NCBI GenBank assembly: GCA_028716665.1 | Contig: JAQUPP010000001.1 | Span: 349,046-413,045, forward strand | Reading direction: 5' to 3' | From: Patescibacteria group bacterium | GTDB taxonomy: Bacteria > Patescibacteriota > Patescibacteriia > UBA2591 > JAQUPP01 | DNA: 64,000 nucleotides | Shown: one piece after another, positions 1 to 64,000 of the stretch | Layout: each line of letters begins with the position of its first letter | How positions within the stretch are numbered: the first letter of the stretch is position 1 | The notes under the pieces: model-generated | What the model saw: the letters and a program-made list of their open reading frames with translations, nothing else | The model's database searches: none | Told to the model about the DNA's origin: nothing | Made by a program: the position numbers and the translations under genes

Positions 1-3000
1 GTTGGTCATTCACAGGGCACATTTTACACCAATGAGTTATATAATTATCTGATAAACAATGGCATTCCTAAAGAATCAATCGCCGTGTACAATGTAGCCA
101 CACCGGCTGATTTCGTTGCGGGTAATGGTCTGTATCTTACCTCTCAAAACGATAAGGTTGTTAATAATGTTCGTAATGTCGCCAAAAACGTTAAGGCAAA
201 ACAACCACTTCCCCAAAACATTAACATTCCTTTAAACGAACAAAATGATCCCAAGGGTCATTCATTTAGCAGTGTTTATCTTAACAGTGCTCCTAAAAGA
301 ATAATATCAGAAATCAATAATGTTCTAAAAAATTTGGATAATACACAACAAGTAACCAACACTTCTGACTCCGGTTGTTTTAATTTACCGGATCAAAATT
401 TTTCTTATAAAACACAGAAATTAATTTATTTAGTTGCCGATCCTGTAAGCAATGGCATTGTAAAAGCAGGTGTTGTTACATACAATGGTGTTGCTTTTGC
501 CGGCAATGTTTTATCTACCGGCGTGGCGGTTGTTTTAGATCCGATTTTTAATCTTTTTCAGAAAAAAACCGTCGCCAATATTCATAATTTTCAAGCGTTG
601 ATTGGCGGAATTGGCCAATTATTTAATAGACAAGATGGAGATTCTCCATCATCGCTTCAAGAATTATCAGAACAACAATCTCAACAGCTCGAAGATGCTT
701 TAAATGAATTGCAAAATTCAAAAAATTTAATTACTGAACCGATTAATTCAGAAGAACAATCAGAATCATTAAACCAAGAAGATATTGAACAAAATCAAGA
801 ATTGGAAAAACCTCAAGAAGAAATAGAAAAAGATAAAGAACTGGAAGAAGAAAAAATACCCGAGTCACAATACTTTGCCAGCGACGTGGTGATTAATGAA
901 TTAATACCTAATCCAGCAGATGATCAGAACGAATTAATTGAATTATATAATCGTACTGATAAATCCATAGATTTAACTAACTGGACAATTGAAGATAATA
1001 CTGCTCATCCTAAAAATTTAAAAGGAAAAATTATTTCCAGCCATAGTTGGTTGGCGCTTAATGGAGGCAATGATTTTTCTTTTCAATTAAATAATTCAGG
1101 GGATACAACTATTTTAAAATATAACGGAAATTTAATTGATCAGATTGGTTATGGTGATTTTAATGATGGCAATATCCATGATAACCCTGATACACCCTCA
1201 AAAGGAGAATCTTTAATTCGTTATCCTGACGGTCAAGATAAAAATCAAGACGATCAGGATTTTTTAATCACCGCGACTCCAACTCCCGGTTTGGCTAATC
1301 TTTTTACTGAACAGGTGGTTCTAATTTCTAAAACACTAAACCCTGATAAGACGATTAATAATATTTCTTATCAGTCTTTCCAATCTCAAGACGTGGTAAT
1401 TAATGAAATTGCTTGGGCGGGCACTAAAGCCGACTCCACTGATGAATGGATCGAATTTTATAATAATTTGGACAAACCGATTAGTTTGGCCGGTTGGCGA
1501 TTAAAAGCGGCTGATGGCTCTCCGAATATATTATTAACAGGTGAAATTTCGGCTCACGGTTATTGGTTGTTGGAGAGAACAGATGATGAGGTAATTAAAA
1601 ATATTTCCGCCGATCAAATTTACAGCGGAGTATTAGAAGATTCCGGTGAAACCTTGGAATTAATTGATGGAAATGGTAATCGTATTGATTTTATCAATCA
1701 AGAAAATGGTTGGTTGGGCGGCGGCAACGAGACAAAAGCTTCAATGGAAAGAATTAATTCTACCCTAACAGGTGTTGATACTAATAATTGGCAAACCAAT
1801 AATGGACAAAATTTTTTATGGTTTGACGCCAAATATAATCAAATTTTAGGTACGCCTAAATATAAAAATAGCCAACAAGTTGTTAAAGCACAAGACCAAC
1901 ATGACAAATCTTATTTATCATATAAGGCGCTAGACGTGGTGATTAATGAGATTGATTGGACGGGAACCAAGGCGGACACCAATGACGAATGGATCGAACT
2001 TTATAATAATTTGGATCAAGAAATTGATTTATCCGGTTGGACATTAAAAGCCGAAGATGGTTCGCCTGATATTGTTCTCTCGGGTAAAATAGCGGGGAGG
2101 GATTTTTTTATTTTAGAAAGAACAGATGATGAAGCAATTAAAAATGTCACTGCTGATCAAATTTACAGCGGAGTTCTGGGAAATTCAGGGGAAGATTTGG
2201 AATTGAGAGATAAAAATAATAATTTAATTGACGAAGTTGATTGTACTGATGGTTGGTTTTTTGGCGATAATACCACTAAAGCGACAATGGAAAGGATAGA
2301 TTCTTTAGTTTCTGGTAGCTTAAAAGATAATTGGCAAACCGCTTATTTTCAGGATCAAACCGCTCAAGATACAAAAAATAATTTAATTTTTGGCAGTCCT
2401 AAAAATAAAAACACGGGAAAGCCAGAAGGGAATACTAAAGATACAATTCCGCCGGAAATTAAGTTAACTCAAAAACCGGCAACATCAACTAATTTGACTA
2501 TAGCTAATTTTGAGTTTTCTATTAACGAAGAGGGAAATTTTCTTTGTAAAATTGACGATCAAAATTTAGAATCTTGTTCGTCACCGAAAATTTATTCAAA
2601 TCTCGCCGAAGGAAATCACATTTTTTATATTAAAGCGGTTGATCAGGCAGATAATTTTTCAGAAATAACTTATTCTTGGACTATTGATTTAACCGGATTA
2701 ATTTCTTCTCCAACTACTTCTGGTATTTTTAATTTTTCAACTTGGCCTAATCAAATCAATGGAATCGCCTCGTCAAATGTCAGCTCTACTGATTTGTTGT
2801 TGGTAGAAGTTAAAATTCAAAATAAATCAGAAAATAAATATTTAGGTTATACTACTTCTACTATAGGTTGGATTGATGAACCGACCTGGCTGGAAACAGT
2901 TTTAAATGAAAATAACTGGCATTTTGATTTGCCGGTTTCTTTATTGACCGAATTACCAGATGGTTTATATTCTATTTCTTCTCAAGCTACTGATTTGGTT

Positions 3001-5688
3001 GGTAATATTCAAAATACAACTTCCACGACTGAATTTATTTTTGATTCTATTTCACCGGAAAAAATTAATAATTTAAAAACAGAGAATTTAGGCGGACTAA
3101 ATTTAAAACTTTCTTGGGATAAGGCTATTGATAATTTATCGGGAATAGATCATTATGAAGTCAATTGGGGGCACAATATTATATCTACGATTGCTAATCA
3201 TCTTGAATTAAATGTTGAGGACGGGGAAGAATGTAATTTCCAAGTTAGAGTAATAGATAGAGCAGGTAATTCAGGAGATTGGTCAGAACCGATTTCATAT
3301 TTTATTAAATTGCCTTCAGTGGTAATTAGTGAAGTTCAAATTACCGGTCAGACAGTTAACGATGAATTTATTGAACTTTATAATCCAACAGAAGCCCCAA
3401 TTGATTTAACTGGTTATATTTTAAAAAAGAAAACTAGTGGTGGTAGCGAAAGTAACTTGATAGTTAATAGTCGATTCGTAGATAAAATTATTCAGCCTAA
3501 AGGTTTCCTATTGTTGGTGCCAGAAGAAAATTATTTAGGATCAGTAACACCAGATATTCGTTGGCCTAAAAGTTATTCTTTAGCCCCAGCTAATACTTTA
3601 ATTCTTTATAATCCAGAAGAAAAAATTATTGATAAGGTTGGTTGGGGGCAAGCAATAGATTTTGAAACCGTTGCAGCGTCAGAGCCAATAGTAGCTAGTC
3701 AATCAATTGAAAGAAATAATTTTCAAGATACAGATAATAATTTTAATGATTTTATTGTTCAGGCGATTCCAAGTCCAATAAGCTCAAAAGGACTATGGTT
3801 AAACGGTTGGCAAAAAAGAAAATTATTAGTGATTGACAATACTCAAAATAATAATGATTTAATTGATTTCGAGATTAATATAGGGATTGACTATGAGTCC
3901 GAAATGAATCATGACTTTTCTGATATCCGTTTTACCGATTCTGATAAGACAACTCTTTTGAATTACGGTTGGGATATTAATGACGACGGCACTGACCAAA
4001 AACAAAATGAATATTCCGCTACGGCAGTAGTTAAAATTCCTTTTATCCCAAAACGCGCTCAAAAAATTATTTATCTTTATTATGATAATCCTTCAGCCTT
4101 ACCAGTCGCCAATTTAGAAACGACTCTTACTTGGTTTGATCATTTTACAACCGATAGAAGCAGTGAATATGAAAATTTTAATATTGAATGGGATACAACC
4201 GATTCAGCAATTTATGCTCATTATGGCTGGGCGGCAAAAATATATCCGAAAGATTTAAATATCAAAAATGCTTTAATTAAAACAAAATTTTATCAAAATG
4301 ACGGTGGTTATTTTGAGGATAGATATATGGGGCTTGAATATAGATATATAGATGATAATAATTTATTTAGGATAAGTGGTAGGTCAGAAATTAATTATGA
4401 TGATCCGCTGAGCAAGGGAATTAGGTGGGAGAAAATAATAAATGGAACTAAAACTTTAAAAAAATTAGATGACAACGCCGACGTTATTAGGAAAGAATGG
4501 CAAAACATTACAATATCTTCTTATGAAGGTGAACATAATATTCAATGGAAAAGTGCTAATTGGGATTTAAGTTGGTCTGATATTGAAAATCAACAAAATG
4601 TAGCCGGTAATATTGGTATTTGGTTTTGGAAATATAATCCTGGTGGTTGTCCAACTCCAAAAGCCGATTATTTTTATATTCGCCAAAATACAAAATCTTG
4701 GCCAACTGTTTTTGAGGTCGCAGAAAATTATCAGCCGATTATTTTAGGGAATACTCCATATTTAGAAATTCCGGGTTGGGAAAAAAGAAAAGAAATAATT
4801 ATTACTAATAATAATACTAAAGATTTAGTTAATTTTGAAGTCAACGTAAATATTTCTCATGATTCTGTAATGAATCCTGATTTTTCTGACATCCGTTTTA
4901 CCGATTCTGATAAGACAACTCTTTTGAATTACGGTTGGGATATTAATGACGACGGCACTGACCAAAAACAAAATGAATATTCCGCTACGGCAGTAGTTAA
5001 AATTCCTTTAATACCTGCTTCTTCTGAAACAAAAATTTATATGTATTATGGAAATAAATCTGCGTCGACTGTCGCCAATTTAGAAACCACTCTTACTTGG
5101 TTTGATCATTTTAAGACTGATAGAAGTAGTGAATATGAGGTTTTTAATATGCTTTGGAATACTTCTAATTCACAAATTGTTTCTCATTATGGTTGGGCTA
5201 ATTCAATATATCCTAAAAATTTAAACATTAAAGACGCAATTATTAAAACGTATTATCAATTAGGTGGCGGGGGTCAATTTGAAGATAGACAAATAGGGCT
5301 TCAATATCGTTATACAGATGATAATAATTTTTGGAGAATTTATGGTGAAGGTCCGAGAAATTATAATCCACCAGAAAAAGGAATATATTGGAAAAGGGTA
5401 ATAAGTGGGAGCTATACTATAAAAAATTCAGATATTAGTCAGTGGTTCTCACAATCACAATGGCATAATTTAAAAATAACTCTTTTAGATATTAATCATC
5501 ACATAGAATGGTTAGGGGAAACTATAAATGAAAATTGGTCAGATATTGATACTTATCAGAATGTGGCGGGCAGGGTAATGATTTGGTTTGGAAAATTAAT
5601 TCCAGGAGGATGCCCGGATGCTTATGCGGATTATTTTTATATCCGCCAAAATGCGTCAGTAATGCCAACAGTAAGTTTTGAAGAATAA
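1..5688 (+). CDS. Giant secreted/surface protein, 5'-truncated by the window edge. Frame 1 is open from nt 1, so the listed ORF start at 85 is not the true start. Architecture: N-terminal lipase-type GHSQG nucleophile elbow; a Q/E-rich linker; four lamin-tail domains (repeated VVINEI.W.GTKAD..DEWIE.YN); Ig-like and FN3-like modules; two tandem DUF2341 + concanavalin-A-like lectin modules at the C-terminus.
   Basis: There is no stop codon in frame 1 from nt 1 to 5688, and translation of nt 1-84 gives VGHSQGTFY (a GxSxG serine-hydrolase motif). The lamin-tail signature recurs at about aa 258, 424, 607 and 1085. The DUF2341 signature DFSDIRFTDSDKTTLLNYGWDI...IYLYYDN/IYMYYGN occurs twice. Composition is Asn/Thr/Ser-rich. 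Confidence 0.8.
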   Translation, partial: VGHSQGTFYTNELYNYLINNGIPKESIAVYNVATPADFVAGNGLYLTSQNDKVVNNVRNVAKNVKAKQPLPQNINIPLNEQNDPKGHSFSSVYLNSAPKRIISEINNVLKNLDNTQQVTNTSDSGCFNLPDQNFSYKTQKLIYLVADPVSNGIVKAGVVTYNGVAFAGNVLSTGVAVVLDPIFNLFQKKTVANIHNFQALIGGIGQLFNRQDGDSPSSLQELSEQQSQQLEDALNELQNSKNLITEPINSEEQSESLNQEDIEQNQELEKPQEEIEKDKELEEEKIPESQYFASDVVINELIPNPADDQNELIELYNRTDKSIDLTNWTIEDNTAHPKNLKGKIISSHSWLALNGGNDFSFQLNNSGDTTILKYNGNLIDQIGYGDFNDGNIHDNPDTPSKGESLIRYPDGQDKNQDDQDFLITATPTPGLANLFTEQVVLISKTLNPDKTINNISYQSFQSQDVVINEIAWAGTKADSTDEWIEFYNNLDKPISLAGWRLKAADGSPNILLTGEISAHGYWLLERTDDEVIKNISADQIYSGVLEDSGETLELIDGNGNRIDFINQENGWLGGGNETKASMERINSTLTGVDTNNWQTNNGQNFLWFDAKYNQILGTPKYKNSQQVVKAQDQHDKSYLSYKALDVVINEIDWTGTKADTNDEWIELYNNLDQEIDLSGWTLKAEDGSPDIVLSGKIAGRDFFILERTDDEAIKNVTADQIYSGVLGNSGEDLELRDKNNNLIDEVDCTDGWFFGDNTTKATMERIDSLVSGSLKDNWQTAYFQDQTAQDTKNNLIFGSPKNKNTGKPEGNTKDTIPPEIKLTQKPATSTNLTIANFEFSINEEGNFLCKIDDQNLESCSSPKIYSNLAEGNHIFYIKAVDQADNFSEITYSWTIDLTGLISSPTTSGIFNFSTWPNQINGIASSNVSSTDLLLVEVKIQNKSENKYLGYTTSTIGWIDEPTWLETVLNENNWHFDLPVSLLTELPDGLYSISSQATDLVGNIQNTTSTTEFIFDSISPEKINNLKTENLGGLNLKLSWDKAIDNLSGIDHYEVNWGHNIISTIANHLELNVEDGEECNFQVRVIDRAGNSGDWSEPISYFIKLPSVVISEVQITGQTVNDEFIELYNPTEAPIDLTGYILKKKTSGGSESNLIVNSRFVDKIIQPKGFLLLVPEENYLGSVTPDIRWPKSYSLAPANTLILYNPEEKIIDKVGWGQAIDFETVAASEPIVASQSIERNNFQDTDNNFNDFIVQAIPSPISSKGLWLNGWQKRKLLVIDNTQNNNDLIDFEINIGIDYESEMNHDFSDIRFTDSDKTTLLNYGWDINDDGTDQKQNEYSATAVVKIPFIPKRAQKIIYLYYDNPSALPVANLETTLTWFDHFTTDRSSEYENFNIEWDTTDSAIYAHYGWAAKIYPKDLNIKNALIKTKFYQNDGGYFEDRYMGLEYRYIDDNNLFRISGRSEINYDDPLSKGIRWEKIINGTKTLKKLDDNADVIRKEWQNITISSYEGEHNIQWKSANWDLSWSDIENQQNVAGNIGIWFWKYNPGGCPTPKADYFYIRQNTKSWPTVFEVAENYQPIILGNTPYLEIPGWEKRKEIIITNNNTKDLVNFEVNVNISHDSVMNPDFSDIRFTDSDKTTLLNYGWDINDDGTDQKQNEYSATAVVKIPLIPASSETKIYMYYGNKSASTVANLETTLTWFDHFKTDRSSEYEVFNMLWNTSNSQIVSHYGWANSIYPKNLNIKDAIIKTYYQLGGGGQFEDRQIGLQYRYTDDNNFWRIYGEGPRNYNPPEKGIYWKRVISGSYTIKNSDISQWFSQSQWHNLKITLLDINHHIEWLGETINENWSDIDTYQNVAGRVMIWFGKLIPGGCPDAYADYFYIRQNASVMPTVSFEE

Positions 5689-5701
5689 ATTTTACCACAT
5701 C

Positions 5702-5730
5702 TTGTTCAAAAAGGCGGAATGCTGTAAAAT
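5702..5730 (+). promoter_or_regulatory. Candidate sigma70-type promoter TTGTTC-N17-TAAAAT upstream of the GT39 gene.
   Basis: -35 TTGTTC at 5702-5707 and -10 TAAAAT at 5725-5730, separated by a 17-nt spacer. This is sequence inspection only. Confidence 0.3.
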
Positions 5731-5745
5731 TGAGATAGAGTAAAT

Positions 5746-5781
5746 ATCATTCATTCTAGACGGCTGTCTAGAATGAATTAG
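5746..5781 (+). terminator. Perfect 12-bp hairpin (TTCATTCTAGAC / GTCTAGAATGAA, loop GGCT) with an AT/T-rich tail, downstream of the giant-protein gene. It is either the terminator of that gene or a 5'-UTR structure of the GT39 gene.
   Basis: Inverted repeat 5750-5761 / 5766-5777 read directly from the sequence. The stem can extend to about 14/16 bp. Confidence 0.45.
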
Positions 5782-5823
5782 TGATTATTTTAGATTATTC
5801 TCTGTTTATTATTAAATGAAAAC

Positions 5824-7470
5824 ATGTTAAGGAATAGAGCGGGGAGAGAGTTAGGTCTCTCCCACTATATAATCTTACTCGCTCGGAAATTCAAAAATTT
5901 CATTTTTGATTTCCTTACTCGCTTCGATTATAAAAAAATATTTTTAGCCGGCATTATTTTGATTTTTGCCATTTTTCTGTTTTTAAGATTTTATAATTTA
6001 TTGGCTCTGCCCATTTTTAATGACGAGGCGATTTATTTAAATTGGGCCAAAGACATTCATTCTAATTGGTCGGAAAATAAATTTACTTCTCTTGTGAGTA
6101 TTGGCGGAAAGCCACCACTGCACTATTGGATTTTAGCCATGGGTTATCATTGGTTTAGGGATCCGCTTTATTCCGGTCGATTTATCTCCATTCTTGCGGC
6201 TATTTTGAGTTTTTGGGGCGTATTTTTGCTGACACAGAAGATTTTTCATTCAAAATTAACCACCCTAATCGCTCTCAGTCTTTACACTTTTTGTCCGTTT
6301 GTTTTGCTTTATGAAAGGATGGCTCTGGCGGATGTTTTTATTTCCATGATTGTGATTTATATTTTTTATTTCAGTTGGCTGATTCTTTTAGAAATAGAAA
6401 AAAATAAAAGACCCCAAAATTTGCAATGGATTTGGCTGGTAATAATTTTGGGGCTTCTTTTTACTCTAGGCCGTTTGTTTAAACAAACGATTTTTATTTT
6501 TATTTTAGTCATGGGATTAATCTTGCTTTGGAGTATTTTAAAAAATAAATTTCAATTTAAAAAAACTTTTTTTCTTGCTTTAGAATTTATTTTGGCTTAT
6601 GCGTTAAGTGAACTGATTTGCCGTTTAATTATTCCGACTAAACTTTTAGCCGGAAGTAATTTTCTTACCAGTTTTTTTATTTTTAATTTTAAAGAATTCT
6701 CAGGATCATTTTTAGACGGTTGGTTTAAAAACTTGAGAATAATAGGAGAAGTTTTTATCAAATATTTTACATGGCCGATTTTAGCAGTTTTTATAATCGG
6801 CTGTTTTAGAAATAAATTTTGGCGAGAATTGAAAATTCAATGGCTGATATTTTTAATTTTTTTGCCTTTGATAATTTTTATTTTAATATCCAATATTTTT
6901 TATCCGCGTTATTTTCTTTTTATTGCGCCATTTTTAATTATTTTAATCGCTTTTTTCATCGCCAACCTCGGACAAGATTTGGCAAGATTTAGATATTTCA
7001 AGACAACTGTTTGTTTATTGCTTTTTCTATTAATTCTTTTGCCGTCTTTTTATCAAGATTATCAACTTTTAAAAAATCCGTTAAAATTTAATTGGGCTAA
7101 AATTGATGATGACTTTGTTAATCAGTGGAGCTCGGGCTATGCCATAACCAATGTGGGCGATTATTTGGTCAAAAATAGTACAAACGATCAACTTATTTTT
7201 TTGGACACATCTTTGGGTTATCCATTTGCTTATTTATATTTATACGAAGAAAAATTGCCCCATTTAAAGTTGGCTCAAATAAATTTTAATTTGGCCGAAT
7301 ATGTAGAAATTGCCCGAAAAACAGAATCTGTTAAACCGATTTTTATTTTATTAAATCCTGATCGGCGGCCAGAAGATAGAGAATTTGAAAAAAGCGATAT
7401 CTGTCAAAATCAAAAAAAATTTTACCAACCGAATAATATTAGTCACTACACACTTTGTTTCATTGATTGA
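5824..7470 (+). CDS. Glycosyltransferase family 39 / ArnT-PMT-like polytopic membrane protein (GT-C fold).
   Basis: More than 10 predicted TM helices. A DE motif sits in the first extracytoplasmic loop (PIFNDEAIYLNW), followed by YHWFRDPLYSGRF and a large C-terminal soluble domain, which is typical of PMT_2/ArnT-like transferases. Confidence 0.65.
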   Translation: MLRNRAGRELGLSHYIILLARKFKNFIFDFLTRFDYKKIFLAGIILIFAIFLFLRFYNLLALPIFNDEAIYLNWAKDIHSNWSENKFTSLVSIGGKPPLHYWILAMGYHWFRDPLYSGRFISILAAILSFWGVFLLTQKIFHSKLTTLIALSLYTFCPFVLLYERMALADVFISMIVIYIFYFSWLILLEIEKNKRPQNLQWIWLVIILGLLFTLGRLFKQTIFIFILVMGLILLWSILKNKFQFKKTFFLALEFILAYALSELICRLIIPTKLLAGSNFLTSFFIFNFKEFSGSFLDGWFKNLRIIGEVFIKYFTWPILAVFIIGCFRNKFWRELKIQWLIFLIFLPLIIFILISNIFYPRYFLFIAPFLIILIAFFIANLGQDLARFRYFKTTVCLLLFLLILLPSFYQDYQLLKNPLKFNWAKIDDDFVNQWSSGYAITNVGDYLVKNSTNDQLIFLDTSLGYPFAYLYLYEEKLPHLKLAQINFNLAEYVEIARKTESVKPIFILLNPDRRPEDREFEKSDICQNQKKFYQPNNISHYTLCFID

Positions 7471-7509
7471 AAAATAATTTATGGTTTTTGAAAGTGTAGG
7501 ATAAACAAC

Positions 7510-7538
7510 TGGCAATTTAATAGCTTTTGTGGTATAAT
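7510..7538 (+). promoter_or_regulatory. Candidate extended -10 promoter (TGgTATAAT) immediately upstream of ftsK. The mRNA would be leaderless or nearly so.
   Basis: TATAAT at 7533-7538 with TG at 7530-7531. The -35 is weak (TGGCAA at 7510-7515). In-frame ATGs at 7540 and 7549 lie 2 to 11 nt after the -10 hexamer. Confidence 0.4.
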
Positions 7539-7539
7539 A

Positions 7540-9651
7540 ATGAGTAATATGAAGAAAAAAGAACTGAAGAAATCAAAAGAAAAACTTAATTTTTCATCTT
7601 TATCGCCGACGCGTCGGCTGGTTTTGGCCATAGTTTTGTTTACTTTGGCCATTATTTTATTATTGGGATTATGCGGTTTAGCCGGAGTGGCGGGCGAACT
7701 CTTGTCTGTCGGCCTTAAAATTATCTTGGGCTGGGCGAGTTGGACAATTCCAATTGCTTTGGCGATTGTCGGAATAATGTGCCTTAATCATGAAAAAATT
7801 CAGGAGATTTATCCTAAAAGACCTTTTGGGATAAGATTGGCCGGATTATTTTTCTCAGTTATTATGTTGGCGGCCATTTTTCATATTCATTTTGTGGATA
7901 ATAAATTAGCCCTTGCGGCCTACAAAGGAGGCGGATATATCGGTTATGGAATAGGTTATGTGATTGTTAACACATTTGGAATTTGGGCGAGCTGGGTGAT
8001 TTTCGTCTGCGCTTTCGCAATTGGCGGAATTATCGCTTTTTCAAATTTAAAGAAAAAATTATCAAAAGAAGAATTGGAAGCGGAAGCGGAAAAAAAGAAA
8101 GAAAATCTTGCTCAGGCGGGTTTTCAAAGTTTGAAGGCGATTCTGGCCAAAAAAGATAAATTGGTTTTAAAACCTGATAATGAAAAAAATAAAATTTTAG
8201 AAAAAACTGAAGACAATTTAAAATTGTCCAAAGGAATTGCCGGTTTTGGTTCAACAAAAATTCGTCCCAAGATTGAACTGCCTTTGGATTTATTGGATTC
8301 CAGTTCTGAGAAACCCAATTCAGGGGATATAAAAAATAATAAATTGATTATTCAAAAAACTTTGGAAAGTTTTGGCATTCCGGTGGAAATGGGAGAAGTG
8401 AAAACCGGTCCGACGGTCACTCAATATACTTTAAAACCGGCTGATGGCGTAAAAATTTCGCAAATTACGGGCTTGCAGAATGATTTGGCTTTGGCCCTAG
8501 CCGCTCATCCGATTAGAATTGAAGCGCCGATTCCGGGTCAATCTTTGGTTGGAATTGAAATACCGAACAAGCAAAAAGCAGTTGTCAGATTAAGAGAAGT
8601 TTTTGAGAGCGCTGAGTTTAGAAAAAATAAAACGAATTTATCGTTAGCCATAGGCAAAGATGTGGCGGGCGATATATGGTTTGGAGACTTGGGAAAAATG
8701 CCGCACTTGTTGGTGGCCGGTTCAACCGGAAGCGGAAAAACCGTAATGCTTAATTCGGTTATCGTAAATTTGATTTATCAAAATACTCCCGAAGATTTGA
8801 AATTTATTTTCATTGATCCAAAAAGAGTGGAACTTACTTTATATAATGACTTGCCTCATTTGTTGACGCCGGTTATCACCGATGTTAATAAAACCATTAA
8901 CGCTTTAAAATGGTCAATCAAAGAAATGGAGCGACGTTTTGAAGTGATGAGTCAGGCTCAAAAAAGAGATATCTTTGCTTACAATAAAGATGCCAAAACA
9001 AAAATGCCGTTTATCGTGGTGGTGATTGACGAATTGGCTGATTTAATGATCACTTCGCCACAGGAAGTCGAAGCTTGCATTATCAGGCTGTCTCAGATGG
9101 CCAGGGCGACCGGAATTCACTTAATAATGGCCACCCAGCGTCCGTCAGTGGATATTATCACCGGTTTGATCAAGGCCAATATTACTTCCAGAATAGCTTT
9201 CTCAGTGGCCTCAATGACTGATTCAAGAACAATTTTGGATTTCTCAGGCGCGGAAAAATTATTGGGCCGCGGCGACATGTTGTTTATTTCATCGGAATTA
9301 TCCAAACCAAAAAGATTGCAAGGTGCTTATGTCTCAGATGAAGAAATCAAAAGAATTGTTGAATATTTAAGAAATGTCGCCAAACCGGAATATCAAGATG
9401 AAATTGTTGCGCCTCCGCAAAACGAATCGGGAAATAATTTAAGCGATTTAGTGGAAGATGAAATGCTGTCAGACGCCAGAGAAGTGGTTATTCAAGCCGG
9501 CAAGGCCTCTGCTTCGCTTTTACAAAGAAGATTGAGAATCGGTTATGCCAGAGCGGCGAGATTATTGGATTTATTGGAAGAAGAAGAAACAATCGGACCC
9601 GGTGAAGGAGCCAAGCCGAGAGATGTTTACAAGAAAATGCCTAATGACTAA
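7540..9651 (+). CDS. ftsK: DNA translocase FtsK/SpoIIIE. It has N-terminal TM helices, a motor domain with a Walker A motif, and a C-terminal winged-helix gamma domain. The start could equally be the in-frame ATG at 7549.
   Basis: LLVAGSTGSGKTVMLNS (Walker A), IDELADL, and LLQRRLRIGYARAARLLDLLEEE (gamma domain). Confidence 0.93.
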   Translation: MSNMKKKELKKSKEKLNFSSLSPTRRLVLAIVLFTLAIILLLGLCGLAGVAGELLSVGLKIILGWASWTIPIALAIVGIMCLNHEKIQEIYPKRPFGIRLAGLFFSVIMLAAIFHIHFVDNKLALAAYKGGGYIGYGIGYVIVNTFGIWASWVIFVCAFAIGGIIAFSNLKKKLSKEELEAEAEKKKENLAQAGFQSLKAILAKKDKLVLKPDNEKNKILEKTEDNLKLSKGIAGFGSTKIRPKIELPLDLLDSSSEKPNSGDIKNNKLIIQKTLESFGIPVEMGEVKTGPTVTQYTLKPADGVKISQITGLQNDLALALAAHPIRIEAPIPGQSLVGIEIPNKQKAVVRLREVFESAEFRKNKTNLSLAIGKDVAGDIWFGDLGKMPHLLVAGSTGSGKTVMLNSVIVNLIYQNTPEDLKFIFIDPKRVELTLYNDLPHLLTPVITDVNKTINALKWSIKEMERRFEVMSQAQKRDIFAYNKDAKTKMPFIVVVIDELADLMITSPQEVEACIIRLSQMARATGIHLIMATQRPSVDIITGLIKANITSRIAFSVASMTDSRTILDFSGAEKLLGRGDMLFISSELSKPKRLQGAYVSDEEIKRIVEYLRNVAKPEYQDEIVAPPQNESGNNLSDLVEDEMLSDAREVVIQAGKASASLLQRRLRIGYARAARLLDLLEEEETIGPGEGAKPRDVYKKMPND

Positions 9652-9667
9652 TTTCTAATTTCTAATC
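9648..9667. repeat. Left inverted repeat CTAATTTCTAATTTCTAATC (two TTTCTAAT units) flanking the four-helix-bundle gene. It overlaps the ftsK stop codon.
   Basis: Read directly from the sequence. Its reverse complement matches 10066-10094 on the other side of the ORF. Confidence 0.75.
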
Positions 9668-9690
9668 AAATCCCAATAACTAATGTTCAA

Positions 9691-10047
9691 ATGGCTAAAA
9701 ACAAATACGATTTAGAAGAAAGAACAGCAAAATTTGGCGAAGAAATCATTAAGTTTGCTAAGAAAATTCCAGAAAATGCGGTTAATAAACCTTTAATACC
9801 GCAATTAGTTAGAGCAGGAACTAGCGTAGGAGCAAATTATTGTGAAGCTGATAATGCTGAATCTAAAAAGGATTTTAAACACAAAATTGGAATTTGCAAA
9901 AAAGAATCAAGAGAAACCAAACATTGGTTGAGAATAATAGTTATTGCTGCGCCCGAACTAAAGGAAGAGGCAAGAATTTTATGGCAAGAAGCAAAAGAAT
10001 TAAATTTGATTTTTAATGCCATTGTTCATTCAATAAACAATAAATGA
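9691..10047 (+). CDS. Four-helix-bundle protein of the 23S rRNA intervening-sequence protein family (PF05635 / TIGR02436-like).
   Basis: 118 aa. Shows the characteristic N-terminal YDLEERTAKFGEEIIKF, then RAGTSVGANYCEA and KKDFKHKIGICKKESRETKHWLRI. Confidence 0.8.
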   Translation: MAKNKYDLEERTAKFGEEIIKFAKKIPENAVNKPLIPQLVRAGTSVGANYCEADNAESKKDFKHKIGICKKESRETKHWLRIIVIAAPELKEEARILWQEAKELNLIFNAIVHSINNK

Positions 10048-10065
10048 TTTGGTTATTAGACATTG

Positions 10066-10094
10066 ATTAGAAATTAGGTCAATTAGAAATTAGA
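10066..10094. repeat. Right inverted repeat GATTAGAAATTAGGTCAATTAGAAATTAGAT (two ATTAGAAATTAG units), the reverse complement of the left repeat.
   Basis: The 12-mer ATTAGAAATTAG occurs at 10067-10078 and 10082-10093. Its reverse complement is CTAATTTCTAAT, which is present at 9648-9659. Confidence 0.75.
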
Positions 10095-10104
10095 TATTTT
10101 TTTT

Positions 10105-10776
10105 ATGGCTTTTAGAACTCAATCCATTAAATTTGAAAGTTTGGGCACCATTTTGCGCGATAAAAGAATATCAGAAAGTTGGAGCTTGGAAGATGTTGAA
10201 AAAAAAATAGGCGTGCCGGCTAAATATTTACAATGCATAGAAGAAGACGAATTTTATAAATTGCCCAGTCCGACTTACACCAGAGGATTTTTATTGCAAT
10301 ATGCCGAATTATTGAGATTTAATCCGGAGGAAGTTGTTAATTTGTGGAAAAAAGAATATTCTTATTCGGCTATAAAAGAAACAAAAAACAAGAGAGTCAG
10401 AAAGTTGCCCTTGGTTGAATTCGGCAAAGAAAAATTTTTTGATATTTTCAATTCAAGATATTTTTTTATAGGTTTGGTTTCGTTGGGAGTTCTTCTTTAT
10501 CTTTTTTTCGGTATAAAAAAATTAATGTTTCCGCCGGAGATTCAGCTTTTTTCGCCCAGAACAAATTTGGTTACTCAAGAAACTGCCTTGGTGATTGAAG
10601 GGAAGGTGGGCGAAGGAGTGGATGTATTTATTAACAAGCAAAAGATTGAAGATATGACAGATAATTATTTTAAGGTGAAATTGGAACTTGAGAGAGGCAT
10701 AAATAATATTGAAATTTCGGCCAAAAAGAAATATTCAAGAGAACGAATCATTAAGCGCCAAATTATTGTAGAATAA
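10105..10776 (+). CDS. RodZ-like cytoskeleton/morphogenesis protein with an XRE-type HTH, one TM helix and a DUF4115-like C-terminal domain.
   Basis: N-terminal [46 protein letters not shown] (RodZ signature), TM segment [18 protein letters not shown], and a beta-rich C-terminus. Confidence 0.6.
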
Positions 10777-10781
10777 AATAT

Positions 10782-11780
10782 ATGAAAAATAAAAAAATAG
10801 CTTTTATTACCGGTATAACGGGCCAAGACGGCTCTTATTTGGCGGAATTGCTTTTAGACAAAGGATATGAAGTGCATGGATTGGTTCGTCGAAGCAGTAA
10901 TTCCAATTTGGAAAGAATTCAATATTTATTGGATAATCCTATTTATCAAAAAAGAATTTTTCTTCATTGGGGTGATTTATCTGATGCCAGCCGTCTTTTT
11001 CATTTAATTCAAGATATCAGACCGACTGAAATTTATAATTTGGCCGCTCAAAGCGATGTTAGAATCAGTTTTGACATGCCGGCTTATACAGCCGACGTAA
11101 CAGCGGTCGGAGTTTTAAGAATTTTGGAAGCTATCAGAAAAATAGATAAAAAAATTAAATTTTATCAAGCCAGTTCAAGCGAAATATTCGGTAAAATTAA
11201 AGAATTTCCTCAAAGCGAAAAAACCGAATTTCATCCGCGCAGCCCTTACGGCGTGGCGAAACTTTACGGTTATTGGATAACAAAAAATTATCGCGAAAGT
11301 TATGGTATTTTTGCTTGCAATGGCATTTTATTCAATCATGAATCTGAGCGCAGGGGAGATAATTTTGTTACGCGGAAAATAACTAAGGCCGTGGCCAGAA
11401 TCAAATTGGGATTGCAAAAAGATTTAATAATGGGAAATTTGGATGCTCAACGCGATTGGGGTTATGCGCCGGAATATGTCAAAGCGATGTATTTAATGCT
11501 GCAACAGAAAAAAGCGGATGATTTTGTGATCGCGACAGGCGAGACACATTCGGTTAAGGAATTTATTGAAGCAGCATTCAAATCCGCGGGGTTAGATTGG
11601 AAAAAATATGTTAAGCAAGATAAAAAATATTTGCGTCCGGCTGAAGTTGATATTTTGTGCGGCAATATTGCCAAAGCAAAAAAAGTTTTAAATTGGCAGC
11701 CCAAAATTAAATTTAAAGAATTGGTGAAAATAATGGTTGAGTCAGACATTGAATTAGCAAAAAAAGAACTTAAAAAATAA
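10782..11780 (+). CDS. gmd: GDP-mannose 4,6-dehydratase.
   Basis: [61 protein letters not shown]. These are canonical Gmd motifs. Confidence 0.9.
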
Positions 11781-11802
11781 AATTAATAATTTAAAATAAT
11801 AT

Positions 11803-12828
11803 ATGGTTAAAAAAGAAGAAGAAAAAAAAGAAGACAAAACAACTGATCGTCAAAAAGCCGCTCAATCGGCGATTGAACAAATACAATCCAGATTCGGCGA
11901 AGGATCAATTATGAAATTGGGTGAGGCCAGAAAAATGGACGTAGAAGTTATTCCTACCGGATGTTTATCTTTGGACTTGGCTTTGGGCGCGGGCGGAGTG
12001 CCAAAAGGAAGAATAATTGAAATTTTTGGTCCGGAAATGTCAGGTAAAAGCACTCTAGCACTTTATGTGGTGGCTGAAGCTCAAAAAATGGGCGGAGTTG
12101 CCGCTTATGTTGATGCTGAGCACGCTTTAGACCCGGAATATGCCAAAAAAATAGGAGTTAAAATTGATGATCTTTTAATTTCTCAACCAGACACCGGAGA
12201 ACAGGCCTTAGAGATTGTTGAGACCTTAGTTCGCTCTAATGGCGTAGATGTGATTGTGATTGATTCTGTGGCTGCTCTGACGCCGCAAAAGGAGATTGAG
12301 GGGGAAATGGGCGATTCGCAAATGGGCTTGCAAGCGCGGTTAATGAGTCAGGCTTTAAGAAAATTGACAGCCATTGTCAGTAAAACTCACACTTGCGTTA
12401 TTTTTATCAATCAAATCAGAATGAAAATTGGCGTATTTTTCGGCAATCCGGAAACCACTACCGGTGGAATGGCTCTTAAATTTTATTCTTCAGTGCGAAT
12501 TGAATTGCGTCGTTTAGCCCAACTTAAAAGAGGCGAAGATGTGATAGGAAATAAGGTCAGGGTTAAAATAGTTAAAAATAAAGTTGCTCCGCCGTTTACG
12601 ACCTGTGAATTTGAAATTATGTACAATGAAGGAATTTCGCGAACAGGAGATTTGATAAATCTCGGTTTGAAATATAATTTGGTTAAAAAGACAGGTAATA
12701 CTTTGAGTTATGGCGATATCAAACTTGGCGTTGGCCAAGAAGCTCCTAAATTATTTTTGAAAGAAAATCCAAAAATCGCTCAAGAGCTGAAAAAGAATAT
12801 TATTCAGGCGGCTAAAGAAAAGAAGTAA
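11803..12828 (+). CDS. recA: Recombinase RecA.
   Basis: [17 protein letters not shown] (Walker A), [32 protein letters not shown]. Confidence 0.95.
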
Positions 12829-12863
12829 GCAAATAAGCTTACCAAGAAATAAGTTAAATAAAT

Positions 12864-12900
12864 AAAAATATCCGGGATTAACCGGATATTTTTATTTATT
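12864..12900. terminator. Bidirectional rho-independent terminator between convergent recA and the Wzz-like gene. Perfect 12-bp stem AAAAATATCCGG/CCGGATATTTTT, loop GATTAA, and a T-tract.
   Basis: Inverted repeat 12864-12875 / 12882-12893 followed by TTTATTTATTTT. T/A runs are present on both strands. Confidence 0.75.
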
Positions 12901-12915
12901 TTGTCTATTTTTTAT

Positions 12916-13848
12916 TTATGCTTGTTTGCTTTTACTGAAATATTCAGCGCCAAATGCCCAGAGAAGGCTAATAAATAATCCAAGAATTCCGGCAATCGCC
13001 ACGTTTTGCGTTCTTTTGGGTGCGATTCTTATATCGGGCGGGGTGGCAGGCACTTCAATGGTTGTTGACTTTACTTGATAAGTTTTTTCGTATTCTTTTT
13101 GTTGAAGATTTTGATTAAGACTGATTAATTGCTGTTCAAGATCAGAAATTTGCTGTTCTTTTTGATCTTTTTGGTTTTTAGTATTTGCTAAAAGTTGAAT
13201 ATAGGCCTCAGTTATTCGGCCTTGACCCTCAGATTGCGCTTCGGCTCGCTCGCTGATTTCTTTGGTATAAAATTTTACATCATTATTAAGGCGGATTATT
13301 TCTGTTTTTGTTTGTTCAATATCTTTTTTAATTTTTTCTTGATTAGCGGCAATAGTTTTTATTTCCAGATTAAAAGTTTTTTCGGCTTCTAAAAATAAGT
13401 TTTGATGTCGTTGAATCAATAATTCCGCGATTAGATTGGACACCTCCGCCGCTTTTTGCGGTGTTTGTCCAAATCCTTTTATTTTTAAAAAAGATGATCC
13501 GTCTCCCTGTTCTATGGAAAACATTTTAGCCACTTTTGCTTGCGAAATCGTAGATGGAAAATTTAATTTTGTGGCAATTGTTTCTAAAATAGTTTTGCGA
13601 GAAAAAATATCTTTAATATCAGCTACATTTTCTAAATTAACCAATGCATCTTGATTTTTTATCTGTCCCAATTTAACCAAGGTCACCGCCTCAAAAGTTT
13701 GGGGGAGCCGCAGGTTGATTATTACCGAAACAATGGCTATAACGAGGAAAATAGTAATAATTGCCCATTTTCTTTTTAGGACAACATTAATATAATCTCT
13801 TAAATCAATTTTTTCTTCATTATTGTAATTTTTTTCTTGATTTTCCAT
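12916..13848 (-). CDS. Polysaccharide chain-length determinant (Wzz/GumC-type polysaccharide co-polymerase). N- and C-terminal TM helices flank a coiled-coil periplasmic region.
   Basis: KIDLRDYINVVLKRKWAIITIFLVIAIV (Wzz N-terminus with TM1), a long coiled-coil, and a C-terminal TM VAIAGILGLFISLLWAFGA. Confidence 0.7.
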   Translation of the reverse strand: MENQEKNYNNEEKIDLRDYINVVLKRKWAIITIFLVIAIVSVIINLRLPQTFEAVTLVKLGQIKNQDALVNLENVADIKDIFSRKTILETIATKLNFPSTISQAKVAKMFSIEQGDGSSFLKIKGFGQTPQKAAEVSNLIAELLIQRHQNLFLEAEKTFNLEIKTIAANQEKIKKDIEQTKTEIIRLNNDVKFYTKEISERAEAQSEGQGRITEAYIQLLANTKNQKDQKEQQISDLEQQLISLNQNLQQKEYEKTYQVKSTTIEVPATPPDIRIAPKRTQNVAIAGILGLFISLLWAFGAEYFSKSKQA

Positions 13849-13862
13849 ATTTTTAATTTTTG

Positions 13863-15722
13863 TTATTTATACGTCGGAATAATTTCTTTTAATATTTTAA
13901 TTATACTATTTTTATCCATTTTATCAAGGGCTTGTTTAAATTTTTCTAATCCCCGGATTATTTTTTGTTCATCAAAATTAGAAAGTTTGGCCATGAATAT
14001 TTTTTCATGTTTGGTCGGTATTTCGGAATTTGTTAAAATTTCTTCAAATAATTTTTCACCCGGACGCATTTGAGTAAAAACAATAGGAATATCAACATCA
14101 GATTCATAACCTGCTAAACGGATCATTTCTTTTGCCAGATCCACTATTTTAATCGGTTGACCCATGTCTAAGACAAAAACTTCACCACCTTGACCCAGCG
14201 CGCCGGCTTGCATTACCAATAAACAAGCCTCGGAAGTGACCATAAAATATCTTTTCATCTCCGGATGTGTGACTTCAACTGGACCGCCTTTTTTAATTTG
14301 TTCTTCAAAAATTCCAACCACATTGCCTTGACTATCCAGAACATTACCAAAGCGAACAGCGCAGAATTTAGTCAGATTTTTTTTATTTAACCAAAGACAA
14401 ATCATTTCTCCGACTTGTTTAGTTGCGCCCATAACAGAGGTAGGATTAACAGCTTTATCGGTAGAAATGAGAACAAATTTATCTACTCCATGTTTTGTCG
14501 CTGCTTGAGCCAATGTTAACGTGCCAAAAACGTTATTTTTAATAGCTTCTAATGGATGTGATTCCATTACCGGTACATGTTTATAAGCCGCAGCGTGAAA
14601 AATAACATTTGGTTTTTCTGTTTCAAATAGCCAATTTATTTTTTTTTCATCGCAAATATCGCCAATTTCAAAACTTTTTGCAATATTCGGAAATTCTTTA
14701 TTAAGGTTTCTTCCAAGATGAAAAAGTCCGGTTTCATTTTGATCAAAGGCGATAAGGCGGGCAGGATTAAATTTTAAAATTTCTTGACAAAGATGCGAGC
14801 CGATAGAACCGGCAGCGCCGGTAACCAATATTGTTTTTCCACTAATAAAATTTTGAATAGCTTGGGTGTCAATTTTAATCGCTTCTCTGCCCAGTAAATC
14901 TTCAATTGAGACATCGCGCAACTGATTTAAGCTTACTTTTTCAGCTAAAATTTCTCTTGTACCGGGTAAAATTTTAATTTTTTGAATACCGGCTTCGCGG
15001 GCTAATTTTACGGTTTCTCTGATAATTTCTTGCGGAGCTGATGGCGAAGCAATAATTAATTCTTTAATTTCGTGTTTTTTAACGATTTTCGGAATATCAA
15101 TTCTTTTGCCTAAAACTTTTTTCCCATGAATCAACACTCCTTGCTTCATAAGATTATCATCAATTAAGCCGACAATAGCATAAGGGCTGTCTTTGGAGGT
15201 AATAATATGTCGCACTAATTGTTCAGCAGCGTCATCGGATCCAACAATTAAAACAGGCCTGAGACGCGGAGCGCTGCGTTGAAATTCTTGAAGATAAATT
15301 CTCTTAGAAAAACGTAATCCGCCGGTTAAGAAAAATGTTAAAAAGGCGGTAATAAAAATAATAGAACGGGGGAATCCTTCAAAAAGAGGAAAAATTTTTA
15401 AAATATAAATAGTTGTTCCAATTAAAAGGAAGCTGATTATTACGGCTCGTCCAAGTTTAAAAAGTTCTGAAATACTAACAAAAGACCAACTAATGGCATA
15501 AAGTTTTTCCAGCCAAAAAAAGAAAATAATTAACGGAATAGTCAGTTCAATAAATCCTTTTATCATTGGAATATATTGAACCGGAATCTTGCCGTCAAAA
15601 CGCAGTAAAAAACTTAGCCAACAGGCTAGTATTATAAAAGCAACATCGCCAAGCAAAAAGAAAAACGTTCTTTTGGCTGTTGTACGCGCAAAAATTTTTT
15701 GTTTAAGTTTTTCTAGAACCAT
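13863..15722 (-). CDS. Membrane-anchored UDP-GlcNAc 4,6-dehydratase/epimerase of the WbpM/PglF/CapD family.
   Basis: Four N-terminal TM helices, followed by a Rossmann motif ILVTGAAGSIGSHLCQEI and SDR-type YK catalytic residues (AAYKHV). Confidence 0.85.
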   Translation of the reverse strand: MVLEKLKQKIFARTTAKRTFFFLLGDVAFIILACWLSFLLRFDGKIPVQYIPMIKGFIELTIPLIIFFFWLEKLYAISWSFVSISELFKLGRAVIISFLLIGTTIYILKIFPLFEGFPRSIIFITAFLTFFLTGGLRFSKRIYLQEFQRSAPRLRPVLIVGSDDAAEQLVRHIITSKDSPYAIVGLIDDNLMKQGVLIHGKKVLGKRIDIPKIVKKHEIKELIIASPSAPQEIIRETVKLAREAGIQKIKILPGTREILAEKVSLNQLRDVSIEDLLGREAIKIDTQAIQNFISGKTILVTGAAGSIGSHLCQEILKFNPARLIAFDQNETGLFHLGRNLNKEFPNIAKSFEIGDICDEKKINWLFETEKPNVIFHAAAYKHVPVMESHPLEAIKNNVFGTLTLAQAATKHGVDKFVLISTDKAVNPTSVMGATKQVGEMICLWLNKKNLTKFCAVRFGNVLDSQGNVVGIFEEQIKKGGPVEVTHPEMKRYFMVTSEACLLVMQAGALGQGGEVFVLDMGQPIKIVDLAKEMIRLAGYESDVDIPIVFTQMRPGEKLFEEILTNSEIPTKHEKIFMAKLSNFDEQKIIRGLEKFKQALDKMDKNSIIKILKEIIPTYK

Positions 15723-15736
15723 TTTAAATTGTTTTA

Positions 15737-16906
15737 TTATTTCTGATAAAATTTTTTAATATTTTCAACCACCCAATCTATTTGAGTATTGGTTAACTCA
15801 GGATACATTGGCAAAGAGATAACTTCATGGCAGATTTTTTTCGTTTCCGGAAGTTCTACGGCAATACCTTTGGTTGATACTAATTTAGGCATTCCGAATT
15901 CTTGATTAAATTTAGAACTAGCAAATACAGGTTCTTTATAAGTTGGCGAGGGCCAAGAAATAAGCGTTTCAATGCTTTGTTTTTCTAAATATTTTTTAAG
16001 TTCATCGCGGCGTTCGGCTCGAATTACATAATTGGTATAAATGTCGGAAAAACGATTATCGTCAAAATGAGGGAGTTTGATTTGCGGAATATTAGCCAAT
16101 CCTTGTTGATATTTTTTAGCGATTTCCTTGCGCCGTTTAAGCCATGTCGGAAAATATTTGAATTTTACATTTAAAAGTGCAGCGTGCAAGTTATCCATTA
16201 AAAGATTGTGGCTGTGATAATAAAAATGGCGTTTTCTCCGATCTTCGCCATTATAGCGCATTAATTTTACTGCTTCGGCGATTTTGGAATCATTGGTAAC
16301 CAACATACCGTTATTGCCCCAGCCACCCAAGGTTTTGGCCCAATAAAGACTAAAACAACCGGCTGTACCGAAAGAACCGGCTTTTTTATTAGTACCATCC
16401 GACATTTTTAAAGTGGCACCCAGAGCTTGTGCGGCATCTTCAATAACCATAAGTCCTTTTCGTTTGGCAATATCCATGATTACTTCCATATCGCATAAAC
16501 GGCCGTTCAAATGGACGGGCTCAATAGCTTTTGTTTTTGGCGTTAAAGCTTTTTCAATTAATTTTGGGTTCATATTAAAGTCGTTGCCGACATCAATAAG
16601 AACCGGTTTGGCTCCGGTCAAATAGACACAAGAAAGGCTGGCAATGAAAGTGTGGGCGACGGTTATTACTTCGTCATTTTTTTTAATACCAGCTGCTTTT
16701 AGCCCAAGATAAACGGCTGAAGTTCCAGAATTAACGCCAATCGCATATTTAGTGCCGACAAATTCAGCAAAATCTTTTTCAAATTTTTCCAAATCTTTGC
16801 GCATTACAATATCACCACGCGAAAGAACATCGTCAAAAGTTTGAATAAATTCTTTGCGATGGTCTTGATATTGTTTTTGTGGATTGGCGAAACGAACTTT
16901 ATACAT
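15737..16906 (-). CDS. DegT/DnrJ/EryC1/StrS-family PLP-dependent sugar aminotransferase.
   Basis: NSGTSAVYLGLKAAGIKKNDEVITVAHTFIAS and the overall DegT architecture. Confidence 0.85.
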   Translation of the reverse strand: MYKVRFANPQKQYQDHRKEFIQTFDDVLSRGDIVMRKDLEKFEKDFAEFVGTKYAIGVNSGTSAVYLGLKAAGIKKNDEVITVAHTFIASLSCVYLTGAKPVLIDVGNDFNMNPKLIEKALTPKTKAIEPVHLNGRLCDMEVIMDIAKRKGLMVIEDAAQALGATLKMSDGTNKKAGSFGTAGCFSLYWAKTLGGWGNNGMLVTNDSKIAEAVKLMRYNGEDRRKRHFYYHSHNLLMDNLHAALLNVKFKYFPTWLKRRKEIAKKYQQGLANIPQIKLPHFDDNRFSDIYTNYVIRAERRDELKKYLEKQSIETLISWPSPTYKEPVFASSKFNQEFGMPKLVSTKGIAVELPETKKICHEVISLPMYPELTNTQIDWVVENIKKFYQK

Positions 16907-17909
16907 AGTTTAAAATATTTTTTACCTTTTTAATTACATCTTTAGATGTTAAATAATAAGCTTGTTCTAATATTTTACTGACCGGTGCAGGACAATCAGG
17001 CAGGCAAAGTCTTTCAATTGGTGCTTTAAGATATTTAAAAGATTGCCTTGCTATCTGACTATTAATTTCACTACTAATACTACCGCTAGACCAAGCAGCT
17101 TCGGTGATAAGCAAACGGCCCGTTTTTTTAACCGATTTAATAATTAGAGGAATATCTATGGGCCAAGCGCTTCTTAAATCAATTATTTCAGCATCGATTT
17201 TTTGTTTTCTTAATTCTGCTGCCGCTATTAGCGCTTCTTTGACCATATAAGAAATGGCTACAATAGTGATATCTTTCCCGATTTTTCTGATTGCGCCCTT
17301 ACCGATGGGTACTGAGTATATTTTTTGCGGTACATGATCTTTGACATCATAAAGCCAGCGATCGTCAATATAAATGACAGGATTAGGGTCACGAATAGCA
17401 GAAATCATTAATCCTTTGGCGTCATAGGCAGTTGCCGGCATTACTACTTTTAATCCGGGAATATGAGTGAATAGAGATTGAAGGGCCTGAGAATGTTGAG
17501 CACCTTGTTCACCGCCACGATTAATAATAGCACGAATAACTACATCTGCATTAGCTTTTCCTCCAAACATATAGTGCCAATTTGCTGCTTCATTTATAAT
17601 CGGATCAAGAGCATACATCATAAAATCCATTCGAGGAAAAATAACAATAGGTTTCATGTTAACCATTCCAGCTCCTATTCCTACACCCGTTGTTACATTT
17701 TCAGAGATTGGTGTGTCCATAACCATTTTGGGACCGAATTTTTTTAATAGATCACGGCAAGTATTACCGACATACCAAGGACTTTTTACCCCCTGACCAA
17801 TAACAAAAACAGATTTATTTTTTGACATCATTTGATAAACTGCTTCATTAATAGCCAAGCTATATGAGAGAAATCTTTTATTTATTTGTTTTTTATTTTT
17901 TAAAAACAT
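16899..17909 (-). CDS. TPP-dependent 2-oxoacid dehydrogenase E1 beta-like subunit (transketolase pyrimidine-binding domain plus C-terminal domain).
   Basis: Length and motifs of E1-beta (VIGQGV..., FGGEQGAQHSQ, C-terminal transketolase-C domain). It overlaps and is translationally coupled with the E1 alpha-like gene. Confidence 0.75.
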   Translation of the reverse strand: MFLKNKKQINKRFLSYSLAINEAVYQMMSKNKSVFVIGQGVKSPWYVGNTCRDLLKKFGPKMVMDTPISENVTTGVGIGAGMVNMKPIVIFPRMDFMMYALDPIINEAANWHYMFGGKANADVVIRAIINRGGEQGAQHSQALQSLFTHIPGLKVVMPATAYDAKGLMISAIRDPNPVIYIDDRWLYDVKDHVPQKIYSVPIGKGAIRKIGKDITIVAISYMVKEALIAAAELRKQKIDAEIIDLRSAWPIDIPLIIKSVKKTGRLLITEAAWSSGSISSEINSQIARQSFKYLKAPIERLCLPDCPAPVSKILEQAYYLTSKDVIKKVKNILNYV

Positions 17910-18882
17910 ATTTTAATAGTTCATTTTTTTTAGGATAAGGACTGTGACGAGAAAAGGTTTTAGCTTGCTCAATTTTTTTATTTATTTTTTGATAATTTTT
18001 TTTAATTTTAGATTGATCTAAAAATTTATTTTTGATCAAAAATTTTTCCATTTTTTTTATAGGATCCCTTTTTTTCCATACTTCAATTTCTCTTGATTTC
18101 CTTATATCAGTGTGCGTTCCTTGAATATTGTCGTCTGGTCCAACATGACCACGCATACGGTAGGTTAAAAATTCGATAAAAGCCGGCCCCTTATGTTTTT
18201 TAATTTGAGTAATCATTTTTTTGGCGGTTTCAAAAACTTTAATTACATCATTTCCATCAGCACGTACTGATTTAATGCCATAAGTTTTTGGCTGAAGATA
18301 AATTTTTGGATTAGCCAATGATTCTGTAATCGGCATATGGGTAGCATATAAATTATTTTCGCAAATAAATAAAATTGGTAATTTATGTAAAGCGGAAAAA
18401 TTAAATGCTTCCGAAATTACTCCTTCGGCCGTTGCCCCATCACCAAAAAAAGTAACAGTTAAACGATTCTTTTTTTTAATTTTTAAAGCCAAGGCCGTAC
18501 CAACAGCAAGGGGAACAGTACCTGCAATAATTGGGGTGGCTCCTAAAAAACCAGCCTTTTTGTCAATAATATGCATTGATCCTCCTCTGCCTCGCGAGCA
18601 GCCAGTTGATTTACCAAAAATTTCGGACATTAAAGCTTTTAGGTCTCCACCTTTAGCTAAATAATGACCGTGTGAACGATGATTGCCAAAAGCATAGTCT
18701 TTTTTATTTAAAGCCGCACAAACCCCGACTGCAACGGCTTCTTCTCCGGTATAAAGATGGCAGGGTGTTTTAATTTCACCACTTAAAATTGGCTCAATTA
18801 AACTCTCTTCAAATAAACGAATTTCCAACATTTGCTGATAAAGTTTAAGTAAAAATGATTTTGAATATTTTGATTTTGTCAT
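17893..18882 (-). CDS. TPP-dependent 2-oxoacid dehydrogenase E1 alpha-like subunit.
   Basis: HLYTGEEAVAVG, RSHGHYLAKG, GRGGSMH, and the TPP-binding GDGATAEG...ENNLYA motif. Confidence 0.8.
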   Translation of the reverse strand: MTKSKYSKSFLLKLYQQMLEIRLFEESLIEPILSGEIKTPCHLYTGEEAVAVGVCAALNKKDYAFGNHRSHGHYLAKGGDLKALMSEIFGKSTGCSRGRGGSMHIIDKKAGFLGATPIIAGTVPLAVGTALALKIKKKNRLTVTFFGDGATAEGVISEAFNFSALHKLPILFICENNLYATHMPITESLANPKIYLQPKTYGIKSVRADGNDVIKVFETAKKMITQIKKHKGPAFIEFLTYRMRGHVGPDDNIQGTHTDIRKSREIEVWKKRDPIKKMEKFLIKNKFLDQSKIKKNYQKINKKIEQAKTFSRHSPYPKKNELLKYVFKK

Positions 18883-18995
18883 TTTGTTTTAGTTAAATAA
18901 AAATTATTTTCCCTTAATGTATTCAGTTTATTCTTTAATAATATTAGAGAATTATAGCGATTTGTCAAGTTTGTTTGGTTATATGAATTTATTCA

Positions 18996-20258
18996 TTATA
19001 ATTTAAAATTATTTTTTTTCCAATAATTTAGCCATTTATTAAGTCGTTTAAATCCTGTTTTAATATTTTTAGGATTACCAGCAAAAGAAAATCTAAGATA
19101 TCCTTCGCCTTGTGGACCAAAAGCAGCACCGGGTATAACAATAACCTTGGCTTCATTTAAAATTTTTAAAGCCATATCAAATGAATTAATTTTAGCTCCT
19201 TTGACCTTAGCCATAATATAATAAGCTCCTGCCGGTTTTTGATATTCAAAAAATTCTTTTAATTTATCTAATTCTTGACACATTAAATTGCGATTTTTAT
19301 CCATCTGTTTGACTAATTCAACTGTTGATTTTTTTGATTCTTTTTGATTTTTCAGGGCATAAATTACCGCCTTTTGAGAAATAGCCGGCGAACAAATCGC
19401 CAAAGCATCGTGAACTTTGAGCATATGATCAATAATTCCTTCGTCCGCGAAAGCATAACCGACGCGATAACCGGTCATACGATATTTTTTAGAAAAACTT
19501 CCGCAGAGAATGACGCGGTCGCGAATATTTTTAACGGATGCCGGCGAAAATAATTTTGCGTCATCATAGAGAAGAAAATCGTAAGTTTCATCAGCAATTA
19601 AAATCAAATCATATTTTTTGACAAAATTAGCCAATTCTTGTATTTCTTGTCGGTTAAAAACCGCGCCAGTCGGGTTAGAAGGATTGCATAAAATTACAAC
19701 TTTGGTTTTGGAGGTGCGGGCTTTTTCAAAATTTTTAATATTCAGATGCCAGCCGTTTTTTTCAATTAATGGAACAAATTTTGGAACGCCGCCAAATTGT
19801 AAAATTTGTTCTATTTCAGAGGCATAGGTTGGTGAAGGCAACAAAATTTCGTCACCTTCGTCAATAGTTGAAGCCAAGGCGCAAGCCATGGCTTCTTGGC
19901 AACCGACAGTCACCATAATTTCTTTCTTTGGTTTTATATTTTTTATTTTTTTTGAGGACTCTAAATTTTTAGCGATTAATTTTCTTAATTCCGTAATGCC
20001 GGGCTCAAGGGTGTATTTTGAAGTATCTACTTTTTTAATTGATTGAATAATTCCTTTTTTAATATATTGAGGCGTGTCTAAATAGGGGATTCCTTGCCCA
20101 AAAGAAATGATTTTATTAAGACCAATTTTTTCTTCCAATTGGTCGGCCAGAATTGACATTTCCTTAATTGGGGAAATGACAATTTTTTTGACTCTTTGAG
20201 AAATATTTTTTGTCCGAAATTTTTTTCCGGCGGCAGCGATAACTGAACGATATTTCAT
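18996..20258 (-). CDS. Class I/II (aspartate-aminotransferase-fold) PLP-dependent aminotransferase.
   Basis: ISPIKEM near the N-terminus, SFSKKYRMTGYRVGY (PLP-lysine region), and AAFGPQGEGYLRFSFA. Confidence 0.75.
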   Translation of the reverse strand: MKYRSVIAAAGKKFRTKNISQRVKKIVISPIKEMSILADQLEEKIGLNKIISFGQGIPYLDTPQYIKKGIIQSIKKVDTSKYTLEPGITELRKLIAKNLESSKKIKNIKPKKEIMVTVGCQEAMACALASTIDEGDEILLPSPTYASEIEQILQFGGVPKFVPLIEKNGWHLNIKNFEKARTSKTKVVILCNPSNPTGAVFNRQEIQELANFVKKYDLILIADETYDFLLYDDAKLFSPASVKNIRDRVILCGSFSKKYRMTGYRVGYAFADEGIIDHMLKVHDALAICSPAISQKAVIYALKNQKESKKSTVELVKQMDKNRNLMCQELDKLKEFFEYQKPAGAYYIMAKVKGAKINSFDMALKILNEAKVIVIPGAAFGPQGEGYLRFSFAGNPKNIKTGFKRLNKWLNYWKKNNFKL

Positions 20259-20268
20259 AGAATTAAAA

Positions 20269-21402
20269 TTAATTACCCTTTTTTAATAATATCATCTCTA
20301 AATTTTTAACAATATATTTTATTTCTTTTTCAGTTAAATTATTGTAAAATGGCAAGGCGATTGTTTTGCCAGATACTGATTCGGCGATTGGAAAATCACC
20401 GCTTTTATGATTAAATAAGCGACGATAAAATGGCTGTAGGTGGATACATTGGAAATAATTATTACATTGAATACCAGTTTTTTGTAATTTTTTCATAATT
20501 TGGTCTCGGTCTCTTCGAGTGAAATTTTTTGTAAGTTGAATTACATAAACAAACCAAGAAATTTTGGCCCAAGTGGCAACATAAGGTAGTTTAATTAGTC
20601 CTTTTTTTTCTAAATTAGAAAGTTTTTTATTATACATTTTGGCCACTTTTTCTCTCTTTTTTATAATTTCTTTAATTCTTTCGAGTTGAGTTATACCAAT
20701 TGCTGCTTGTATATCACTCATTCGATAATTAAAACCCAGTCTGATATGTTCAAGCCATTTTCCATCTTTAACTTTGCGACCCTGATTATGCATACTTTGG
20801 CACATCTCGGAGATTTTTTTATTATCAGTCACAATTATGCCTCCTTCACCAGTAGTTATTTGTTTATTAGGGTAAAAGGCAAAAACAGCCGCATCCCCAA
20901 AATTTCCACATTTTCTTCCTTTATATTCCGCCCCCAAAGCTTCGCAAGAATCTTCAATAATTTTTAGTTTATATTTTTTAGCAATTTTTAAAATTGAATC
21001 CCAATCTGCCGGATGGCCAAAAATATCTACGGTTATTATAGCTTTTGTCCGTTTAGTAATGGCTTTTTCTATTTTTTGCGGATCAATATTTAAGGTTAGA
21101 GGATCAATATCAACAAAAATCGGTTTAGCGCCTTCATACAAAATGCAATTTGCCGAAGCAATAAAACTAAAAGGGGTGGTAATTACTTCATCACCCTTTT
21201 TAATTCCTAGGGCGCGAACAAGTAAGTGTAGGCCGCTGGTGCCGGAATTAACCGCTATGGCATATTTACTGCCAATATAAGCGGCAAGTTTTTTTTCAAA
21301 CTCTTTGAGTTTTGGCCCTAAAGCTAAATAAGGAGTTTTTAAAACCTTTAAAACACTATTTATTTCTTTTTTTGTAATATCTGGTTTGGATAAATTGATC
21401 AT
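20269..21402 (-). CDS. DegT/DnrJ/EryC1/StrS-family sugar aminotransferase (second copy).
   Basis: NSGTSGLHLLVRALGIKKGDEVITTPFSFIASANC. Confidence 0.85.
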   Translation of the reverse strand: MINLSKPDITKKEINSVLKVLKTPYLALGPKLKEFEKKLAAYIGSKYAIAVNSGTSGLHLLVRALGIKKGDEVITTPFSFIASANCILYEGAKPIFVDIDPLTLNIDPQKIEKAITKRTKAIITVDIFGHPADWDSILKIAKKYKLKIIEDSCEALGAEYKGRKCGNFGDAAVFAFYPNKQITTGEGGIIVTDNKKISEMCQSMHNQGRKVKDGKWLEHIRLGFNYRMSDIQAAIGITQLERIKEIIKKREKVAKMYNKKLSNLEKKGLIKLPYVATWAKISWFVYVIQLTKNFTRRDRDQIMKKLQKTGIQCNNYFQCIHLQPFYRRLFNHKSGDFPIAESVSGKTIALPFYNNLTEKEIKYIVKNLEMILLKKGN

Positions 21403-22328
21403 AAATTATATATTAAGATACCTATACTTACTATTATAAACTGAATTATAGAATAAATAAAGACGGTTTTGGGTATAGAAATACCTTTTTGATGAATGAG
21501 ATCATATAAATGACTGCGGTCGCCCAGAAAGAGCGGTTTTCTTTTAATCAATCGACGAATAATAACTAGGGTTGTGTCAATAATTGGTAGGCCAATAATC
21601 AAGATAGGTCCTATAAATTGTTTTAAATTATGACCGGTGAACATTATAGCTAAAATAGCTAAAATAAAACCCAAGAAGTGGCTGCCATTATCGCCCATAA
21701 AAATAGAGGCCGGATGCCAATTGTAAATTAAAAAACCTAAAATTCCACTTAATGTTCCTAAAGAAATAATTAAGGTGAATAAATTATTTTCTTTTACGGC
21801 CAAATAAATAAACCCCATTAAAGAAATAATGGTAATACTGCCAGCCAGGCCGTTGAGGCCGTCTTCCATATTTATCGCATTCATGGCGCCGACAATGTAA
21901 ATTCCGGCAATTAAACTGGCAATTATAGAATTAATGGAAAAGTGAAGATTAACGCCGATTTTGATTAAAATAAAAACAATTAAAAATCCAGCGATGAATT
22001 GACAAAGAAATTTAATCATCGGTCGGCCGACTTTTTTCCACTTTAAATCATCCCAAAAACCAAGGAAAATTATAATTATACTGCCAATAATTATTCCCAA
22101 TGATTGTAATTTAGAAATTTGATGGAATAATTGGGAAAAAATCAGACTGGCAATTAAACCGAGAAATATCCCTATTCCACCTAAATGGGGGATAGGTTTT
22201 TGGTGAATTTTTAAATCACCTACCGACGGTTCATCATAAAGATGATATCTAAAAGCAAGTTTTTTAAGAAAAAAAATAGCAATTAAAGAAATAAAGAATG
22301 ATATAATAATGAGCAAAAAGTAAATCAT
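21399..22328 (-). CDS. Polyprenyl-phosphate N-acetylhexosamine-1-phosphate transferase (MraY/WecA family, Glycos_transf_4). Likely the initiating phosphoglycosyltransferase of the locus.
   Basis: Polytopic membrane protein with NAINMEDGLNGLAG and FMGDNGSHFLGF motifs. Confidence 0.8.
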   Translation of the reverse strand: MIYFLLIIISFFISLIAIFFLKKLAFRYHLYDEPSVGDLKIHQKPIPHLGGIGIFLGLIASLIFSQLFHQISKLQSLGIIIGSIIIIFLGFWDDLKWKKVGRPMIKFLCQFIAGFLIVFILIKIGVNLHFSINSIIASLIAGIYIVGAMNAINMEDGLNGLAGSITIISLMGFIYLAVKENNLFTLIISLGTLSGILGFLIYNWHPASIFMGDNGSHFLGFILAILAIMFTGHNLKQFIGPILIIGLPIIDTTLVIIRRLIKRKPLFLGDRSHLYDLIHQKGISIPKTVFIYSIIQFIIVSIGILIYNL

Positions 22329-22340
22329 ATTATTGTTTTT

Positions 22341-22931
22341 TTATTTGATGTTATATAAATAAATTTTTGAAGATTTGCCTTGATGGACAGAAGTTAAAGA
22401 ATGAAATTTAAACCCCATTTTTTCGTAAAATCTAATTGCTCGCGAAAGATTTTCGCCGACCAGCACTTTAAACTCTTTTATTTTTCGTTTTTTCATTTCT
22501 TGGAGGAAATGTTCAAATATTTTCGGAGCAATATCCTGACCGTGGAATTCTTTCAGGACGGCAATAGTTAAGAGTTCCGCTTCGGGTATTTTTTCTTCTT
22601 TTTGTTTGGAATATTTTAGAGTTTCAAAAATTTTTTTAAGATTAGAGAAATTAAATATTTTTGGCAACAAAATAAAGAAAGCACTGATTGCATATTTTTT
22701 ATAAAAATTTTTATAAAATTTGCCCACATCAGTGCAACCGCCGACAAAACCAATAATTTGATCATTTTTATCGGCCACAGTAACAAAAGCAGAGTCAGAA
22801 TTTATCATGGATTCATATAATTTTAAAAGGAATTTTGGTCCCAATTGACCCAAGAATCCCTGGTTTATCTCTTGTTGATGGATCTTGGCTATTTGCGCCG
22901 CATCTTTTAAATTAGCTAGACGAATATTCAT
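22341..22931 (-). CDS. GNAT-family N-acetyltransferase.
   Basis: Acetyl-CoA binding region QIIGFVGG...LKEFHGQDIAPKIF. About 196 aa, with the typical GNAT fold pattern. Confidence 0.65.
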   Translation of the reverse strand: MNIRLANLKDAAQIAKIHQQEINQGFLGQLGPKFLLKLYESMINSDSAFVTVADKNDQIIGFVGGCTDVGKFYKNFYKKYAISAFFILLPKIFNFSNLKKIFETLKYSKQKEEKIPEAELLTIAVLKEFHGQDIAPKIFEHFLQEMKKRKIKEFKVLVGENLSRAIRFYEKMGFKFHSLTSVHQGKSSKIYLYNIK

Positions 22932-24157
22932 ATTATTTCTTGAATAATTTTTTCTAATTTATTCACTAGAACGGGAATACTATGGTATTTTTCCACATAT
23001 TCTTTACCATTTTGGCCCATTTTTTCTCTCTCTTCAAGTGACGTTTGGCAGAGATGGACAATAGCATCAGCCATTATTTGAGGGTTTTCCGGTGAAATTG
23101 AAATACCGCAATCAGCTTCTTTAACTGGATTATTGGCGGCATTAACTGAGAAAATTATCGGTTTAACAGCTGCCATATAATCAAATAGTTTATTAGAACT
23201 AATGCCATATTTAAAAACTTCAGTTTTTTTGAGATTAAAGATTAATGTATCAGCTTCGTTAAGAGAAGTATAAACTTCGTCTTTGCTTAGGGAATCGCGA
23301 AATTCAGTATTTTTAAGCTGAAGTTCATTTTTATATTTTATAAGATTTTTTTTCTCCGATCCATCGCCGATAAATATAAATTTTATTTTTTCGTATCCCG
23401 TGTCCTGAATGATTCTGGCTGCGTCCAAAACATAATTTAAGGCATTTGCCAAACCGTGAGCGCCAAAATACATGACTTTAAATTTTTCATCAGTTGTTTC
23501 TTTTTTGGAAATATTTTTGAATTTTGTTAAATCAACCCCGTTAGGAATCCAAACAATTTTTTTTTCATCTATGCCCAAGGCGGTTATGTATTTTTTGGCC
23601 AAAGGCAATAAGGTAATTATTTTTTTGGCCTTTTTATATAAAAATTTTTCTAAAATTCTAAGGGTTTTAACAATTAAATTATTTTCTTTTAAATTTCCCA
23701 TATCAACCAGTGTTTGGGGCCAAAGATCCCTTACCTCCATTAAGAATTTTGCTTTGTAATATTTTGTCAGCCAATATGCCGAGAGGACGGCCAGTAAATG
23801 AACCGAAGAGCCGATAATAATATTCGGTTGTTCAATATTTTTGTTTATTTTGGTTATTTTTTTTCCGAGGCAATATGTTCGACACATGTACGAAAACATA
23901 TTTATCACTCTTTGCCAATCATTTTTTTGATAGGGAAAAGTTTTTATCCAAACAAAATTTATTCCATCAATGTTCTCTATAAGATATTTTTCATTTTTAG
24001 TTAATTTAATTTCCCGGCGTAAACTAAAATGAAAGCTAGAGGCGAATATGGTCACCTCGTGTCCTCTTTTTACTAATTCTTTGGCAAAATCATAATGCCT
24101 GGTGCCGCTGGGCATATCAGGAGTAACAGCATAATGATTTAATATCCAAATTTTCAT
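22928..24157 (-). CDS. Family 4 (GT-B) glycosyltransferase, WbuB-like.
   Basis: N-terminal KIWILNHYAVTPDMPSGTRHYDFAKELVKRGHEVTIFAS and a C-terminal GT-B sugar-donor domain. Confidence 0.7.
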   Translation of the reverse strand: MKIWILNHYAVTPDMPSGTRHYDFAKELVKRGHEVTIFASSFHFSLRREIKLTKNEKYLIENIDGINFVWIKTFPYQKNDWQRVINMFSYMCRTYCLGKKITKINKNIEQPNIIIGSSVHLLAVLSAYWLTKYYKAKFLMEVRDLWPQTLVDMGNLKENNLIVKTLRILEKFLYKKAKKIITLLPLAKKYITALGIDEKKIVWIPNGVDLTKFKNISKKETTDEKFKVMYFGAHGLANALNYVLDAARIIQDTGYEKIKFIFIGDGSEKKNLIKYKNELQLKNTEFRDSLSKDEVYTSLNEADTLIFNLKKTEVFKYGISSNKLFDYMAAVKPIIFSVNAANNPVKEADCGISISPENPQIMADAIVHLCQTSLEEREKMGQNGKEYVEKYHSIPVLVNKLEKIIQEII

Positions 24158-26016
24158 TTTTGATAATTATAGATAAACTTTCTTCCCCACAATTCTAAAA
24201 TATAAAAACGCAAAAATATAGTTTTGTTGTAAAAAAATCGCTGGCCCATTTTGTATTTTTGGAACGAATCAAGTAATTTTTCCGTGTTGACATAATCGGC
24301 AATAAACAGAGGATTCTTAAATTTTAATTCAATATCTTCGGTTAAATATTTTTTATACCACATTTCTTCGGGAGTAACAAAGCCGAGTTTGCTTTTTCTG
24401 AGCCTTATTTTCTCCGGCAGGATATTTTTCATAGCTTCTCTTAATATGAATTTCGTCCAACCAAGCCGCATTTTTTGATCAAGAGGCATTTTGGCGGCTT
24501 GTTCTACCAATCTATAATCTAAAAACGGCAATCTCGCCTCAAGGCCGAATGTTCCGCTATTTTTATCTTCATATCGGAGAAGAACCGGCAAGCTCCATTT
24601 GGTTAAATCTTCTTTAAGACGCTTGCCGAGATTATTTTGATAACCGAATTTTAATTTTCTATCAGTGAAATTTTTTGAAAAGACAGGATTTAAAAGATTA
24701 TCAATGCTGTCGTTTTTTGATATTTTAAACAGATATTTTAATCCGCTTTTTATGTACAATGTTTTTAATATTTCAATGGAGGTAAAGAAAGGCAGAGCTG
24801 TTTCAAGGCACTTAATAAATTTTTTATTTCTAAAAAGCTTTAATAAATAAAAGAAATAAAATTTTCTATAGCCAGCCAATAATTCGTCCCCCCCTTGGCC
24901 ATCCAGCAATATTTTTACTTTTTCTCTGGCTTTTTTGAACACCATTCGTTGGGCAAACATACTCGTTCCAGAAAATGGTTCTTCTTGGTGCCAAATTAAA
25001 TTATCTAATTCTTTAAGGAATTCTTCGGGCTTCGGGAATATATAGTTTTTTTCAGCTCCGGTATGTTTAATGACTTCCTCAATATATTCTCTTTCGTCAA
25101 ATTTTTTATTTTCAAAACAAGAAGAAAAAGTTTTTTGTATTTCTCCAATACTCGGGACATTTTTTTCTTTAAGGAGTTTATTAACCGTGCAAACAATGGA
25201 AGAGGAATCTAAACCTCCGGAAAGACAGGAACCGATTGGAACGTCGCTTCTCAGGCGCAGTTTTATGGTATCAATGAATAATTCACGAAATTGTTCGGTA
25301 TATTTTTGGTCAGGAACTTTATCTTCTATTTTATCAGAAACTTCGAAATCCCAATATTTTTCAATTATTATTTTACCATCTGACGTAAGTTTGAGCCAGG
25401 AGGACGCCGGAAGTTTATAAATATTTTTAAAAAATGTTTCATTCGTATGGTCAAGCATTCCAAATTTTAAAAAATCATAAATTAATGCGTCGGTCGGTTT
25501 TTGAGGGATACCTAATTCTAACAGGGCTTTTATTTCCGAAGCAAAAGTAAAAATTTTACCATCAAAAAAATAATAAAACGGTTTTATGCCAAATCTATCC
25601 CGGCTGCAAAATAATTCTTTTTTATTTTTATCCCAAATAGCGAAAGCCCACATTCCGTTGAATTTTTCAAGACATTTTTCACTCCATTCTTTATAAGCGT
25701 GCAAAATAACCTCCGTGTCGGTATTTGATACGAAAATATGACCGCATTTCTCCAATTCTTTTCGCAATTCAAGGTAGTTATAAATCTCTCCGTTAAAGAC
25801 AATCCACAAAGTTTCATTTTCGTTTGTCATTGGTTGATGTCCGGCCATGGAAAGATCAATTATAGATAAACGACAATGTCCCAGGCCAACATTTTTATCA
25901 ATAAAATACCCCTCATCATCCGGGCCGCGATGTTTTATAATTTTGACCATTTTTTCTATATCTTTTTTGTCCACCAATTTTTGGTCCAAATTGACGGTTC
26001 CGACTATTCCACACAT
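24154..26016 (-). CDS. Glutamine-hydrolysing asparagine synthetase AsnB-family amidotransferase. In this context it is likely a uronic-acid amidotransferase of the WbpS/WbpG type.
   Basis: N-terminal MCGIVG (Ntn cysteine) and the PP-loop SGGLDSS. Confidence 0.85.
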   Translation of the reverse strand: MCGIVGTVNLDQKLVDKKDIEKMVKIIKHRGPDDEGYFIDKNVGLGHCRLSIIDLSMAGHQPMTNENETLWIVFNGEIYNYLELRKELEKCGHIFVSNTDTEVILHAYKEWSEKCLEKFNGMWAFAIWDKNKKELFCSRDRFGIKPFYYFFDGKIFTFASEIKALLELGIPQKPTDALIYDFLKFGMLDHTNETFFKNIYKLPASSWLKLTSDGKIIIEKYWDFEVSDKIEDKVPDQKYTEQFRELFIDTIKLRLRSDVPIGSCLSGGLDSSSIVCTVNKLLKEKNVPSIGEIQKTFSSCFENKKFDEREYIEEVIKHTGAEKNYIFPKPEEFLKELDNLIWHQEEPFSGTSMFAQRMVFKKAREKVKILLDGQGGDELLAGYRKFYFFYLLKLFRNKKFIKCLETALPFFTSIEILKTLYIKSGLKYLFKISKNDSIDNLLNPVFSKNFTDRKLKFGYQNNLGKRLKEDLTKWSLPVLLRYEDKNSGTFGLEARLPFLDYRLVEQAAKMPLDQKMRLGWTKFILREAMKNILPEKIRLRKSKLGFVTPEEMWYKKYLTEDIELKFKNPLFIADYVNTEKLLDSFQKYKMGQRFFYNKTIFLRFYILELWGRKFIYNYQK

Positions 26017-26031
26017 AAGTTTATAATTTTT

Positions 26032-27570
26032 TTAATGACTTTTAAGTAATATTTTTGTAAGCGCTATTATATTTCTTTGATCCATCTCATATTTATCGAC
26101 AAGGCACTTATTTCTTTCCCACTGACTAAAATAATAATTTTTGGCAATATCATTAATTTCAGGATTAAAACGAGATAGTTCTGTTAAGTGCCATATTGTT
26201 AAAATACGATTATAAATTTCTTCTTCTCCATTTACTAATTTATGAAATAATGGATTTTCCATGTCTCCATTCCATAAATTTTTAATAAAAATATTTGCCA
26301 AATTCATCACATCATCTTTCGTAAATATAATATTATTTTCATAAGCCCTTATTATAAAATCTATATCTAAATTGCCATGCGAAATATCTTCAATGTTGTC
26401 TTTCTCGACTATTATCGCAGAACTGTTTTCAAAATAACCAGAATATGGCCAGATTATATTATTATCTTTAATTGTTATCGTATTTTTAAATCCCGCAGCT
26501 ATGTCAACGGCGATTTGTTCATAATTCGGATTATTGAAAATTTGTGAAGCATAAATATTAGCCGTTCCCAATGTTGCCGCAACATTCAATATGGTTCGTT
26601 TTTTTTCTTCATTAGGCCCTTCTTTACTAAACACATAAAATTTTAAATCGGGGTCGTAAAGTTTATTCATTTCGTCCAGCCAATTTTGAGTTATATTTTT
26701 ATCTATTTTTGCCCCAAGAGTAATACCTCTTAATAAAGTTTTTAATATCATTCCATAATGGGCTGAGTGTTCTGAATAACTTTGTACGCTGACCAAGTCA
26801 ATCAACATATCTTTCGATCCTTCAATTATAATTGTATGCTGATTTTGATAAGATTGATTAATTTCGAAATCAGAAGTAAAAATAGTCCATTCATTATTGG
26901 TCGTTTGGAACTCAGATAGGGGAGTATTATCCAATGACACTTTAATTTTAGAGCCCGATGGTGCTTTAAACCAAAACTTCATGAGATATAAAGGATGACT
27001 TTCGGAATCAGTGAATGAAATTGATAATCCTTTTTTATTTAAAAATTCTAAAGCCCTTGATCCGAAATCGATAAGGATATTGTCATTGCAATCCGTAAAA
27101 ATTGGGGGAGCAACTTGTTGAACAGTTTTAAAATTTTTATCTATCACATCTTCAGTATTTTCAAAACTGCCATTTTTTATTAAATTTTCAGAATATCTTG
27201 ATGAAAGTAATTTTTCTTTTGTATATTTTTTAGTTGCTTCTAATATCCCGTTTGTACGATTTTCAAATTTTTCTAAATATATTTTTTTATTGGTAATTTG
27301 ATATAGATCCAAATAGGCATCAAGGATATAACTTTCTTTCCAGGATAGAATCGCCGAATCATAAGACGGGTAGAAATCTGATTCAAAAAATTCTTTATGC
27401 AACGAATAGGGCGATATTTTTTGTTCAATATAATTTATCTGATTGAAAATTTTTTTATTATCTTCCGAAAAATTTATTTTTTCTCTTACTTTTTGAAAAA
27501 TAAATCCGCAAAAGCCGATAACAAAAAGTAAAATTATTATAAATATAACAATTATTTTTTTATTTTTCAT
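26032..27570 (-). CDS. Membrane-anchored protein of unknown function (N-terminal TM helix, then about 480 aa extracytoplasmic).
   Basis: Single N-terminal TM IIVIFIIILLFVIGFCGFIF. I recognise no motif. It is co-directional with its neighbours and overlaps them by a few nt. Confidence 0.4.
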   Translation of the reverse strand: MKNKKIIVIFIIILLFVIGFCGFIFQKVREKINFSEDNKKIFNQINYIEQKISPYSLHKEFFESDFYPSYDSAILSWKESYILDAYLDLYQITNKKIYLEKFENRTNGILEATKKYTKEKLLSSRYSENLIKNGSFENTEDVIDKNFKTVQQVAPPIFTDCNDNILIDFGSRALEFLNKKGLSISFTDSESHPLYLMKFWFKAPSGSKIKVSLDNTPLSEFQTTNNEWTIFTSDFEINQSYQNQHTIIIEGSKDMLIDLVSVQSYSEHSAHYGMILKTLLRGITLGAKIDKNITQNWLDEMNKLYDPDLKFYVFSKEGPNEEKKRTILNVAATLGTANIYASQIFNNPNYEQIAVDIAAGFKNTITIKDNNIIWPYSGYFENSSAIIVEKDNIEDISHGNLDIDFIIRAYENNIIFTKDDVMNLANIFIKNLWNGDMENPLFHKLVNGEEEIYNRILTIWHLTELSRFNPEINDIAKNYYFSQWERNKCLVDKYEMDQRNIIALTKILLKSH

Positions 27571-28690
27571 TGGCGAAAATTATTTCGTAAATTTTTAATA
27601 ATTTTTTGGCTTCCAAATCCCAGTTGTATTTTTCTAAAATTGCTTTTTTGCCGTTTTCTCCCATTTTTTTTGCTTCTTCGGGATGTTTTATTAAATATTC
27701 AATCGCTTCGCCAATCTCTTTCGGATCCAAAGGATTAACACAAATTCCACAATTATTTTTCTCAATGATTTCTTTCCATAAAGGAAAATTTGAAGCAATG
27801 ACGGGCAAACCGGCCGTCATATATTCAAACATTTTAACCGGCAAACTGCTTAAAAAGCATCTATTAGGGTGAAGACAAACAATGCCAATATCCGCTTTGG
27901 CAATTTCTTCAAAAACCTTATTTAAAGAAAGTTCTCCCAAAAAATTTACTTTTGTATATTCTTCAGAACATGCGATTTTCTGTTTTAAAATTTCATTTGA
28001 AAATCTCCCCATCAAATTTAATGAAATTTTGTAATGGCTATTTATTAATTCCATGGCTTTTATGATTTCTTCAATGCCTCTGTTTTTTCCGATTGTTCCG
28101 GTATAGATTAAAACGCATTCATTATTCGCGAAAAAATTATTTTTCGATGTTTTGGAATTAAATTTTAAGAGCGGGTAATTTTTTATCTCAATAACGTTAT
28201 TATTGTATGGTTTAAATTGATCTTTGATATATTCAGTGGCGACGATTATACAATCAAAAAATTTAGATATATTTTTTTCTATAAAATTAACAGTGGAAGA
28301 TAGGGGATGCTTAAAAATCACCGGAATCCATTCTTTGTACAAAATGTCCTTTGGTACATCTTCGTGCACATCATAAATAATCTTGGCTTTTGTAAAAATT
28401 TTTAATAAAACGCCGACTAATATTAGTTCCGGATCATGAAAGTGATAAACGTCCGCTCTTTGTTCCAGCGCTTTTTTGAAAATTAAAAAATCTGTCTTTA
28501 AAAATCTTTCAAGGCGATTTTTTAATTTTGGCAGAGCGATAATTTTAATTCCGTCCACTGTTTCGTTTTTGTCATGTCGGGCGATTAAAGTAACATCATA
28601 ACCAGCCCCAGCTAGAGTTTTGGCTTCTTTGTGAAAAATACGAACATCAAATACGGAGTGGACGGCGGTTATTTGGCAGCATTTTTTCAT
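27560..28690 (-). CDS. Family 4 glycosyltransferase.
   Basis: E-X7-E-like region MFEYMTAGLPVIASNFPLWKEIIEKNNCGI. Confidence 0.75.
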   Translation of the reverse strand: MKKCCQITAVHSVFDVRIFHKEAKTLAGAGYDVTLIARHDKNETVDGIKIIALPKLKNRLERFLKTDFLIFKKALEQRADVYHFHDPELILVGVLLKIFTKAKIIYDVHEDVPKDILYKEWIPVIFKHPLSSTVNFIEKNISKFFDCIIVATEYIKDQFKPYNNNVIEIKNYPLLKFNSKTSKNNFFANNECVLIYTGTIGKNRGIEEIIKAMELINSHYKISLNLMGRFSNEILKQKIACSEEYTKVNFLGELSLNKVFEEIAKADIGIVCLHPNRCFLSSLPVKMFEYMTAGLPVIASNFPLWKEIIEKNNCGICVNPLDPKEIGEAIEYLIKHPEEAKKMGENGKKAILEKYNWDLEAKKLLKIYEIIFANEK

Positions 28691-31600
28691 ATTTTTATTA
28701 AAAATAACAATAATTCCAGAAATATAAATACCAGACCGATATTAAGACAGAGCACCACCATGTCATGCCAGTGCGGTTTGTTTTTAATAAATTCGCGAAC
28801 AAAAAATTTAGATTTATATTTAGCCCATTTTTCGCATGCCTCCAAGAAAATTTTTTCACCGGTGATATCATATAACTCTTTCATAAGTTCCGAATGCAGG
28901 AGATGATATGATTTGGTGGCCATTACGCCCAGTTTATCGTAATAAGTCCACCAGCCAGTATCAAAATCCCAAACATGCTGTTTAAGGTTTATTACTCCTT
29001 TCTCAAGAAGTTCTTTTGCTTTTATATCTTTTGTATTTTTGTAGTATTCATTAACACCGATTAAAGCGTAAATCATACCATTCAAAACCAAACTTTTTTT
29101 GGCGCCTTCACCAACATATTCTTCGTACCACCATCCGCCATCTTCGTCTTTATAGGTTACTCCTCCATCTTTTACTTCCACAAAAAGAGCGTTTAAGGCT
29201 AGTTTTGCGGCTTCCAAATATTTTTCTTCGCCCGTAATTTTATAAACCCTACTGAGAAATTGCAGTCCCACTCCTTGGGCTAGCGCCGAGATCCACGGAG
29301 GAGTTAGATTATATGTCCACGGATAATAATATTCCCAAACCCCAAAAATCAATCCTTTAAAATTTCTCATTTTTAAATTATCCACCAACCAATCAGCGCA
29401 ATTTTTAAAATATTTAAAATATTTTTCTTCTTTCTTTTTTTGCCACTTATCATAATAATCAAATCCGGCCATAGTTACGGTCACGGGGTTATAATATTTT
29501 CCACCTGATCTGCGGATAATAGCTATCGGAATGCCCCTGTCATCGCTTTCCACGTCTCCTTTAAAACCAAAGCCCAAGACGAGATTCATAAGCATCTCGG
29601 CCGGTTTATAAAATAAATCCGCTGTAAAATTTGAAAGAATTATTCCTCCCAGAATGGCCAAAATAAGTAAAATTAATTGGAAGCAGAGAAAATCTTTTTT
29701 TAAAAACCATGGTTTTTTTTCAATTTCAAATTTTACTGAATCAGGAATTGATATTTGGTCTCCGGGTCCTGCCACAACCATAGTATATGTCTGATAACCT
29801 TTTTCATCGGTCGGAAAATCAGAAAGTTCTAATTTTTTAGAATCTGCCCGTTCAAGGGTAAACCAGCCCTTGTCTATGGTTTTTAGCCATCCTTGTGCTT
29901 CAAAACGGCTGTTAAGAACAGTTGTACCGGGTTGAGCAAAATAGGAAGGCATTTGAGAAATTATTTTATTATCAGAAGGTACAACTTCTTCTACTAAACC
30001 CCTGGCTATTTTTAAATCTTCATTGCCAATGGAGAGGTGAGCACTATCAATAATTTTTTCAACGGCTAAGCTGTCTCCGCGTCCATTGGATTCTAAAATT
30101 AAAACTTGTCCTTTTTGCAAAGATTGATTAAGAATCGGATCAGCTAATTCTATAATTCCTTTTTCGTAATCCACTGATGCAATTTTTGTTTTTTGAATGC
30201 CATTACCTTCTAATGAAAAATTGCCGAAAGAAAGACCCTTCCCGTTTAAAAGTGTGGCTTTTTGGATTTGGCCTTTGGAGTTTAAAATTAAAGAAGCTGT
30301 TTGTCCTTTTGCCTTAATTTTCCCGTCAATAATATATTCTTTATCCGGATTAAGAGAGTGAAAAAGATAATGGGTTTCTCCGATATTTAATTCAACTTTT
30401 ACGGCTATTGCCTCGTCGTCAACAGGGTTTACAGAAACAGCCGAAACATTCTTTACCCATGTTTTTTTATTATAAGACTCAAATAAAGAAACAAAAATAC
30501 TGTTTAAATTTTTTCCTTGTTCGCGTCTTATCAAAAATTTTACTGTTTCCGGCAAATCTTTTCTCGTCTGAGGTTTTCCGTCGCAGGCAATAATTTCTTC
30601 ATTATTATTGGTTAAGAAATGAGCCCTTAAACCAATATTTTTATCAGATCCGGTAAGCTGCCAGCCGCAAACCATATTATCTTTAGGTTTGGTTTTTTGA
30701 ACATTAAATAAAAATTGATAACCGCTTCCTTTATATGAAGTATAGTTTGCTTCTCCCCAAGGTTTATTTTTAAGTTCAGGATCGTCATAAAATTTACCAT
30801 ATGGTATGTCGGCTCCGGCCAGAGTTCCTTCTTTTTGAACAGGACCAAATGGAGTTTCACAAGAAAAATTAGCTTGAGTTCCGTGAATTATGTAATCGTG
30901 CTGTTCTCCTCCTTTTACATAAAAAATATCAAGAAGATAACTTTGACCGGGACTTGTTTCAACCAACATATTCACTCGGCGGTAAAGACTGACTTTTTCA
31001 GGGTATGCGTCTTCGCAAGAAACATCCGCTATTTTAATAAAGCTGCTGCTGTCAAAATTATGTAATTTGCAATTCGTGTTATATTCTTGCTTGGATGCAT
31101 TAACTACGACGGTATTGTGAGCCACGGAATTTGCAAAAAAACCAGGCCAACGTGGATCAGAGGCATCTAAGGTTTCGGGATAGCCAAAATCCGTTAAGAG
31201 ACCGTTTCCCTGAGAAAATAAAACCATGTTTAATTTGTCATAGTGATGATGGCCGTAATATGCTCCGTAAAATATGGAACTGGCCGTAGGATTTTTTTTA
31301 TCATTTATTTGAAGAGTAGCCAATCCATAACCGGGAAGATTTACTGATTGGGTGCATAAAGATTGAACGGGTTTTGCCTTTATGGATTTTAACACTTCTT
31401 CAATTGGTTTTTCAAAGAGGTCGCGAGGAATATTTTTTACAGAACCAAGAGCTTGGGCTAAGCGGGGATCTGGAAAATGTCTCAGAGCTGTGGCCAATAT
31501 TTCAGGTTGAGAATTCCATAAAGTATTAACAGCGAACATGTCTCCGGAATCTCCCATTGAAGGCATAAATTTTTCGGCCAAACAAACATTAAAATGCCAT

Positions 31601-32871
31601 GTTAAGAGTTTTTGAAATCTCGGATTTTCAAAAAGATTAATCCCTCTGTCCAAAAGAGCTTCTGCCACTTCAACTAAAGAAGCGGTCCATTCAGAATAAT
31701 TGTAAATGGGTGATTCAAACGGCACGCCATCGCGAGATACTATATTAATTAAGGCGTCTTCTACTCCCATATCAAGGAAAATTTTTACATTCTCTCTTTT
31801 CAACACCCAATCTATCATTTCTTGACTTGTCGGATGTTTTTCTTTTTCATCCAAAACCACGGCTAAACGAATTAATGCTTTCTGGTGGCTGCCGTAATTT
31901 CCATAAATACGATAAGAACCGTCGGTTATGGAACGAGCTATTTCTAAAAGTAATTTTTCTCTAATTTGACTATCTATTTTTGTTGGATTTTGTCCGGTTA
32001 ATTTTTCAAGCTCATTGTCTTTTTGAATAAAAGGATAAATAGCATCATAAGCCAGGGCGTATGTCTCGGCTGGCGGGGGAAACTTTTCGTCCGGTGAAAT
32101 TGATGAGACCTCCCAGGTATGATAAAAAAGTTTTCCTAAAAGTTCTTTATCTACTTCTTTTCCTTCTCGGGACTGTTCTTCATATCGATAATCGGGATAA
32201 TATTGAGATAATTGCCATAATAATAAGGCCGCCTTGTGAGCATATGTATTATTTTCCGTAATTAAAGCAGCCTGACTTAAATTCCAAATGGCCGGTAATA
32301 AAAATTTACGGGCGCTCCAATGGTTATAATAACCGACAAACCAATATTTCTTTCCTGTTTCCGGGTTTGTCCAGCCCCAGCCATCATCCGGATAATTGCC
32401 TGTTAATAAAGAACGGTCATTCATTCCTGATTTTAAAAACTCTGAGAAATTATTTGATGGATACTCTTCGCCGCCCACCGGGCATTTTATTTTTCCGGGA
32501 TTGTTGAAATCAATAATCCATTTATATGAACCCTCTTTATTAATTTCCAGACCGTGAACAGGGCAACCAAAATCACTGATTGTTATAGCTCGCGGTTCTG
32601 AGGGAAGGGGAACTAATGTTTTTAATTTTTCATCCGAAAATTGAGCCCAATAATCCGCTTCATTGACAATTTTATCTCGCATTTCTTTGGCCCACTCATA
32701 TGTTTTTATATTTTCTTTCAAAATAACCAATTTTTCTTCAGTGTAATACGTGCGCCCATCTTTTGCGAAAGTTATGGAAGGTATAAATAAAAAAATACAA
32801 AATAAAACAAAAATGGTTATAGGGGATAATTTTTCACAAATTTTTTTTATTTTAAAATCAAAATCGTTCAT
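28687..32871 (-). CDS. Large bimodular membrane protein. N-terminal signal/TM; an alginate-lyase/heparinase II/III-like domain (about aa 40-1050); an internal TM helix; a C-terminal D-glucuronyl C5-epimerase-like domain (about aa 1100-1394).
   Basis: Heparinase II/III-type block GHHHYDKLNMVLFSQGNGLLTDFGYPETL...ANSVAHNTVVV. TM helix FLCFQLILLILAILGGIILSNF. C-terminus PPWISALAQGVGLQFLSRVY...GGWWYEEY...LVLNGMIYALIGV, matching the GLCE motifs WYSAMAQG / WYEEY / VLNGFMYSLIGL as I recall them. Confidence 0.7.
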   Translation of the reverse strand: MNDFDFKIKKICEKLSPITIFVLFCIFLFIPSITFAKDGRTYYTEEKLVILKENIKTYEWAKEMRDKIVNEADYWAQFSDEKLKTLVPLPSEPRAITISDFGCPVHGLEINKEGSYKWIIDFNNPGKIKCPVGGEEYPSNNFSEFLKSGMNDRSLLTGNYPDDGWGWTNPETGKKYWFVGYYNHWSARKFLLPAIWNLSQAALITENNTYAHKAALLLWQLSQYYPDYRYEEQSREGKEVDKELLGKLFYHTWEVSSISPDEKFPPPAETYALAYDAIYPFIQKDNELEKLTGQNPTKIDSQIREKLLLEIARSITDGSYRIYGNYGSHQKALIRLAVVLDEKEKHPTSQEMIDWVLKRENVKIFLDMGVEDALINIVSRDGVPFESPIYNYSEWTASLVEVAEALLDRGINLFENPRFQKLLTWHFNVCLAEKFMPSMGDSGDMFAVNTLWNSQPEILATALRHFPDPRLAQALGSVKNIPRDLFEKPIEEVLKSIKAKPVQSLCTQSVNLPGYGLATLQINDKKNPTASSIFYGAYYGHHHYDKLNMVLFSQGNGLLTDFGYPETLDASDPRWPGFFANSVAHNTVVVNASKQEYNTNCKLHNFDSSSFIKIADVSCEDAYPEKVSLYRRVNMLVETSPGQSYLLDIFYVKGGEQHDYIIHGTQANFSCETPFGPVQKEGTLAGADIPYGKFYDDPELKNKPWGEANYTSYKGSGYQFLFNVQKTKPKDNMVCGWQLTGSDKNIGLRAHFLTNNNEEIIACDGKPQTRKDLPETVKFLIRREQGKNLNSIFVSLFESYNKKTWVKNVSAVSVNPVDDEAIAVKVELNIGETHYLFHSLNPDKEYIIDGKIKAKGQTASLILNSKGQIQKATLLNGKGLSFGNFSLEGNGIQKTKIASVDYEKGIIELADPILNQSLQKGQVLILESNGRGDSLAVEKIIDSAHLSIGNEDLKIARGLVEEVVPSDNKIISQMPSYFAQPGTTVLNSRFEAQGWLKTIDKGWFTLERADSKKLELSDFPTDEKGYQTYTMVVAGPGDQISIPDSVKFEIEKKPWFLKKDFLCFQLILLILAILGGIILSNFTADLFYKPAEMLMNLVLGFGFKGDVESDDRGIPIAIIRRSGGKYYNPVTVTMAGFDYYDKWQKKKEEKYFKYFKNCADWLVDNLKMRNFKGLIFGVWEYYYPWTYNLTPPWISALAQGVGLQFLSRVYKITGEEKYLEAAKLALNALFVEVKDGGVTYKDEDGGWWYEEYVGEGAKKSLVLNGMIYALIGVNEYYKNTKDIKAKELLEKGVINLKQHVWDFDTGWWTYYDKLGVMATKSYHLLHSELMKELYDITGEKIFLEACEKWAKYKSKFFVREFIKNKPHWHDMVVLCLNIGLVFIFLELLLFLIKI

Positions 32872-34229
32872 ATAATTTTTTCTTCTTGAGGCTCGCTTAA
32901 TTTTATAAGCAAACCGGAGGGCATAATCATTAGATAAAAGAGAGCGATATCTATCGGATCAGTAATAAATAGCCACACGAAACTCAGAAAAAGAGCAAAC
33001 AAAAGAATTCCTTTTCCAACGGCTCTTTTTGTAAATAAAATTTTGCGAGCAGTAAGTAAAAAATTCATCAATAAGAGCAAGAGTCCGGTCAGTCCGGTTC
33101 CGACATAAATTGCGGGAAATCCTATTTCGGACAAATAATTTGAAACCGATTTCGCTATATCCGGTCTGCCATATTCAATCCATAAATTAACGAAATAGGG
33201 ATGGGTTATGATGGCGGACTTTCTAAAACCATAGCCAAAAAAGAAATTTCCCCAATTTGAATTTTTCATAGCCTCAAAAGCTGCTTGAATATGAAATGTA
33301 CGGCTTACATCGCCCATATCAAAGGCCTCGGCGGGCGGTTTCCAGATAACATAAAAAGTTTTCCATAAAAGTTCGCCTAAACCTTTAAAAGTGTAGCTTG
33401 ATGGTGAAAGTATTGTGATAAATATAATTAAAACAAGCAGAAAAATAATGGAATACAGAAAGAATTTGCGAAAACCGATTATTGGCAAGGCCATAATTAA
33501 AAAACCGATAATACAAAGTTGAGTAAGTCGAGAATTATAATAAAAAGCGGAAAATAATATTACTATCAAAGTTATCCAGCCGATTCTTCGATAAAGAGAA
33601 CTCTTGTCTTTAATCAGAAAAAATATGGCAGGCAGGGCAATGAGCAGGGGAAATGCCGCATATGTAGTGCCTCCCCAAAAAAGATTTTGAATGGCCCATC
33701 TTCCTGTTTGCAACCAAAATAGTCCTTTTCCGGCAATACTATCATAGAATACACCAACTAAAATATATGCTGCAAAATATACCAAAGAACTGTTGGCGAT
33801 TATTAATGATAATTTTCTTTTTGAAAGCAAAAAGGGCGTTCTTGGAAGGCAAAACGCAAAAATACCCAACATACCGAAATAAACCATCCACCGGAATTTT
33901 CTTAAGCTCTCCATTTCCACCATTCCATAGAAACTTTGGAAAACCATATAAATAATCATTGAGAAGAAAAACAATTCATGAAGCTGATCCCAAATATCTT
34001 TTTTGTCTTTATGGAGATGAAATTTTTGGATTGAAATGGCCAGAAAAATTCCGATTAAAATACAACCCAGAAGATATTCGTCCGGCAGGCCGATTTTTTG
34101 AATAACTATACCGCTGGCTCCTATGGAAGCCATAATTAACAGAGGCCAAAAATAATTTGGTTTTAAAGCCGCGATTATTAAAAATACAAATCCGATTATT
34201 CCAATTAAACTTGTTAAAAACAAAACCAT
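32868..34229 (-). CDS. Wzy-type polymerase / O-antigen-ligase-like polytopic membrane protein.
   Basis: About 12 TM helices with a larger loop. It sits between the epimerase fusion and the glycosyltransferases, and has the general Wzy_C-like organisation. Confidence 0.55.
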   Translation of the reverse strand: MVLFLTSLIGIIGFVFLIIAALKPNYFWPLLIMASIGASGIVIQKIGLPDEYLLGCILIGIFLAISIQKFHLHKDKKDIWDQLHELFFFSMIIYMVFQSFYGMVEMESLRKFRWMVYFGMLGIFAFCLPRTPFLLSKRKLSLIIANSSLVYFAAYILVGVFYDSIAGKGLFWLQTGRWAIQNLFWGGTTYAAFPLLIALPAIFFLIKDKSSLYRRIGWITLIVILFSAFYYNSRLTQLCIIGFLIMALPIIGFRKFFLYSIIFLLVLIIFITILSPSSYTFKGLGELLWKTFYVIWKPPAEAFDMGDVSRTFHIQAAFEAMKNSNWGNFFFGYGFRKSAIITHPYFVNLWIEYGRPDIAKSVSNYLSEIGFPAIYVGTGLTGLLLLLMNFLLTARKILFTKRAVGKGILLFALFLSFVWLFITDPIDIALFYLMIMPSGLLIKLSEPQEEKII

Positions 34230-34269
34230 ATTAGATTAGAAATGACTTATGTTAAAATTAATTTTTTCG

Positions 34270-35445
34270 CTATTTAATCCAGATAATATTTTTTATTTTA
34301 GGTATTCCCCAAAACCAAACACCGGGAATTGGATGATTGAGAAGATATTTTTTAATTATATTTTTTGAACCGAAATTCACAGTAGGTTCCGGGGAAGTGT
34401 ATTGAGAAATCCGATAATCATCAATATAAAAATTTATCGTGCCCGAAGAAGTCGCGCTTATTGGTCCGAACGATCTCAGATTATCAGAGGTTGCAATTGG
34501 CGTTTGATCGTTATATTCAAGAGGAATATCTCCCAGATCATCTCCGTCCACATAAGTTTTTTGAACAGAGTTTTTAAAATCTAAAATCACTTCAGCTTCA
34601 TACCAAGTATTATAGGAATATTTTTTGTCATTGGGAAAGGCGATCGGACCGGCTGGTTGGCAGCGATGCCTGAATGAACCAAGCCCATCACCATTCGGTC
34701 CGCCAAAAAATAAATTGCATGAATAGTTTATGGTATTATCATGAGAATCATGGCTGGTAAAAACTATAAATCCCGCTGAGCACGATTCCACCGATCCATT
34801 ATCGGTTCTGGCCCAAGTTTGAATGCGAATATTTTGTTTTTGTCCGGTATAACCTGTGAGCATATACCCGCCCGGCTGATCCGCTTCAGTGGTAGTGCAT
34901 TTGCCTGAATGCAGTCCTTTTTTAACAATGGAATTTTCAATACTCCATTCATCGTCCGGCACGCCCCATCTACTGAAATTTTTTGATTCAAAATCGTCAA
35001 AAAAGATAAACGTTTTAGGTCCGCTACTCCTGCTTTTTGCTTTTAAATTTCCATAATACATATAGATTATTTTTTTTGAATATGCGGAAATATCAGGTAT
35101 TTCTACCCAAAAAGTCGCCAAAGTTGAATCAATCTTTGATTCTAACCAATAATCTATTAGTGAGGTTCCATCAGAATCAGTGAATCTGATGCCATCAAAA
35201 TCAGATTGCATGCCCAAATCATAAGCAACAGGAATTTTGATTTGGTAATTTATTAAATCAGAAGAATTATTAGTATTGTCAATTGTTATTGATTCTCTAT
35301 AGCGCCAATGACAAAAAATTTCAATTTGTATTATTATAATAATACAAATTAATACAAAGGCCAAAAGAAAAATTTTTAGAAGTATTTTTTTCAGCTTAAT
35401 TTTTGGTTTATCTTGTTGGGGCGAATATTTTTTACCGAATATCAT
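34270..35445 (-). CDS. Membrane-anchored DUF2341 + concanavalin-A-like lectin/glucanase-fold protein.
   Basis: N-terminal TM, then DFDGIRFTDSDGTSLIDYWLES...IIYMYYGN (DUF2341 signature). This is the same module as the two copies in the giant protein at 1-5688. Confidence 0.6.
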   Translation of the reverse strand: MIFGKKYSPQQDKPKIKLKKILLKIFLLAFVLICIIIIIQIEIFCHWRYRESITIDNTNNSSDLINYQIKIPVAYDLGMQSDFDGIRFTDSDGTSLIDYWLESKIDSTLATFWVEIPDISAYSKKIIYMYYGNLKAKSRSSGPKTFIFFDDFESKNFSRWGVPDDEWSIENSIVKKGLHSGKCTTTEADQPGGYMLTGYTGQKQNIRIQTWARTDNGSVESCSAGFIVFTSHDSHDNTINYSCNLFFGGPNGDGLGSFRHRCQPAGPIAFPNDKKYSYNTWYEAEVILDFKNSVQKTYVDGDDLGDIPLEYNDQTPIATSDNLRSFGPISATSSGTINFYIDDYRISQYTSPEPTVNFGSKNIIKKYLLNHPIPGVWFWGIPKIKNIIWIK

Positions 35446-35453
35446 AACATTTT

Positions 35454-36743
35454 TTATTTTTGAGGAGTTGCAATTATTGAATTTAAAATTTCAGCAAATT
35501 TTTTTGCCATTTCCTTATAATTATATTTATTGATTTTCTCTATATTTCCCTTAAAGTCAACTCTTCCTTTTTCTTCATATTCTGAATAAAATTGAAGAAG
35601 AACTTTTTTAATATCTTCAACCTCCGGACAATAAAATCCAGCATTTGTTTCAGAAAGCATTTCTTTTATTACCAGATCTTGCCCCGAGCCGCCAGTCGCG
35701 ATTATTGGTCTTCTGGCGGCCAAATAATCAAAAAATTTTCCCGAAAAAGCTCCTTTTTCTTTTTTATTTTCCCAGTTTAATTGAAGCAATAATTGAGATT
35801 CTGTTTGTTTCTTGACGCATTCATCCCAGGGAATCACTCCTTTTTGTTCCACCACTTTTGATAAATTTTGTTCTTTTATTTCTGTCTCTATCCAATCTCG
35901 TTGAGGACCGTAAAACCTCACTTTTGTTTTAGCCGGATCAATCAGTCCTTCAGAAATCAGGCGGCTTAAAGCCATAAAAAATTTCAGAGGGTCCCGTTCT
36001 CTGCCGTGCCAAAGAGCGGTATAGGTAATAGTAAATTCTTTTGTCAGATTTTGCGGCGGCTCATTTATTTTATCTGGATCATAACCGAAAACAACTGTTT
36101 GGACCTCTTTTTCTTTATGCAGCCTCTCAAGAACTTCAGCTTGAGGCCAGCAAGAAGTTGTTACAAAATCCGCCAATTTAATTGTTTTTTTCTCCAATCT
36201 TCTGTCAAAGAATTTTCTTACAGAATCATAACTGTAAGCATAGGTCTCTGACCAAAGATCCGGAAAATCTGCAATCCATGGAATTTTATATTCTTTTTTT
36301 AATTTTTTCGCGATAAGATGAGCCGGTATCGGCCAAACACTGATCATCGCATCTACCTTTTCATTTTTTAAAAAGTTTTTAGCCGCTTTAATGGCAACCG
36401 GTATCCAGCCCCTCTCAACATCCGGGTAGGCAATAACACCTTCAAAAAGTTTTATTATTTTGGTAGTAAGACTTTTTCTATCTCTGATTTTAGTGGGAAT
36501 TCCTATTTGTTCTTGAAGTCCTATGGTAGGATTCAAATGAAATTTTCTTTTCAAAGAAATTATAATATTAGAAGTTGGAGCTTCTATAACTCTAAATTTG
36601 AAATCTGGATTTTTCTGGAGGGGAGTGGTAAGGCAAATCGGTTCCCATCCAAATTCAGAGAGATATTTTGCAAGACCCAATATTCTTTTACTGCCTCCCG
36701 GCGCGTAAGGCCAAAAATGACCGACGATTAAAACTTTTTTCAT
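35454..36743 (-). CDS. GT-B fold glycosyltransferase (GT4-like).
   Basis: N-terminal KVLIVGHFWPYAPGGSKRILGLAKYL and a C-terminal donor-binding domain. The motifs are weaker than in the other GT4 genes. Confidence 0.5.
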   Translation of the reverse strand: MKKVLIVGHFWPYAPGGSKRILGLAKYLSEFGWEPICLTTPLQKNPDFKFRVIEAPTSNIIISLKRKFHLNPTIGLQEQIGIPTKIRDRKSLTTKIIKLFEGVIAYPDVERGWIPVAIKAAKNFLKNEKVDAMISVWPIPAHLIAKKLKKEYKIPWIADFPDLWSETYAYSYDSVRKFFDRRLEKKTIKLADFVTTSCWPQAEVLERLHKEKEVQTVVFGYDPDKINEPPQNLTKEFTITYTALWHGRERDPLKFFMALSRLISEGLIDPAKTKVRFYGPQRDWIETEIKEQNLSKVVEQKGVIPWDECVKKQTESQLLLQLNWENKKEKGAFSGKFFDYLAARRPIIATGGSGQDLVIKEMLSETNAGFYCPEVEDIKKVLLQFYSEYEEKGRVDFKGNIEKINKYNYKEMAKKFAEILNSIIATPQK

Positions 36744-36745
36744 AA

Positions 36746-37834
36746 TTATTTTATTATTAATTTTTTATAAATATTATTCATTTTTGACATTTCTTCGTAA
36801 TAATCATTTTCCTCTATAATTTTTTGTCTGGCGAGGATTCCAAATTCTTTTCTTTTATTTTCATCTTTTAATAAATTGATAATTTTTTCCGCTAAAATTT
36901 CAGGGTTTCTTATTGAAATCAAAAACCCATTTTTTCCTTCTTCTATCCATTTTTCATTTTCGCCGGTATTCGTAATGACTACCGGAAGCTGACAAGACAT
37001 TGCTTCAGCGGTAGAAGCTGAGATTCCGGCGTCAGACAAAGCCGTTGAGATATAAATATCGGATGTTTTTAAATACTTCGGCAATTCATTGTTTTGAATC
37101 GAGCCGACGAATCTAATGTTATTCAAAATTTTTAAATCTTTGGCCAAATTTTTTATTTTATTTTCTTCCGATCCTTCTCCGGCAATAATAAATTTAGTTT
37201 CGGAAAATTCTTTTAAAACCAGGGGTATTGCTTTAATTAAAGTTTCAATATCATAGATAGGCTTAAAGTTTCTTAAACTTATTATGATCGGGCAATTTTG
37301 AATTTTTAATTCACTGATTAAATTCTCATCCTTTGGTCCCGGACTGAATTTTTTAGTATCTATTCCAAAACATATCTTTATAATTTTAGAAGAATTTGCT
37401 CCTAATTTTATCATTGCTTCTCTAATATGCCAGGCGTCGCAAGTAATGAGGTCAGCCCGTTTTAAAGCTAATTTTATCAAAGGTTTTTTTAATTTTGATT
37501 TAGGCGCCAATAAAATATCAGATCCCCATGCCGTCAAAACAAGGGGATGAAAATTTATTAAAGCTCCTATTGCTCCGGCCATCCAAACTTGATGAATATG
37601 GAAAATATCCGGTTTTATTTTGTTTAAAATATTTTTAATTTCAAGGGTATAAATGAGCGGTCTTAATAGTTTTAGGGGACTTTTTCTAATTAGATAAAAT
37701 TTAATACCTTCAGGTATATCGTTGCTGCCGATTCCCAAGGATAACCAATAGACTTCATGACCTTGTTTGGCGAAGTATTCAATCCATTTTTTTGAATGAA
37801 TGGAGTCTGCTGTTGCCAAAAAACATATTTTCAT
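36746..37834 (-). CDS. Family 4 glycosyltransferase.
   Basis: STAEAMSCQLPVVITNTGENEKWIEEGKNGFL (E-X7-E region). Confidence 0.75.
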   Translation of the reverse strand: MKICFLATADSIHSKKWIEYFAKQGHEVYWLSLGIGSNDIPEGIKFYLIRKSPLKLLRPLIYTLEIKNILNKIKPDIFHIHQVWMAGAIGALINFHPLVLTAWGSDILLAPKSKLKKPLIKLALKRADLITCDAWHIREAMIKLGANSSKIIKICFGIDTKKFSPGPKDENLISELKIQNCPIIISLRNFKPIYDIETLIKAIPLVLKEFSETKFIIAGEGSEENKIKNLAKDLKILNNIRFVGSIQNNELPKYLKTSDIYISTALSDAGISASTAEAMSCQLPVVITNTGENEKWIEEGKNGFLISIRNPEILAEKIINLLKDENKRKEFGILARQKIIEENDYYEEMSKMNNIYKKLIIK

Positions 37835-37841
37835 ATTTTTA

Positions 37842-38699
37842 TTATATTTTCGATTTTATTTTTGAAACCAAATTTATAAATTTTGTTTTAATTAAGTTTA
37901 TGGGGATTTCATAAATATATTCGGTTTTAATCTCCCCCATAAAACTTTTTTTAAAGCGGCTTGAGCCGTCTTTTTCATCAAAACTGATTCCACCTAAATC
38001 CAATAATTGGAATCCCTTTTCCTTTAAAGAAAGCATTGTTTCCCAAATATTAATATGGCCCGGCGCATAATCTCCAAATTTTTTATCAAATGCCCCCAGC
38101 CAATACATTGGATATTCATCTAATAAAAAGAATGTTCCTCCAATAATTTTATTATCCTTTATTGATAAAAAAAGTCGGGATATTTTTTTATCTTTAAAAA
38201 GTTTTTTCACAAGCAGTAATTTTTGTCTTCCAAATCCCTTTATTTGAGTTGCCCTAGAATATACCCCCCACCATTGATTGAATTCTTTCTCTGTTTCTGC
38301 CAATTTTATTTCCACACCCATTTTTTCGCCCTTACGAATCATATTTCTCGTTTTTTTGCCGATTTTTTCCCAAAGCAATTCTTTATTACCCGTAAGATCT
38401 ATCACAGAAGTGAACAGTTTTTCTTTAAAAAAATTATTTAAATCCTCCAAAGGATTGATGCTGTAAATCAAAATTTTAGCCACTCCTAAATTTTTAGCCA
38501 AAGATTTTAATTCATTTATCCATTTTTCCTTGGACGGAGCACAATATAAATATAAGGTGGTATTGCCAATTAGCGGCCGAAAGGAAACAAAAAGCTGGAA
38601 ATCATCAAGAAAGTATAATTTTAGGTTGTTAAACCTTGCGTATATTTTGCCAAAGTCCTTATTCTGCCATATTTTAAATGTTCCTTGCCAAATATTCAT
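37842..38699 (-). CDS. FemAB-like / GNAT-fold (Acetyltransf_6-type) acyl- or aminoacyl-transferase.
   Basis: About 285 aa with a tandem GNAT-like organisation. The C-terminal block YWLGAFDKKFGDYAPGHINIWETMLSLKEKGFQLLDLGG resembles FemX/FemAB-family proteins. Confidence 0.5.
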   Translation of the reverse strand: MNIWQGTFKIWQNKDFGKIYARFNNLKLYFLDDFQLFVSFRPLIGNTTLYLYCAPSKEKWINELKSLAKNLGVAKILIYSINPLEDLNNFFKEKLFTSVIDLTGNKELLWEKIGKKTRNMIRKGEKMGVEIKLAETEKEFNQWWGVYSRATQIKGFGRQKLLLVKKLFKDKKISRLFLSIKDNKIIGGTFFLLDEYPMYWLGAFDKKFGDYAPGHINIWETMLSLKEKGFQLLDLGGISFDEKDGSSRFKKSFMGEIKTEYIYEIPINLIKTKFINLVSKIKSKI

Positions 38700-38706
38700 T
38701 TTATAT

Positions 38707-39600
38707 TTAAGAAATTAATTTTTTATAAAAATCAGTCGCGTCACGATTAGATTTGCAAAGATACAGATGTTTGTTGTTTGCCGCAAAATCAAAAATTTTG
38801 AACCAAAAATCAAGCGTTCCTTTTGAAAAATTGCCGATATGAGTCATATAACTGTGAACGGGTAAATTTAAAAAAGATTTTTCAATCCTTAATCTAGTAA
38901 AAAAATTTTGTGGAATAATGTGGCATTCAACAAAATCAAGAAGTGATTTTTCGGGAAAAAATTTAATTTTGCGATTCATTGATAAATCCAAATTGTAATC
39001 ATTGCCCGAAAGACCAAGACTGGTTCGGGGCAAAAATTCCAAATATTTTGATCCGGACCAGTGGTATTTGTATTTATCAAATGTAATTTTTTTGCAAGAA
39101 ACCAGATATTTAATATTATATTCCGAAAGAATCTTATCAGTAACTCCTTCTTCCCAAGCATGATAAGGGGGGACAAACAATTCCGGAAAATTTAATCCCC
39201 AATAATTGAAAATTTTTTTACTTTTTTCAATATGTTCTCTTTGAGTTTTTTCTGACACGGGCTTATTTTCTTCAAAATGGTAAAACTCACCAATATGGCC
39301 GTCATCTTCGTGCGTTAAACCATGATAACCTATTTCAATATATTTGCTGTTTTGTTTTAAAAAATCAATCAATTCGTCAATATATTCCAAGGGTGTTCCG
39401 GCGCCGGAAACATTTTCTTTGTCTAAATATCTCATTGTAAAACAAACAGGGATTTTAATATCAAATTTTTTGGCAATTTTTAAGATATTAACATACGCCT
39501 CCATTGTTATTTTTCCTTCTTTTTTTTCTGGGAAAAGATAATCAAATCCGCCATCATCAACGATCAAGAAAAATGGATATTTTTTGAGATTATTTTTCAT
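38707..39600 (-). CDS. Polysaccharide deacetylase-like (CE4 / DUF2334-type) protein.
   Basis: LIVDDGG (Asp-Asp metal motif) and IGYHGLTHEDDGH (His-His motif), both characteristic of the NodB/CE4 fold. Confidence 0.45.
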   Translation of the reverse strand: MKNNLKKYPFFLIVDDGGFDYLFPEKKEGKITMEAYVNILKIAKKFDIKIPVCFTMRYLDKENVSGAGTPLEYIDELIDFLKQNSKYIEIGYHGLTHEDDGHIGEFYHFEENKPVSEKTQREHIEKSKKIFNYWGLNFPELFVPPYHAWEEGVTDKILSEYNIKYLVSCKKITFDKYKYHWSGSKYLEFLPRTSLGLSGNDYNLDLSMNRKIKFFPEKSLLDFVECHIIPQNFFTRLRIEKSFLNLPVHSYMTHIGNFSKGTLDFWFKIFDFAANNKHLYLCKSNRDATDFYKKLIS

Positions 39601-40929
39601 TTATTTTGAAAAATTAAAATATTTATTCTTAATTAAAATAATCAGATTTTGATATAATTTTATATCAGCTTTTTTAAGAAACAAAAGATCTTTAATATTG
39701 TTGCCGGAAATTTTAATATAAACTACGGAGGTTATAAAAAAACTAATTGTGTAAGAAATTGAAGTGGCAGTGGCGGCTCCGATAATACCGAATTTTGGAA
39801 TCAAGATAATATTTAAAACAGTGTTTATAACAAGGGCGCTTGCCGTAATGTAAGTATTTAACATTGGCTTGCCGCGTCCAAAAAAATCATGAGCCAATAT
39901 TATTCTGCCGCTAAGCATTACCATTCCTATCAGTAATATTTGAAACGGCAAAACTGAATTGATAAATTGTTTGGAATAGAGAAGTGTTATTAACCAATGA
40001 CCAATCAAGAAAAGAAAAGCGGCTAATAAAAACATAATAAAGAGGGTATTTCGACAGACCAGAGGAGTGAATTCTTTAATTTTTTTTTCGTCTGTTTCAG
40101 ATGACACTCGCGGAAAAAGAACCGTACTGATTGAATCGGGGATCAGCCAAAGCTGTTCCGATATGCCGGTAGCGATTGAATAAAGGCCAATTGCCATCGG
40201 GTTTAAAAAAATATTAATCAAAAAAGTATCTATTCTGGACTGCCAGACGGAAAAAAGATTGCTCGAATAATTTTTTATTCCGTATAAAAAAAAGTCTTTA
40301 AAAATATCTTTATTTAATGAAAAAATCGGCCTTCCTATTTCTTTTTTGATTTGAAAAAATAAAATAATGCAAGGAACAAACCAGGAAGCTATCAGGGCTA
40401 TCATTATTGTGCCGACAGTGATACAGTGTTGCCATAGAAAAATGACCATTAAGGTCAGAAATAAAATCGGTTCTATCAAATTAATTAAATTATATTTTTT
40501 GAAATTTTGAATTCCAGAAAAAATACAAATTATATATTTTAAAAAAAACCAAGAAGGAATCAAAAATAAAACAGACAAAAGATATTCACGGGGTACATGA
40601 GGGAAAATTTTATTTCCAAAAAAGAAAATAATAATCAGCCCGATTAAAATTGTAAAAATACTAATTAAAATTGAAAATAAAATGTTTGCGCCAAAAATTT
40701 TATTTAATGAATATTTCTTTTTCCCTATATAAAAAACCGAAGATGATCCAATTCCAAAATCAGTAAAATTTATCAAAATTACTTGAAATAGAATTATCAG
40801 AGAATAAATTCCTTTTTTTTCCGGACCAAGAGTTCGAGCAACAATAACAGAAATCACTATTCCCAAAATAACATTTAAAAATCTGGCGACAAAGGTGATT
40901 AAACTGTCTTTTGTAAATTTACCAATCAT
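39601..40929 (-). CDS. Wzx-type oligosaccharide flippase (polysaccharide biosynthesis protein, MOP superfamily).
   Basis: About 12 TM helices and the typical Wzx N-terminus (FTKDSLITFVARFLNVILGIVISVIVARTLGPEKKGIYS). Confidence 0.75.
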   Translation of the reverse strand: MIGKFTKDSLITFVARFLNVILGIVISVIVARTLGPEKKGIYSLIILFQVILINFTDFGIGSSSVFYIGKKKYSLNKIFGANILFSILISIFTILIGLIIIFFFGNKIFPHVPREYLLSVLFLIPSWFFLKYIICIFSGIQNFKKYNLINLIEPILFLTLMVIFLWQHCITVGTIMIALIASWFVPCIILFFQIKKEIGRPIFSLNKDIFKDFFLYGIKNYSSNLFSVWQSRIDTFLINIFLNPMAIGLYSIATGISEQLWLIPDSISTVLFPRVSSETDEKKIKEFTPLVCRNTLFIMFLLAAFLFLIGHWLITLLYSKQFINSVLPFQILLIGMVMLSGRIILAHDFFGRGKPMLNTYITASALVINTVLNIILIPKFGIIGAATATSISYTISFFITSVVYIKISGNNIKDLLFLKKADIKLYQNLIILIKNKYFNFSK

Positions 40930-41966
40930 TTTTTGTAAACAATATTTTCTTTTTTAAATACGAAAAGCAAATAATGAAATAAAAATTTAGGCAGAAAAAA
41001 ACTGAACAGATAATCTAAAAAGGCAATGATTTTGGCGAATCCATTGCCTAAAAGATTTGAAAGGTATGCCCCGAAATAAATTCCATGAAGCCTTACAGAG
41101 AAGTCGACATTTACTTCCTTTAATATTTTTTTCAGTTCTTTTAATTCATAGAGTTTGTAAAAGAAACCGTTTTTGTAATAAGACTTACCTTCTTGTCTGA
41201 TAATTTTACGATGCCTAATTTCTGAAGCATTCCAGGTATTCATTATTCCCATGCCATTATTATTAAGAATTCTTTTAAGATCCAAAAGCATAAGTTTGGG
41301 GGCGTTAATATGTTCAAATAATTCAAGGGCAAAAATAAGATCAACAGATGATTCTTGAAATGGCAGAAATCTTACATCAGCTTTAACCAAAAATACTCTT
41401 TTTTTGTCTTCGTCGCTTAATTTTTCATATCCGTATGACATTAATTCTGGAAGAAAATCAATTGCGATAACTTGTTCGAACCCCATTTTCAATAATGCTT
41501 TAGTTACTCTTAATGTTCCACAACCTATATCCAACGCGATATTTTTATTTTTAATTTTGGAAATATATCTCATGGCGCTGATAATGTGAAGATCATTTTT
41601 ACTTTGGTGGAAAATAAGGTTGTCATATCTCTCTCCTATGTTAATACCTTCTGAGATGAATTTTTTATTGTATTCATTAATTTCCTTCAAATGTGGATCA
41701 AATAACGCCTCAAAATATTCTACAGGGGACAGACAATTGAATACTTGAGTAAACCATTCAGAAGATTTATTATTCAGAATCAATTGCTCAAATTTTTCTT
41801 TATGATTTTTATCTTGGTCATCAACTTGTACTTGAAAATCATAAATATTTTTGTTTTTTGTGAATTTTTCCCCGCAAAAAGTGCAAGAAAAGACTTCCGA
41901 ATCAAAAGTTAAGCGGTTTTTGCAAATCGGGCAACATAATAAATTTTCAATTGATAAATTTGCCAT
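40926..41966 (-). CDS. Class I SAM-dependent methyltransferase with an N-terminal zinc-ribbon.
   Basis: CCPICKN...CTFCGEKF (4-Cys ribbon) and LDIGCGTLRVTKALLKMGFEQVIAIDF (SAM motif I). Confidence 0.7.
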   Translation of the reverse strand: MANLSIENLLCCPICKNRLTFDSEVFSCTFCGEKFTKNKNIYDFQVQVDDQDKNHKEKFEQLILNNKSSEWFTQVFNCLSPVEYFEALFDPHLKEINEYNKKFISEGINIGERYDNLIFHQSKNDLHIISAMRYISKIKNKNIALDIGCGTLRVTKALLKMGFEQVIAIDFLPELMSYGYEKLSDEDKKRVFLVKADVRFLPFQESSVDLIFALELFEHINAPKLMLLDLKRILNNNGMGIMNTWNASEIRHRKIIRQEGKSYYKNGFFYKLYELKELKKILKEVNVDFSVRLHGIYFGAYLSNLLGNGFAKIIAFLDYLFSFFLPKFLFHYLLFVFKKENIVYKK

Positions 41967-43055
41967 TTATTTTAATTTATTCAATATATTTTTAACAATT
42001 TTTTTTGCAGTTCTACCGTCGCCGAAACAATTAATTTGTTTTTCTTTAGGGTTAAAGAATTTAATTGCTTTGATAATTTTTTTCTTATTATTGCCGACTA
42101 AAATATTCCAACCATATTTGCGTGTTTCTATCCATTCAATAGTATCTCTCAGGGTGATACAGGGAGTTTTGGCAAAATAAGCTTCTTTTTGAACTCCCCC
42201 GGAGTCGGTTAAAATTTTTTTTGCATTTTTTTCGAGCCAAAGCATATCCAAATAGCCCACCGGAGTTATAATTTTCAATTTGCATTTTTCAATTTTCAAT
42301 TTGAGTTTTTTTAATTGTTTCTGCGTGCGGGGGTGGATTGGAAAAATAACTTTTTCATTGCTTTCTTGAATTGCCTCAAGAATTTTTTTTAAATTTTCGG
42401 GGTTATCCACGTTTGAAGCGCGATGAATGGTTAAGAGACAATAAGCTTTTGGTTTTAAATCTAAGATTTTTAAAATTTTAGATTTTTTTTGCGCGATTTT
42501 AATATTTTTTAAGAAGACGTCATACATCAAATCTCCCGTGTTATAAACATTTTTAATGATATTCTCTTTCTTTAAATTTTTTATCGCGGTTGGAGTCGGG
42601 CAAAAAAGAATATCAGAAATATGATCGGTTAAAATGCGATTGATTTCTTCCGGCATATTCATGTCTCCGGAGCGCAGTCCCGCTTCAATATGGGCGACTG
42701 GAATGTGTAATTTTGCCGCCACAAGAGCTCCGGCCAAGGTAGCATTAACATCGCCAACCACAATTACTAAATCAGGTTTTTCTTTCAAGCAAACTTTTTC
42801 AAATTCAATCATCGTTTTGCCGGTTTGCTCGCCATGAAGACCAGCCTTAATGCCCAAATTGTAATTTGGTTTAGGGATATTTAATTCTTTAAAAAATGCA
42901 CCGGACATTTTATAATCATAATGCTGTCCGGTGTGAACAAGAATTGGCTTGATTTTCTGATATTTTTTAAATTCTTTAAACAAGGGGGCAATCTTGATAA
43001 AATTAGGCCTCGCGCCGACAACGCACAATACTTTTATTTTTTTATTTTGAGGCAT
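41967..43055 (-). CDS. Non-hydrolysing UDP-N-acetylglucosamine 2-epimerase (WecB/WbpI family).
   Basis: KVLCVVGARPNFIKIAPL, HIEAGLRS, DSGGVQKEA. Confidence 0.88.
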   Translation of the reverse strand: MPQNKKIKVLCVVGARPNFIKIAPLFKEFKKYQKIKPILVHTGQHYDYKMSGAFFKELNIPKPNYNLGIKAGLHGEQTGKTMIEFEKVCLKEKPDLVIVVGDVNATLAGALVAAKLHIPVAHIEAGLRSGDMNMPEEINRILTDHISDILFCPTPTAIKNLKKENIIKNVYNTGDLMYDVFLKNIKIAQKKSKILKILDLKPKAYCLLTIHRASNVDNPENLKKILEAIQESNEKVIFPIHPRTQKQLKKLKLKIEKCKLKIITPVGYLDMLWLEKNAKKILTDSGGVQKEAYFAKTPCITLRDTIEWIETRKYGWNILVGNNKKKIIKAIKFFNPKEKQINCFGDGRTAKKIVKNILNKLK

Positions 43056-44145
43056 AAAATTCCTTGATTTTTTGGATGATATGACTTTGTTCTTTTTGAG
43101 AAAGTTCCGGATAAATAGGCAGTGACATTACTTCTGTTGTCGCTTTTTCAGTTTGAATGAAATCGTTTTCTTTATAACCTAAATTTTTAAAAACAGGCTG
43201 GAGATGAAGCGGTACCGGATAATATATCACAGAAGGAATATTATTTTTGGTTAAATACTGTTGGAGTTCATCGCGTTTTTGCGCCCGAATGGTGTATTGA
43301 TGATAAACATGTTCGTTATTTTTGGCGAGATAGGGGACGGATATTCCTTTTATTTTCGCCAAACTCTGATTATATTTTTTTGCTTTTTGTTGGCGTCCTT
43401 TTACCCATTTATTCAGATATTTTAATTTAACTCTCAGAATTGCCGCTTGAAGAGCATCTATGCGGCTGTTGACCCCGAGAGTTTCGTGATAATATTTTTT
43501 CCTTGAACCATGCTGGCGAAGCATTTTTATTTTTTCAGCCAATTTTTCGTTATTGGTCAAGACCATTCCGGCATCGCCGTAAGCGCCGAGATTTTTTGAA
43601 GGGAAAAATGAAAGACAACCGAATTCGCCGAAGGATCCGACATTTTTTCCTTTATATTTGGCGCCAATGGCTTGAGCGCAATCCTCAATAACATAAAGTT
43701 TATGTTTTTTTGAGATTTCCATTATTTTGTCCATTTCACATGGTTGGCCGTAAAGATGAACCGGAATTATGGCTTTGGTTTTCGCGGTAATTTTTTCTTC
43801 AATTTTATCAGTATCAATATTAAAAGTTTTAGGATCAATATCAACAAAAATCGGTTTGGCGCCGCGGACAGCGATTACTTCAGCTGTGGCAAAAAAAGTG
43901 AAAGGAGTGGTAATAACTTCATCTCCAGGACCAATATCAAGAGCCATTAATGCGAGAAGGAGAGCATCTGTTCCGGAATTAACGCCAATGGCATATTGCG
44001 TTTTGCAATACGCGGCAACTTCTTTTTCCAATTCAGTCACTTCTTCACCTAAAATAAAATGAGCATTGTTTAATACTTTGCTAACAGCCTTGTTAATTTC
44101 TTTTTTAATGGATTTATATTGAGCGGTAAGATCTAAAAATTGCAT
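43042..44145 (-). CDS. DegT-family aminotransferase (third copy), WbpE-like by context.
   Basis: NSGTDALLLALMALDIGPGDEVITTPFTFFATAEVI. It is flanked by WbpD-like and WbpI-like genes. Confidence 0.85.
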   Translation of the reverse strand: MQFLDLTAQYKSIKKEINKAVSKVLNNAHFILGEEVTELEKEVAAYCKTQYAIGVNSGTDALLLALMALDIGPGDEVITTPFTFFATAEVIAVRGAKPIFVDIDPKTFNIDTDKIEEKITAKTKAIIPVHLYGQPCEMDKIMEISKKHKLYVIEDCAQAIGAKYKGKNVGSFGEFGCLSFFPSKNLGAYGDAGMVLTNNEKLAEKIKMLRQHGSRKKYYHETLGVNSRIDALQAAILRVKLKYLNKWVKGRQQKAKKYNQSLAKIKGISVPYLAKNNEHVYHQYTIRAQKRDELQQYLTKNNIPSVIYYPVPLHLQPVFKNLGYKENDFIQTEKATTEVMSLPIYPELSQKEQSHIIQKIKEFYASK

Positions 44146-44173
44146 ATAAAAATTAAATTATTAAGTTGATAAA

Positions 44174-44761
44174 TTATATTTGCTTGACTGTCTTTTTTTC
44201 TTTTAAATATTTTTTGCCGCAAATTTTACAAACGGATTTATTGTTTTTAAATTGCAACTTGTTGCCGCAATCGCAAACCCAATCATGAACAGCAGCCGGT
44301 ACACCGTAAGCCAAAGCGTAATCAGGGATATCTTTAGTAACAACCGAACCGGCACCGATAAAAGCGCTTTTGCCGATGGTGGCGCCGCAAACAATTGTGG
44401 CATTGGCGCCGATTGATGCGCCTTCTTTAACCAAAGTGGATTTCCATTTGCCGTATTCCGGATATTTTTTCTTTGGAAATTTTGCGCGCGGATTAGGATC
44501 ATTGGTGAAAACCGCCGACGGTCCGACAAAAACATAATCTTCCAAAGTAACTAAATCCCAAGCGTCAACATTGGATTCCAATTTAACGCCATTGCCCATT
44601 TTTACTTGGCCGCCGACAAAACAATTATGTCCGACCATGCAATTTTCGCCGATTTGCGCGCCGGCTAAAACCTGGCTGTTTTGCCAAATTTTTGTCCCGG
44701 AACCGATTTTTGCTCCCGGTGAAACTTCTGCTGATGAATGTGTCCAAAATTTTTTTTCCAT
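44174..44761 (-). CDS. Left-handed beta-helix (hexapeptide-repeat) sugar N-acetyltransferase (WbpD/PglD-like) with an appended C-terminal zinc-ribbon.
   Basis: Hexapeptide repeats IGENCMVGHNCFVGGQVKMGNGVKLE. The C-terminal extension is WVCDCGNKLQFKNNKSVCKICGKKY. Confidence 0.8.
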   Translation of the reverse strand: MEKKFWTHSSAEVSPGAKIGSGTKIWQNSQVLAGAQIGENCMVGHNCFVGGQVKMGNGVKLESNVDAWDLVTLEDYVFVGPSAVFTNDPNPRAKFPKKKYPEYGKWKSTLVKEGASIGANATIVCGATIGKSAFIGAGSVVTKDIPDYALAYGVPAAVHDWVCDCGNKLQFKNNKSVCKICGKKYLKEKKTVKQI

Positions 44762-44768
44762 ATTTTTT

Positions 44769-45767
44769 TTATGATAATTTAATTATTTTACCTTTTTTAT
44801 CTAAAGATTCTTGGCAAGCATTTAAGATTTTTAAAACACTTAATGCTTCTTTTCCGTCGCTTTTAGGATTTTTGCGAGTATTGATGCAATCAAGGAAATG
44901 CTGGCATTCTTGACGCAGCGGCTCAGATGGCGGCAGAGAAATTATTTCTCCTTCCGCTTTTTTCGCTTCCGGAATTTTGCCGAGCCATTCAACTTTATGA
45001 GGATAAACAACCAATTTATTTTCTGTTTGATCGTCAAAAACAGCCATTTTTTTCTCGCCGATTACGGATAATTTTTGTTCTTTAAAAGGATTAAGCCAAG
45101 AAACAAAAATATGAGCGGCTTGATTTTTATCAAATTCAAAATAACTTAAAGTGCTGTCTGCCACGTCTTTATTCAGCCAATCCATGCCATGGCTGCAAAT
45201 TTTTTTAGGCAATTTTCCCATTAAATCAATAATGACCGCGATATCATGCGGAGCAAACGACCAAAGAATATTTTCTTCAGTGCGAAGTTTGCCGAAGTTA
45301 AGACGATTGGAATGAATATAGCGGATTTTTCCCAGTTCTCCCTGTTCAATCAATTCTTTTAATTTAATCACGGCCGGATGATAAAGAAGAAGATGCCCGA
45401 CCATTAAAATGCATTTTTGTTTTTCGGCTAATTTCACCAATTCCTCGCCATGCTTGATATTCAAAGCCAAAGGTTTTTCGACAAAAACATCCTTGCCGGC
45501 CAGAAGAAATTTTTTAACCACTTGATAATGGGTGGCGGCCGGCGTGGCAATGACCACGCCTTTGATATTTTTATCAAGCGCCACGTCTTCAAATTTTTGC
45601 GTAGTATTAATTTCCGGATAATTTTTTTTCAGAGCATCAAGCGCGTTTTGATTAAGATCACTAACGGTTTTTAAAACGCCTAACTCATAAAAATTTCTAA
45701 CTAAATTTTTACCCCAGTAACCACTGCCGATTACCGCGATATTTTTTTTTGATGATTCTATAACCAT
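44769..45767 (-). CDS. Gfo/Idh/MocA-family NAD-dependent oxidoreductase, WbpB-like (UDP-GlcNAcA 3-dehydrogenase) by context.
   Basis: N-terminal Rossmann IAVIGSGYWGKNLVRNF and the Gfo/Idh/MocA C-terminal domain. Confidence 0.75.
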   Translation of the reverse strand: MVIESSKKNIAVIGSGYWGKNLVRNFYELGVLKTVSDLNQNALDALKKNYPEINTTQKFEDVALDKNIKGVVIATPAATHYQVVKKFLLAGKDVFVEKPLALNIKHGEELVKLAEKQKCILMVGHLLLYHPAVIKLKELIEQGELGKIRYIHSNRLNFGKLRTEENILWSFAPHDIAVIIDLMGKLPKKICSHGMDWLNKDVADSTLSYFEFDKNQAAHIFVSWLNPFKEQKLSVIGEKKMAVFDDQTENKLVVYPHKVEWLGKIPEAKKAEGEIISLPPSEPLRQECQHFLDCINTRKNPKSDGKEALSVLKILNACQESLDKKGKIIKLS

Positions 45768-47056
45768 AATACATTTTTAAATTTTCTATTTTTAATAGCG
45801 TTGCGCGTGTCAACCACTAAAAGCGATTTTTTAGCCACTTCATCATAATTGAGATTAGAGTGATCGGCTAAAATTAAAACGCAATCATAATGTTTAAGAT
45901 TTTTTGGTTGATATTCAATGGATTTTAAATTTTTATTGTCAATTCTAAATTCCGGAATATATGGATCAAAATATTCCACATTGGCTCCTTTTTTCCAAAG
46001 ATCGCGAATGACATGATAAGAAGCTGACTCTCTTGGGTCGGCCACGTCTTTTTTATAAGCAACACCCCAAACTAAAACCTTGGCTCCGTTTAAAGATTTC
46101 TTATGCTGATTAAGTCCGGAAATAACTTTTGTTACGACAAAATGGGGCATTCCATCATTTATTTCACCGCCCAATTCTATAAATCTTGTATAAAACCCGT
46201 ATTCTTTGGCTTTCCAGGAAAGATAAAACGGATCAAGTGGAATGCAGTGTCCTCCGATTCCAGGTCCGGGATAAAATGGCATAAATCCGTAGGGTTTTGT
46301 TTTGGCCGCTTCAATCACTTCCCAAATATCAATACCCATTTTCCCGCATAAAAGAGCCAATTCGTTAATCATTGAAACATTGACTATTCGGAAAGTATTT
46401 TCAAGAATTTTTGTCATTTCCGCGGCTTCAGGCGAAGAAACTTTAAAAACTTTTTCCAAGAATGATCTATAAACTAAATTTGTAAGTTTGGTGCATTTAG
46501 GAGTAATACCGCCAACTACCTTGGGAACATTTCTGACGTTGAATTTTTGATTACCCGGATCAATTCGTTCCGGCGAAAAAGCCAAGAAAAAATCTTTTCC
46601 CACTTTTAAACCGGATTTTTGAAGAACAGGCAAAATAACTTCGCGTGTTGTTCCGGGATAAGTGGTGCTTTCTAAAATTATTAATTGCCCTTTTCTGATA
46701 AAACGGGCAATTTCTTTAACCGTGGATTGAATATAAGTAATGTCAGGCTGTTTGTATTTATCCAAAGGAGTGGGAACACAGATAATAATCACATCGGCAA
46801 GCTTTAGAATTTTTTTATCCGTGGTGGCTGAAAATTTTTTAGATTTAAGAACCCCTTGCAAATCAGCCGAAGAAATATCGGCGATATAAGAATGACCTTG
46901 ATTGACCAACTTAACTTTATTTTTTTGAACATCAAAACCAAAAACTCTGAATCCTTGCTCGGCTAATACCACGGCCAGCGGAAGTCCCACATAACCGAGT
47001 CCGATGATTGTAATTTTAGCTTTTTTGTTTTTAATTAATGTTTCTAAATTTTTCAT
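45758..47056 (-). CDS. UDP-N-acetyl-D-glucosamine/-mannosamine 6-dehydrogenase (WbpA/WecC family).
   Basis: ITIIGLGYVGLPLAVVLAEQGFRVFGFD (NAD binding) and the catalytic-cysteine block GGHCIPLDP. Confidence 0.85.
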   Translation of the reverse strand: MKNLETLIKNKKAKITIIGLGYVGLPLAVVLAEQGFRVFGFDVQKNKVKLVNQGHSYIADISSADLQGVLKSKKFSATTDKKILKLADVIIICVPTPLDKYKQPDITYIQSTVKEIARFIRKGQLIILESTTYPGTTREVILPVLQKSGLKVGKDFFLAFSPERIDPGNQKFNVRNVPKVVGGITPKCTKLTNLVYRSFLEKVFKVSSPEAAEMTKILENTFRIVNVSMINELALLCGKMGIDIWEVIEAAKTKPYGFMPFYPGPGIGGHCIPLDPFYLSWKAKEYGFYTRFIELGGEINDGMPHFVVTKVISGLNQHKKSLNGAKVLVWGVAYKKDVADPRESASYHVIRDLWKKGANVEYFDPYIPEFRIDNKNLKSIEYQPKNLKHYDCVLILADHSNLNYDEVAKKSLLVVDTRNAIKNRKFKNVLWL

Positions 47057-47109
47057 ATTTTTAATATTATAAATATTATGAAAGAAATTATACCATCTTT
47101 TTAGAATCA

Positions 47110-47123
47110 GACAAGGGCTTGTC
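47110..47123. promoter_or_regulatory. Dyad-symmetric element GACAAGGGCTTGTC in the divergent intergenic region between the minus-strand glycan array and the plus-strand flippase gene. It is a candidate operator.
   Basis: Perfect 6+2+6 palindrome, relatively GC-rich within an AT-rich 137-nt divergent promoter region. Confidence 0.3.
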
Positions 47124-47193
47124 CACTGTTATAAATGTGATATAGTGTTATCGTATCTATTGAATTTTTTCAGATAATTAAGAATATTTTTTT

Positions 47194-48648
47194 ATGTCTT
47201 CAACAGCCAAAAACACGTTATATCTTTTTTTTGCCAGAATTTATCAAAAATTAACCGCTTTATTTTATTATTTTTTATTAGCCAGATATTTAGGGGTGGC
47301 GGATTTTGGTAAAATTACTTTTACACTTTCCTTTGTTGCTATTTTTGCCGCTTTTATTGATTTTGGATTAAATGCTCTTTTAGCTCGCGAGACAGCCAGA
47401 GAAAAATCAAAAACCAAAATTTATTTGGGGAATATTTTGGGCATTAAATTTATTTTCAGTATTTTAATTTTTGCCGTTGTTTTTATCGTCATTAATTTGC
47501 TTCACTATCCGATAATTACCAAAAATTTAATATATTTGGGAACCATCTTTATAATTTTATGTTTATTCGCCGATACTTTATATTTCGCTTTTCGCGGTTA
47601 TTTTAATTTTAAATACGAAGCAGTCGGCATTATCATCAATCAAACAATTGTTGTTGCTGCCGGTTTGATTTTTATGAAATTAAAATTCGGATTGCTTTTG
47701 ATATTTATGCCTTATATTTTTGGCAGCTTGTTTTATTTGATTAATGCTCTTGTGCTTTTTAAAAGATGTACGGGTTTTAAATTGAAATTATTTTTTGATC
47801 AAAGTTTTATTAGAAATTTATTAAAAGTCAGTTTTCCATTTTTTATTGCCGGATTGATTGGTGTCCTATATATTAATATTGATACAGTCCTTCTCTCTCG
47901 CTTGGCTGACGATCGAGCTATGGGCTGGTATAATGCCGCCAAAAGGTTGATTTTAAGCCTTTTATTTTTAATACCCATTCCTTTGAGCGCGGCTATTTAT
48001 CCGACTCTCAGTCGTCATTTTATTTCTTCTCGTCAAGATTTTTCCCGAGTTTTTCAGGAAGCGATTTTTTATCTTTTTTTAATTCTTTGCCCGATTTTTT
48101 TAGGAACATTAATTTTAGCGCGGCCAATAATCAGTTTGCTTTACGGAAACGATTATTTGAATGCAGTCGCAGTTCTTCAAATTTTAATTTTGGCTATGCC
48201 CTTGATGTTTTTTGATAATTTGGTGATCAGCTTGCTTAATGCTTCCAATCGGCAAAAAAATAATATGATTAATCAGGGAATAGGACTTGTGTTATTAATT
48301 ATTTTTTCTTTTATTTTAATTCCTTTATTTTCTCAGCGTGGAGCAGCGATAGCTTATTTACTCAGTTATATTATTCTTTTCATTTTAGAAATTTATTGGG
48401 TTTTAAAATTGGTTAATTTCAAAGAAAAATATTTTTTCAAAAAAATGTCTAAAATTTTATTGTCCGGTCTGATAATGGCTGGCGGACTTTTAATTTTTAA
48501 GACAAGATTGAATGTGGTTTTCTCGACTTTATTGGGAATAATAATTTATGGCGCATTTATTTATTTTTTGGGAGTAATAAAAAGAGGGGACATTTTAGAA
48601 ATTAAAAATTTAATTTTTTCTAAAAATATTCCTCAAAATTTAGAATAA
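47194..48648 (+). CDS. Second Wzx-type flippase (polysaccharide biosynthesis protein family).
   Basis: About 12-14 TM helices and the N-terminal motif LYLFFARIYQKLTALFYYFLLARYLGVADFGKI. Confidence 0.7.
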   Translation: MSSTAKNTLYLFFARIYQKLTALFYYFLLARYLGVADFGKITFTLSFVAIFAAFIDFGLNALLARETAREKSKTKIYLGNILGIKFIFSILIFAVVFIVINLLHYPIITKNLIYLGTIFIILCLFADTLYFAFRGYFNFKYEAVGIIINQTIVVAAGLIFMKLKFGLLLIFMPYIFGSLFYLINALVLFKRCTGFKLKLFFDQSFIRNLLKVSFPFFIAGLIGVLYINIDTVLLSRLADDRAMGWYNAAKRLILSLLFLIPIPLSAAIYPTLSRHFISSRQDFSRVFQEAIFYLFLILCPIFLGTLILARPIISLLYGNDYLNAVAVLQILILAMPLMFFDNLVISLLNASNRQKNNMINQGIGLVLLIIFSFILIPLFSQRGAAIAYLLSYIILFILEIYWVLKLVNFKEKYFFKKMSKILLSGLIMAGGLLIFKTRLNVVFSTLLGIIIYGAFIYFLGVIKRGDILEIKNLIFSKNIPQNLE

Positions 48649-50916
48649 TTGATTAAAAATATGTCTAAAATATCAGAAAAAATTTGTCTGACCATTATCC
48701 ACTATGGATCTTATTTGATTTTATTTTTGCCGCTTTTAGTTTATCAATATACTTTATATCCTTATATTTTCGGCAAAATTATATTTTTCAGGATTTTAGT
48801 GGAAATTATTTTTGCCGCTTGGTTGTTTTTGGCTATTTATAATAAAAATTATCGACCTGATTGGAAAAATCCTTTGGTTTTCAGCTTAACCGCATTCATG
48901 GGTGTTTTGGTTCTAACAATGTTTACGGGTATTGATATCTCGCGTTCTTTTTGGTCAACCCAAGAAAGGATGACTGGTGTTTTAACCCTGCTTCATTTTT
49001 GGGCATGGTTTTTAACTTTAACCAGTTGTTTTAAAAAGTGGCAAGATTGGCGAAAATTAATTTGGGCAAGTTTGATTTGTTCTTTTTTGGTCGGACTCTA
49101 CGGATTGGGGCAAAAAATAGGGTTAAAATTTTTATTACAGAATGATGGTGCTTCGCGCATGGCCGCAACTTTGGGTAATTCTATTTTTTTGGCAGTTTAT
49201 GCCATGTTGCATATTTTTTTAGCCGGTTCTCTAATAATTTTAGAAAAAGTAAAATTGGGGAAAATTTTTTCTTTTTTGATTTTACTCCTTAATTTTGGGA
49301 TCATGCTTTGGGCTGCTAGTCGCGGAGTCTTAGGAGCTTTTGGTTTGTCATTTTTATTATTATTGAGTTATCTAATATTTACTCTGCGAACCAAAAGATT
49401 AAAATTAATTTTCATTCCAATTTTTATTTTATTGATTTTAATTTTAGTCGGCGGAGTATTTTTTTGCCAAACTCAAAAAGGAAAACTTTGGACTGTTAAA
49501 GCCCCGGTTTTTATCCATAGAATAGTTTATTTGACTGGCGGTGTCGAAGAACGAACTATTGCTTGGAATGCCGGTTGGCAAAGTTTTAAAGAAAAACCGA
49601 TTTTGGGTTGGGGTTGGGAAAATTATAATATAATTTTCAACAAGTACTATAATCCTTATTATTTAAGTTTAGGCCAGGGAAATACCTGGTTTGATCGTTC
49701 GCATAATCAAGTTGTGGATTTGTTGGCTTTAACCGGTGGTGTCGGTATAATGGCTTATTTAGCGGTGTTTGGAGTGATTTTTTGGTTATTATTACGGAAA
49801 CGCAATACAAATAAATATAAGATTTGTGGGGTGTTATTTGCTTGCATGTTTTTTGCGTATTTTATTCAGAATTTAACTGTTTTTGATACGCCGGCACCAC
49901 TTATTGTCTTTTATTTTAGTTTAGCTTTGGTCTATTTTATAACAACGAATAAGAATTTAGAAAAACCCGAAGCACGAAACTCAAAATTCGAAACAAATTT
50001 AAAACTCAAAAATCAAAATTCAAAATCAAATCAGCTTCCGCTCCCGATTTTTATTTTTCTAATTATTATTTTTTTGCCGTGGTCAATTTATAAATTTAAT
50101 CTTGAGCCTTTTATTCAGAGTAAGGCGGCGGTAGTCGGTATTTCCGCTTCCAGGGTTGATTTAAAAGCAGGTCTTGATTGGTATAAAAAATCTTTGGATA
50201 AATCGGTTTTTACCAATCCGGAAATCAGAACGCAGTTGGCCAAGACTATTGTTGAATTTCCGGGCCAATCAAATCTTGATCCGATGATTTTGCAAAATGG
50301 TACGGATTTTGTAATTAAAGAATTTGAAAAAAGTATTCAAGAACATCCTCGCGATGTGAGAAATTATTTATATTTAGGTCAGTTGTATAATTTAGGTTCA
50401 AAATATAATAAAACATATCTTGATAGAGCGGAAGAAATTTTAAAAAAAGCGACAGGGCTCTCACCAAAACGCCAGCAAGTTTATTTTGAATTAGGCAGAA
50501 CTCATCTTTATAAAAAAGAATACGAAAAATCAGCTAACACTATTCAAGAAGCGGTTAATTTTGACAATAAAATAGGGGAGTCATATTGGAATTTAGCCAC
50601 AACCTATTTAATTTGGGGGAAAAATCAGGAAGCTGCTGCGGCAATAAATAAAGCATACGGAGAATTACATTATTATAAAGAAGGCATGGATTTTAATATT
50701 GCTCGGGCTTATGCCGAAATTAAAGATTTTGAAAATGCTTTTATATTTTGTGGTAAGATTGTCGATCAACAATCGGATAATTTAACTTCTCAATTGGGTT
50801 GCGCTTTGATTTACGCCAAAGGCGGTAATCAAGGAATGGCTGAAAAAATTTTTGATGAAATAGAAAATAAAAATCCGCAAGCGGTTCAGCAGGTTAGGCA
50901 ATTATTGGAACAATAA
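48649..50916 (+). CDS. O-antigen ligase / Wzy_C-domain polytopic membrane protein fused to C-terminal TPR repeats.
   Basis: About 12 TM helices and a Wzy_C-like core (LLLNFGIMLWAASRGVLGAFGLSF). A low-complexity linker (KFETNLKLKNQNSKSNQ) is followed by TPR-like repeats (YLYLGQLYNLGSKYN..., YFELGRTHLYKKEYEKS...). Confidence 0.65.
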   Translation: MIKNMSKISEKICLTIIHYGSYLILFLPLLVYQYTLYPYIFGKIIFFRILVEIIFAAWLFLAIYNKNYRPDWKNPLVFSLTAFMGVLVLTMFTGIDISRSFWSTQERMTGVLTLLHFWAWFLTLTSCFKKWQDWRKLIWASLICSFLVGLYGLGQKIGLKFLLQNDGASRMAATLGNSIFLAVYAMLHIFLAGSLIILEKVKLGKIFSFLILLLNFGIMLWAASRGVLGAFGLSFLLLLSYLIFTLRTKRLKLIFIPIFILLILILVGGVFFCQTQKGKLWTVKAPVFIHRIVYLTGGVEERTIAWNAGWQSFKEKPILGWGWENYNIIFNKYYNPYYLSLGQGNTWFDRSHNQVVDLLALTGGVGIMAYLAVFGVIFWLLLRKRNTNKYKICGVLFACMFFAYFIQNLTVFDTPAPLIVFYFSLALVYFITTNKNLEKPEARNSKFETNLKLKNQNSKSNQLPLPIFIFLIIIFLPWSIYKFNLEPFIQSKAAVVGISASRVDLKAGLDWYKKSLDKSVFTNPEIRTQLAKTIVEFPGQSNLDPMILQNGTDFVIKEFEKSIQEHPRDVRNYLYLGQLYNLGSKYNKTYLDRAEEILKKATGLSPKRQQVYFELGRTHLYKKEYEKSANTIQEAVNFDNKIGESYWNLATTYLIWGKNQEAAAAINKAYGELHYYKEGMDFNIARAYAEIKDFENAFIFCGKIVDQQSDNLTSQLGCALIYAKGGNQGMAEKIFDEIENKNPQAVQQVRQLLEQ

Positions 50917-50959
50917 AGTATTGACAAAAAATAAGAGTAAAAAAAGAAGTAAAAAATGT

Positions 50960-51000
50960 AAAAAGGGGATGGAAATAATTTCACCTCCTTTTTATATTTC
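50960..51000 (+). terminator. Rho-independent terminator after the ligase/TPR gene. The stem is AAAAAGGGGA / CCTCCTTTTT with one G-U pair, followed by a T-tract.
   Basis: Inverted repeat 50960-50969 / 50984-50993 followed by TTTTTATATTT. Confidence 0.5.
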
Positions 51001-51004
51001 AAGC

Positions 51005-51033
51005 TTGTAGATGATTGGTTTTTATGTTATAAT
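51005..51033 (+). promoter_or_regulatory. Promoter TTGTAG-N17-TGtTATAAT for pgk. It would give a leader of only about 7 nt.
   Basis: -35 at 51005-51010, extended -10 TG at 51025-26, TATAAT at 51028-51033. The pgk ATG is at 51047. Confidence 0.5.
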
Positions 51034-51046
51034 AATATATAAAATT

Positions 51047-52234
51047 ATGAAGTTAAAAACAATTAAAGAAATCAAAAATTTAAAAGGAAAAAGGGTGCTG
51101 GTAAGGGTTGATTTTAATTGTCCGATAAAAAACGGCCGGGTTATTGATGATACTCGCATTCAGGCCAGTTTGGAAACCATTAAATATTTAATTCAGCAAA
51201 AAGCCATTATTATTTTAATAAGCCATTTAGGAGACCCCAAGGGTAAAAAGAATTTGAAATATAGCTTGAAGCCGGTTTATAAAAATTTATCCGCTCGGCT
51301 TTGCGAGCGGATCCGCTCATCCCAAAGGGGCTGTAGCGGAAAATCAAAGGCTAAAAATTTGAAATTTATTAATGATTGCGTTGGCGGAAAAGTCAAAAAA
51401 GAGATTGCGACAATGAGGCCAGGGGAAATTATTTTATTGGAGAATCTTCGTTTTTATGTGGGAGAAGAAAAAAATGATTTGAAATTTGCTAAGCAATTAT
51501 CCGAATTGGCTGATTTATATATTAATGACGCTTTTTCGGTTTGCCATCGGGCACACGCTTCAGTTTCAGCGATTTCCAGATATTTACCAGTTTGCGCCGG
51601 TTTTTCTTTAATTAAAGAAATTGAAAATTTAAATCAGGTTTTAACAAAACCGACCCATCCATTCGTAGTTTTAATGGGCGGAATCAAAATTTCTACCAAA
51701 ATAAAACCCATAAAAAATTTAGCAAAAAAAGCAGATCAGATTTTAATCGGAGGAGCTTTGGCTAATAATTTTTTAAAAATAAAAGGAATTAATATCGGGG
51801 TTTCATTTTATGAACCGGCGATGTTGGGCGTTACTCGAAAATTATTGAAAAATAAAAAAATTATTTTACCATTAGACACTAAGATTAAGGGTAATGGTGA
51901 TAATTTTAGAATTTTTGATATGGGCCCTAAAACCGTTGCATTATTTCAAAAATATCTTAAAACTGCCAAGACAATTGTTTGGAATGGTCCAATGGGTTTT
52001 TTTGAAGAAAAACCCTTTGATCAGGGAACAAGGGAAATGGTTAGAATAATTTTAAATAATCGCAAGGCCAAAATTATTATTGGCGGTGGAGAAACCATTG
52101 CCGCGTTCAAAAATCAATCCGCCAATTGGCGGATAAAAATCAAAAATAATATATTTATTTCAACCGGCGGAGGAGCAATGTTGGAATTTTTGGAAGGAAA
52201 AATATTGCCGGGAATTAAGCCATTGATTAATTAA
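51047..52234 (+). CDS. pgk: Phosphoglycerate kinase. The start is reassigned to the MKLKTIKE methionine; the listed ORF begins 12 codons earlier.
   Basis: MKLKTIKEIKNLKGKRVLVRVDFNCP, GEIILLENLRF, and the C-terminal GGGA motif. It carries a roughly 25-aa Cys-containing insertion (CERIRSSQRGCSGKSKAKNLKFINDC) in the N-domain. Confidence 0.9.
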   Translation: MKLKTIKEIKNLKGKRVLVRVDFNCPIKNGRVIDDTRIQASLETIKYLIQQKAIIILISHLGDPKGKKNLKYSLKPVYKNLSARLCERIRSSQRGCSGKSKAKNLKFINDCVGGKVKKEIATMRPGEIILLENLRFYVGEEKNDLKFAKQLSELADLYINDAFSVCHRAHASVSAISRYLPVCAGFSLIKEIENLNQVLTKPTHPFVVLMGGIKISTKIKPIKNLAKKADQILIGGALANNFLKIKGINIGVSFYEPAMLGVTRKLLKNKKIILPLDTKIKGNGDNFRIFDMGPKTVALFQKYLKTAKTIVWNGPMGFFEEKPFDQGTREMVRIILNNRKAKIIIGGGETIAAFKNQSANWRIKIKNNIFISTGGGAMLEFLEGKILPGIKPLIN

Positions 52235-52245
52235 TAAAAAAAATT

Positions 52246-53526
52246 ATGTCAAAAATTACATCAATCAGAGCTTGCGAAATTTTAGATTCAAGGGGTAATC
52301 CGACTCTTGAAGTTAGGGTTGTTTTGGAAAATGGTTTGGAATCCAAAGCAGCGGTTCCTTCCGGGGCTTCAACCGGCGTTCACGAAGCGCTTGAATTAAG
52401 AGATAATAATTCAAATCGTTATGGCGGTAAGGGCGTACTCAAGGCTTGTGAAAATGTGGAAAAAATAATCGCTCCGGCTTTAATCGGTTTAGAACTAAAT
52501 CCTCAAGAAATTGACAAATTAATGATAGATTTAGACGGAACGCCAAATAAAAGCAAGTTGGGCGCTAATGCCATTTTGGGAGTTTCTTTGGCTTGTACTC
52601 GGGCCGGCGCTAAATCGCAAAATATTCCTTTATACAAATATATTCGCGAAACTTATCAGCTTACCAACTTATTGACTTATCAACTTCCTATTCCAATGCT
52701 TAATGTAATCAATGGTGGAAGACATGCTGATAATAAATTAGATATTCAAGAATTTATGATCGTGCCCTTGGCTGATAGTCTTAAAAATCAACCCAATAAA
52801 TTATTTAAAGAAAGAATAAGATTGAGCGCGGAATTTTTTCAAATTCTTAAAAATATTATTAAAAGCACTTATGGTTTTTCAATAGCCGTGGGAGATGAGG
52901 GCGGTTTTGCTCCAAGTTTTAAAAACAACGAAGAAGTTCTAAAAGTTTTAATGTCCGCGGCTCAAGAAGCAAAATTAAAAATCGGTCAGGATATAGTTTT
53001 TGCTTTAGACGCGGCGGCTTCCGAATTTTATGATGTTAAAGAAAAAAAATATATTTTTGAAAATAAAAAATTGTCGTCTCAAGACATGATTGATTTATAT
53101 CAAACTTGGATTGAAAAATATCCGATTATTTCCATTGAAGACGGTTTATCAGAAGATGACTGGTCGGGCTGGAGAGATCTTCACGCGCGTTTGCAAAAAA
53201 TCATGATTATTGGTGATGATTTATTTACTACTAACATTGATCATTTGAAAAAGGGTATTGAAGAAAGAGCGGCAAACTCTATTTTAATCAAACCAAATCA
53301 AATTGGCACTTTAACCGAAACGATAAATTGCATTAAATTTGCCCAGGCGAATAATTATAAGGTTGTTATTTCTCATCGTTCAGGGGAAACAAGTGATGAT
53401 TTTATTTCCGATTTGGCCGTGGCCGTTAACGCCGATTTTATCAAAGCAGGCGCGCCAAACAGAGGAGAAAGAGTGGTAAAATATAATCGATTAATGGAAA
53501 TTGAAGAAGAATTATATCAAATTTAA
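52246..53526 (+). CDS. eno: Enolase.
   Basis: ILDSRGNPTLEV, SGASTGVHEALELRD, IKPNQIGTLTET, SHRSGETSD. Confidence 0.95.
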   Translation: MSKITSIRACEILDSRGNPTLEVRVVLENGLESKAAVPSGASTGVHEALELRDNNSNRYGGKGVLKACENVEKIIAPALIGLELNPQEIDKLMIDLDGTPNKSKLGANAILGVSLACTRAGAKSQNIPLYKYIRETYQLTNLLTYQLPIPMLNVINGGRHADNKLDIQEFMIVPLADSLKNQPNKLFKERIRLSAEFFQILKNIIKSTYGFSIAVGDEGGFAPSFKNNEEVLKVLMSAAQEAKLKIGQDIVFALDAAASEFYDVKEKKYIFENKKLSSQDMIDLYQTWIEKYPIISIEDGLSEDDWSGWRDLHARLQKIMIIGDDLFTTNIDHLKKGIEERAANSILIKPNQIGTLTETINCIKFAQANNYKVVISHRSGETSDDFISDLAVAVNADFIKAGAPNRGERVVKYNRLMEIEEELYQI

Positions 53527-53632
53527 AATTGAAAAATCAAAATGGAAAATGACAAATTAAAATGTAAAATTTTTAATTTTGATATTTAAATTTTGATTTA
53601 AACATAACGAAAAAATTAATGAATTATATTGT

Positions 53633-55210
53633 ATGAAAAAAAATATTGATAAAGTTAATCCAGCTATTTTTATAGTTCTCGATGGCTGGGGAGTAGCGCC
53701 GGAAAGCAAAGGCAATGCCGTTACTCTGGCTAATACGCCCAATTTTAATCATTACAAAGAAAAATATCCCTATACCGAAGTTTGCGCTTTTGGAGAATGT
53801 GTTGGTTTGCCCAAAAATCAACCCGGAAATTCAGAGGCCGGTCATTTGAATTTGGGCGCCGGACGAGCTGTCAAAGATGACGCGGTTTATATTTCCGAGA
53901 GCATTAAAGATGAAACATTCTTTAAAAATCCGGCTTTTTTGGAAGGAATTTCGCATCTCAAAAAATATAAATCAAAGATTCATTTGATAGGTTTGGTGAC
54001 AGAGGAAAATAGTGCTCATTCTTCACCGGAACATTGGTTGGCAATGTTAAAACTTTTAGAAGAACAAAAAGTTGAAGAAGTATTTTTGCATCTTTTTACT
54101 GATGGTCGTGATTCTTCACAGCATGCAGCTATTCGTCTGGTAGAAAGATTTGAACAAAAAATAAATCATGATAATCATCATTTAAAAGTTAATATCGCTA
54201 GTATCTCAGGAAGATTTTATGCCATGGACAGGACTAAACAATGGGACAGGGTTGAGAAGGTTTACAATCTTTTGGTTTTGGGTAAAGGATTTCAAGCCCC
54301 AAATCCCAAAGAAGCGATTGTTCAGGCTTACAATCGACAAGAAACAGATGAATTTATTTTGCCGACCATTATCAAAAAAGATCATCAACCAACAGCCACT
54401 ATTGACGACAATGATTTGGTTATTTTTATGAATCTGAGATCAGACCGAGCCCGTGAATTAAGTAAAGCTTTTGTTCAAAAAGAATTCAATCAAAAAAATC
54501 CAGGTTCATTTAAAAGACAAAAATGGCCGAAAAATTTGTTTTTTGTCGCTTTGGCCGATTTCGGTCCTGACTTGGATCATATTAGAACCGCTTATCCCAG
54601 TAGAATAGTAAAGAATAGTTTGCCGGTAATTATAGATGGTTCACCGCAGCTTTATATCACTGAAACTGAAAAATTCGCTCATGTCACTTTTTTCTTCAAT
54701 GGCGGTTATGATCATTCCGTATCAGGGGAAGAAAGAATAATTGTCCCGTCACCGGATGTTTCTCATTACGATTTGACACCAGAAATGAGCGCGCGAAGAA
54801 TAACAAAAATAGTTTTGGGAAAAATTAAAAATGAAACATTTTCTTTTATTATGATGAATCTTTGTAATCCCGATATGATTGGTCATACCGGTAATTTACA
54901 AGCAACAGTGAAAGGGATAGAATGTGTTGATGAAAGTTTGGGGAAAATAATCAAGGCGGGTAAAAAACACGGTTATTCGATTATTGTTACAGCCGATCAC
55001 GGCAATGCTGAAGAAATGATTAATCTAAAAACCGGAGAAGTGGATACAAAACATTCCATTAATCCTGTTCCGTTTATTTTAATTAACTCTGCTTACAAAG
55101 GTAAAAAATTAAGAAAAGACGGCGTTTTGGCCGATGTGGCGCCAACTATTTTAGAATTAATGGGTCTTAAAAAATCAGAAGAAATGACAGGTGTTAGCTT
55201 GCTAAAATAG
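53633..55210 (+). CDS. gpmI: 2,3-bisphosphoglycerate-independent phosphoglycerate mutase, copy 1.
   Basis: LDGWG, GNSEAGHLNLGAGR (phospho-Ser region), ADHGN. Confidence 0.9.
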   Translation: MKKNIDKVNPAIFIVLDGWGVAPESKGNAVTLANTPNFNHYKEKYPYTEVCAFGECVGLPKNQPGNSEAGHLNLGAGRAVKDDAVYISESIKDETFFKNPAFLEGISHLKKYKSKIHLIGLVTEENSAHSSPEHWLAMLKLLEEQKVEEVFLHLFTDGRDSSQHAAIRLVERFEQKINHDNHHLKVNIASISGRFYAMDRTKQWDRVEKVYNLLVLGKGFQAPNPKEAIVQAYNRQETDEFILPTIIKKDHQPTATIDDNDLVIFMNLRSDRARELSKAFVQKEFNQKNPGSFKRQKWPKNLFFVALADFGPDLDHIRTAYPSRIVKNSLPVIIDGSPQLYITETEKFAHVTFFFNGGYDHSVSGEERIIVPSPDVSHYDLTPEMSARRITKIVLGKIKNETFSFIMMNLCNPDMIGHTGNLQATVKGIECVDESLGKIIKAGKKHGYSIIVTADHGNAEEMINLKTGEVDTKHSINPVPFILINSAYKGKKLRKDGVLADVAPTILELMGLKKSEEMTGVSLLK

Positions 55211-55233
55211 TGAATAAAATTAAATTTTAAAAT

Positions 55234-56814
55234 ATGGCAGAATCTATAAAAAAAATCCAGCCAGTTATATTGATAATTTTGGACGGTTGGGGAATTGCTC
55301 CACCAAGTCAAGGTAATGCTGTCACTTTGGCCAATTTACCAATATTTAATAAATTGGTTTCTTCTTATCCTACTTCAACCTTGCAATCATCGGGTGAGGC
55401 AGTTGGTCTTTCTTGGGGAGAACCCGGTAATTCAGAAGTCGGACATTTGAGTTTGGGAGCGGGAAAAATTATTTGGGAGAATTTGCCAAAAATAAACAAA
55501 TCGATTATCGACGGAAGTTTTTTTAAAAATCAAGCATTCTTGAAAGCAATAGAACATGTTAAAAAAAATCAATCCAATTTGCATTTGGTTGGATTATTGT
55601 CAAATGGAGCTGTTCATTCGTCAAATGAACATTTATATGCGCTTCTGGAATTGGCCGCTAAAAATGATTTTAAACAAGTTTACATTCATCCTATTTTAGA
55701 CGGAAGGGATACGCCAAGAGACAGTGGAAAAAGTTTTTTAATTCAATTGTTGGAAAAAATTAAAATTATAGGAGTTGGACAAATTGCAACGCTTACCGGT
55801 CGTTTTTGGGCAATGGATCGCGATAATCATTGGGAAAGAATTGAACAATCTTATTTGGCCATGGCAAAGGGTTTGGCTGAACAAGAATTTACAGATCCGT
55901 TGGAAGCGATTGAATCTTCATATAAAAAACAAATTTATGATGAGGAATTTAAGCCGGTTATAATAACAAAAGATTCTCAACCCTTGAGTAGAATTCAAGA
56001 AAATGATGCAGTGATATTTTTTAATTTCAGATCTGATCGCGGACGTGAGTTGACCAGAGCTTTCATTTCAGATGATTCTAAGGGTTTTAAAAGAGAGAAA
56101 ATAAAAAATTTATTTTTTGTCACCATGACCGAATATGAAAAAGGTTTGCCGGTTGAAATAGCTTTTCCCCCGGAAGAAATTAAAAATTCATTAGCCAAAG
56201 TTATCAGCGATCAGGGCTTAAAACAACTCCATGTCGCCGAAACGGAAAAATACGCCCATGTCACTTTTTTCTTTAATGGCGGACGTGAAGAACCGTTTCC
56301 CGGAGAAGATCGCATTTTAATTCCTTCGCCGCGCATTTCTTCTTATGATCAAAAACCTGAAATGTCGGCTTCCGAGGTAACTCATCAAATTTTATGGGCG
56401 ATTGACAGCAATAAATATCAATTTATTGTGGTAAATTTCGCCAATGCTGATATGGTCGGTCATACCGGAAATTTATCGGCCACAATCAAGGCGTTGGAAT
56501 TTCTAGACGAAGCAATAGGTCAAATTATCAGCTTGGCTTTAAAAGAAAATTGGGTTAGTATTATTGTCGCTGATCATGGCAATAGCGAAGAATTAGCCAA
56601 TCTTCGTACCGGTGAAATAGATAAAGAGCATTCCACTAATCCGGTTCCGTTTATTGTGATAGATAAAAATTCAGAAAATAAATCTACTGTCCAGACAGCG
56701 AAAGAATTGAATTTATTGGCACCAAGCGGAGTTTTGGCCGATGTCGCTCCGACTATTTTAAAAATTATGAAATTAGAAAAACCGGCCGAGATGACAGGGA
56801 TATCATTAATATAA
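55234..56814 (+). CDS. gpmI: 2,3-bisphosphoglycerate-independent phosphoglycerate mutase, copy 2 (tandem paralog).
   Basis: LDGWG, GNSEVGHLSLGAGK, ADHGN. It is collinear with copy 1 but clearly diverged. Confidence 0.88.
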   Translation: MAESIKKIQPVILIILDGWGIAPPSQGNAVTLANLPIFNKLVSSYPTSTLQSSGEAVGLSWGEPGNSEVGHLSLGAGKIIWENLPKINKSIIDGSFFKNQAFLKAIEHVKKNQSNLHLVGLLSNGAVHSSNEHLYALLELAAKNDFKQVYIHPILDGRDTPRDSGKSFLIQLLEKIKIIGVGQIATLTGRFWAMDRDNHWERIEQSYLAMAKGLAEQEFTDPLEAIESSYKKQIYDEEFKPVIITKDSQPLSRIQENDAVIFFNFRSDRGRELTRAFISDDSKGFKREKIKNLFFVTMTEYEKGLPVEIAFPPEEIKNSLAKVISDQGLKQLHVAETEKYAHVTFFFNGGREEPFPGEDRILIPSPRISSYDQKPEMSASEVTHQILWAIDSNKYQFIVVNFANADMVGHTGNLSATIKALEFLDEAIGQIISLALKENWVSIIVADHGNSEELANLRTGEIDKEHSTNPVPFIVIDKNSENKSTVQTAKELNLLAPSGVLADVAPTILKIMKLEKPAEMTGISLI

Positions 56815-56839
56815 TTTAAATAATTTAATAATAACAATT

Positions 56840-57229
56840 ATGGAAATAAAGTATTTTTTTCAAAATATTACTCTCTCCGGAGAATTGAAAGATTATCTGG
56901 AAGAAAAAGTTAAAAAATTAAATCGTTTTTCCGACAAAATTTGGGAGGCGAAAATTGATTTAAGTTTTAATGACAGTCACGCTAAGTCGGAAGCTTTCAG
57001 ATTGGAATTGGCTTTGAAAATGCCGGATAGATTATTGGAAGCTTCAGTTCGCGCGGCTAATATTCAAGAAGCCATAGATAAAGTTGAAGAAAAAATCAGA
57101 AAACAATTAGAGCATTATCGGGGTATTCGCGAATCTAAAAAACGTTTGATTAATAAATTTGTCAGAGGCACGAAAGCGATTTCTTCCTTATTTTTTAAAA
57201 AGGGAGAAGAGAATGAAGACGAAGAATAG
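56840..57229 (+). CDS. hpf: Ribosome hibernation-promoting factor (RaiA/HPF, ribosomal S30AE family).
   Basis: MEIKYFFQNITLSGELKDYLEEKVKKLNRF...IDLSF, with the S30AE fold pattern and an acidic C-terminal tail. Confidence 0.8.
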   Translation: MEIKYFFQNITLSGELKDYLEEKVKKLNRFSDKIWEAKIDLSFNDSHAKSEAFRLELALKMPDRLLEASVRAANIQEAIDKVEEKIRKQLEHYRGIRESKKRLINKFVRGTKAISSLFFKKGEENEDEE

Positions 57230-57241
57230 AAGCAGTTTAAT

Positions 57242-57333
57242 ATAGTTTCTGGTTATTAGTTTTAGTTTATTGGTTTTTTGTTTTTAACTAATAACTGAAT
57301 AACCATAACTATCAACTAAAAACCATAAACTAT
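57242..57333 (+). promoter_or_regulatory. Long imperfect inverted repeat spanning the hpf-secA intergenic region (20-bp outer stem with 2 mismatches, and an inner inverted repeat). Its 3' arm ends 1 nt before the secA ATG.
   Basis: Left arm ATAGTTTCTGGTTATTAGTT (57242-57261) against right arm AACTAAAAACCATAAACTAT (57314-57333). The inner pair is GGTTATTAGTT / AACTAATAAC. There is no Shine-Dalgarno sequence upstream of secA. Confidence 0.45.
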
Positions 57334-57334
57334 T

Positions 57335-60055
57335 ATGTCACTTTTTAAAAAAATTTTTGGCGACCCCAATAAAAAAGAAGTTCAAAAACTTCTGCCAATC
57401 GTGGAAAAAATAAATTCTTTGGAATCGGAATTCGAAAAATTAACAGACAATGGTTTGATTGAAAAAACAAATGAATTAAAAGATGAATTGAAAAATGGAA
57501 AATCAAAGGATCAAATTTTGCCAAGAGCTTTTGCTTTGACAAGAGAAGCGGCCAAGAGGACATTGAAACAAAGGCATTTTGATGTTCAATTAATGGCCGG
57601 TATTATTCTTCATAAAGGACAAATCGCTGAATTAAAAACCGGTGAAGGAAAAACTTTAGCCGCCACCTTAGCGGCTTATTTGAATGCTCTGGACGGGAAG
57701 GGGGTGCACATTATTACGGTTAATGATTATTTGGCTCGCCGAGACACCGTTTGGATGGGTCAAATTTATTATGCCTTGGGATTGAGTGTCAGCTGCATTG
57801 TTCACGATGCGGCTTTTATTTATGATCCGAATTATCAGCCGCCAGTTGAGGAAAATTCCGAGCCGAATAAAAATGAAGAAAATAAAGAAGTGGAAGCTTT
57901 TAAAATTATTAAAAGCTATTTGAGACCGGTCAAAAGAAAAGAAGCGTATCAGGCGGATATTACTTATGGCACGAATAATGAATTCGGTTTTGATTATTTG
58001 AGAGATAATTTGGTTTACAGTTTGGATGACATGGCTCAGCGAGAATTTAATTACGCCATTGTTGATGAAGTGGATAGTATTTTAATTGATGAGGCTAGAA
58101 CACCTTTGATTATTTCTTCGCCGGCTGAAGAATCGGCGGACTTGTATTTTAAATTGGCGCGCTTGGCTAAAAATTTTAAAAAAGAAGAAGATTATATTGT
58201 TGACGAAAAAATGCAAACTGTCATTTTAACCGAAGGCGGACAAAATAAATTAATAGCTTGGCTGGGCGAAGATCCGTGGGCGAACAGTAATTTCACTTTA
58301 GTTCATCACATTGAATCCGCATTAAAAGCTGAAAGTCTTTTTACTTTGGATCGCAATTATGTTGTTAAAGACGGAGAAATAGTAATTGTTGATGAATTTA
58401 CCGGAAGATTGATGTTCGGCCGCCGTTATTCCGAAGGATTGCATCAAGCCATTGAAGCCAAAGAAAATGTGGCGGTTCAACAGGAATCAAACACTTTGGC
58501 CACGGTCAGTTTTCAAAATTATTTTCGTCTTTATAAAAAATTAGCCGGTATGACCGGTACGGCCCTGAGCGAAGCGGAAGAATTTGATAAAATTTATCAT
58601 TTGGAAGTAGTGGCTATTCCCACCAACAAACCCGTGACCAGAGAAGATTTCTCGGATAAAATTTATCGCACTGAACAGGGAAAATATAATGCTTTGGCTG
58701 AAGAAATTAAAAAATGTTATGAAAAAGGCCAACCGGTTTTGGTCGGTACGATTTCAGTGGATAAAAATGAATTAGTTTCCCAATTATTGGAACGCAAGGG
58801 AATTCCTCACGAAGTTTTAAACGCCAAGAATCATGAGAGAGAAGGGCAAATTATCGCTCAAGCCGGCAGAATGAAAGCAATAACCGTAGCCACCAATATG
58901 GCCGGTCGGGGAGTAGATATTATTTTAGGCGGCAATCCGCCGAATCCAGAAGAACAAAAAAAAGTTATTGAAGCCGGAGGTTTGCGCGTGATCGGCACAG
59001 AACGGCACGAATCTCGCCGCATTGACAATCAGTTAAGAGGAAGAAGCGGACGTCAAGGCGATCCGGGTTCAACGGAATTTTTTATTTCCCTGGAAGATGA
59101 TTTAATGAGAATTTTTGGCGGTAATCGCATTTCAGGTTTAATGCAAACTTTAAAAATTCCGGAAGATTTTCCAATTGAAAACAGAATGGTTTCTCGAGCC
59201 ATTGAATCAGCGCAAAGAAAAGTTGAAGAATTTAATTTTGACATGAGAAAACATTTACTTGATTATGATGATGTTTTAAACAAGCATCGCGAAACGATTT
59301 ATGGCCGAAGAAAAAAGATTTTGGCCATGGACAAAGAAGGTTTAAAAGCGAAAATTTTAAATGTTATTGAAGAAGAAATTAAAAAAATAGTCGCTTTTCA
59401 TACGGCCGGCGACGCAGAAAATCAATGGGATGTTAAGGGTATTGCCAATTTAATTAAAAATATTTTTCCGGTTCAGGAAAATTTGGAAGAAGCTTTAAAT
59501 GATATTTATAATCAAGCCGGTGATCGTTCACAAGATATTTACACTCGCGACAGATTGATAAAATATTTGGAAGAATTAGCTCGTGAAGCTTATAATAAAT
59601 TGGAAGCGACAGTTGAAGCGTCGGGCAAATCATTATCAATTCCGGAACCGAATTTATTTGAAAAAATTGAAAAATCAATCTTACTTCAAAGTATTGATCG
59701 TTATTGGATTTATCATTTGGAAATTATCAATAATCTTAAAGACGGCATCGGATTAAGGGCTTATGGCCAGCACGATCCTTTAGTGGAATACAAAAAAGAA
59801 TCTTTCCAAAAATTTAATCAGCTTCTTGATGCGATTGACAAACAAGTGGTTTATTCCATTTATAAAGTCGGCTTGGTGGAAAGAGCGCCAATACAGCAAT
59901 CCAAACAGATGAAATTAAGCGGGGCGGAAAAATCAACAAATAATGCAGAGCCGATAGATAGTAAGCAAAAAGTCGGGCGCAATGATCCGTGTCCTTGTGG
60001 AGCAAAAAAACCAGATGGAACTCCGATAAAATATAAACATTGTCACGGGAAATAA
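57335..60055 (+). CDS. secA: Preprotein translocase ATPase SecA, including the C-terminal zinc-binding tail.
   Basis: LKTGEGKTL (Walker A), TGRLMFGRRYSEGLHQAIEAKE, and the C-terminal CPCGAKKPDGTPIKYKHCHG. Confidence 0.95.
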   Translation: MSLFKKIFGDPNKKEVQKLLPIVEKINSLESEFEKLTDNGLIEKTNELKDELKNGKSKDQILPRAFALTREAAKRTLKQRHFDVQLMAGIILHKGQIAELKTGEGKTLAATLAAYLNALDGKGVHIITVNDYLARRDTVWMGQIYYALGLSVSCIVHDAAFIYDPNYQPPVEENSEPNKNEENKEVEAFKIIKSYLRPVKRKEAYQADITYGTNNEFGFDYLRDNLVYSLDDMAQREFNYAIVDEVDSILIDEARTPLIISSPAEESADLYFKLARLAKNFKKEEDYIVDEKMQTVILTEGGQNKLIAWLGEDPWANSNFTLVHHIESALKAESLFTLDRNYVVKDGEIVIVDEFTGRLMFGRRYSEGLHQAIEAKENVAVQQESNTLATVSFQNYFRLYKKLAGMTGTALSEAEEFDKIYHLEVVAIPTNKPVTREDFSDKIYRTEQGKYNALAEEIKKCYEKGQPVLVGTISVDKNELVSQLLERKGIPHEVLNAKNHEREGQIIAQAGRMKAITVATNMAGRGVDIILGGNPPNPEEQKKVIEAGGLRVIGTERHESRRIDNQLRGRSGRQGDPGSTEFFISLEDDLMRIFGGNRISGLMQTLKIPEDFPIENRMVSRAIESAQRKVEEFNFDMRKHLLDYDDVLNKHRETIYGRRKKILAMDKEGLKAKILNVIEEEIKKIVAFHTAGDAENQWDVKGIANLIKNIFPVQENLEEALNDIYNQAGDRSQDIYTRDRLIKYLEELAREAYNKLEATVEASGKSLSIPEPNLFEKIEKSILLQSIDRYWIYHLEIINNLKDGIGLRAYGQHDPLVEYKKESFQKFNQLLDAIDKQVVYSIYKVGLVERAPIQQSKQMKLSGAEKSTNNAEPIDSKQKVGRNDPCPCGAKKPDGTPIKYKHCHGK

Positions 60056-60073
60056 AAAACAAGCAAAGCGCAG

Positions 60074-60107
60074 CCCCGTACTGAACCAGCAGGTTCAAGT
60101 ACCGGGG
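60074..60107 (+). terminator. GC-rich 14-bp hairpin with two single-nucleotide bulges immediately after secA. Probably a terminator or RNA-stability structure; there is no clear U-tract.
   Basis: CCCCGTACTGAACC (60074-60087), loop AGCA, GGTTCAAGTACCGGGG (60092-60107). It is conspicuously GC-rich for this window. Confidence 0.4.
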
Positions 60108-60133
60108 TATAAGAAATGTTGTGGGAAATAAAT

Positions 60134-60436
60134 ATGAAATATAATAAATTAGTCAGAGATAAAATTCCGGAATATATAAAAAGCAAAAACGGTGTGCCGA
60201 TTATCCATATTGCTGGCAATAAAGAGTATTGGCAAAAATTGAAAGAAAAATTACAGGAGGAGATAAAAGAATTTTCTGAGAGCGAAACCATTGAAGAAAT
60301 GGCGGATATTTTGGAGGTAATCAACGCGATTTGCGATTTTAAGAAATTTGACAAGAAAAAACTTGAAGCAGTGAGAAAGAAAAAAGTAAAAGAAAGAGGG
60401 GCGTTTAAAAAGAAAATTATTTTAGAAGAATCATAG
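60134..60436 (+). CDS. MazG-like / PRA-PH-like all-alpha nucleoside-triphosphate pyrophosphohydrolase family protein. The start is reassigned to [12 protein letters not shown].
   Basis: [11 protein letters not shown] at the N-terminus and an EE..ADILEV acidic metal-binding helix. These are typical of the roughly 100-aa MazG-like house-cleaning NTPases. Confidence 0.6.
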
Positions 60437-60454
60437 TATATAATAATAAAATTT

Positions 60455-60901
60455 ATGGAACAACAAGTTAAGAAAAAAGTGGGAGTGGGATTTGGAGTAA
60501 TGTTAATAAAAGAAGGAAAAATTCTTTTGGGAAAAAGACACGTTGATCCTGAAAAGGCTGACTCAGAATTACACGGAGAGGGAACATGGACAATGCCCGG
60601 AGGCAAACTTGAATATGGTGAATCATTTGAAGATGGAGCAAGACGTGAGGTTTTGGAAGAAACAGGAATTCAATTGAATGAAATGAAGGTTATCTGTATT
60701 AATAACGACAAAAATGAACATGCCCATTTTATTACTATTGGATTATTTTCTGATAATTTCAGCGGAGAACCGAAAGTTATGGAACCGGATGAAATTGTTG
60801 AATGGAAATGGTTTGATGTCAATAATCTGCCTGCGCCGATGTATTTTCCAAGTAAGAAAGTTTTAGAAAACTACAAGAAAAATTTATTCTATATCCCATA
60901 A
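60455..60901 (+). CDS. NUDIX hydrolase with a canonical Nudix box.
   Basis: GGKLEYGESFEDGARREVLEETGI matches GX5EX7REUXEEXGU exactly. Confidence 0.85.
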   Translation: MEQQVKKKVGVGFGVMLIKEGKILLGKRHVDPEKADSELHGEGTWTMPGGKLEYGESFEDGARREVLEETGIQLNEMKVICINNDKNEHAHFITIGLFSDNFSGEPKVMEPDEIVEWKWFDVNNLPAPMYFPSKKVLENYKKNLFYIP

Positions 60902-60926
60902 AATTTTTATTGATTTTAAAAATAAA

Positions 60927-61433
60927 ATGAAAAAAATTAATAAAGTTTTGGAAATAATTTCGGAAAAATTAAAAAGCGTTGATTACGCTTTTATTGGTTC
61001 GGTGAATTTATATATCCAAGGTTTGAAAATTAAACCAAGAGATATTGATATTTTAACCACCCCGGAAATAATAAAAGAAATAGATGAAATTTTAAAAGAA
61101 TATCTGACGAAAGAAATTTATTTTGATGAAAGCGAAGGGAGAAATTCGTTCAGAAGTTTCTATGAAATTGATGGCATGGAAATTGAGGTTTTGGGAAATG
61201 TAAATAATATTTCCAGAAAACCGGATAGTTTGAAAGATAAAATTTATATAGAGTTTGATAAAATTAAACTTCCCTGCATGCCCTTAAATAATGAATTGGA
61301 TATGTATGAAAAAATCGACCGCAAAGAAAAAGTTGAAATGATTAAAAAATTTTATGAAAAAGAAAAAGTCGCAGATCTATTGACTCATCAAAAGGATAAA
61401 GAATTTTTTTTACAAATTAAAAACAAAATATGA
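60927..61433 (+). CDS. Pol-beta-superfamily (minimal) nucleotidyltransferase-fold protein.
   Basis: GSVNLYIQGLKIKPRDIDIL fits the GS-X9-13-DxD nucleotidyltransferase motif, and a downstream acidic residue (EIEVLG) is present. The C-terminal 80 aa are unassigned and contain no HEPN R-X4-6-H motif. Confidence 0.5.
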   Translation: MKKINKVLEIISEKLKSVDYAFIGSVNLYIQGLKIKPRDIDILTTPEIIKEIDEILKEYLTKEIYFDESEGRNSFRSFYEIDGMEIEVLGNVNNISRKPDSLKDKIYIEFDKIKLPCMPLNNELDMYEKIDRKEKVEMIKKFYEKEKVADLLTHQKDKEFFLQIKNKI

Positions 61434-61651
61434 AAAATAATATGCTTAAATTAGGAAAATATAGACATTACAAAGAGAAAGAATATGAAGTAATTGGTAT
61501 CGCCAAACACAGTGAAACACTTGAAGAATTAGTGGTGTATAAAAAACTTTATGGAGACCATGATTTATGGGTGCGACCATTAAAAATGTTTATTGAAAAT
61601 GTTGAAGTTAATGGAAAGAAAATGCCGAGGTTTAAATATATTGGAAAATGA
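61430..61651 (+). CDS. DUF1653-like small protein.
   Basis: GKYRHYKEKEYEVIGIAKHSETLEELVVYKKLY...WVRP resembles the DUF1653 consensus as I recall it. It overlaps the upstream gene's stop by 4 nt. Confidence 0.45.
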   Translation: MKNNMLKLGKYRHYKEKEYEVIGIAKHSETLEELVVYKKLYGDHDLWVRPLKMFIENVEVNGKKMPRFKYIGK

Positions 61652-61654
61652 GTT

Positions 61655-62128
61655 ATGAAATATAAAATAATAGAATTTAAACCAAAACCGGGCCAGATTG
61701 ACTATACAAAAGCGCGTTGGGCACCGGTGATTAATTGCGTGATTAAATATAAAGATAAGTTTCTCTTGGTTCAGCGAAGCGAGAAATTGAATTTTTATCC
61801 CGGATATTGGAATGGAATTTCCGGATTTCTGGATGACCACAAAACCTTGGCGGAAAAAGTAGAAGAAGAATTAAGGGAAGAATTAGGCATTAACAAAAAA
61901 GATATTTTACAAATTCGGCTCGGAGAAATTTTTGATCAAGACGAATTAAAATATAAAAAAACTTGGATTGTTCATCCGGTATTGGTAAAAGTTAAAACAA
62001 ATAAAATAAAACTTGATTGGGAGGCGAGAAATTATAGATGGGTTGACTTACAAGAAGCGAATAAGTTAAAATTATTGCCGGGTTTTGGCAAAGTTTTGGA
62101 AAAGCTGTTATCCTGGTTAGAAAAATAA
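61655..62128 (+). CDS. NUDIX-fold protein with a degenerate Nudix box.
   Basis: SGFLDDHKTLAEKVEEELREELGI. The EE..GI end of the box is present, but the REUXEE arginine is displaced and the first Glu is replaced by Lys. Confidence 0.55.
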   Translation: MKYKIIEFKPKPGQIDYTKARWAPVINCVIKYKDKFLLVQRSEKLNFYPGYWNGISGFLDDHKTLAEKVEEELREELGINKKDILQIRLGEIFDQDELKYKKTWIVHPVLVKVKTNKIKLDWEARNYRWVDLQEANKLKLLPGFGKVLEKLLSWLEK

Positions 62129-62151
62129 AAGTATTTTAACTGCGAATAATA

Positions 62152-62179
62152 AAATCAGCCCTTTTCAAGGGCTGATTTA
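62152..62179. terminator. Bidirectional rho-independent terminator between the convergent Nudix gene and the small Cys-rich ORF. Perfect 12-bp stem AAATCAGCCCTT/AAGGGCTGATTT, loop TTCA.
   Basis: Perfect inverted repeat 62152-62163 / 62168-62179, with T-runs on the minus strand (reverse complement of AATAATAAAA). Confidence 0.7.
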
Positions 62180-62200
62180 AGAAAAAACTTTTAGGACGAT

Positions 62201-62419
62201 TTATCCTTCAAAATGAGGGCAACGAGTTATGATTAGGGCAACATTTTCTTTTTTACAAATTTCATAAAGCATTTGTGCAATAGGGCAATTATTTTTTTCT
62301 CCTGGGTTAGATTTACAGCAATTGAAACAAAGACATTCTTTATTCCGCAAAGATTCGGTTGTCGGGTTAACCCAAACTTCTGTGTTATAGTGAACTTCTT
62401 TTTTGGGTTGTTCTTTCAT
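62201..62419 (-). CDS. Small Cys-rich protein (72 aa, 8 Cys) of unknown function.
   Basis: Strong Shine-Dalgarno AAGGAGGTGAAA 5 nt upstream of the ATG (reverse complement of 62420-62436). The cysteine pattern is CLCFNCC...C...C...C...RCPHFEG. It is followed by the bidirectional terminator. Confidence 0.55.
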   Translation of the reverse strand: MKEQPKKEVHYNTEVWVNPTTESLRNKECLCFNCCKSNPGEKNNCPIAQMLYEICKKENVALIITRCPHFEG

Positions 62420-62542
62420 TTTTCACCTCCTTTTTATTTAGAAAAGATCTGATTTTAGAATATCATAATTTTGTGAAAGCGTCAAGCTAATGAATAAAAT
62501 TTAGGAGGGTTTGATCAGTAGGTTAATCCTGGGTATAAATAG

Positions 62543-62570
62543 TTGACTATTTTTTTGTTAATGTTAGAAT
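62543..62570 (+). promoter_or_regulatory. Promoter TTGACT-N16-TAGAAT upstream of secD.
   Basis: -35 TTGACT at 62543-62548, -10 TAGAAT at 62565-62570, about 44 nt upstream of the secD ATG. Confidence 0.5.
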
Positions 62571-62613
62571 AATCATATATTTATTTAAATTAAATTGTTA
62601 GAAAAAAGACATT

Positions 62614-64000
62614 ATGACTCGTAATAAACTTTGGACAATTTTTTTAAGCATCGTTGTTTTAACCGTTTTGTCTCTTTTAGTTGATATTCCGCGTCTTCCA
62701 TCTTGGGTTCCGGGACATCAATGGTTCACCAAGCAAAAAGTTCACTTGGGACTTGATTTGCAAGGCGGCACGCAATTAATTTATCAAGCCAATACTTCGC
62801 AAATTCCCGATGATCAAAAAGTTTCAGCGGTTGAAGGAGCGCGCGACGTAATTGAGCGACGGGTAAATGTTTTTGGCGTTGCCGAACCTTTAATCCAAAC
62901 TGCTAAAGTGGGAGAAGATTGGCGCGTGATCGTAGAATTGCCGGGTATTAAAAATGTCAGTGATGCCATTAAAATGATTGGCGAAACGCCGACCTTGGAA
63001 TTTAAAGAACAAGCTCCGCAAACAGGTGCAAGTGATCCGGCGGCAATTGCGCAATATAATCAAATGGCCAAACAAAAAGCGGAATCAATTTTACAGCAAG
63101 CGCTTCAGCCTAATGCTGATTTTAGTAAATTAGCCAAACAATATTCTGAAGATCCGGGTTCAAAAGATAAAGGCGGAGATTTAGGTTGGTTTGCCAAGGG
63201 GATGATGGTTCCTGAATTTGAAACAGCGGTTTTTGATCAATTGAAAAAAGGAGAAACGACAAAAACATTGGTCCAGACATCTTTTGGTTATCATATTATT
63301 AAAAAAGTTGATGAACGAACAAATGATAAGGGCGAAATGGAAGTAACAGCCAGCCATATTTTAATTTTAACTCAAGCTCAGACGGCTCCGCAAAATACTG
63401 ATTGGCAATATACCGGTTTAACCGGCAAACAATTGAAAAGTGCAACAATGACTTTTGATCCCAATTCCAATGAACCGGAAGTTTCTTTGGAATTTAATGA
63501 AGAAGGAACAAAACTTTTCGGAGAAATTACCACCAGAAATGTTTCCAAACCTGTGGCGATATTTTTAGATGGCGTTCCTTTAAGTATCCCGACAGTTAAC
63601 GAACCGATTACCAGTGGCAAGGCTGTGATTACCGGAAAATTTGATATGAAAGAGGCCAAAGAGTTGGCGACAAGACTTTCTGCCGGTGCTTTACCAGTAC
63701 CAATAACATTAATCAGTCAGCAAAATATTGGACCGAGTTTAGGTAAACTTTCAGTGCAAAACAGTTTACTTGCCGGATTATTGGGTCTTTTGATGGTTAT
63801 GTTATTTATGACTATTTTTTATCGCGGACGGGGATTATTAGCTAGTATTATTTTAATTATTTACGCTTTAATCAACTTGGCTTTATTCAAATTAATCCCG
63901 GTTACTTTAACCTTAGCCGGTGTAGCTGGTTTTATTTTATCTATTGGCATGGCGGTTGACGCTCAAGTTTTAATTTTTGAACGCATTAAGGACGAGGAAA
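62614..64000 (+). CDS. secD: Protein translocase subunit SecD (3'-truncated by the window end) carrying an inserted parvulin (PpiC-type) peptidyl-prolyl isomerase domain in the first periplasmic domain.
   Basis: My own translation from the ATG at 62614 (frame 1) is open to nt 64000. It gives [20 protein letters not shown]...[15 protein letters not shown]...[29 protein letters not shown] (SecD), then [47 protein letters not shown]...FGYHIIKK (parvulin), then the SecD P1 region and a TM helix ([38 protein letters not shown]). This ORF is not in the supplied ORF track because it has no stop inside the window. Confidence 0.85.

What the first reader, a model, noticed from the sequence alone, without database searches (positions are those of the whole stretch)
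63010..63390. SecD with an internal parvulin-type PPIase domain, possibly circularly permuted
A domain of about 120 aa is inserted between SecD's TLEFKEQ and the conserved LTGKQL...PEVSLEF...GE region of periplasmic domain P1. The insert contains [43 protein letters not shown] and FGYHIIKK, which closely match PpiC/Par10. The first parvulin strand with its catalytic His (TAAALHILV in Par10) is missing from the N-terminal side of the insert, but a matching VTASHILIL segment follows the insert. This hints at a circular permutation. A foldase built into the translocon-associated SecDF motor would be a neat functional fusion. I do not recall it being a standard SecD feature.
Basis: seen in the sequence. 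Interest (0 to 1): 0.55.

Follow-up and report, generated by a model that had tools for sequence, protein, structure and literature searches.

The report
SecD with built-in permuted parvulin foldase
This candidate-phyla bacterium's SecD, part of the motor that pulls secreted proteins out of the membrane channel, carries a built-in prolyl-isomerase (parvulin) domain whose first strand has moved to its end, a conserved arrangement that I could not find described in the searchable literature.

Summary
The ORF starting at 62614 is SecD: 462 aa lie in the window and the full protein is 536 aa. Between its P1-base strand TLEFKEQ and its P1-head it carries a parvulin PPIase domain (Pfam Rotamase_3, E = 4e-27).

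The circular-permutation idea is supported.
- The Pfam match lacks strand beta1 on the N-terminal side.
- The segment VTASHILIL after beta4 restores a full-length profile match when moved to the front; reversed or shuffled versions do not.
- Its His248 is invariant in 77 homologues.
- AlphaFold2 places it as a hairpin partner of beta4 at pLDDT about 95. The low-confidence linkers fall outside the unit 140-256.

The parvulin catalytic tetrad equivalents (D180, T222, H227, H248) and the proline pocket (L190, M198, F202) are conserved.

It is not a chimera. The identical gene lies on three assemblies with secF directly downstream, and all 120 listed relatives have the insert. The source names, where given, say Patescibacteria.

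A sister form has two parvulins. There the model and the His pattern indicate a canonical domain nested inside a degenerate permuted one.

Most likely function (inferred): a cis-acting foldase or holdase at the translocon exit. PpiD and PrsA-like proteins do this in trans.

I found no paper describing the fusion or a permuted parvulin. I rate it a new variant of known kinds.

The parts
62614..64000 (+). secD, truncated by the window end (aa 1-462 of 536)
   Evidence: Translation. TIGR01129 secD scores 282.8 bits against a cutoff of 244.4. 100% identical to P0001. secF follows directly on the public contigs.
62617..62685 (+). TM1 helix (aa 2-24)
   Evidence: AlphaFold2 helix 2-24.
62833..63012 (+). 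P1-base N-terminal part (Pfam SecD_1st, aa 74-133), ending in strand TLEFKEQ
   Evidence: Pfam, E = 3.3e-17. Aligns to Thermus SecDF up to LEFR116.
63013..63036 (+). Entry linker (aa 134-141, APQTGASD)
   Evidence: pLDDT <50 at residues 137-139.
63037..63321 (+). Parvulin core without beta1 (aa 142-236): long helix alpha1, alpha2, alpha3, beta2 (DLGWFA), alpha4, beta3 and beta4 ([12 protein letters not shown])
   Evidence: Pfam Rotamase and Rotamase_3. DSSP elements H142-163, H170-177, H181-184, E189-194, H200-209 and E225-236, with block-mean pLDDT 90-96 over residues 151-250. Best PDB sequence hit is SurA P2, E = 6.6e-20.
63151..63153 (+). Codon for D180, equivalent to Par14 D74 / Pin1 C113
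   Evidence: D in 76 of 77 homologues. The equivalence comes from the motif alignment YSED..GGDLGW and my own knowledge.
63277..63279 (+). Codon for T222, equivalent to Pin1 T152 / Par14 T118
   Evidence: T or S in 77 of 77 homologues.
63292..63294 (+). Codon for H227, the beta4 histidine (equivalent to Pin1 H157)
   Evidence: H in 77 of 77 homologues.
63322..63336 (+). beta4-to-beta1' hairpin turn (aa 237-241, NDKGE). This is the junction of the former C- and N-termini.
   Evidence: Break in the DSSP strands. The number of residues between the two His varies from 15 to 45 among homologues.
63337..63369 (+). Permuted strand beta1' (aa 242-252, [11 protein letters not shown]) carrying H248 (codon 63355-63357), equivalent to Pin1 H59
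   Evidence: Profile extension only with the native strand. H248 is invariant. E242-252; block-mean pLDDT 96 for residues 241-250.
63370..63402 (+). Exit linker (aa 253-263)
   Evidence: pLDDT <50 at residues 257-260.
63403..63699 (+). SecD P1-head (aa 264-362)
   Evidence: Pfam SecDF_P1_head, E = 5e-30. Aligns to Thermus SecDF from residue 160 onward.
63745..64000 (+). Start of the SecD transmembrane bundle (from aa 378, cut by the window end)
   Evidence: Pfam SecD_SecF_C. AlphaFold2 helices from residue 378.

Best explanation
The gene encodes a genuine SecD subunit of the proton-driven SecDF translocation motor. A parvulin-type peptidyl-prolyl isomerase domain is inserted in the connector between its P1-base and its substrate-capturing P1-head.

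The domain is circularly permuted. It starts at helix alpha1 and runs through beta4. A short hairpin then supplies the strand that is normally N-terminal (beta1, with the first catalytic His). As a result both chain ends of the insert lie at the old beta1/alpha1 junction.

Shown here:
- domain identity
- the permuted order
- conservation of the tetrad equivalents D180-H248-H227-T222 and of the proline pocket
- the insert in every listed relative
- an intact secD-secF operon

Inferred: the domain sits on the extracytoplasmic side, next to or on the swinging P1-head. There it binds unfolded chains as they leave SecYEG and catalyses prolyl isomerisation, or at least holds them and helps their release and folding. 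This would fuse in cis what PpiD (which contacts SecD) and PrsA-type foldases do in trans.
For: Identity as SecD plus parvulin.

Permutation:
- Profile start at position 11.
- Native-strand-specific completion of the profile: 1-95 of 97 and +5 bits, against controls that start at position 10 with no gain.
- Pin1 and PrsA align from TASHILI in the rearranged construct.
- AlphaFold2 hairpin E225-236/E242-252, block-mean pLDDT 94-96 over residues 221-250, with low-confidence linkers only at 137-139 and 257-260.
- H227 and H248 are invariant; D180 76/77, M198 76/77, F202 77/77, T/S222 77/77.
- The shortest spacing between the two His is 15 residues. This equals the 8 + 7 residues that flank the two His in E. 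coli Par10 (sequence from my own knowledge).

Not an artefact: the identical protein lies on three assemblies with the same neighbours, and secF follows 8 nt downstream. All 120 listed relatives at 58-72% identity have Rotamase plus SecD domains. GC content is continuous across the insert.

Independent support that a post-beta4 strand can complete a beta1-less parvulin comes from the two-parvulin SecDs. Their insert model has pLDDT 96 and pTM 0.81, with two 23-24-residue continuous strands. Full-length canonical parvulins superpose on it (4g2p: TMt 0.84, rmsd 2.0; 2jzv: TMt 0.81). The His pattern fits: middle strand 116/117 H, D2 beta4 117/117 H, D1 beta4 2/117 H, terminal strand 1/117 H.

Functional plausibility:
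- The P1-head captures precursors and swings (PMC5974789).
- PpiD contacts the SecD periplasmic domain and cooperates with SecDF (PMC9643414).
- The Mycoplasma parvulin lipoprotein Mpn444 cross-links to SecD (bioRxiv 10.1101/2024.09.05.611430).
Against: - No coordinates could be inspected. Pairing of beta1' inside the parvulin sheet, and the side-by-side placement of H227 and H248, rest on DSSP, pLDDT, profile and conservation evidence, not on measured contacts.
- The full-length model has pTM 0.55, so the position of the parvulin relative to the P1-head cavity and to SecYEG is unknown.
- PPIase activity is untested. Some translocon- or OMP-associated parvulin domains (PpiD, SurA P1) are catalytically inactive according to my own knowledge, and PMC9643414 notes that the importance of the PpiD parvulin domain has been questioned.
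- The first ~10 residues of helix 142-163 may be native SecD rather than parvulin. HMMER aligns AAIAQYNQ with Thermus TTVAQINQ.
Confidence: 0.72

Rival explanations
1. The insert is a permuted parvulin fold that acts only as a non-catalytic substrate-binding or holdase module, or as a structural spacer on the P1-head. This would resemble the inactive parvulin domains of PpiD and SurA P1.
For: The importance of the PpiD parvulin domain has been questioned (PMC9643414). In the two-parvulin SecDs one domain has clearly lost its histidines and the MVPEFE pocket motif, yet it is retained. No activity data exist.
Against: In the single-domain family that includes the window protein, all tetrad equivalents and pocket residues are invariant or nearly so across 58-72%-identical homologues. 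That is the pattern of active parvulins such as Par14 and PrsA, not of degenerate ones.
Confidence: 0.22
2. There is no permutation. VTASHILIL is either the first strand of the SecD P1-head connector or the relic beta1 of a lost second parvulin domain, and the parvulin is an incomplete three-stranded remnant.
For: In tandem-parvulin proteins (SurA-like loci L017, L032, L064) a beta1 of the next domain follows beta4 after a short linker, so the motif alone is ambiguous. The Pfam P1_head match begins only at profile position 20.
Against: - No beta1 exists upstream and no second domain exists downstream. About 11 residues after the strand the SecD head begins.
- The pLDDT <50 linker lies after the strand, not before it.
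- The ASHIL motif is invariant or nearly so although the family has no other candidate beta1.
- Thermus SecDF has nothing similar at this place.
- A parvulin sheet without its central His-bearing strand is not a known stable fold (my own knowledge).
Confidence: 0.04
3. The junctions are an assembly or binning chimera between a secD gene and a prsA/surA-like gene.
For: The window comes from a metagenome-assembled genome. Nothing else supports this.
Against: The identical 536-aa protein lies on three separately assembled contigs (68 kb, 4.8 kb and 640 kb) with identical neighbours. There are 120 single-domain and at least 120 two-domain homologous cluster representatives from many samples, and GTDB species genomes carry it too. 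The reading frame is continuous and GC is even: 0.42, 0.39 and 0.37 across the three segments.
Confidence: 0.01

Closest known systems
SecDF of Thermus thermophilus and Deinococcus radiodurans (PDB 3AQP, 5YHF, 5XAN/5XAP)
   Same: Same family and overall fold. Foldseek E about 1e-22 for the full model and phmmer E = 6.5e-80. P1-base, P1-head and the TM bundle are all present, and secF is adjacent.
   Different: The solved SecDFs have only about 43 residues, with one short helix, between LEFR and LTG. Here a ~117-residue parvulin unit occupies that base-to-head connector. SecD and SecF are separate genes here.
PpiD (with YfgM) of E. coli and Vibrio
   Same: A membrane-anchored protein with a parvulin domain that sits at the periplasmic face of SecYEG, contacts the SecD periplasmic domain and cooperates with SecDF late in translocation (PMC9643414). 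This is the same proposed job, done in trans.
   Different: PpiD is a separate protein with SurA-like chaperone domains and a canonical-order parvulin reported to lack activity (my own knowledge). Here only the parvulin is present. It is covalently inside SecD, permuted, and has intact catalytic residues.
PrsA foldase lipoproteins of Bacillota (PDB 4WO7, 2JZV, 6VJ6)
   Same: Extracytoplasmic, membrane-tethered parvulin PPIase that acts on proteins leaving the Sec channel in bacteria without an outer membrane. The parvulin sequences are closely similar (NCBIfam PrsA models E = 1.6e-20; PDB hits).
   Different: In PrsA the parvulin is inserted in an N/C chaperone domain, is canonical in order and is lipid-anchored. 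No SurA_N/PrsA chaperone domain is detected in the window protein.
SurA parvulin domain P2 (PDB 1M5Y, 4G2P)
   Same: Best solved-structure sequence match of the insert (E = 6.6e-20). Tandem parvulins give a natural source of 'beta4, short linker, beta1' segments.
   Different: SurA is a soluble periplasmic chaperone. Its domains are sequentially canonical.
Mycoplasma pneumoniae Mpn444 and Mpn436
   Same: Surface parvulin PPIases. Mpn444 cross-links to SecD and is modelled above the translocon (bioRxiv 10.1101/2024.09.05.611430).
   Different: These are large separate lipoproteins. The association with SecD is non-covalent.
Trigger factor at the ribosome exit (conceptual analogue, my own knowledge)
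   Same: A PPIase or chaperone stationed at the exit of a polypeptide-conducting machine.
   Different: It has an FKBP fold, is cytosolic, and is a separate protein.

Membership tests
SecD (protein translocase subunit, TIGR01129 / Pfam SecD_1st + SecDF_P1_head + SecD_SecF_C) | Family-model scores above the curated cutoffs | tested here: met
   TIGR01129 scores 282.8 bits against a cutoff of 244.4, even for the truncated protein. All four Pfam SecD domains score above their gathering thresholds.
SecD (protein translocase subunit, TIGR01129 / Pfam SecD_1st + SecDF_P1_head + SecD_SecF_C) | Overall fold: TM1, large P1 (base plus head), then a five-helix bundle, like solved SecDF | tested here: met
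   AlphaFold2 mean pLDDT 85.6. Foldseek top hits are 5YHF, 5XAN and 3AQP at E about 1e-22.
SecD (protein translocase subunit, TIGR01129 / Pfam SecD_1st + SecDF_P1_head + SecD_SecF_C) | Partner secF gene adjacent | tested here: met
   A 295-aa SecF starts 8 nt after secD on the public contigs that carry the identical gene. The same holds in L001. This lies outside the window itself.
SecD (protein translocase subunit, TIGR01129 / Pfam SecD_1st + SecDF_P1_head + SecD_SecF_C) | Proton-motive-force-driven stimulation of translocation | not testable with these tools
   Requires biochemistry or genetics.
Parvulin PPIase domain (Pfam PF00639 / PF13616) | Profile match above the gathering score | tested here: met
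   Rotamase_3 scores 95.4 bits (cutoff 22.5). Rotamase scores 80.5 bits (cutoff 21.7).
Parvulin PPIase domain (Pfam PF00639 / PF13616) | Canonical element order beta1-alpha1-3-beta2-alpha4-beta3-beta4 | tested here: not met
   beta1 is absent N-terminally (the profile match starts at position 11) and follows beta4 instead. The protein is homologous to the family but is a circular permutant.
Parvulin PPIase domain (Pfam PF00639 / PF13616) | Dual-His motif plus Asp/Cys and Thr/Ser (Pin1 C113-H59-H157-T152; Par14 D74-H42-H123-T118), and the Leu/Met/Phe proline pocket | tested here: met
   D180, H248, H227, T222, L190, M198 and F202 are present and 91-100% conserved in 77 homologues. Residue equivalences come from motif alignment and my own knowledge.
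Parvulin PPIase domain (Pfam PF00639 / PF13616) | Measured cis-trans isomerase activity | not testable with these tools
   Needs an enzyme assay.
PrsA / SurA / PpiD-type chaperone-PPIases | SurA_N-like or PrsA N/C chaperone domain flanking the parvulin | tested here: not met
   No SurA_N or related family is detected in the protein. The NCBIfam PrsA and SurA hits cover only the parvulin segment and lie far below their cutoffs (for example 73.7 bits against 361). The protein is therefore not a member; only the parvulin module is shared.

The most novel reading that the evidence does not exclude
The parvulin rides on the swinging P1-head connector, so the proton-driven F-to-I movements of SecDF would be mechanically coupled to capture, prolyl isomerisation and release of the emerging chain. 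That would be an energy-coupled foldase outside the cytoplasm, where no ATP is available. It may substitute for PpiD- or PrsA-type factors in these reduced genomes. In addition, circularly permuted parvulins would form an unrecognised structural class that also occurs in PrsA-like proteins of Saccharimonadales and Acidobacteriota.
Probability: 0.12. Interest if true: 0.85.

Novelty: new variant of a known kind. Interest (0 to 1): 0.62.

Why it matters
SecDF and parvulin foldases are both well studied, and a functional and physical link between them (PpiD-SecD, Mpn444-SecD) has only recently been proposed.

A natural, widely conserved covalent fusion is 'Rosetta-stone' evidence that prolyl isomerisation or chaperoning belongs at the SecD periplasmic domain. 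It also offers a compact single-polypeptide system for studying hand-over from translocon to foldase.

I found no prior report of a circularly permuted parvulin in the searchable literature, so this may be the first reported case. Its relatives appear to capture several states:
- a single permuted domain
- a canonical domain nested in a permuted one
- hairpin loops of very different lengths

This makes it a useful case for studying how permutations arise and are tolerated.

It also adds to the picture of how Patescibacteria, with their small genomes, consolidate envelope biogenesis functions.

Tried and rejected
1. Foldseek of the full-length model listed only SecDF and RND transporters in the 50 rows shown, so parvulin matches were hidden. 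This gave no direct structural score for the window's own insert.

2. A profile search of 1.84 billion cluster representatives with the insert plus its flanks gave 948 hits at E <= 1e-30. Multi-parvulin SurA/PpiD-like proteins dominate the top list, so the count is not a family size. Only about 25 of the top 150 are SecD-type by motif.

3. The homologue search with the 279-aa two-domain insert returned only proteins of at most 489 aa, mostly fragments, and missed the parent protein. I repeated it with the full-length P0112.

4. Regex classification of permuted parvulins outside SecD was unreliable, because SecD fragments and degenerate tandem domains leak in. Only four cases inspected by eye are reported.

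5. Literature searches found no description of the fusion or of a permuted parvulin: SecD + parvulin; SecD / rotamase / Patescibacteria; SecDF + PPIase + fused; parvulin + 'circular permutation'; parvulin + 'circularly permuted'. Subscription-only papers are not covered.

6. A tblastn scan found no second parvulin gene in the 64-kb window. Whether the genome has a stand-alone PrsA or PpiD could not be checked.

7. I considered and rejected the idea that ASHILIL is a SecD-native strand. Thermus has nothing similar there, and the low-confidence linker follows the strand.

Full report
**1. What is in the sequence**

The + strand has an ATG at 62614. It opens a frame that runs uninterrupted to the window end (462 codons). 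The product is 100% identical to a 536-aa public protein, P0001, named 'MAG: protein translocase subunit SecD [Patescibacteria group bacterium]'.

- TLEFKEQ, aa 127-133
- [43 protein letters not shown], aa 168-210
- FGYHIIKK, aa 224-231
- VTASHILIL, aa 244-252
- LTGKQL, aa 269-274

Pfam gives these domains:
- SecD_1st, aa 74-133
- Rotamase_3, aa 149-233 (E = 4.4e-27)
- Rotamase, aa 145-231 (E = 1.8e-22)
- SecDF_P1_head, aa 268-362 (E = 5e-30)
- SecD_SecF_C from aa 365

NCBIfam's secD equivalog model is passed even by the truncated protein (282.8 bits against a cutoff of 244.4).

**2. Where the insert sits in SecD**

HMMER aligns the protein to Thermus thermophilus SecDF (3AQP) in two blocks. 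One runs up to LEFR116 and the other starts at LTG160. Thermus has about 43 residues with one short helix between these anchors. The window protein has 137.

The insert therefore occupies the connector between P1-base and P1-head. P1-head is the domain that captures precursor proteins in an amphiphilic cavity and swings between the Super-F, F and I forms (review PMC5974789).

HMMER pairs AAIAQYNQ with the Thermus helix TTVAQINQ, and N149 is invariant in the family. The first ~10 residues of the long helix 142-163 may therefore be native SecD fused to parvulin alpha1. This is an inference.

**3. Circular permutation**

(a) The Rotamase profile match begins at position 11 of 97. The ten positions that describe beta1, with its catalytic His, are missing N-terminally.

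(b) I moved [17 protein letters not shown] in front of the insert. The match then covers profile positions 1-95 and gains 5 bits (83.9 to 88.9). Rotamase_3 goes from 100.0 to 104.5 bits, and its first matched position moves from 33 to 15. Two controls with the same strand reversed or shuffled start again at position 10 or 30 and score 83.9-84.2 and 98.3-98.6 bits. The gain is specific to the native strand.

(c) With the rearranged construct, Pin1 and S. aureus PrsA (2JZV) align from TASHILI to beta4.

(d) In 77 homologues at 58-72% identity, conservation is as follows:
- A246 76/77, S247 71/77, H248 77/77, I249 75/77, L250 76/77
- H227 77/77, D180 76/77, T/S222 77/77
- L190 70/77 (7 are V or I), M198 76/77, F202 77/77

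By motif alignment with Par14 (YSED...GGDLGW; KTKFGYHII) and Pin1, these are the tetrad D74/C113, H42/H59, H123/H157 and T118/T152 plus the Leu/Met/Phe proline pocket. The equivalences rest on my own knowledge.

(e) AlphaFold2 on a 77-sequence alignment gives mean pLDDT 85.6. The insert reads H142-163, H170-177, H181-184, E189-194, H200-209, E225-236, a turn, then E242-252. Block-mean pLDDT is 90-96 over residues 151-250. The only segments below 50 are 137-139 and 257-260. The confidently folded unit is thus 140-256 and includes the ASHILIL strand. The SecD head starts at residue 264.

(f) The number of residues between the two His ranges from 15 to 45 across homologues. The minimum of 15 equals the 8 + 7 residues that flank the two His in E. 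coli Par10 (my own knowledge). This is what a direct join of the old C- and N-termini would give, and longer loops are acidic insertions at that junction.

I could not inspect coordinates. Strand pairing is therefore inferred, not measured.

**4. Not an artefact**

The identical protein lies on three separately assembled contigs: 640 kb, 68 kb (GCA_028713475.1) and 4.8 kb (GCA_028690995.1). On the two contigs that were shown, the neighbours match those in the window. The longer one has, in order, secA, a 100-aa gene, NUDIX, a 168-aa gene, DUF1653, NUDIX, a small minus-strand ORF, secD, secF (295 aa, 8 nt downstream), a glycosyltransferase, murJ and lepA. The short contig ends inside secF.

All 120 best homologues carry Rotamase plus SecD domains. 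GC content is even across the junctions (0.42, 0.39, 0.37).

**5. Distribution**

Named sources include Parcubacteria, Veblenbacteria, Kerfeldbacteria, Buchananbacteria, Komeilibacteria, Uhrbacteria, Magasanikbacteria and Falkowbacteria.

GTDB species genomes gave full-length SecD genes with the insert in L001-L016, L023, L042 and L079; in L045 the SecD gene is interrupted by masked sequence. Several of these records are labelled Gammaproteobacteria, Lysobacteraceae or Binatia. I did not verify those labels. Their SecDs are of the Patescibacteria type.

At 50% clustering, about 25 of the 150 best representatives are SecD-type. They include a 905-aa SecDF fusion (P0372).

The solved SecDFs from Thermus, Deinococcus and E. 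coli lack the insert.

**6. A two-parvulin sister form**

At least 120 cluster representatives of 650-714 aa have the layout [A1][ASHILIC strand][A2][VSRILIK strand].

In 117 aligned sequences His is present as follows:
- 2 times at D1 beta4 (mostly Asn)
- 116 times in the middle strand
- 117 times at D2 beta4
- once in the terminal strand (mostly Arg)

AlphaFold2 of the P0112 insert gives pLDDT 96.1 and pTM 0.81, with two unbroken strands of 23-24 residues (E94-116 and E202-225).

Foldseek superposes complete canonical parvulins on the model:
- 4G2P: 108 aa, 116 columns, TMt 0.84, rmsd 2.0
- 2JZV: TMt 0.81
- 6XD8: TMt 0.83

Together these results indicate that the middle strand plus A2 form a canonical, catalytically intact domain. 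That domain is nested in the beta4-beta1' hairpin of a degenerate permuted domain (A1 plus the terminal strand). This independently shows that a strand placed after beta4 completes a beta1-less parvulin in this family.

A tandem duplication of the permuted unit, or trimming of a tandem, can interconvert the single and double forms. The direction is unresolved.

**7. Likely mechanism**

Shown: an intact SecD with SecF adjacent, and an embedded parvulin with conserved catalytic and pocket residues on the extracytoplasmic side.

Inferred: the domain meets unfolded chains as they leave SecYEG and are captured by the P1-head. It catalyses prolyl isomerisation or transiently holds them, which aids release and folding.

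Precedents in trans:
- PpiD contacts the SecD periplasmic domain and cooperates with SecDF (PMC9643414).
- Mpn444, an active parvulin lipoprotein, cross-links to SecD (bioRxiv 10.1101/2024.09.05.611430).
- PrsA does this job in Bacillota (my own knowledge).

I put about 0.9 on the structural statement (a permuted parvulin inside SecD), about 0.65 on catalytic activity, and about 0.85 on a role in handling translocating substrates.

**8. Novelty**

Five full-text searches found no paper that describes a SecD-parvulin fusion or a circularly permuted parvulin. Subscription-only literature is not covered.

Databases already annotate both domains on these proteins, so the architecture is visible but apparently undiscussed.

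I rate it a new variant of known kinds. It is a member of the SecD family. Its insert is homologous to parvulins but fails the canonical-topology criterion. It is not a PrsA/SurA/PpiD family member, because no chaperone domain is present.

Noticed in passing
Related proteins P0112, P0119, P0241-P0358; loci L007-L016, L023, L042, L079 (for example L016:2134-4200): A large sister family of SecD (650-714 aa) carries two parvulin units. The His pattern, AlphaFold2 (pLDDT 96, pTM 0.81, two continuous strands of 23-24 residues) and Foldseek all indicate a canonical active domain nested inside a degenerate, circularly permuted one. Two Cys residues just after the middle strand (ILICYKGAxRCE) are invariant in the 32 aligned sequences, which suggests a disulfide.
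   Followed up: partly
L034:3001-3282 (Saccharimonadales MAG), L075:3001-3291, L019:3001-3372 and L036:3001-3303 (Pyrinomonadaceae MAGs): In these proteins, which are not SecD (L034 also has a SurA_N-like domain), the parvulin also lacks an upstream beta1 (Pfam match starts at profile position 11-12 in L034 and L019). beta4 is followed by 'QVQASHILI' or 'VHARHILL', and no second domain comes after. Circularly permuted parvulins may therefore not be confined to SecD.
   Followed up: partly
Homologues P0012, P0014, P0068, P0086; P0362, P0372; this corresponds to window aa 237-241 (nt 63322-63336): The beta4-beta1' hairpin loop is a hot spot for insertions. Among the 77 aligned homologues there are 15-45 residues between the two His. 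P0362 and P0372, outside that alignment, have about 65. The extra residues are often strongly acidic, Glu/Val/Ile-rich repeats.
   Followed up: no
P0362, P0372, P0123 (P1-head region, after FLDG): Some family members have an extra 'SPIDTDGDGVVTERD / DENDDGVIDAQD / DTNGNGEIDQFD' insertion in the SecD P1-head. It resembles a DxDxDG calcium-binding loop.
   Followed up: no
L002, L008, L013, L015, L016, L023, L045, L079: Records titled Lysobacteraceae, 'uncultured Gammaproteobacteria' or Candidatus Binatia carry Patescibacteria-type SecD genes with parvulin inserts (locus GC 0.30-0.64). This is probably mislabelling or mis-binning, but a true occurrence outside Patescibacteria was not excluded.
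   Followed up: no
window 57335-62419: secA (906 aa, with a C-terminal Cys/His zinc motif) is separated from secD by six small genes: an ORF without a significant Pfam hit (60116-60436), two NUDIX hydrolases (60455-60901 and 61655-62128), a weak nucleotidyltransferase-like ORF (60927-61433), DUF1653 (61430-61651), and a 72-aa Cys-rich ORF on the minus strand (62201-62419) with no Pfam hit. In locus L001 secA, secD and secF are directly adjacent.
   Followed up: partly
window aa 142-150 (nt 63037-63063): The first part of the long helix before the parvulin (AAIAQYNQ, with N149 invariant in the family) aligns with the Thermus SecDF connector helix TTVAQINQ. The insertion may therefore have fused parvulin alpha1 onto a pre-existing SecD helix.
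   Followed up: no
P0208 (427-aa fragment): This SecD fragment has a different, longer region after LEFKEE and then a parvulin in canonical order (Pfam Rotamase positions 1-96), followed by a terminal strand 'KVSFALLTF' before the P1-head. In this variant the outer, permuted domain appears to be replaced or unrecognisable.
   Followed up: no
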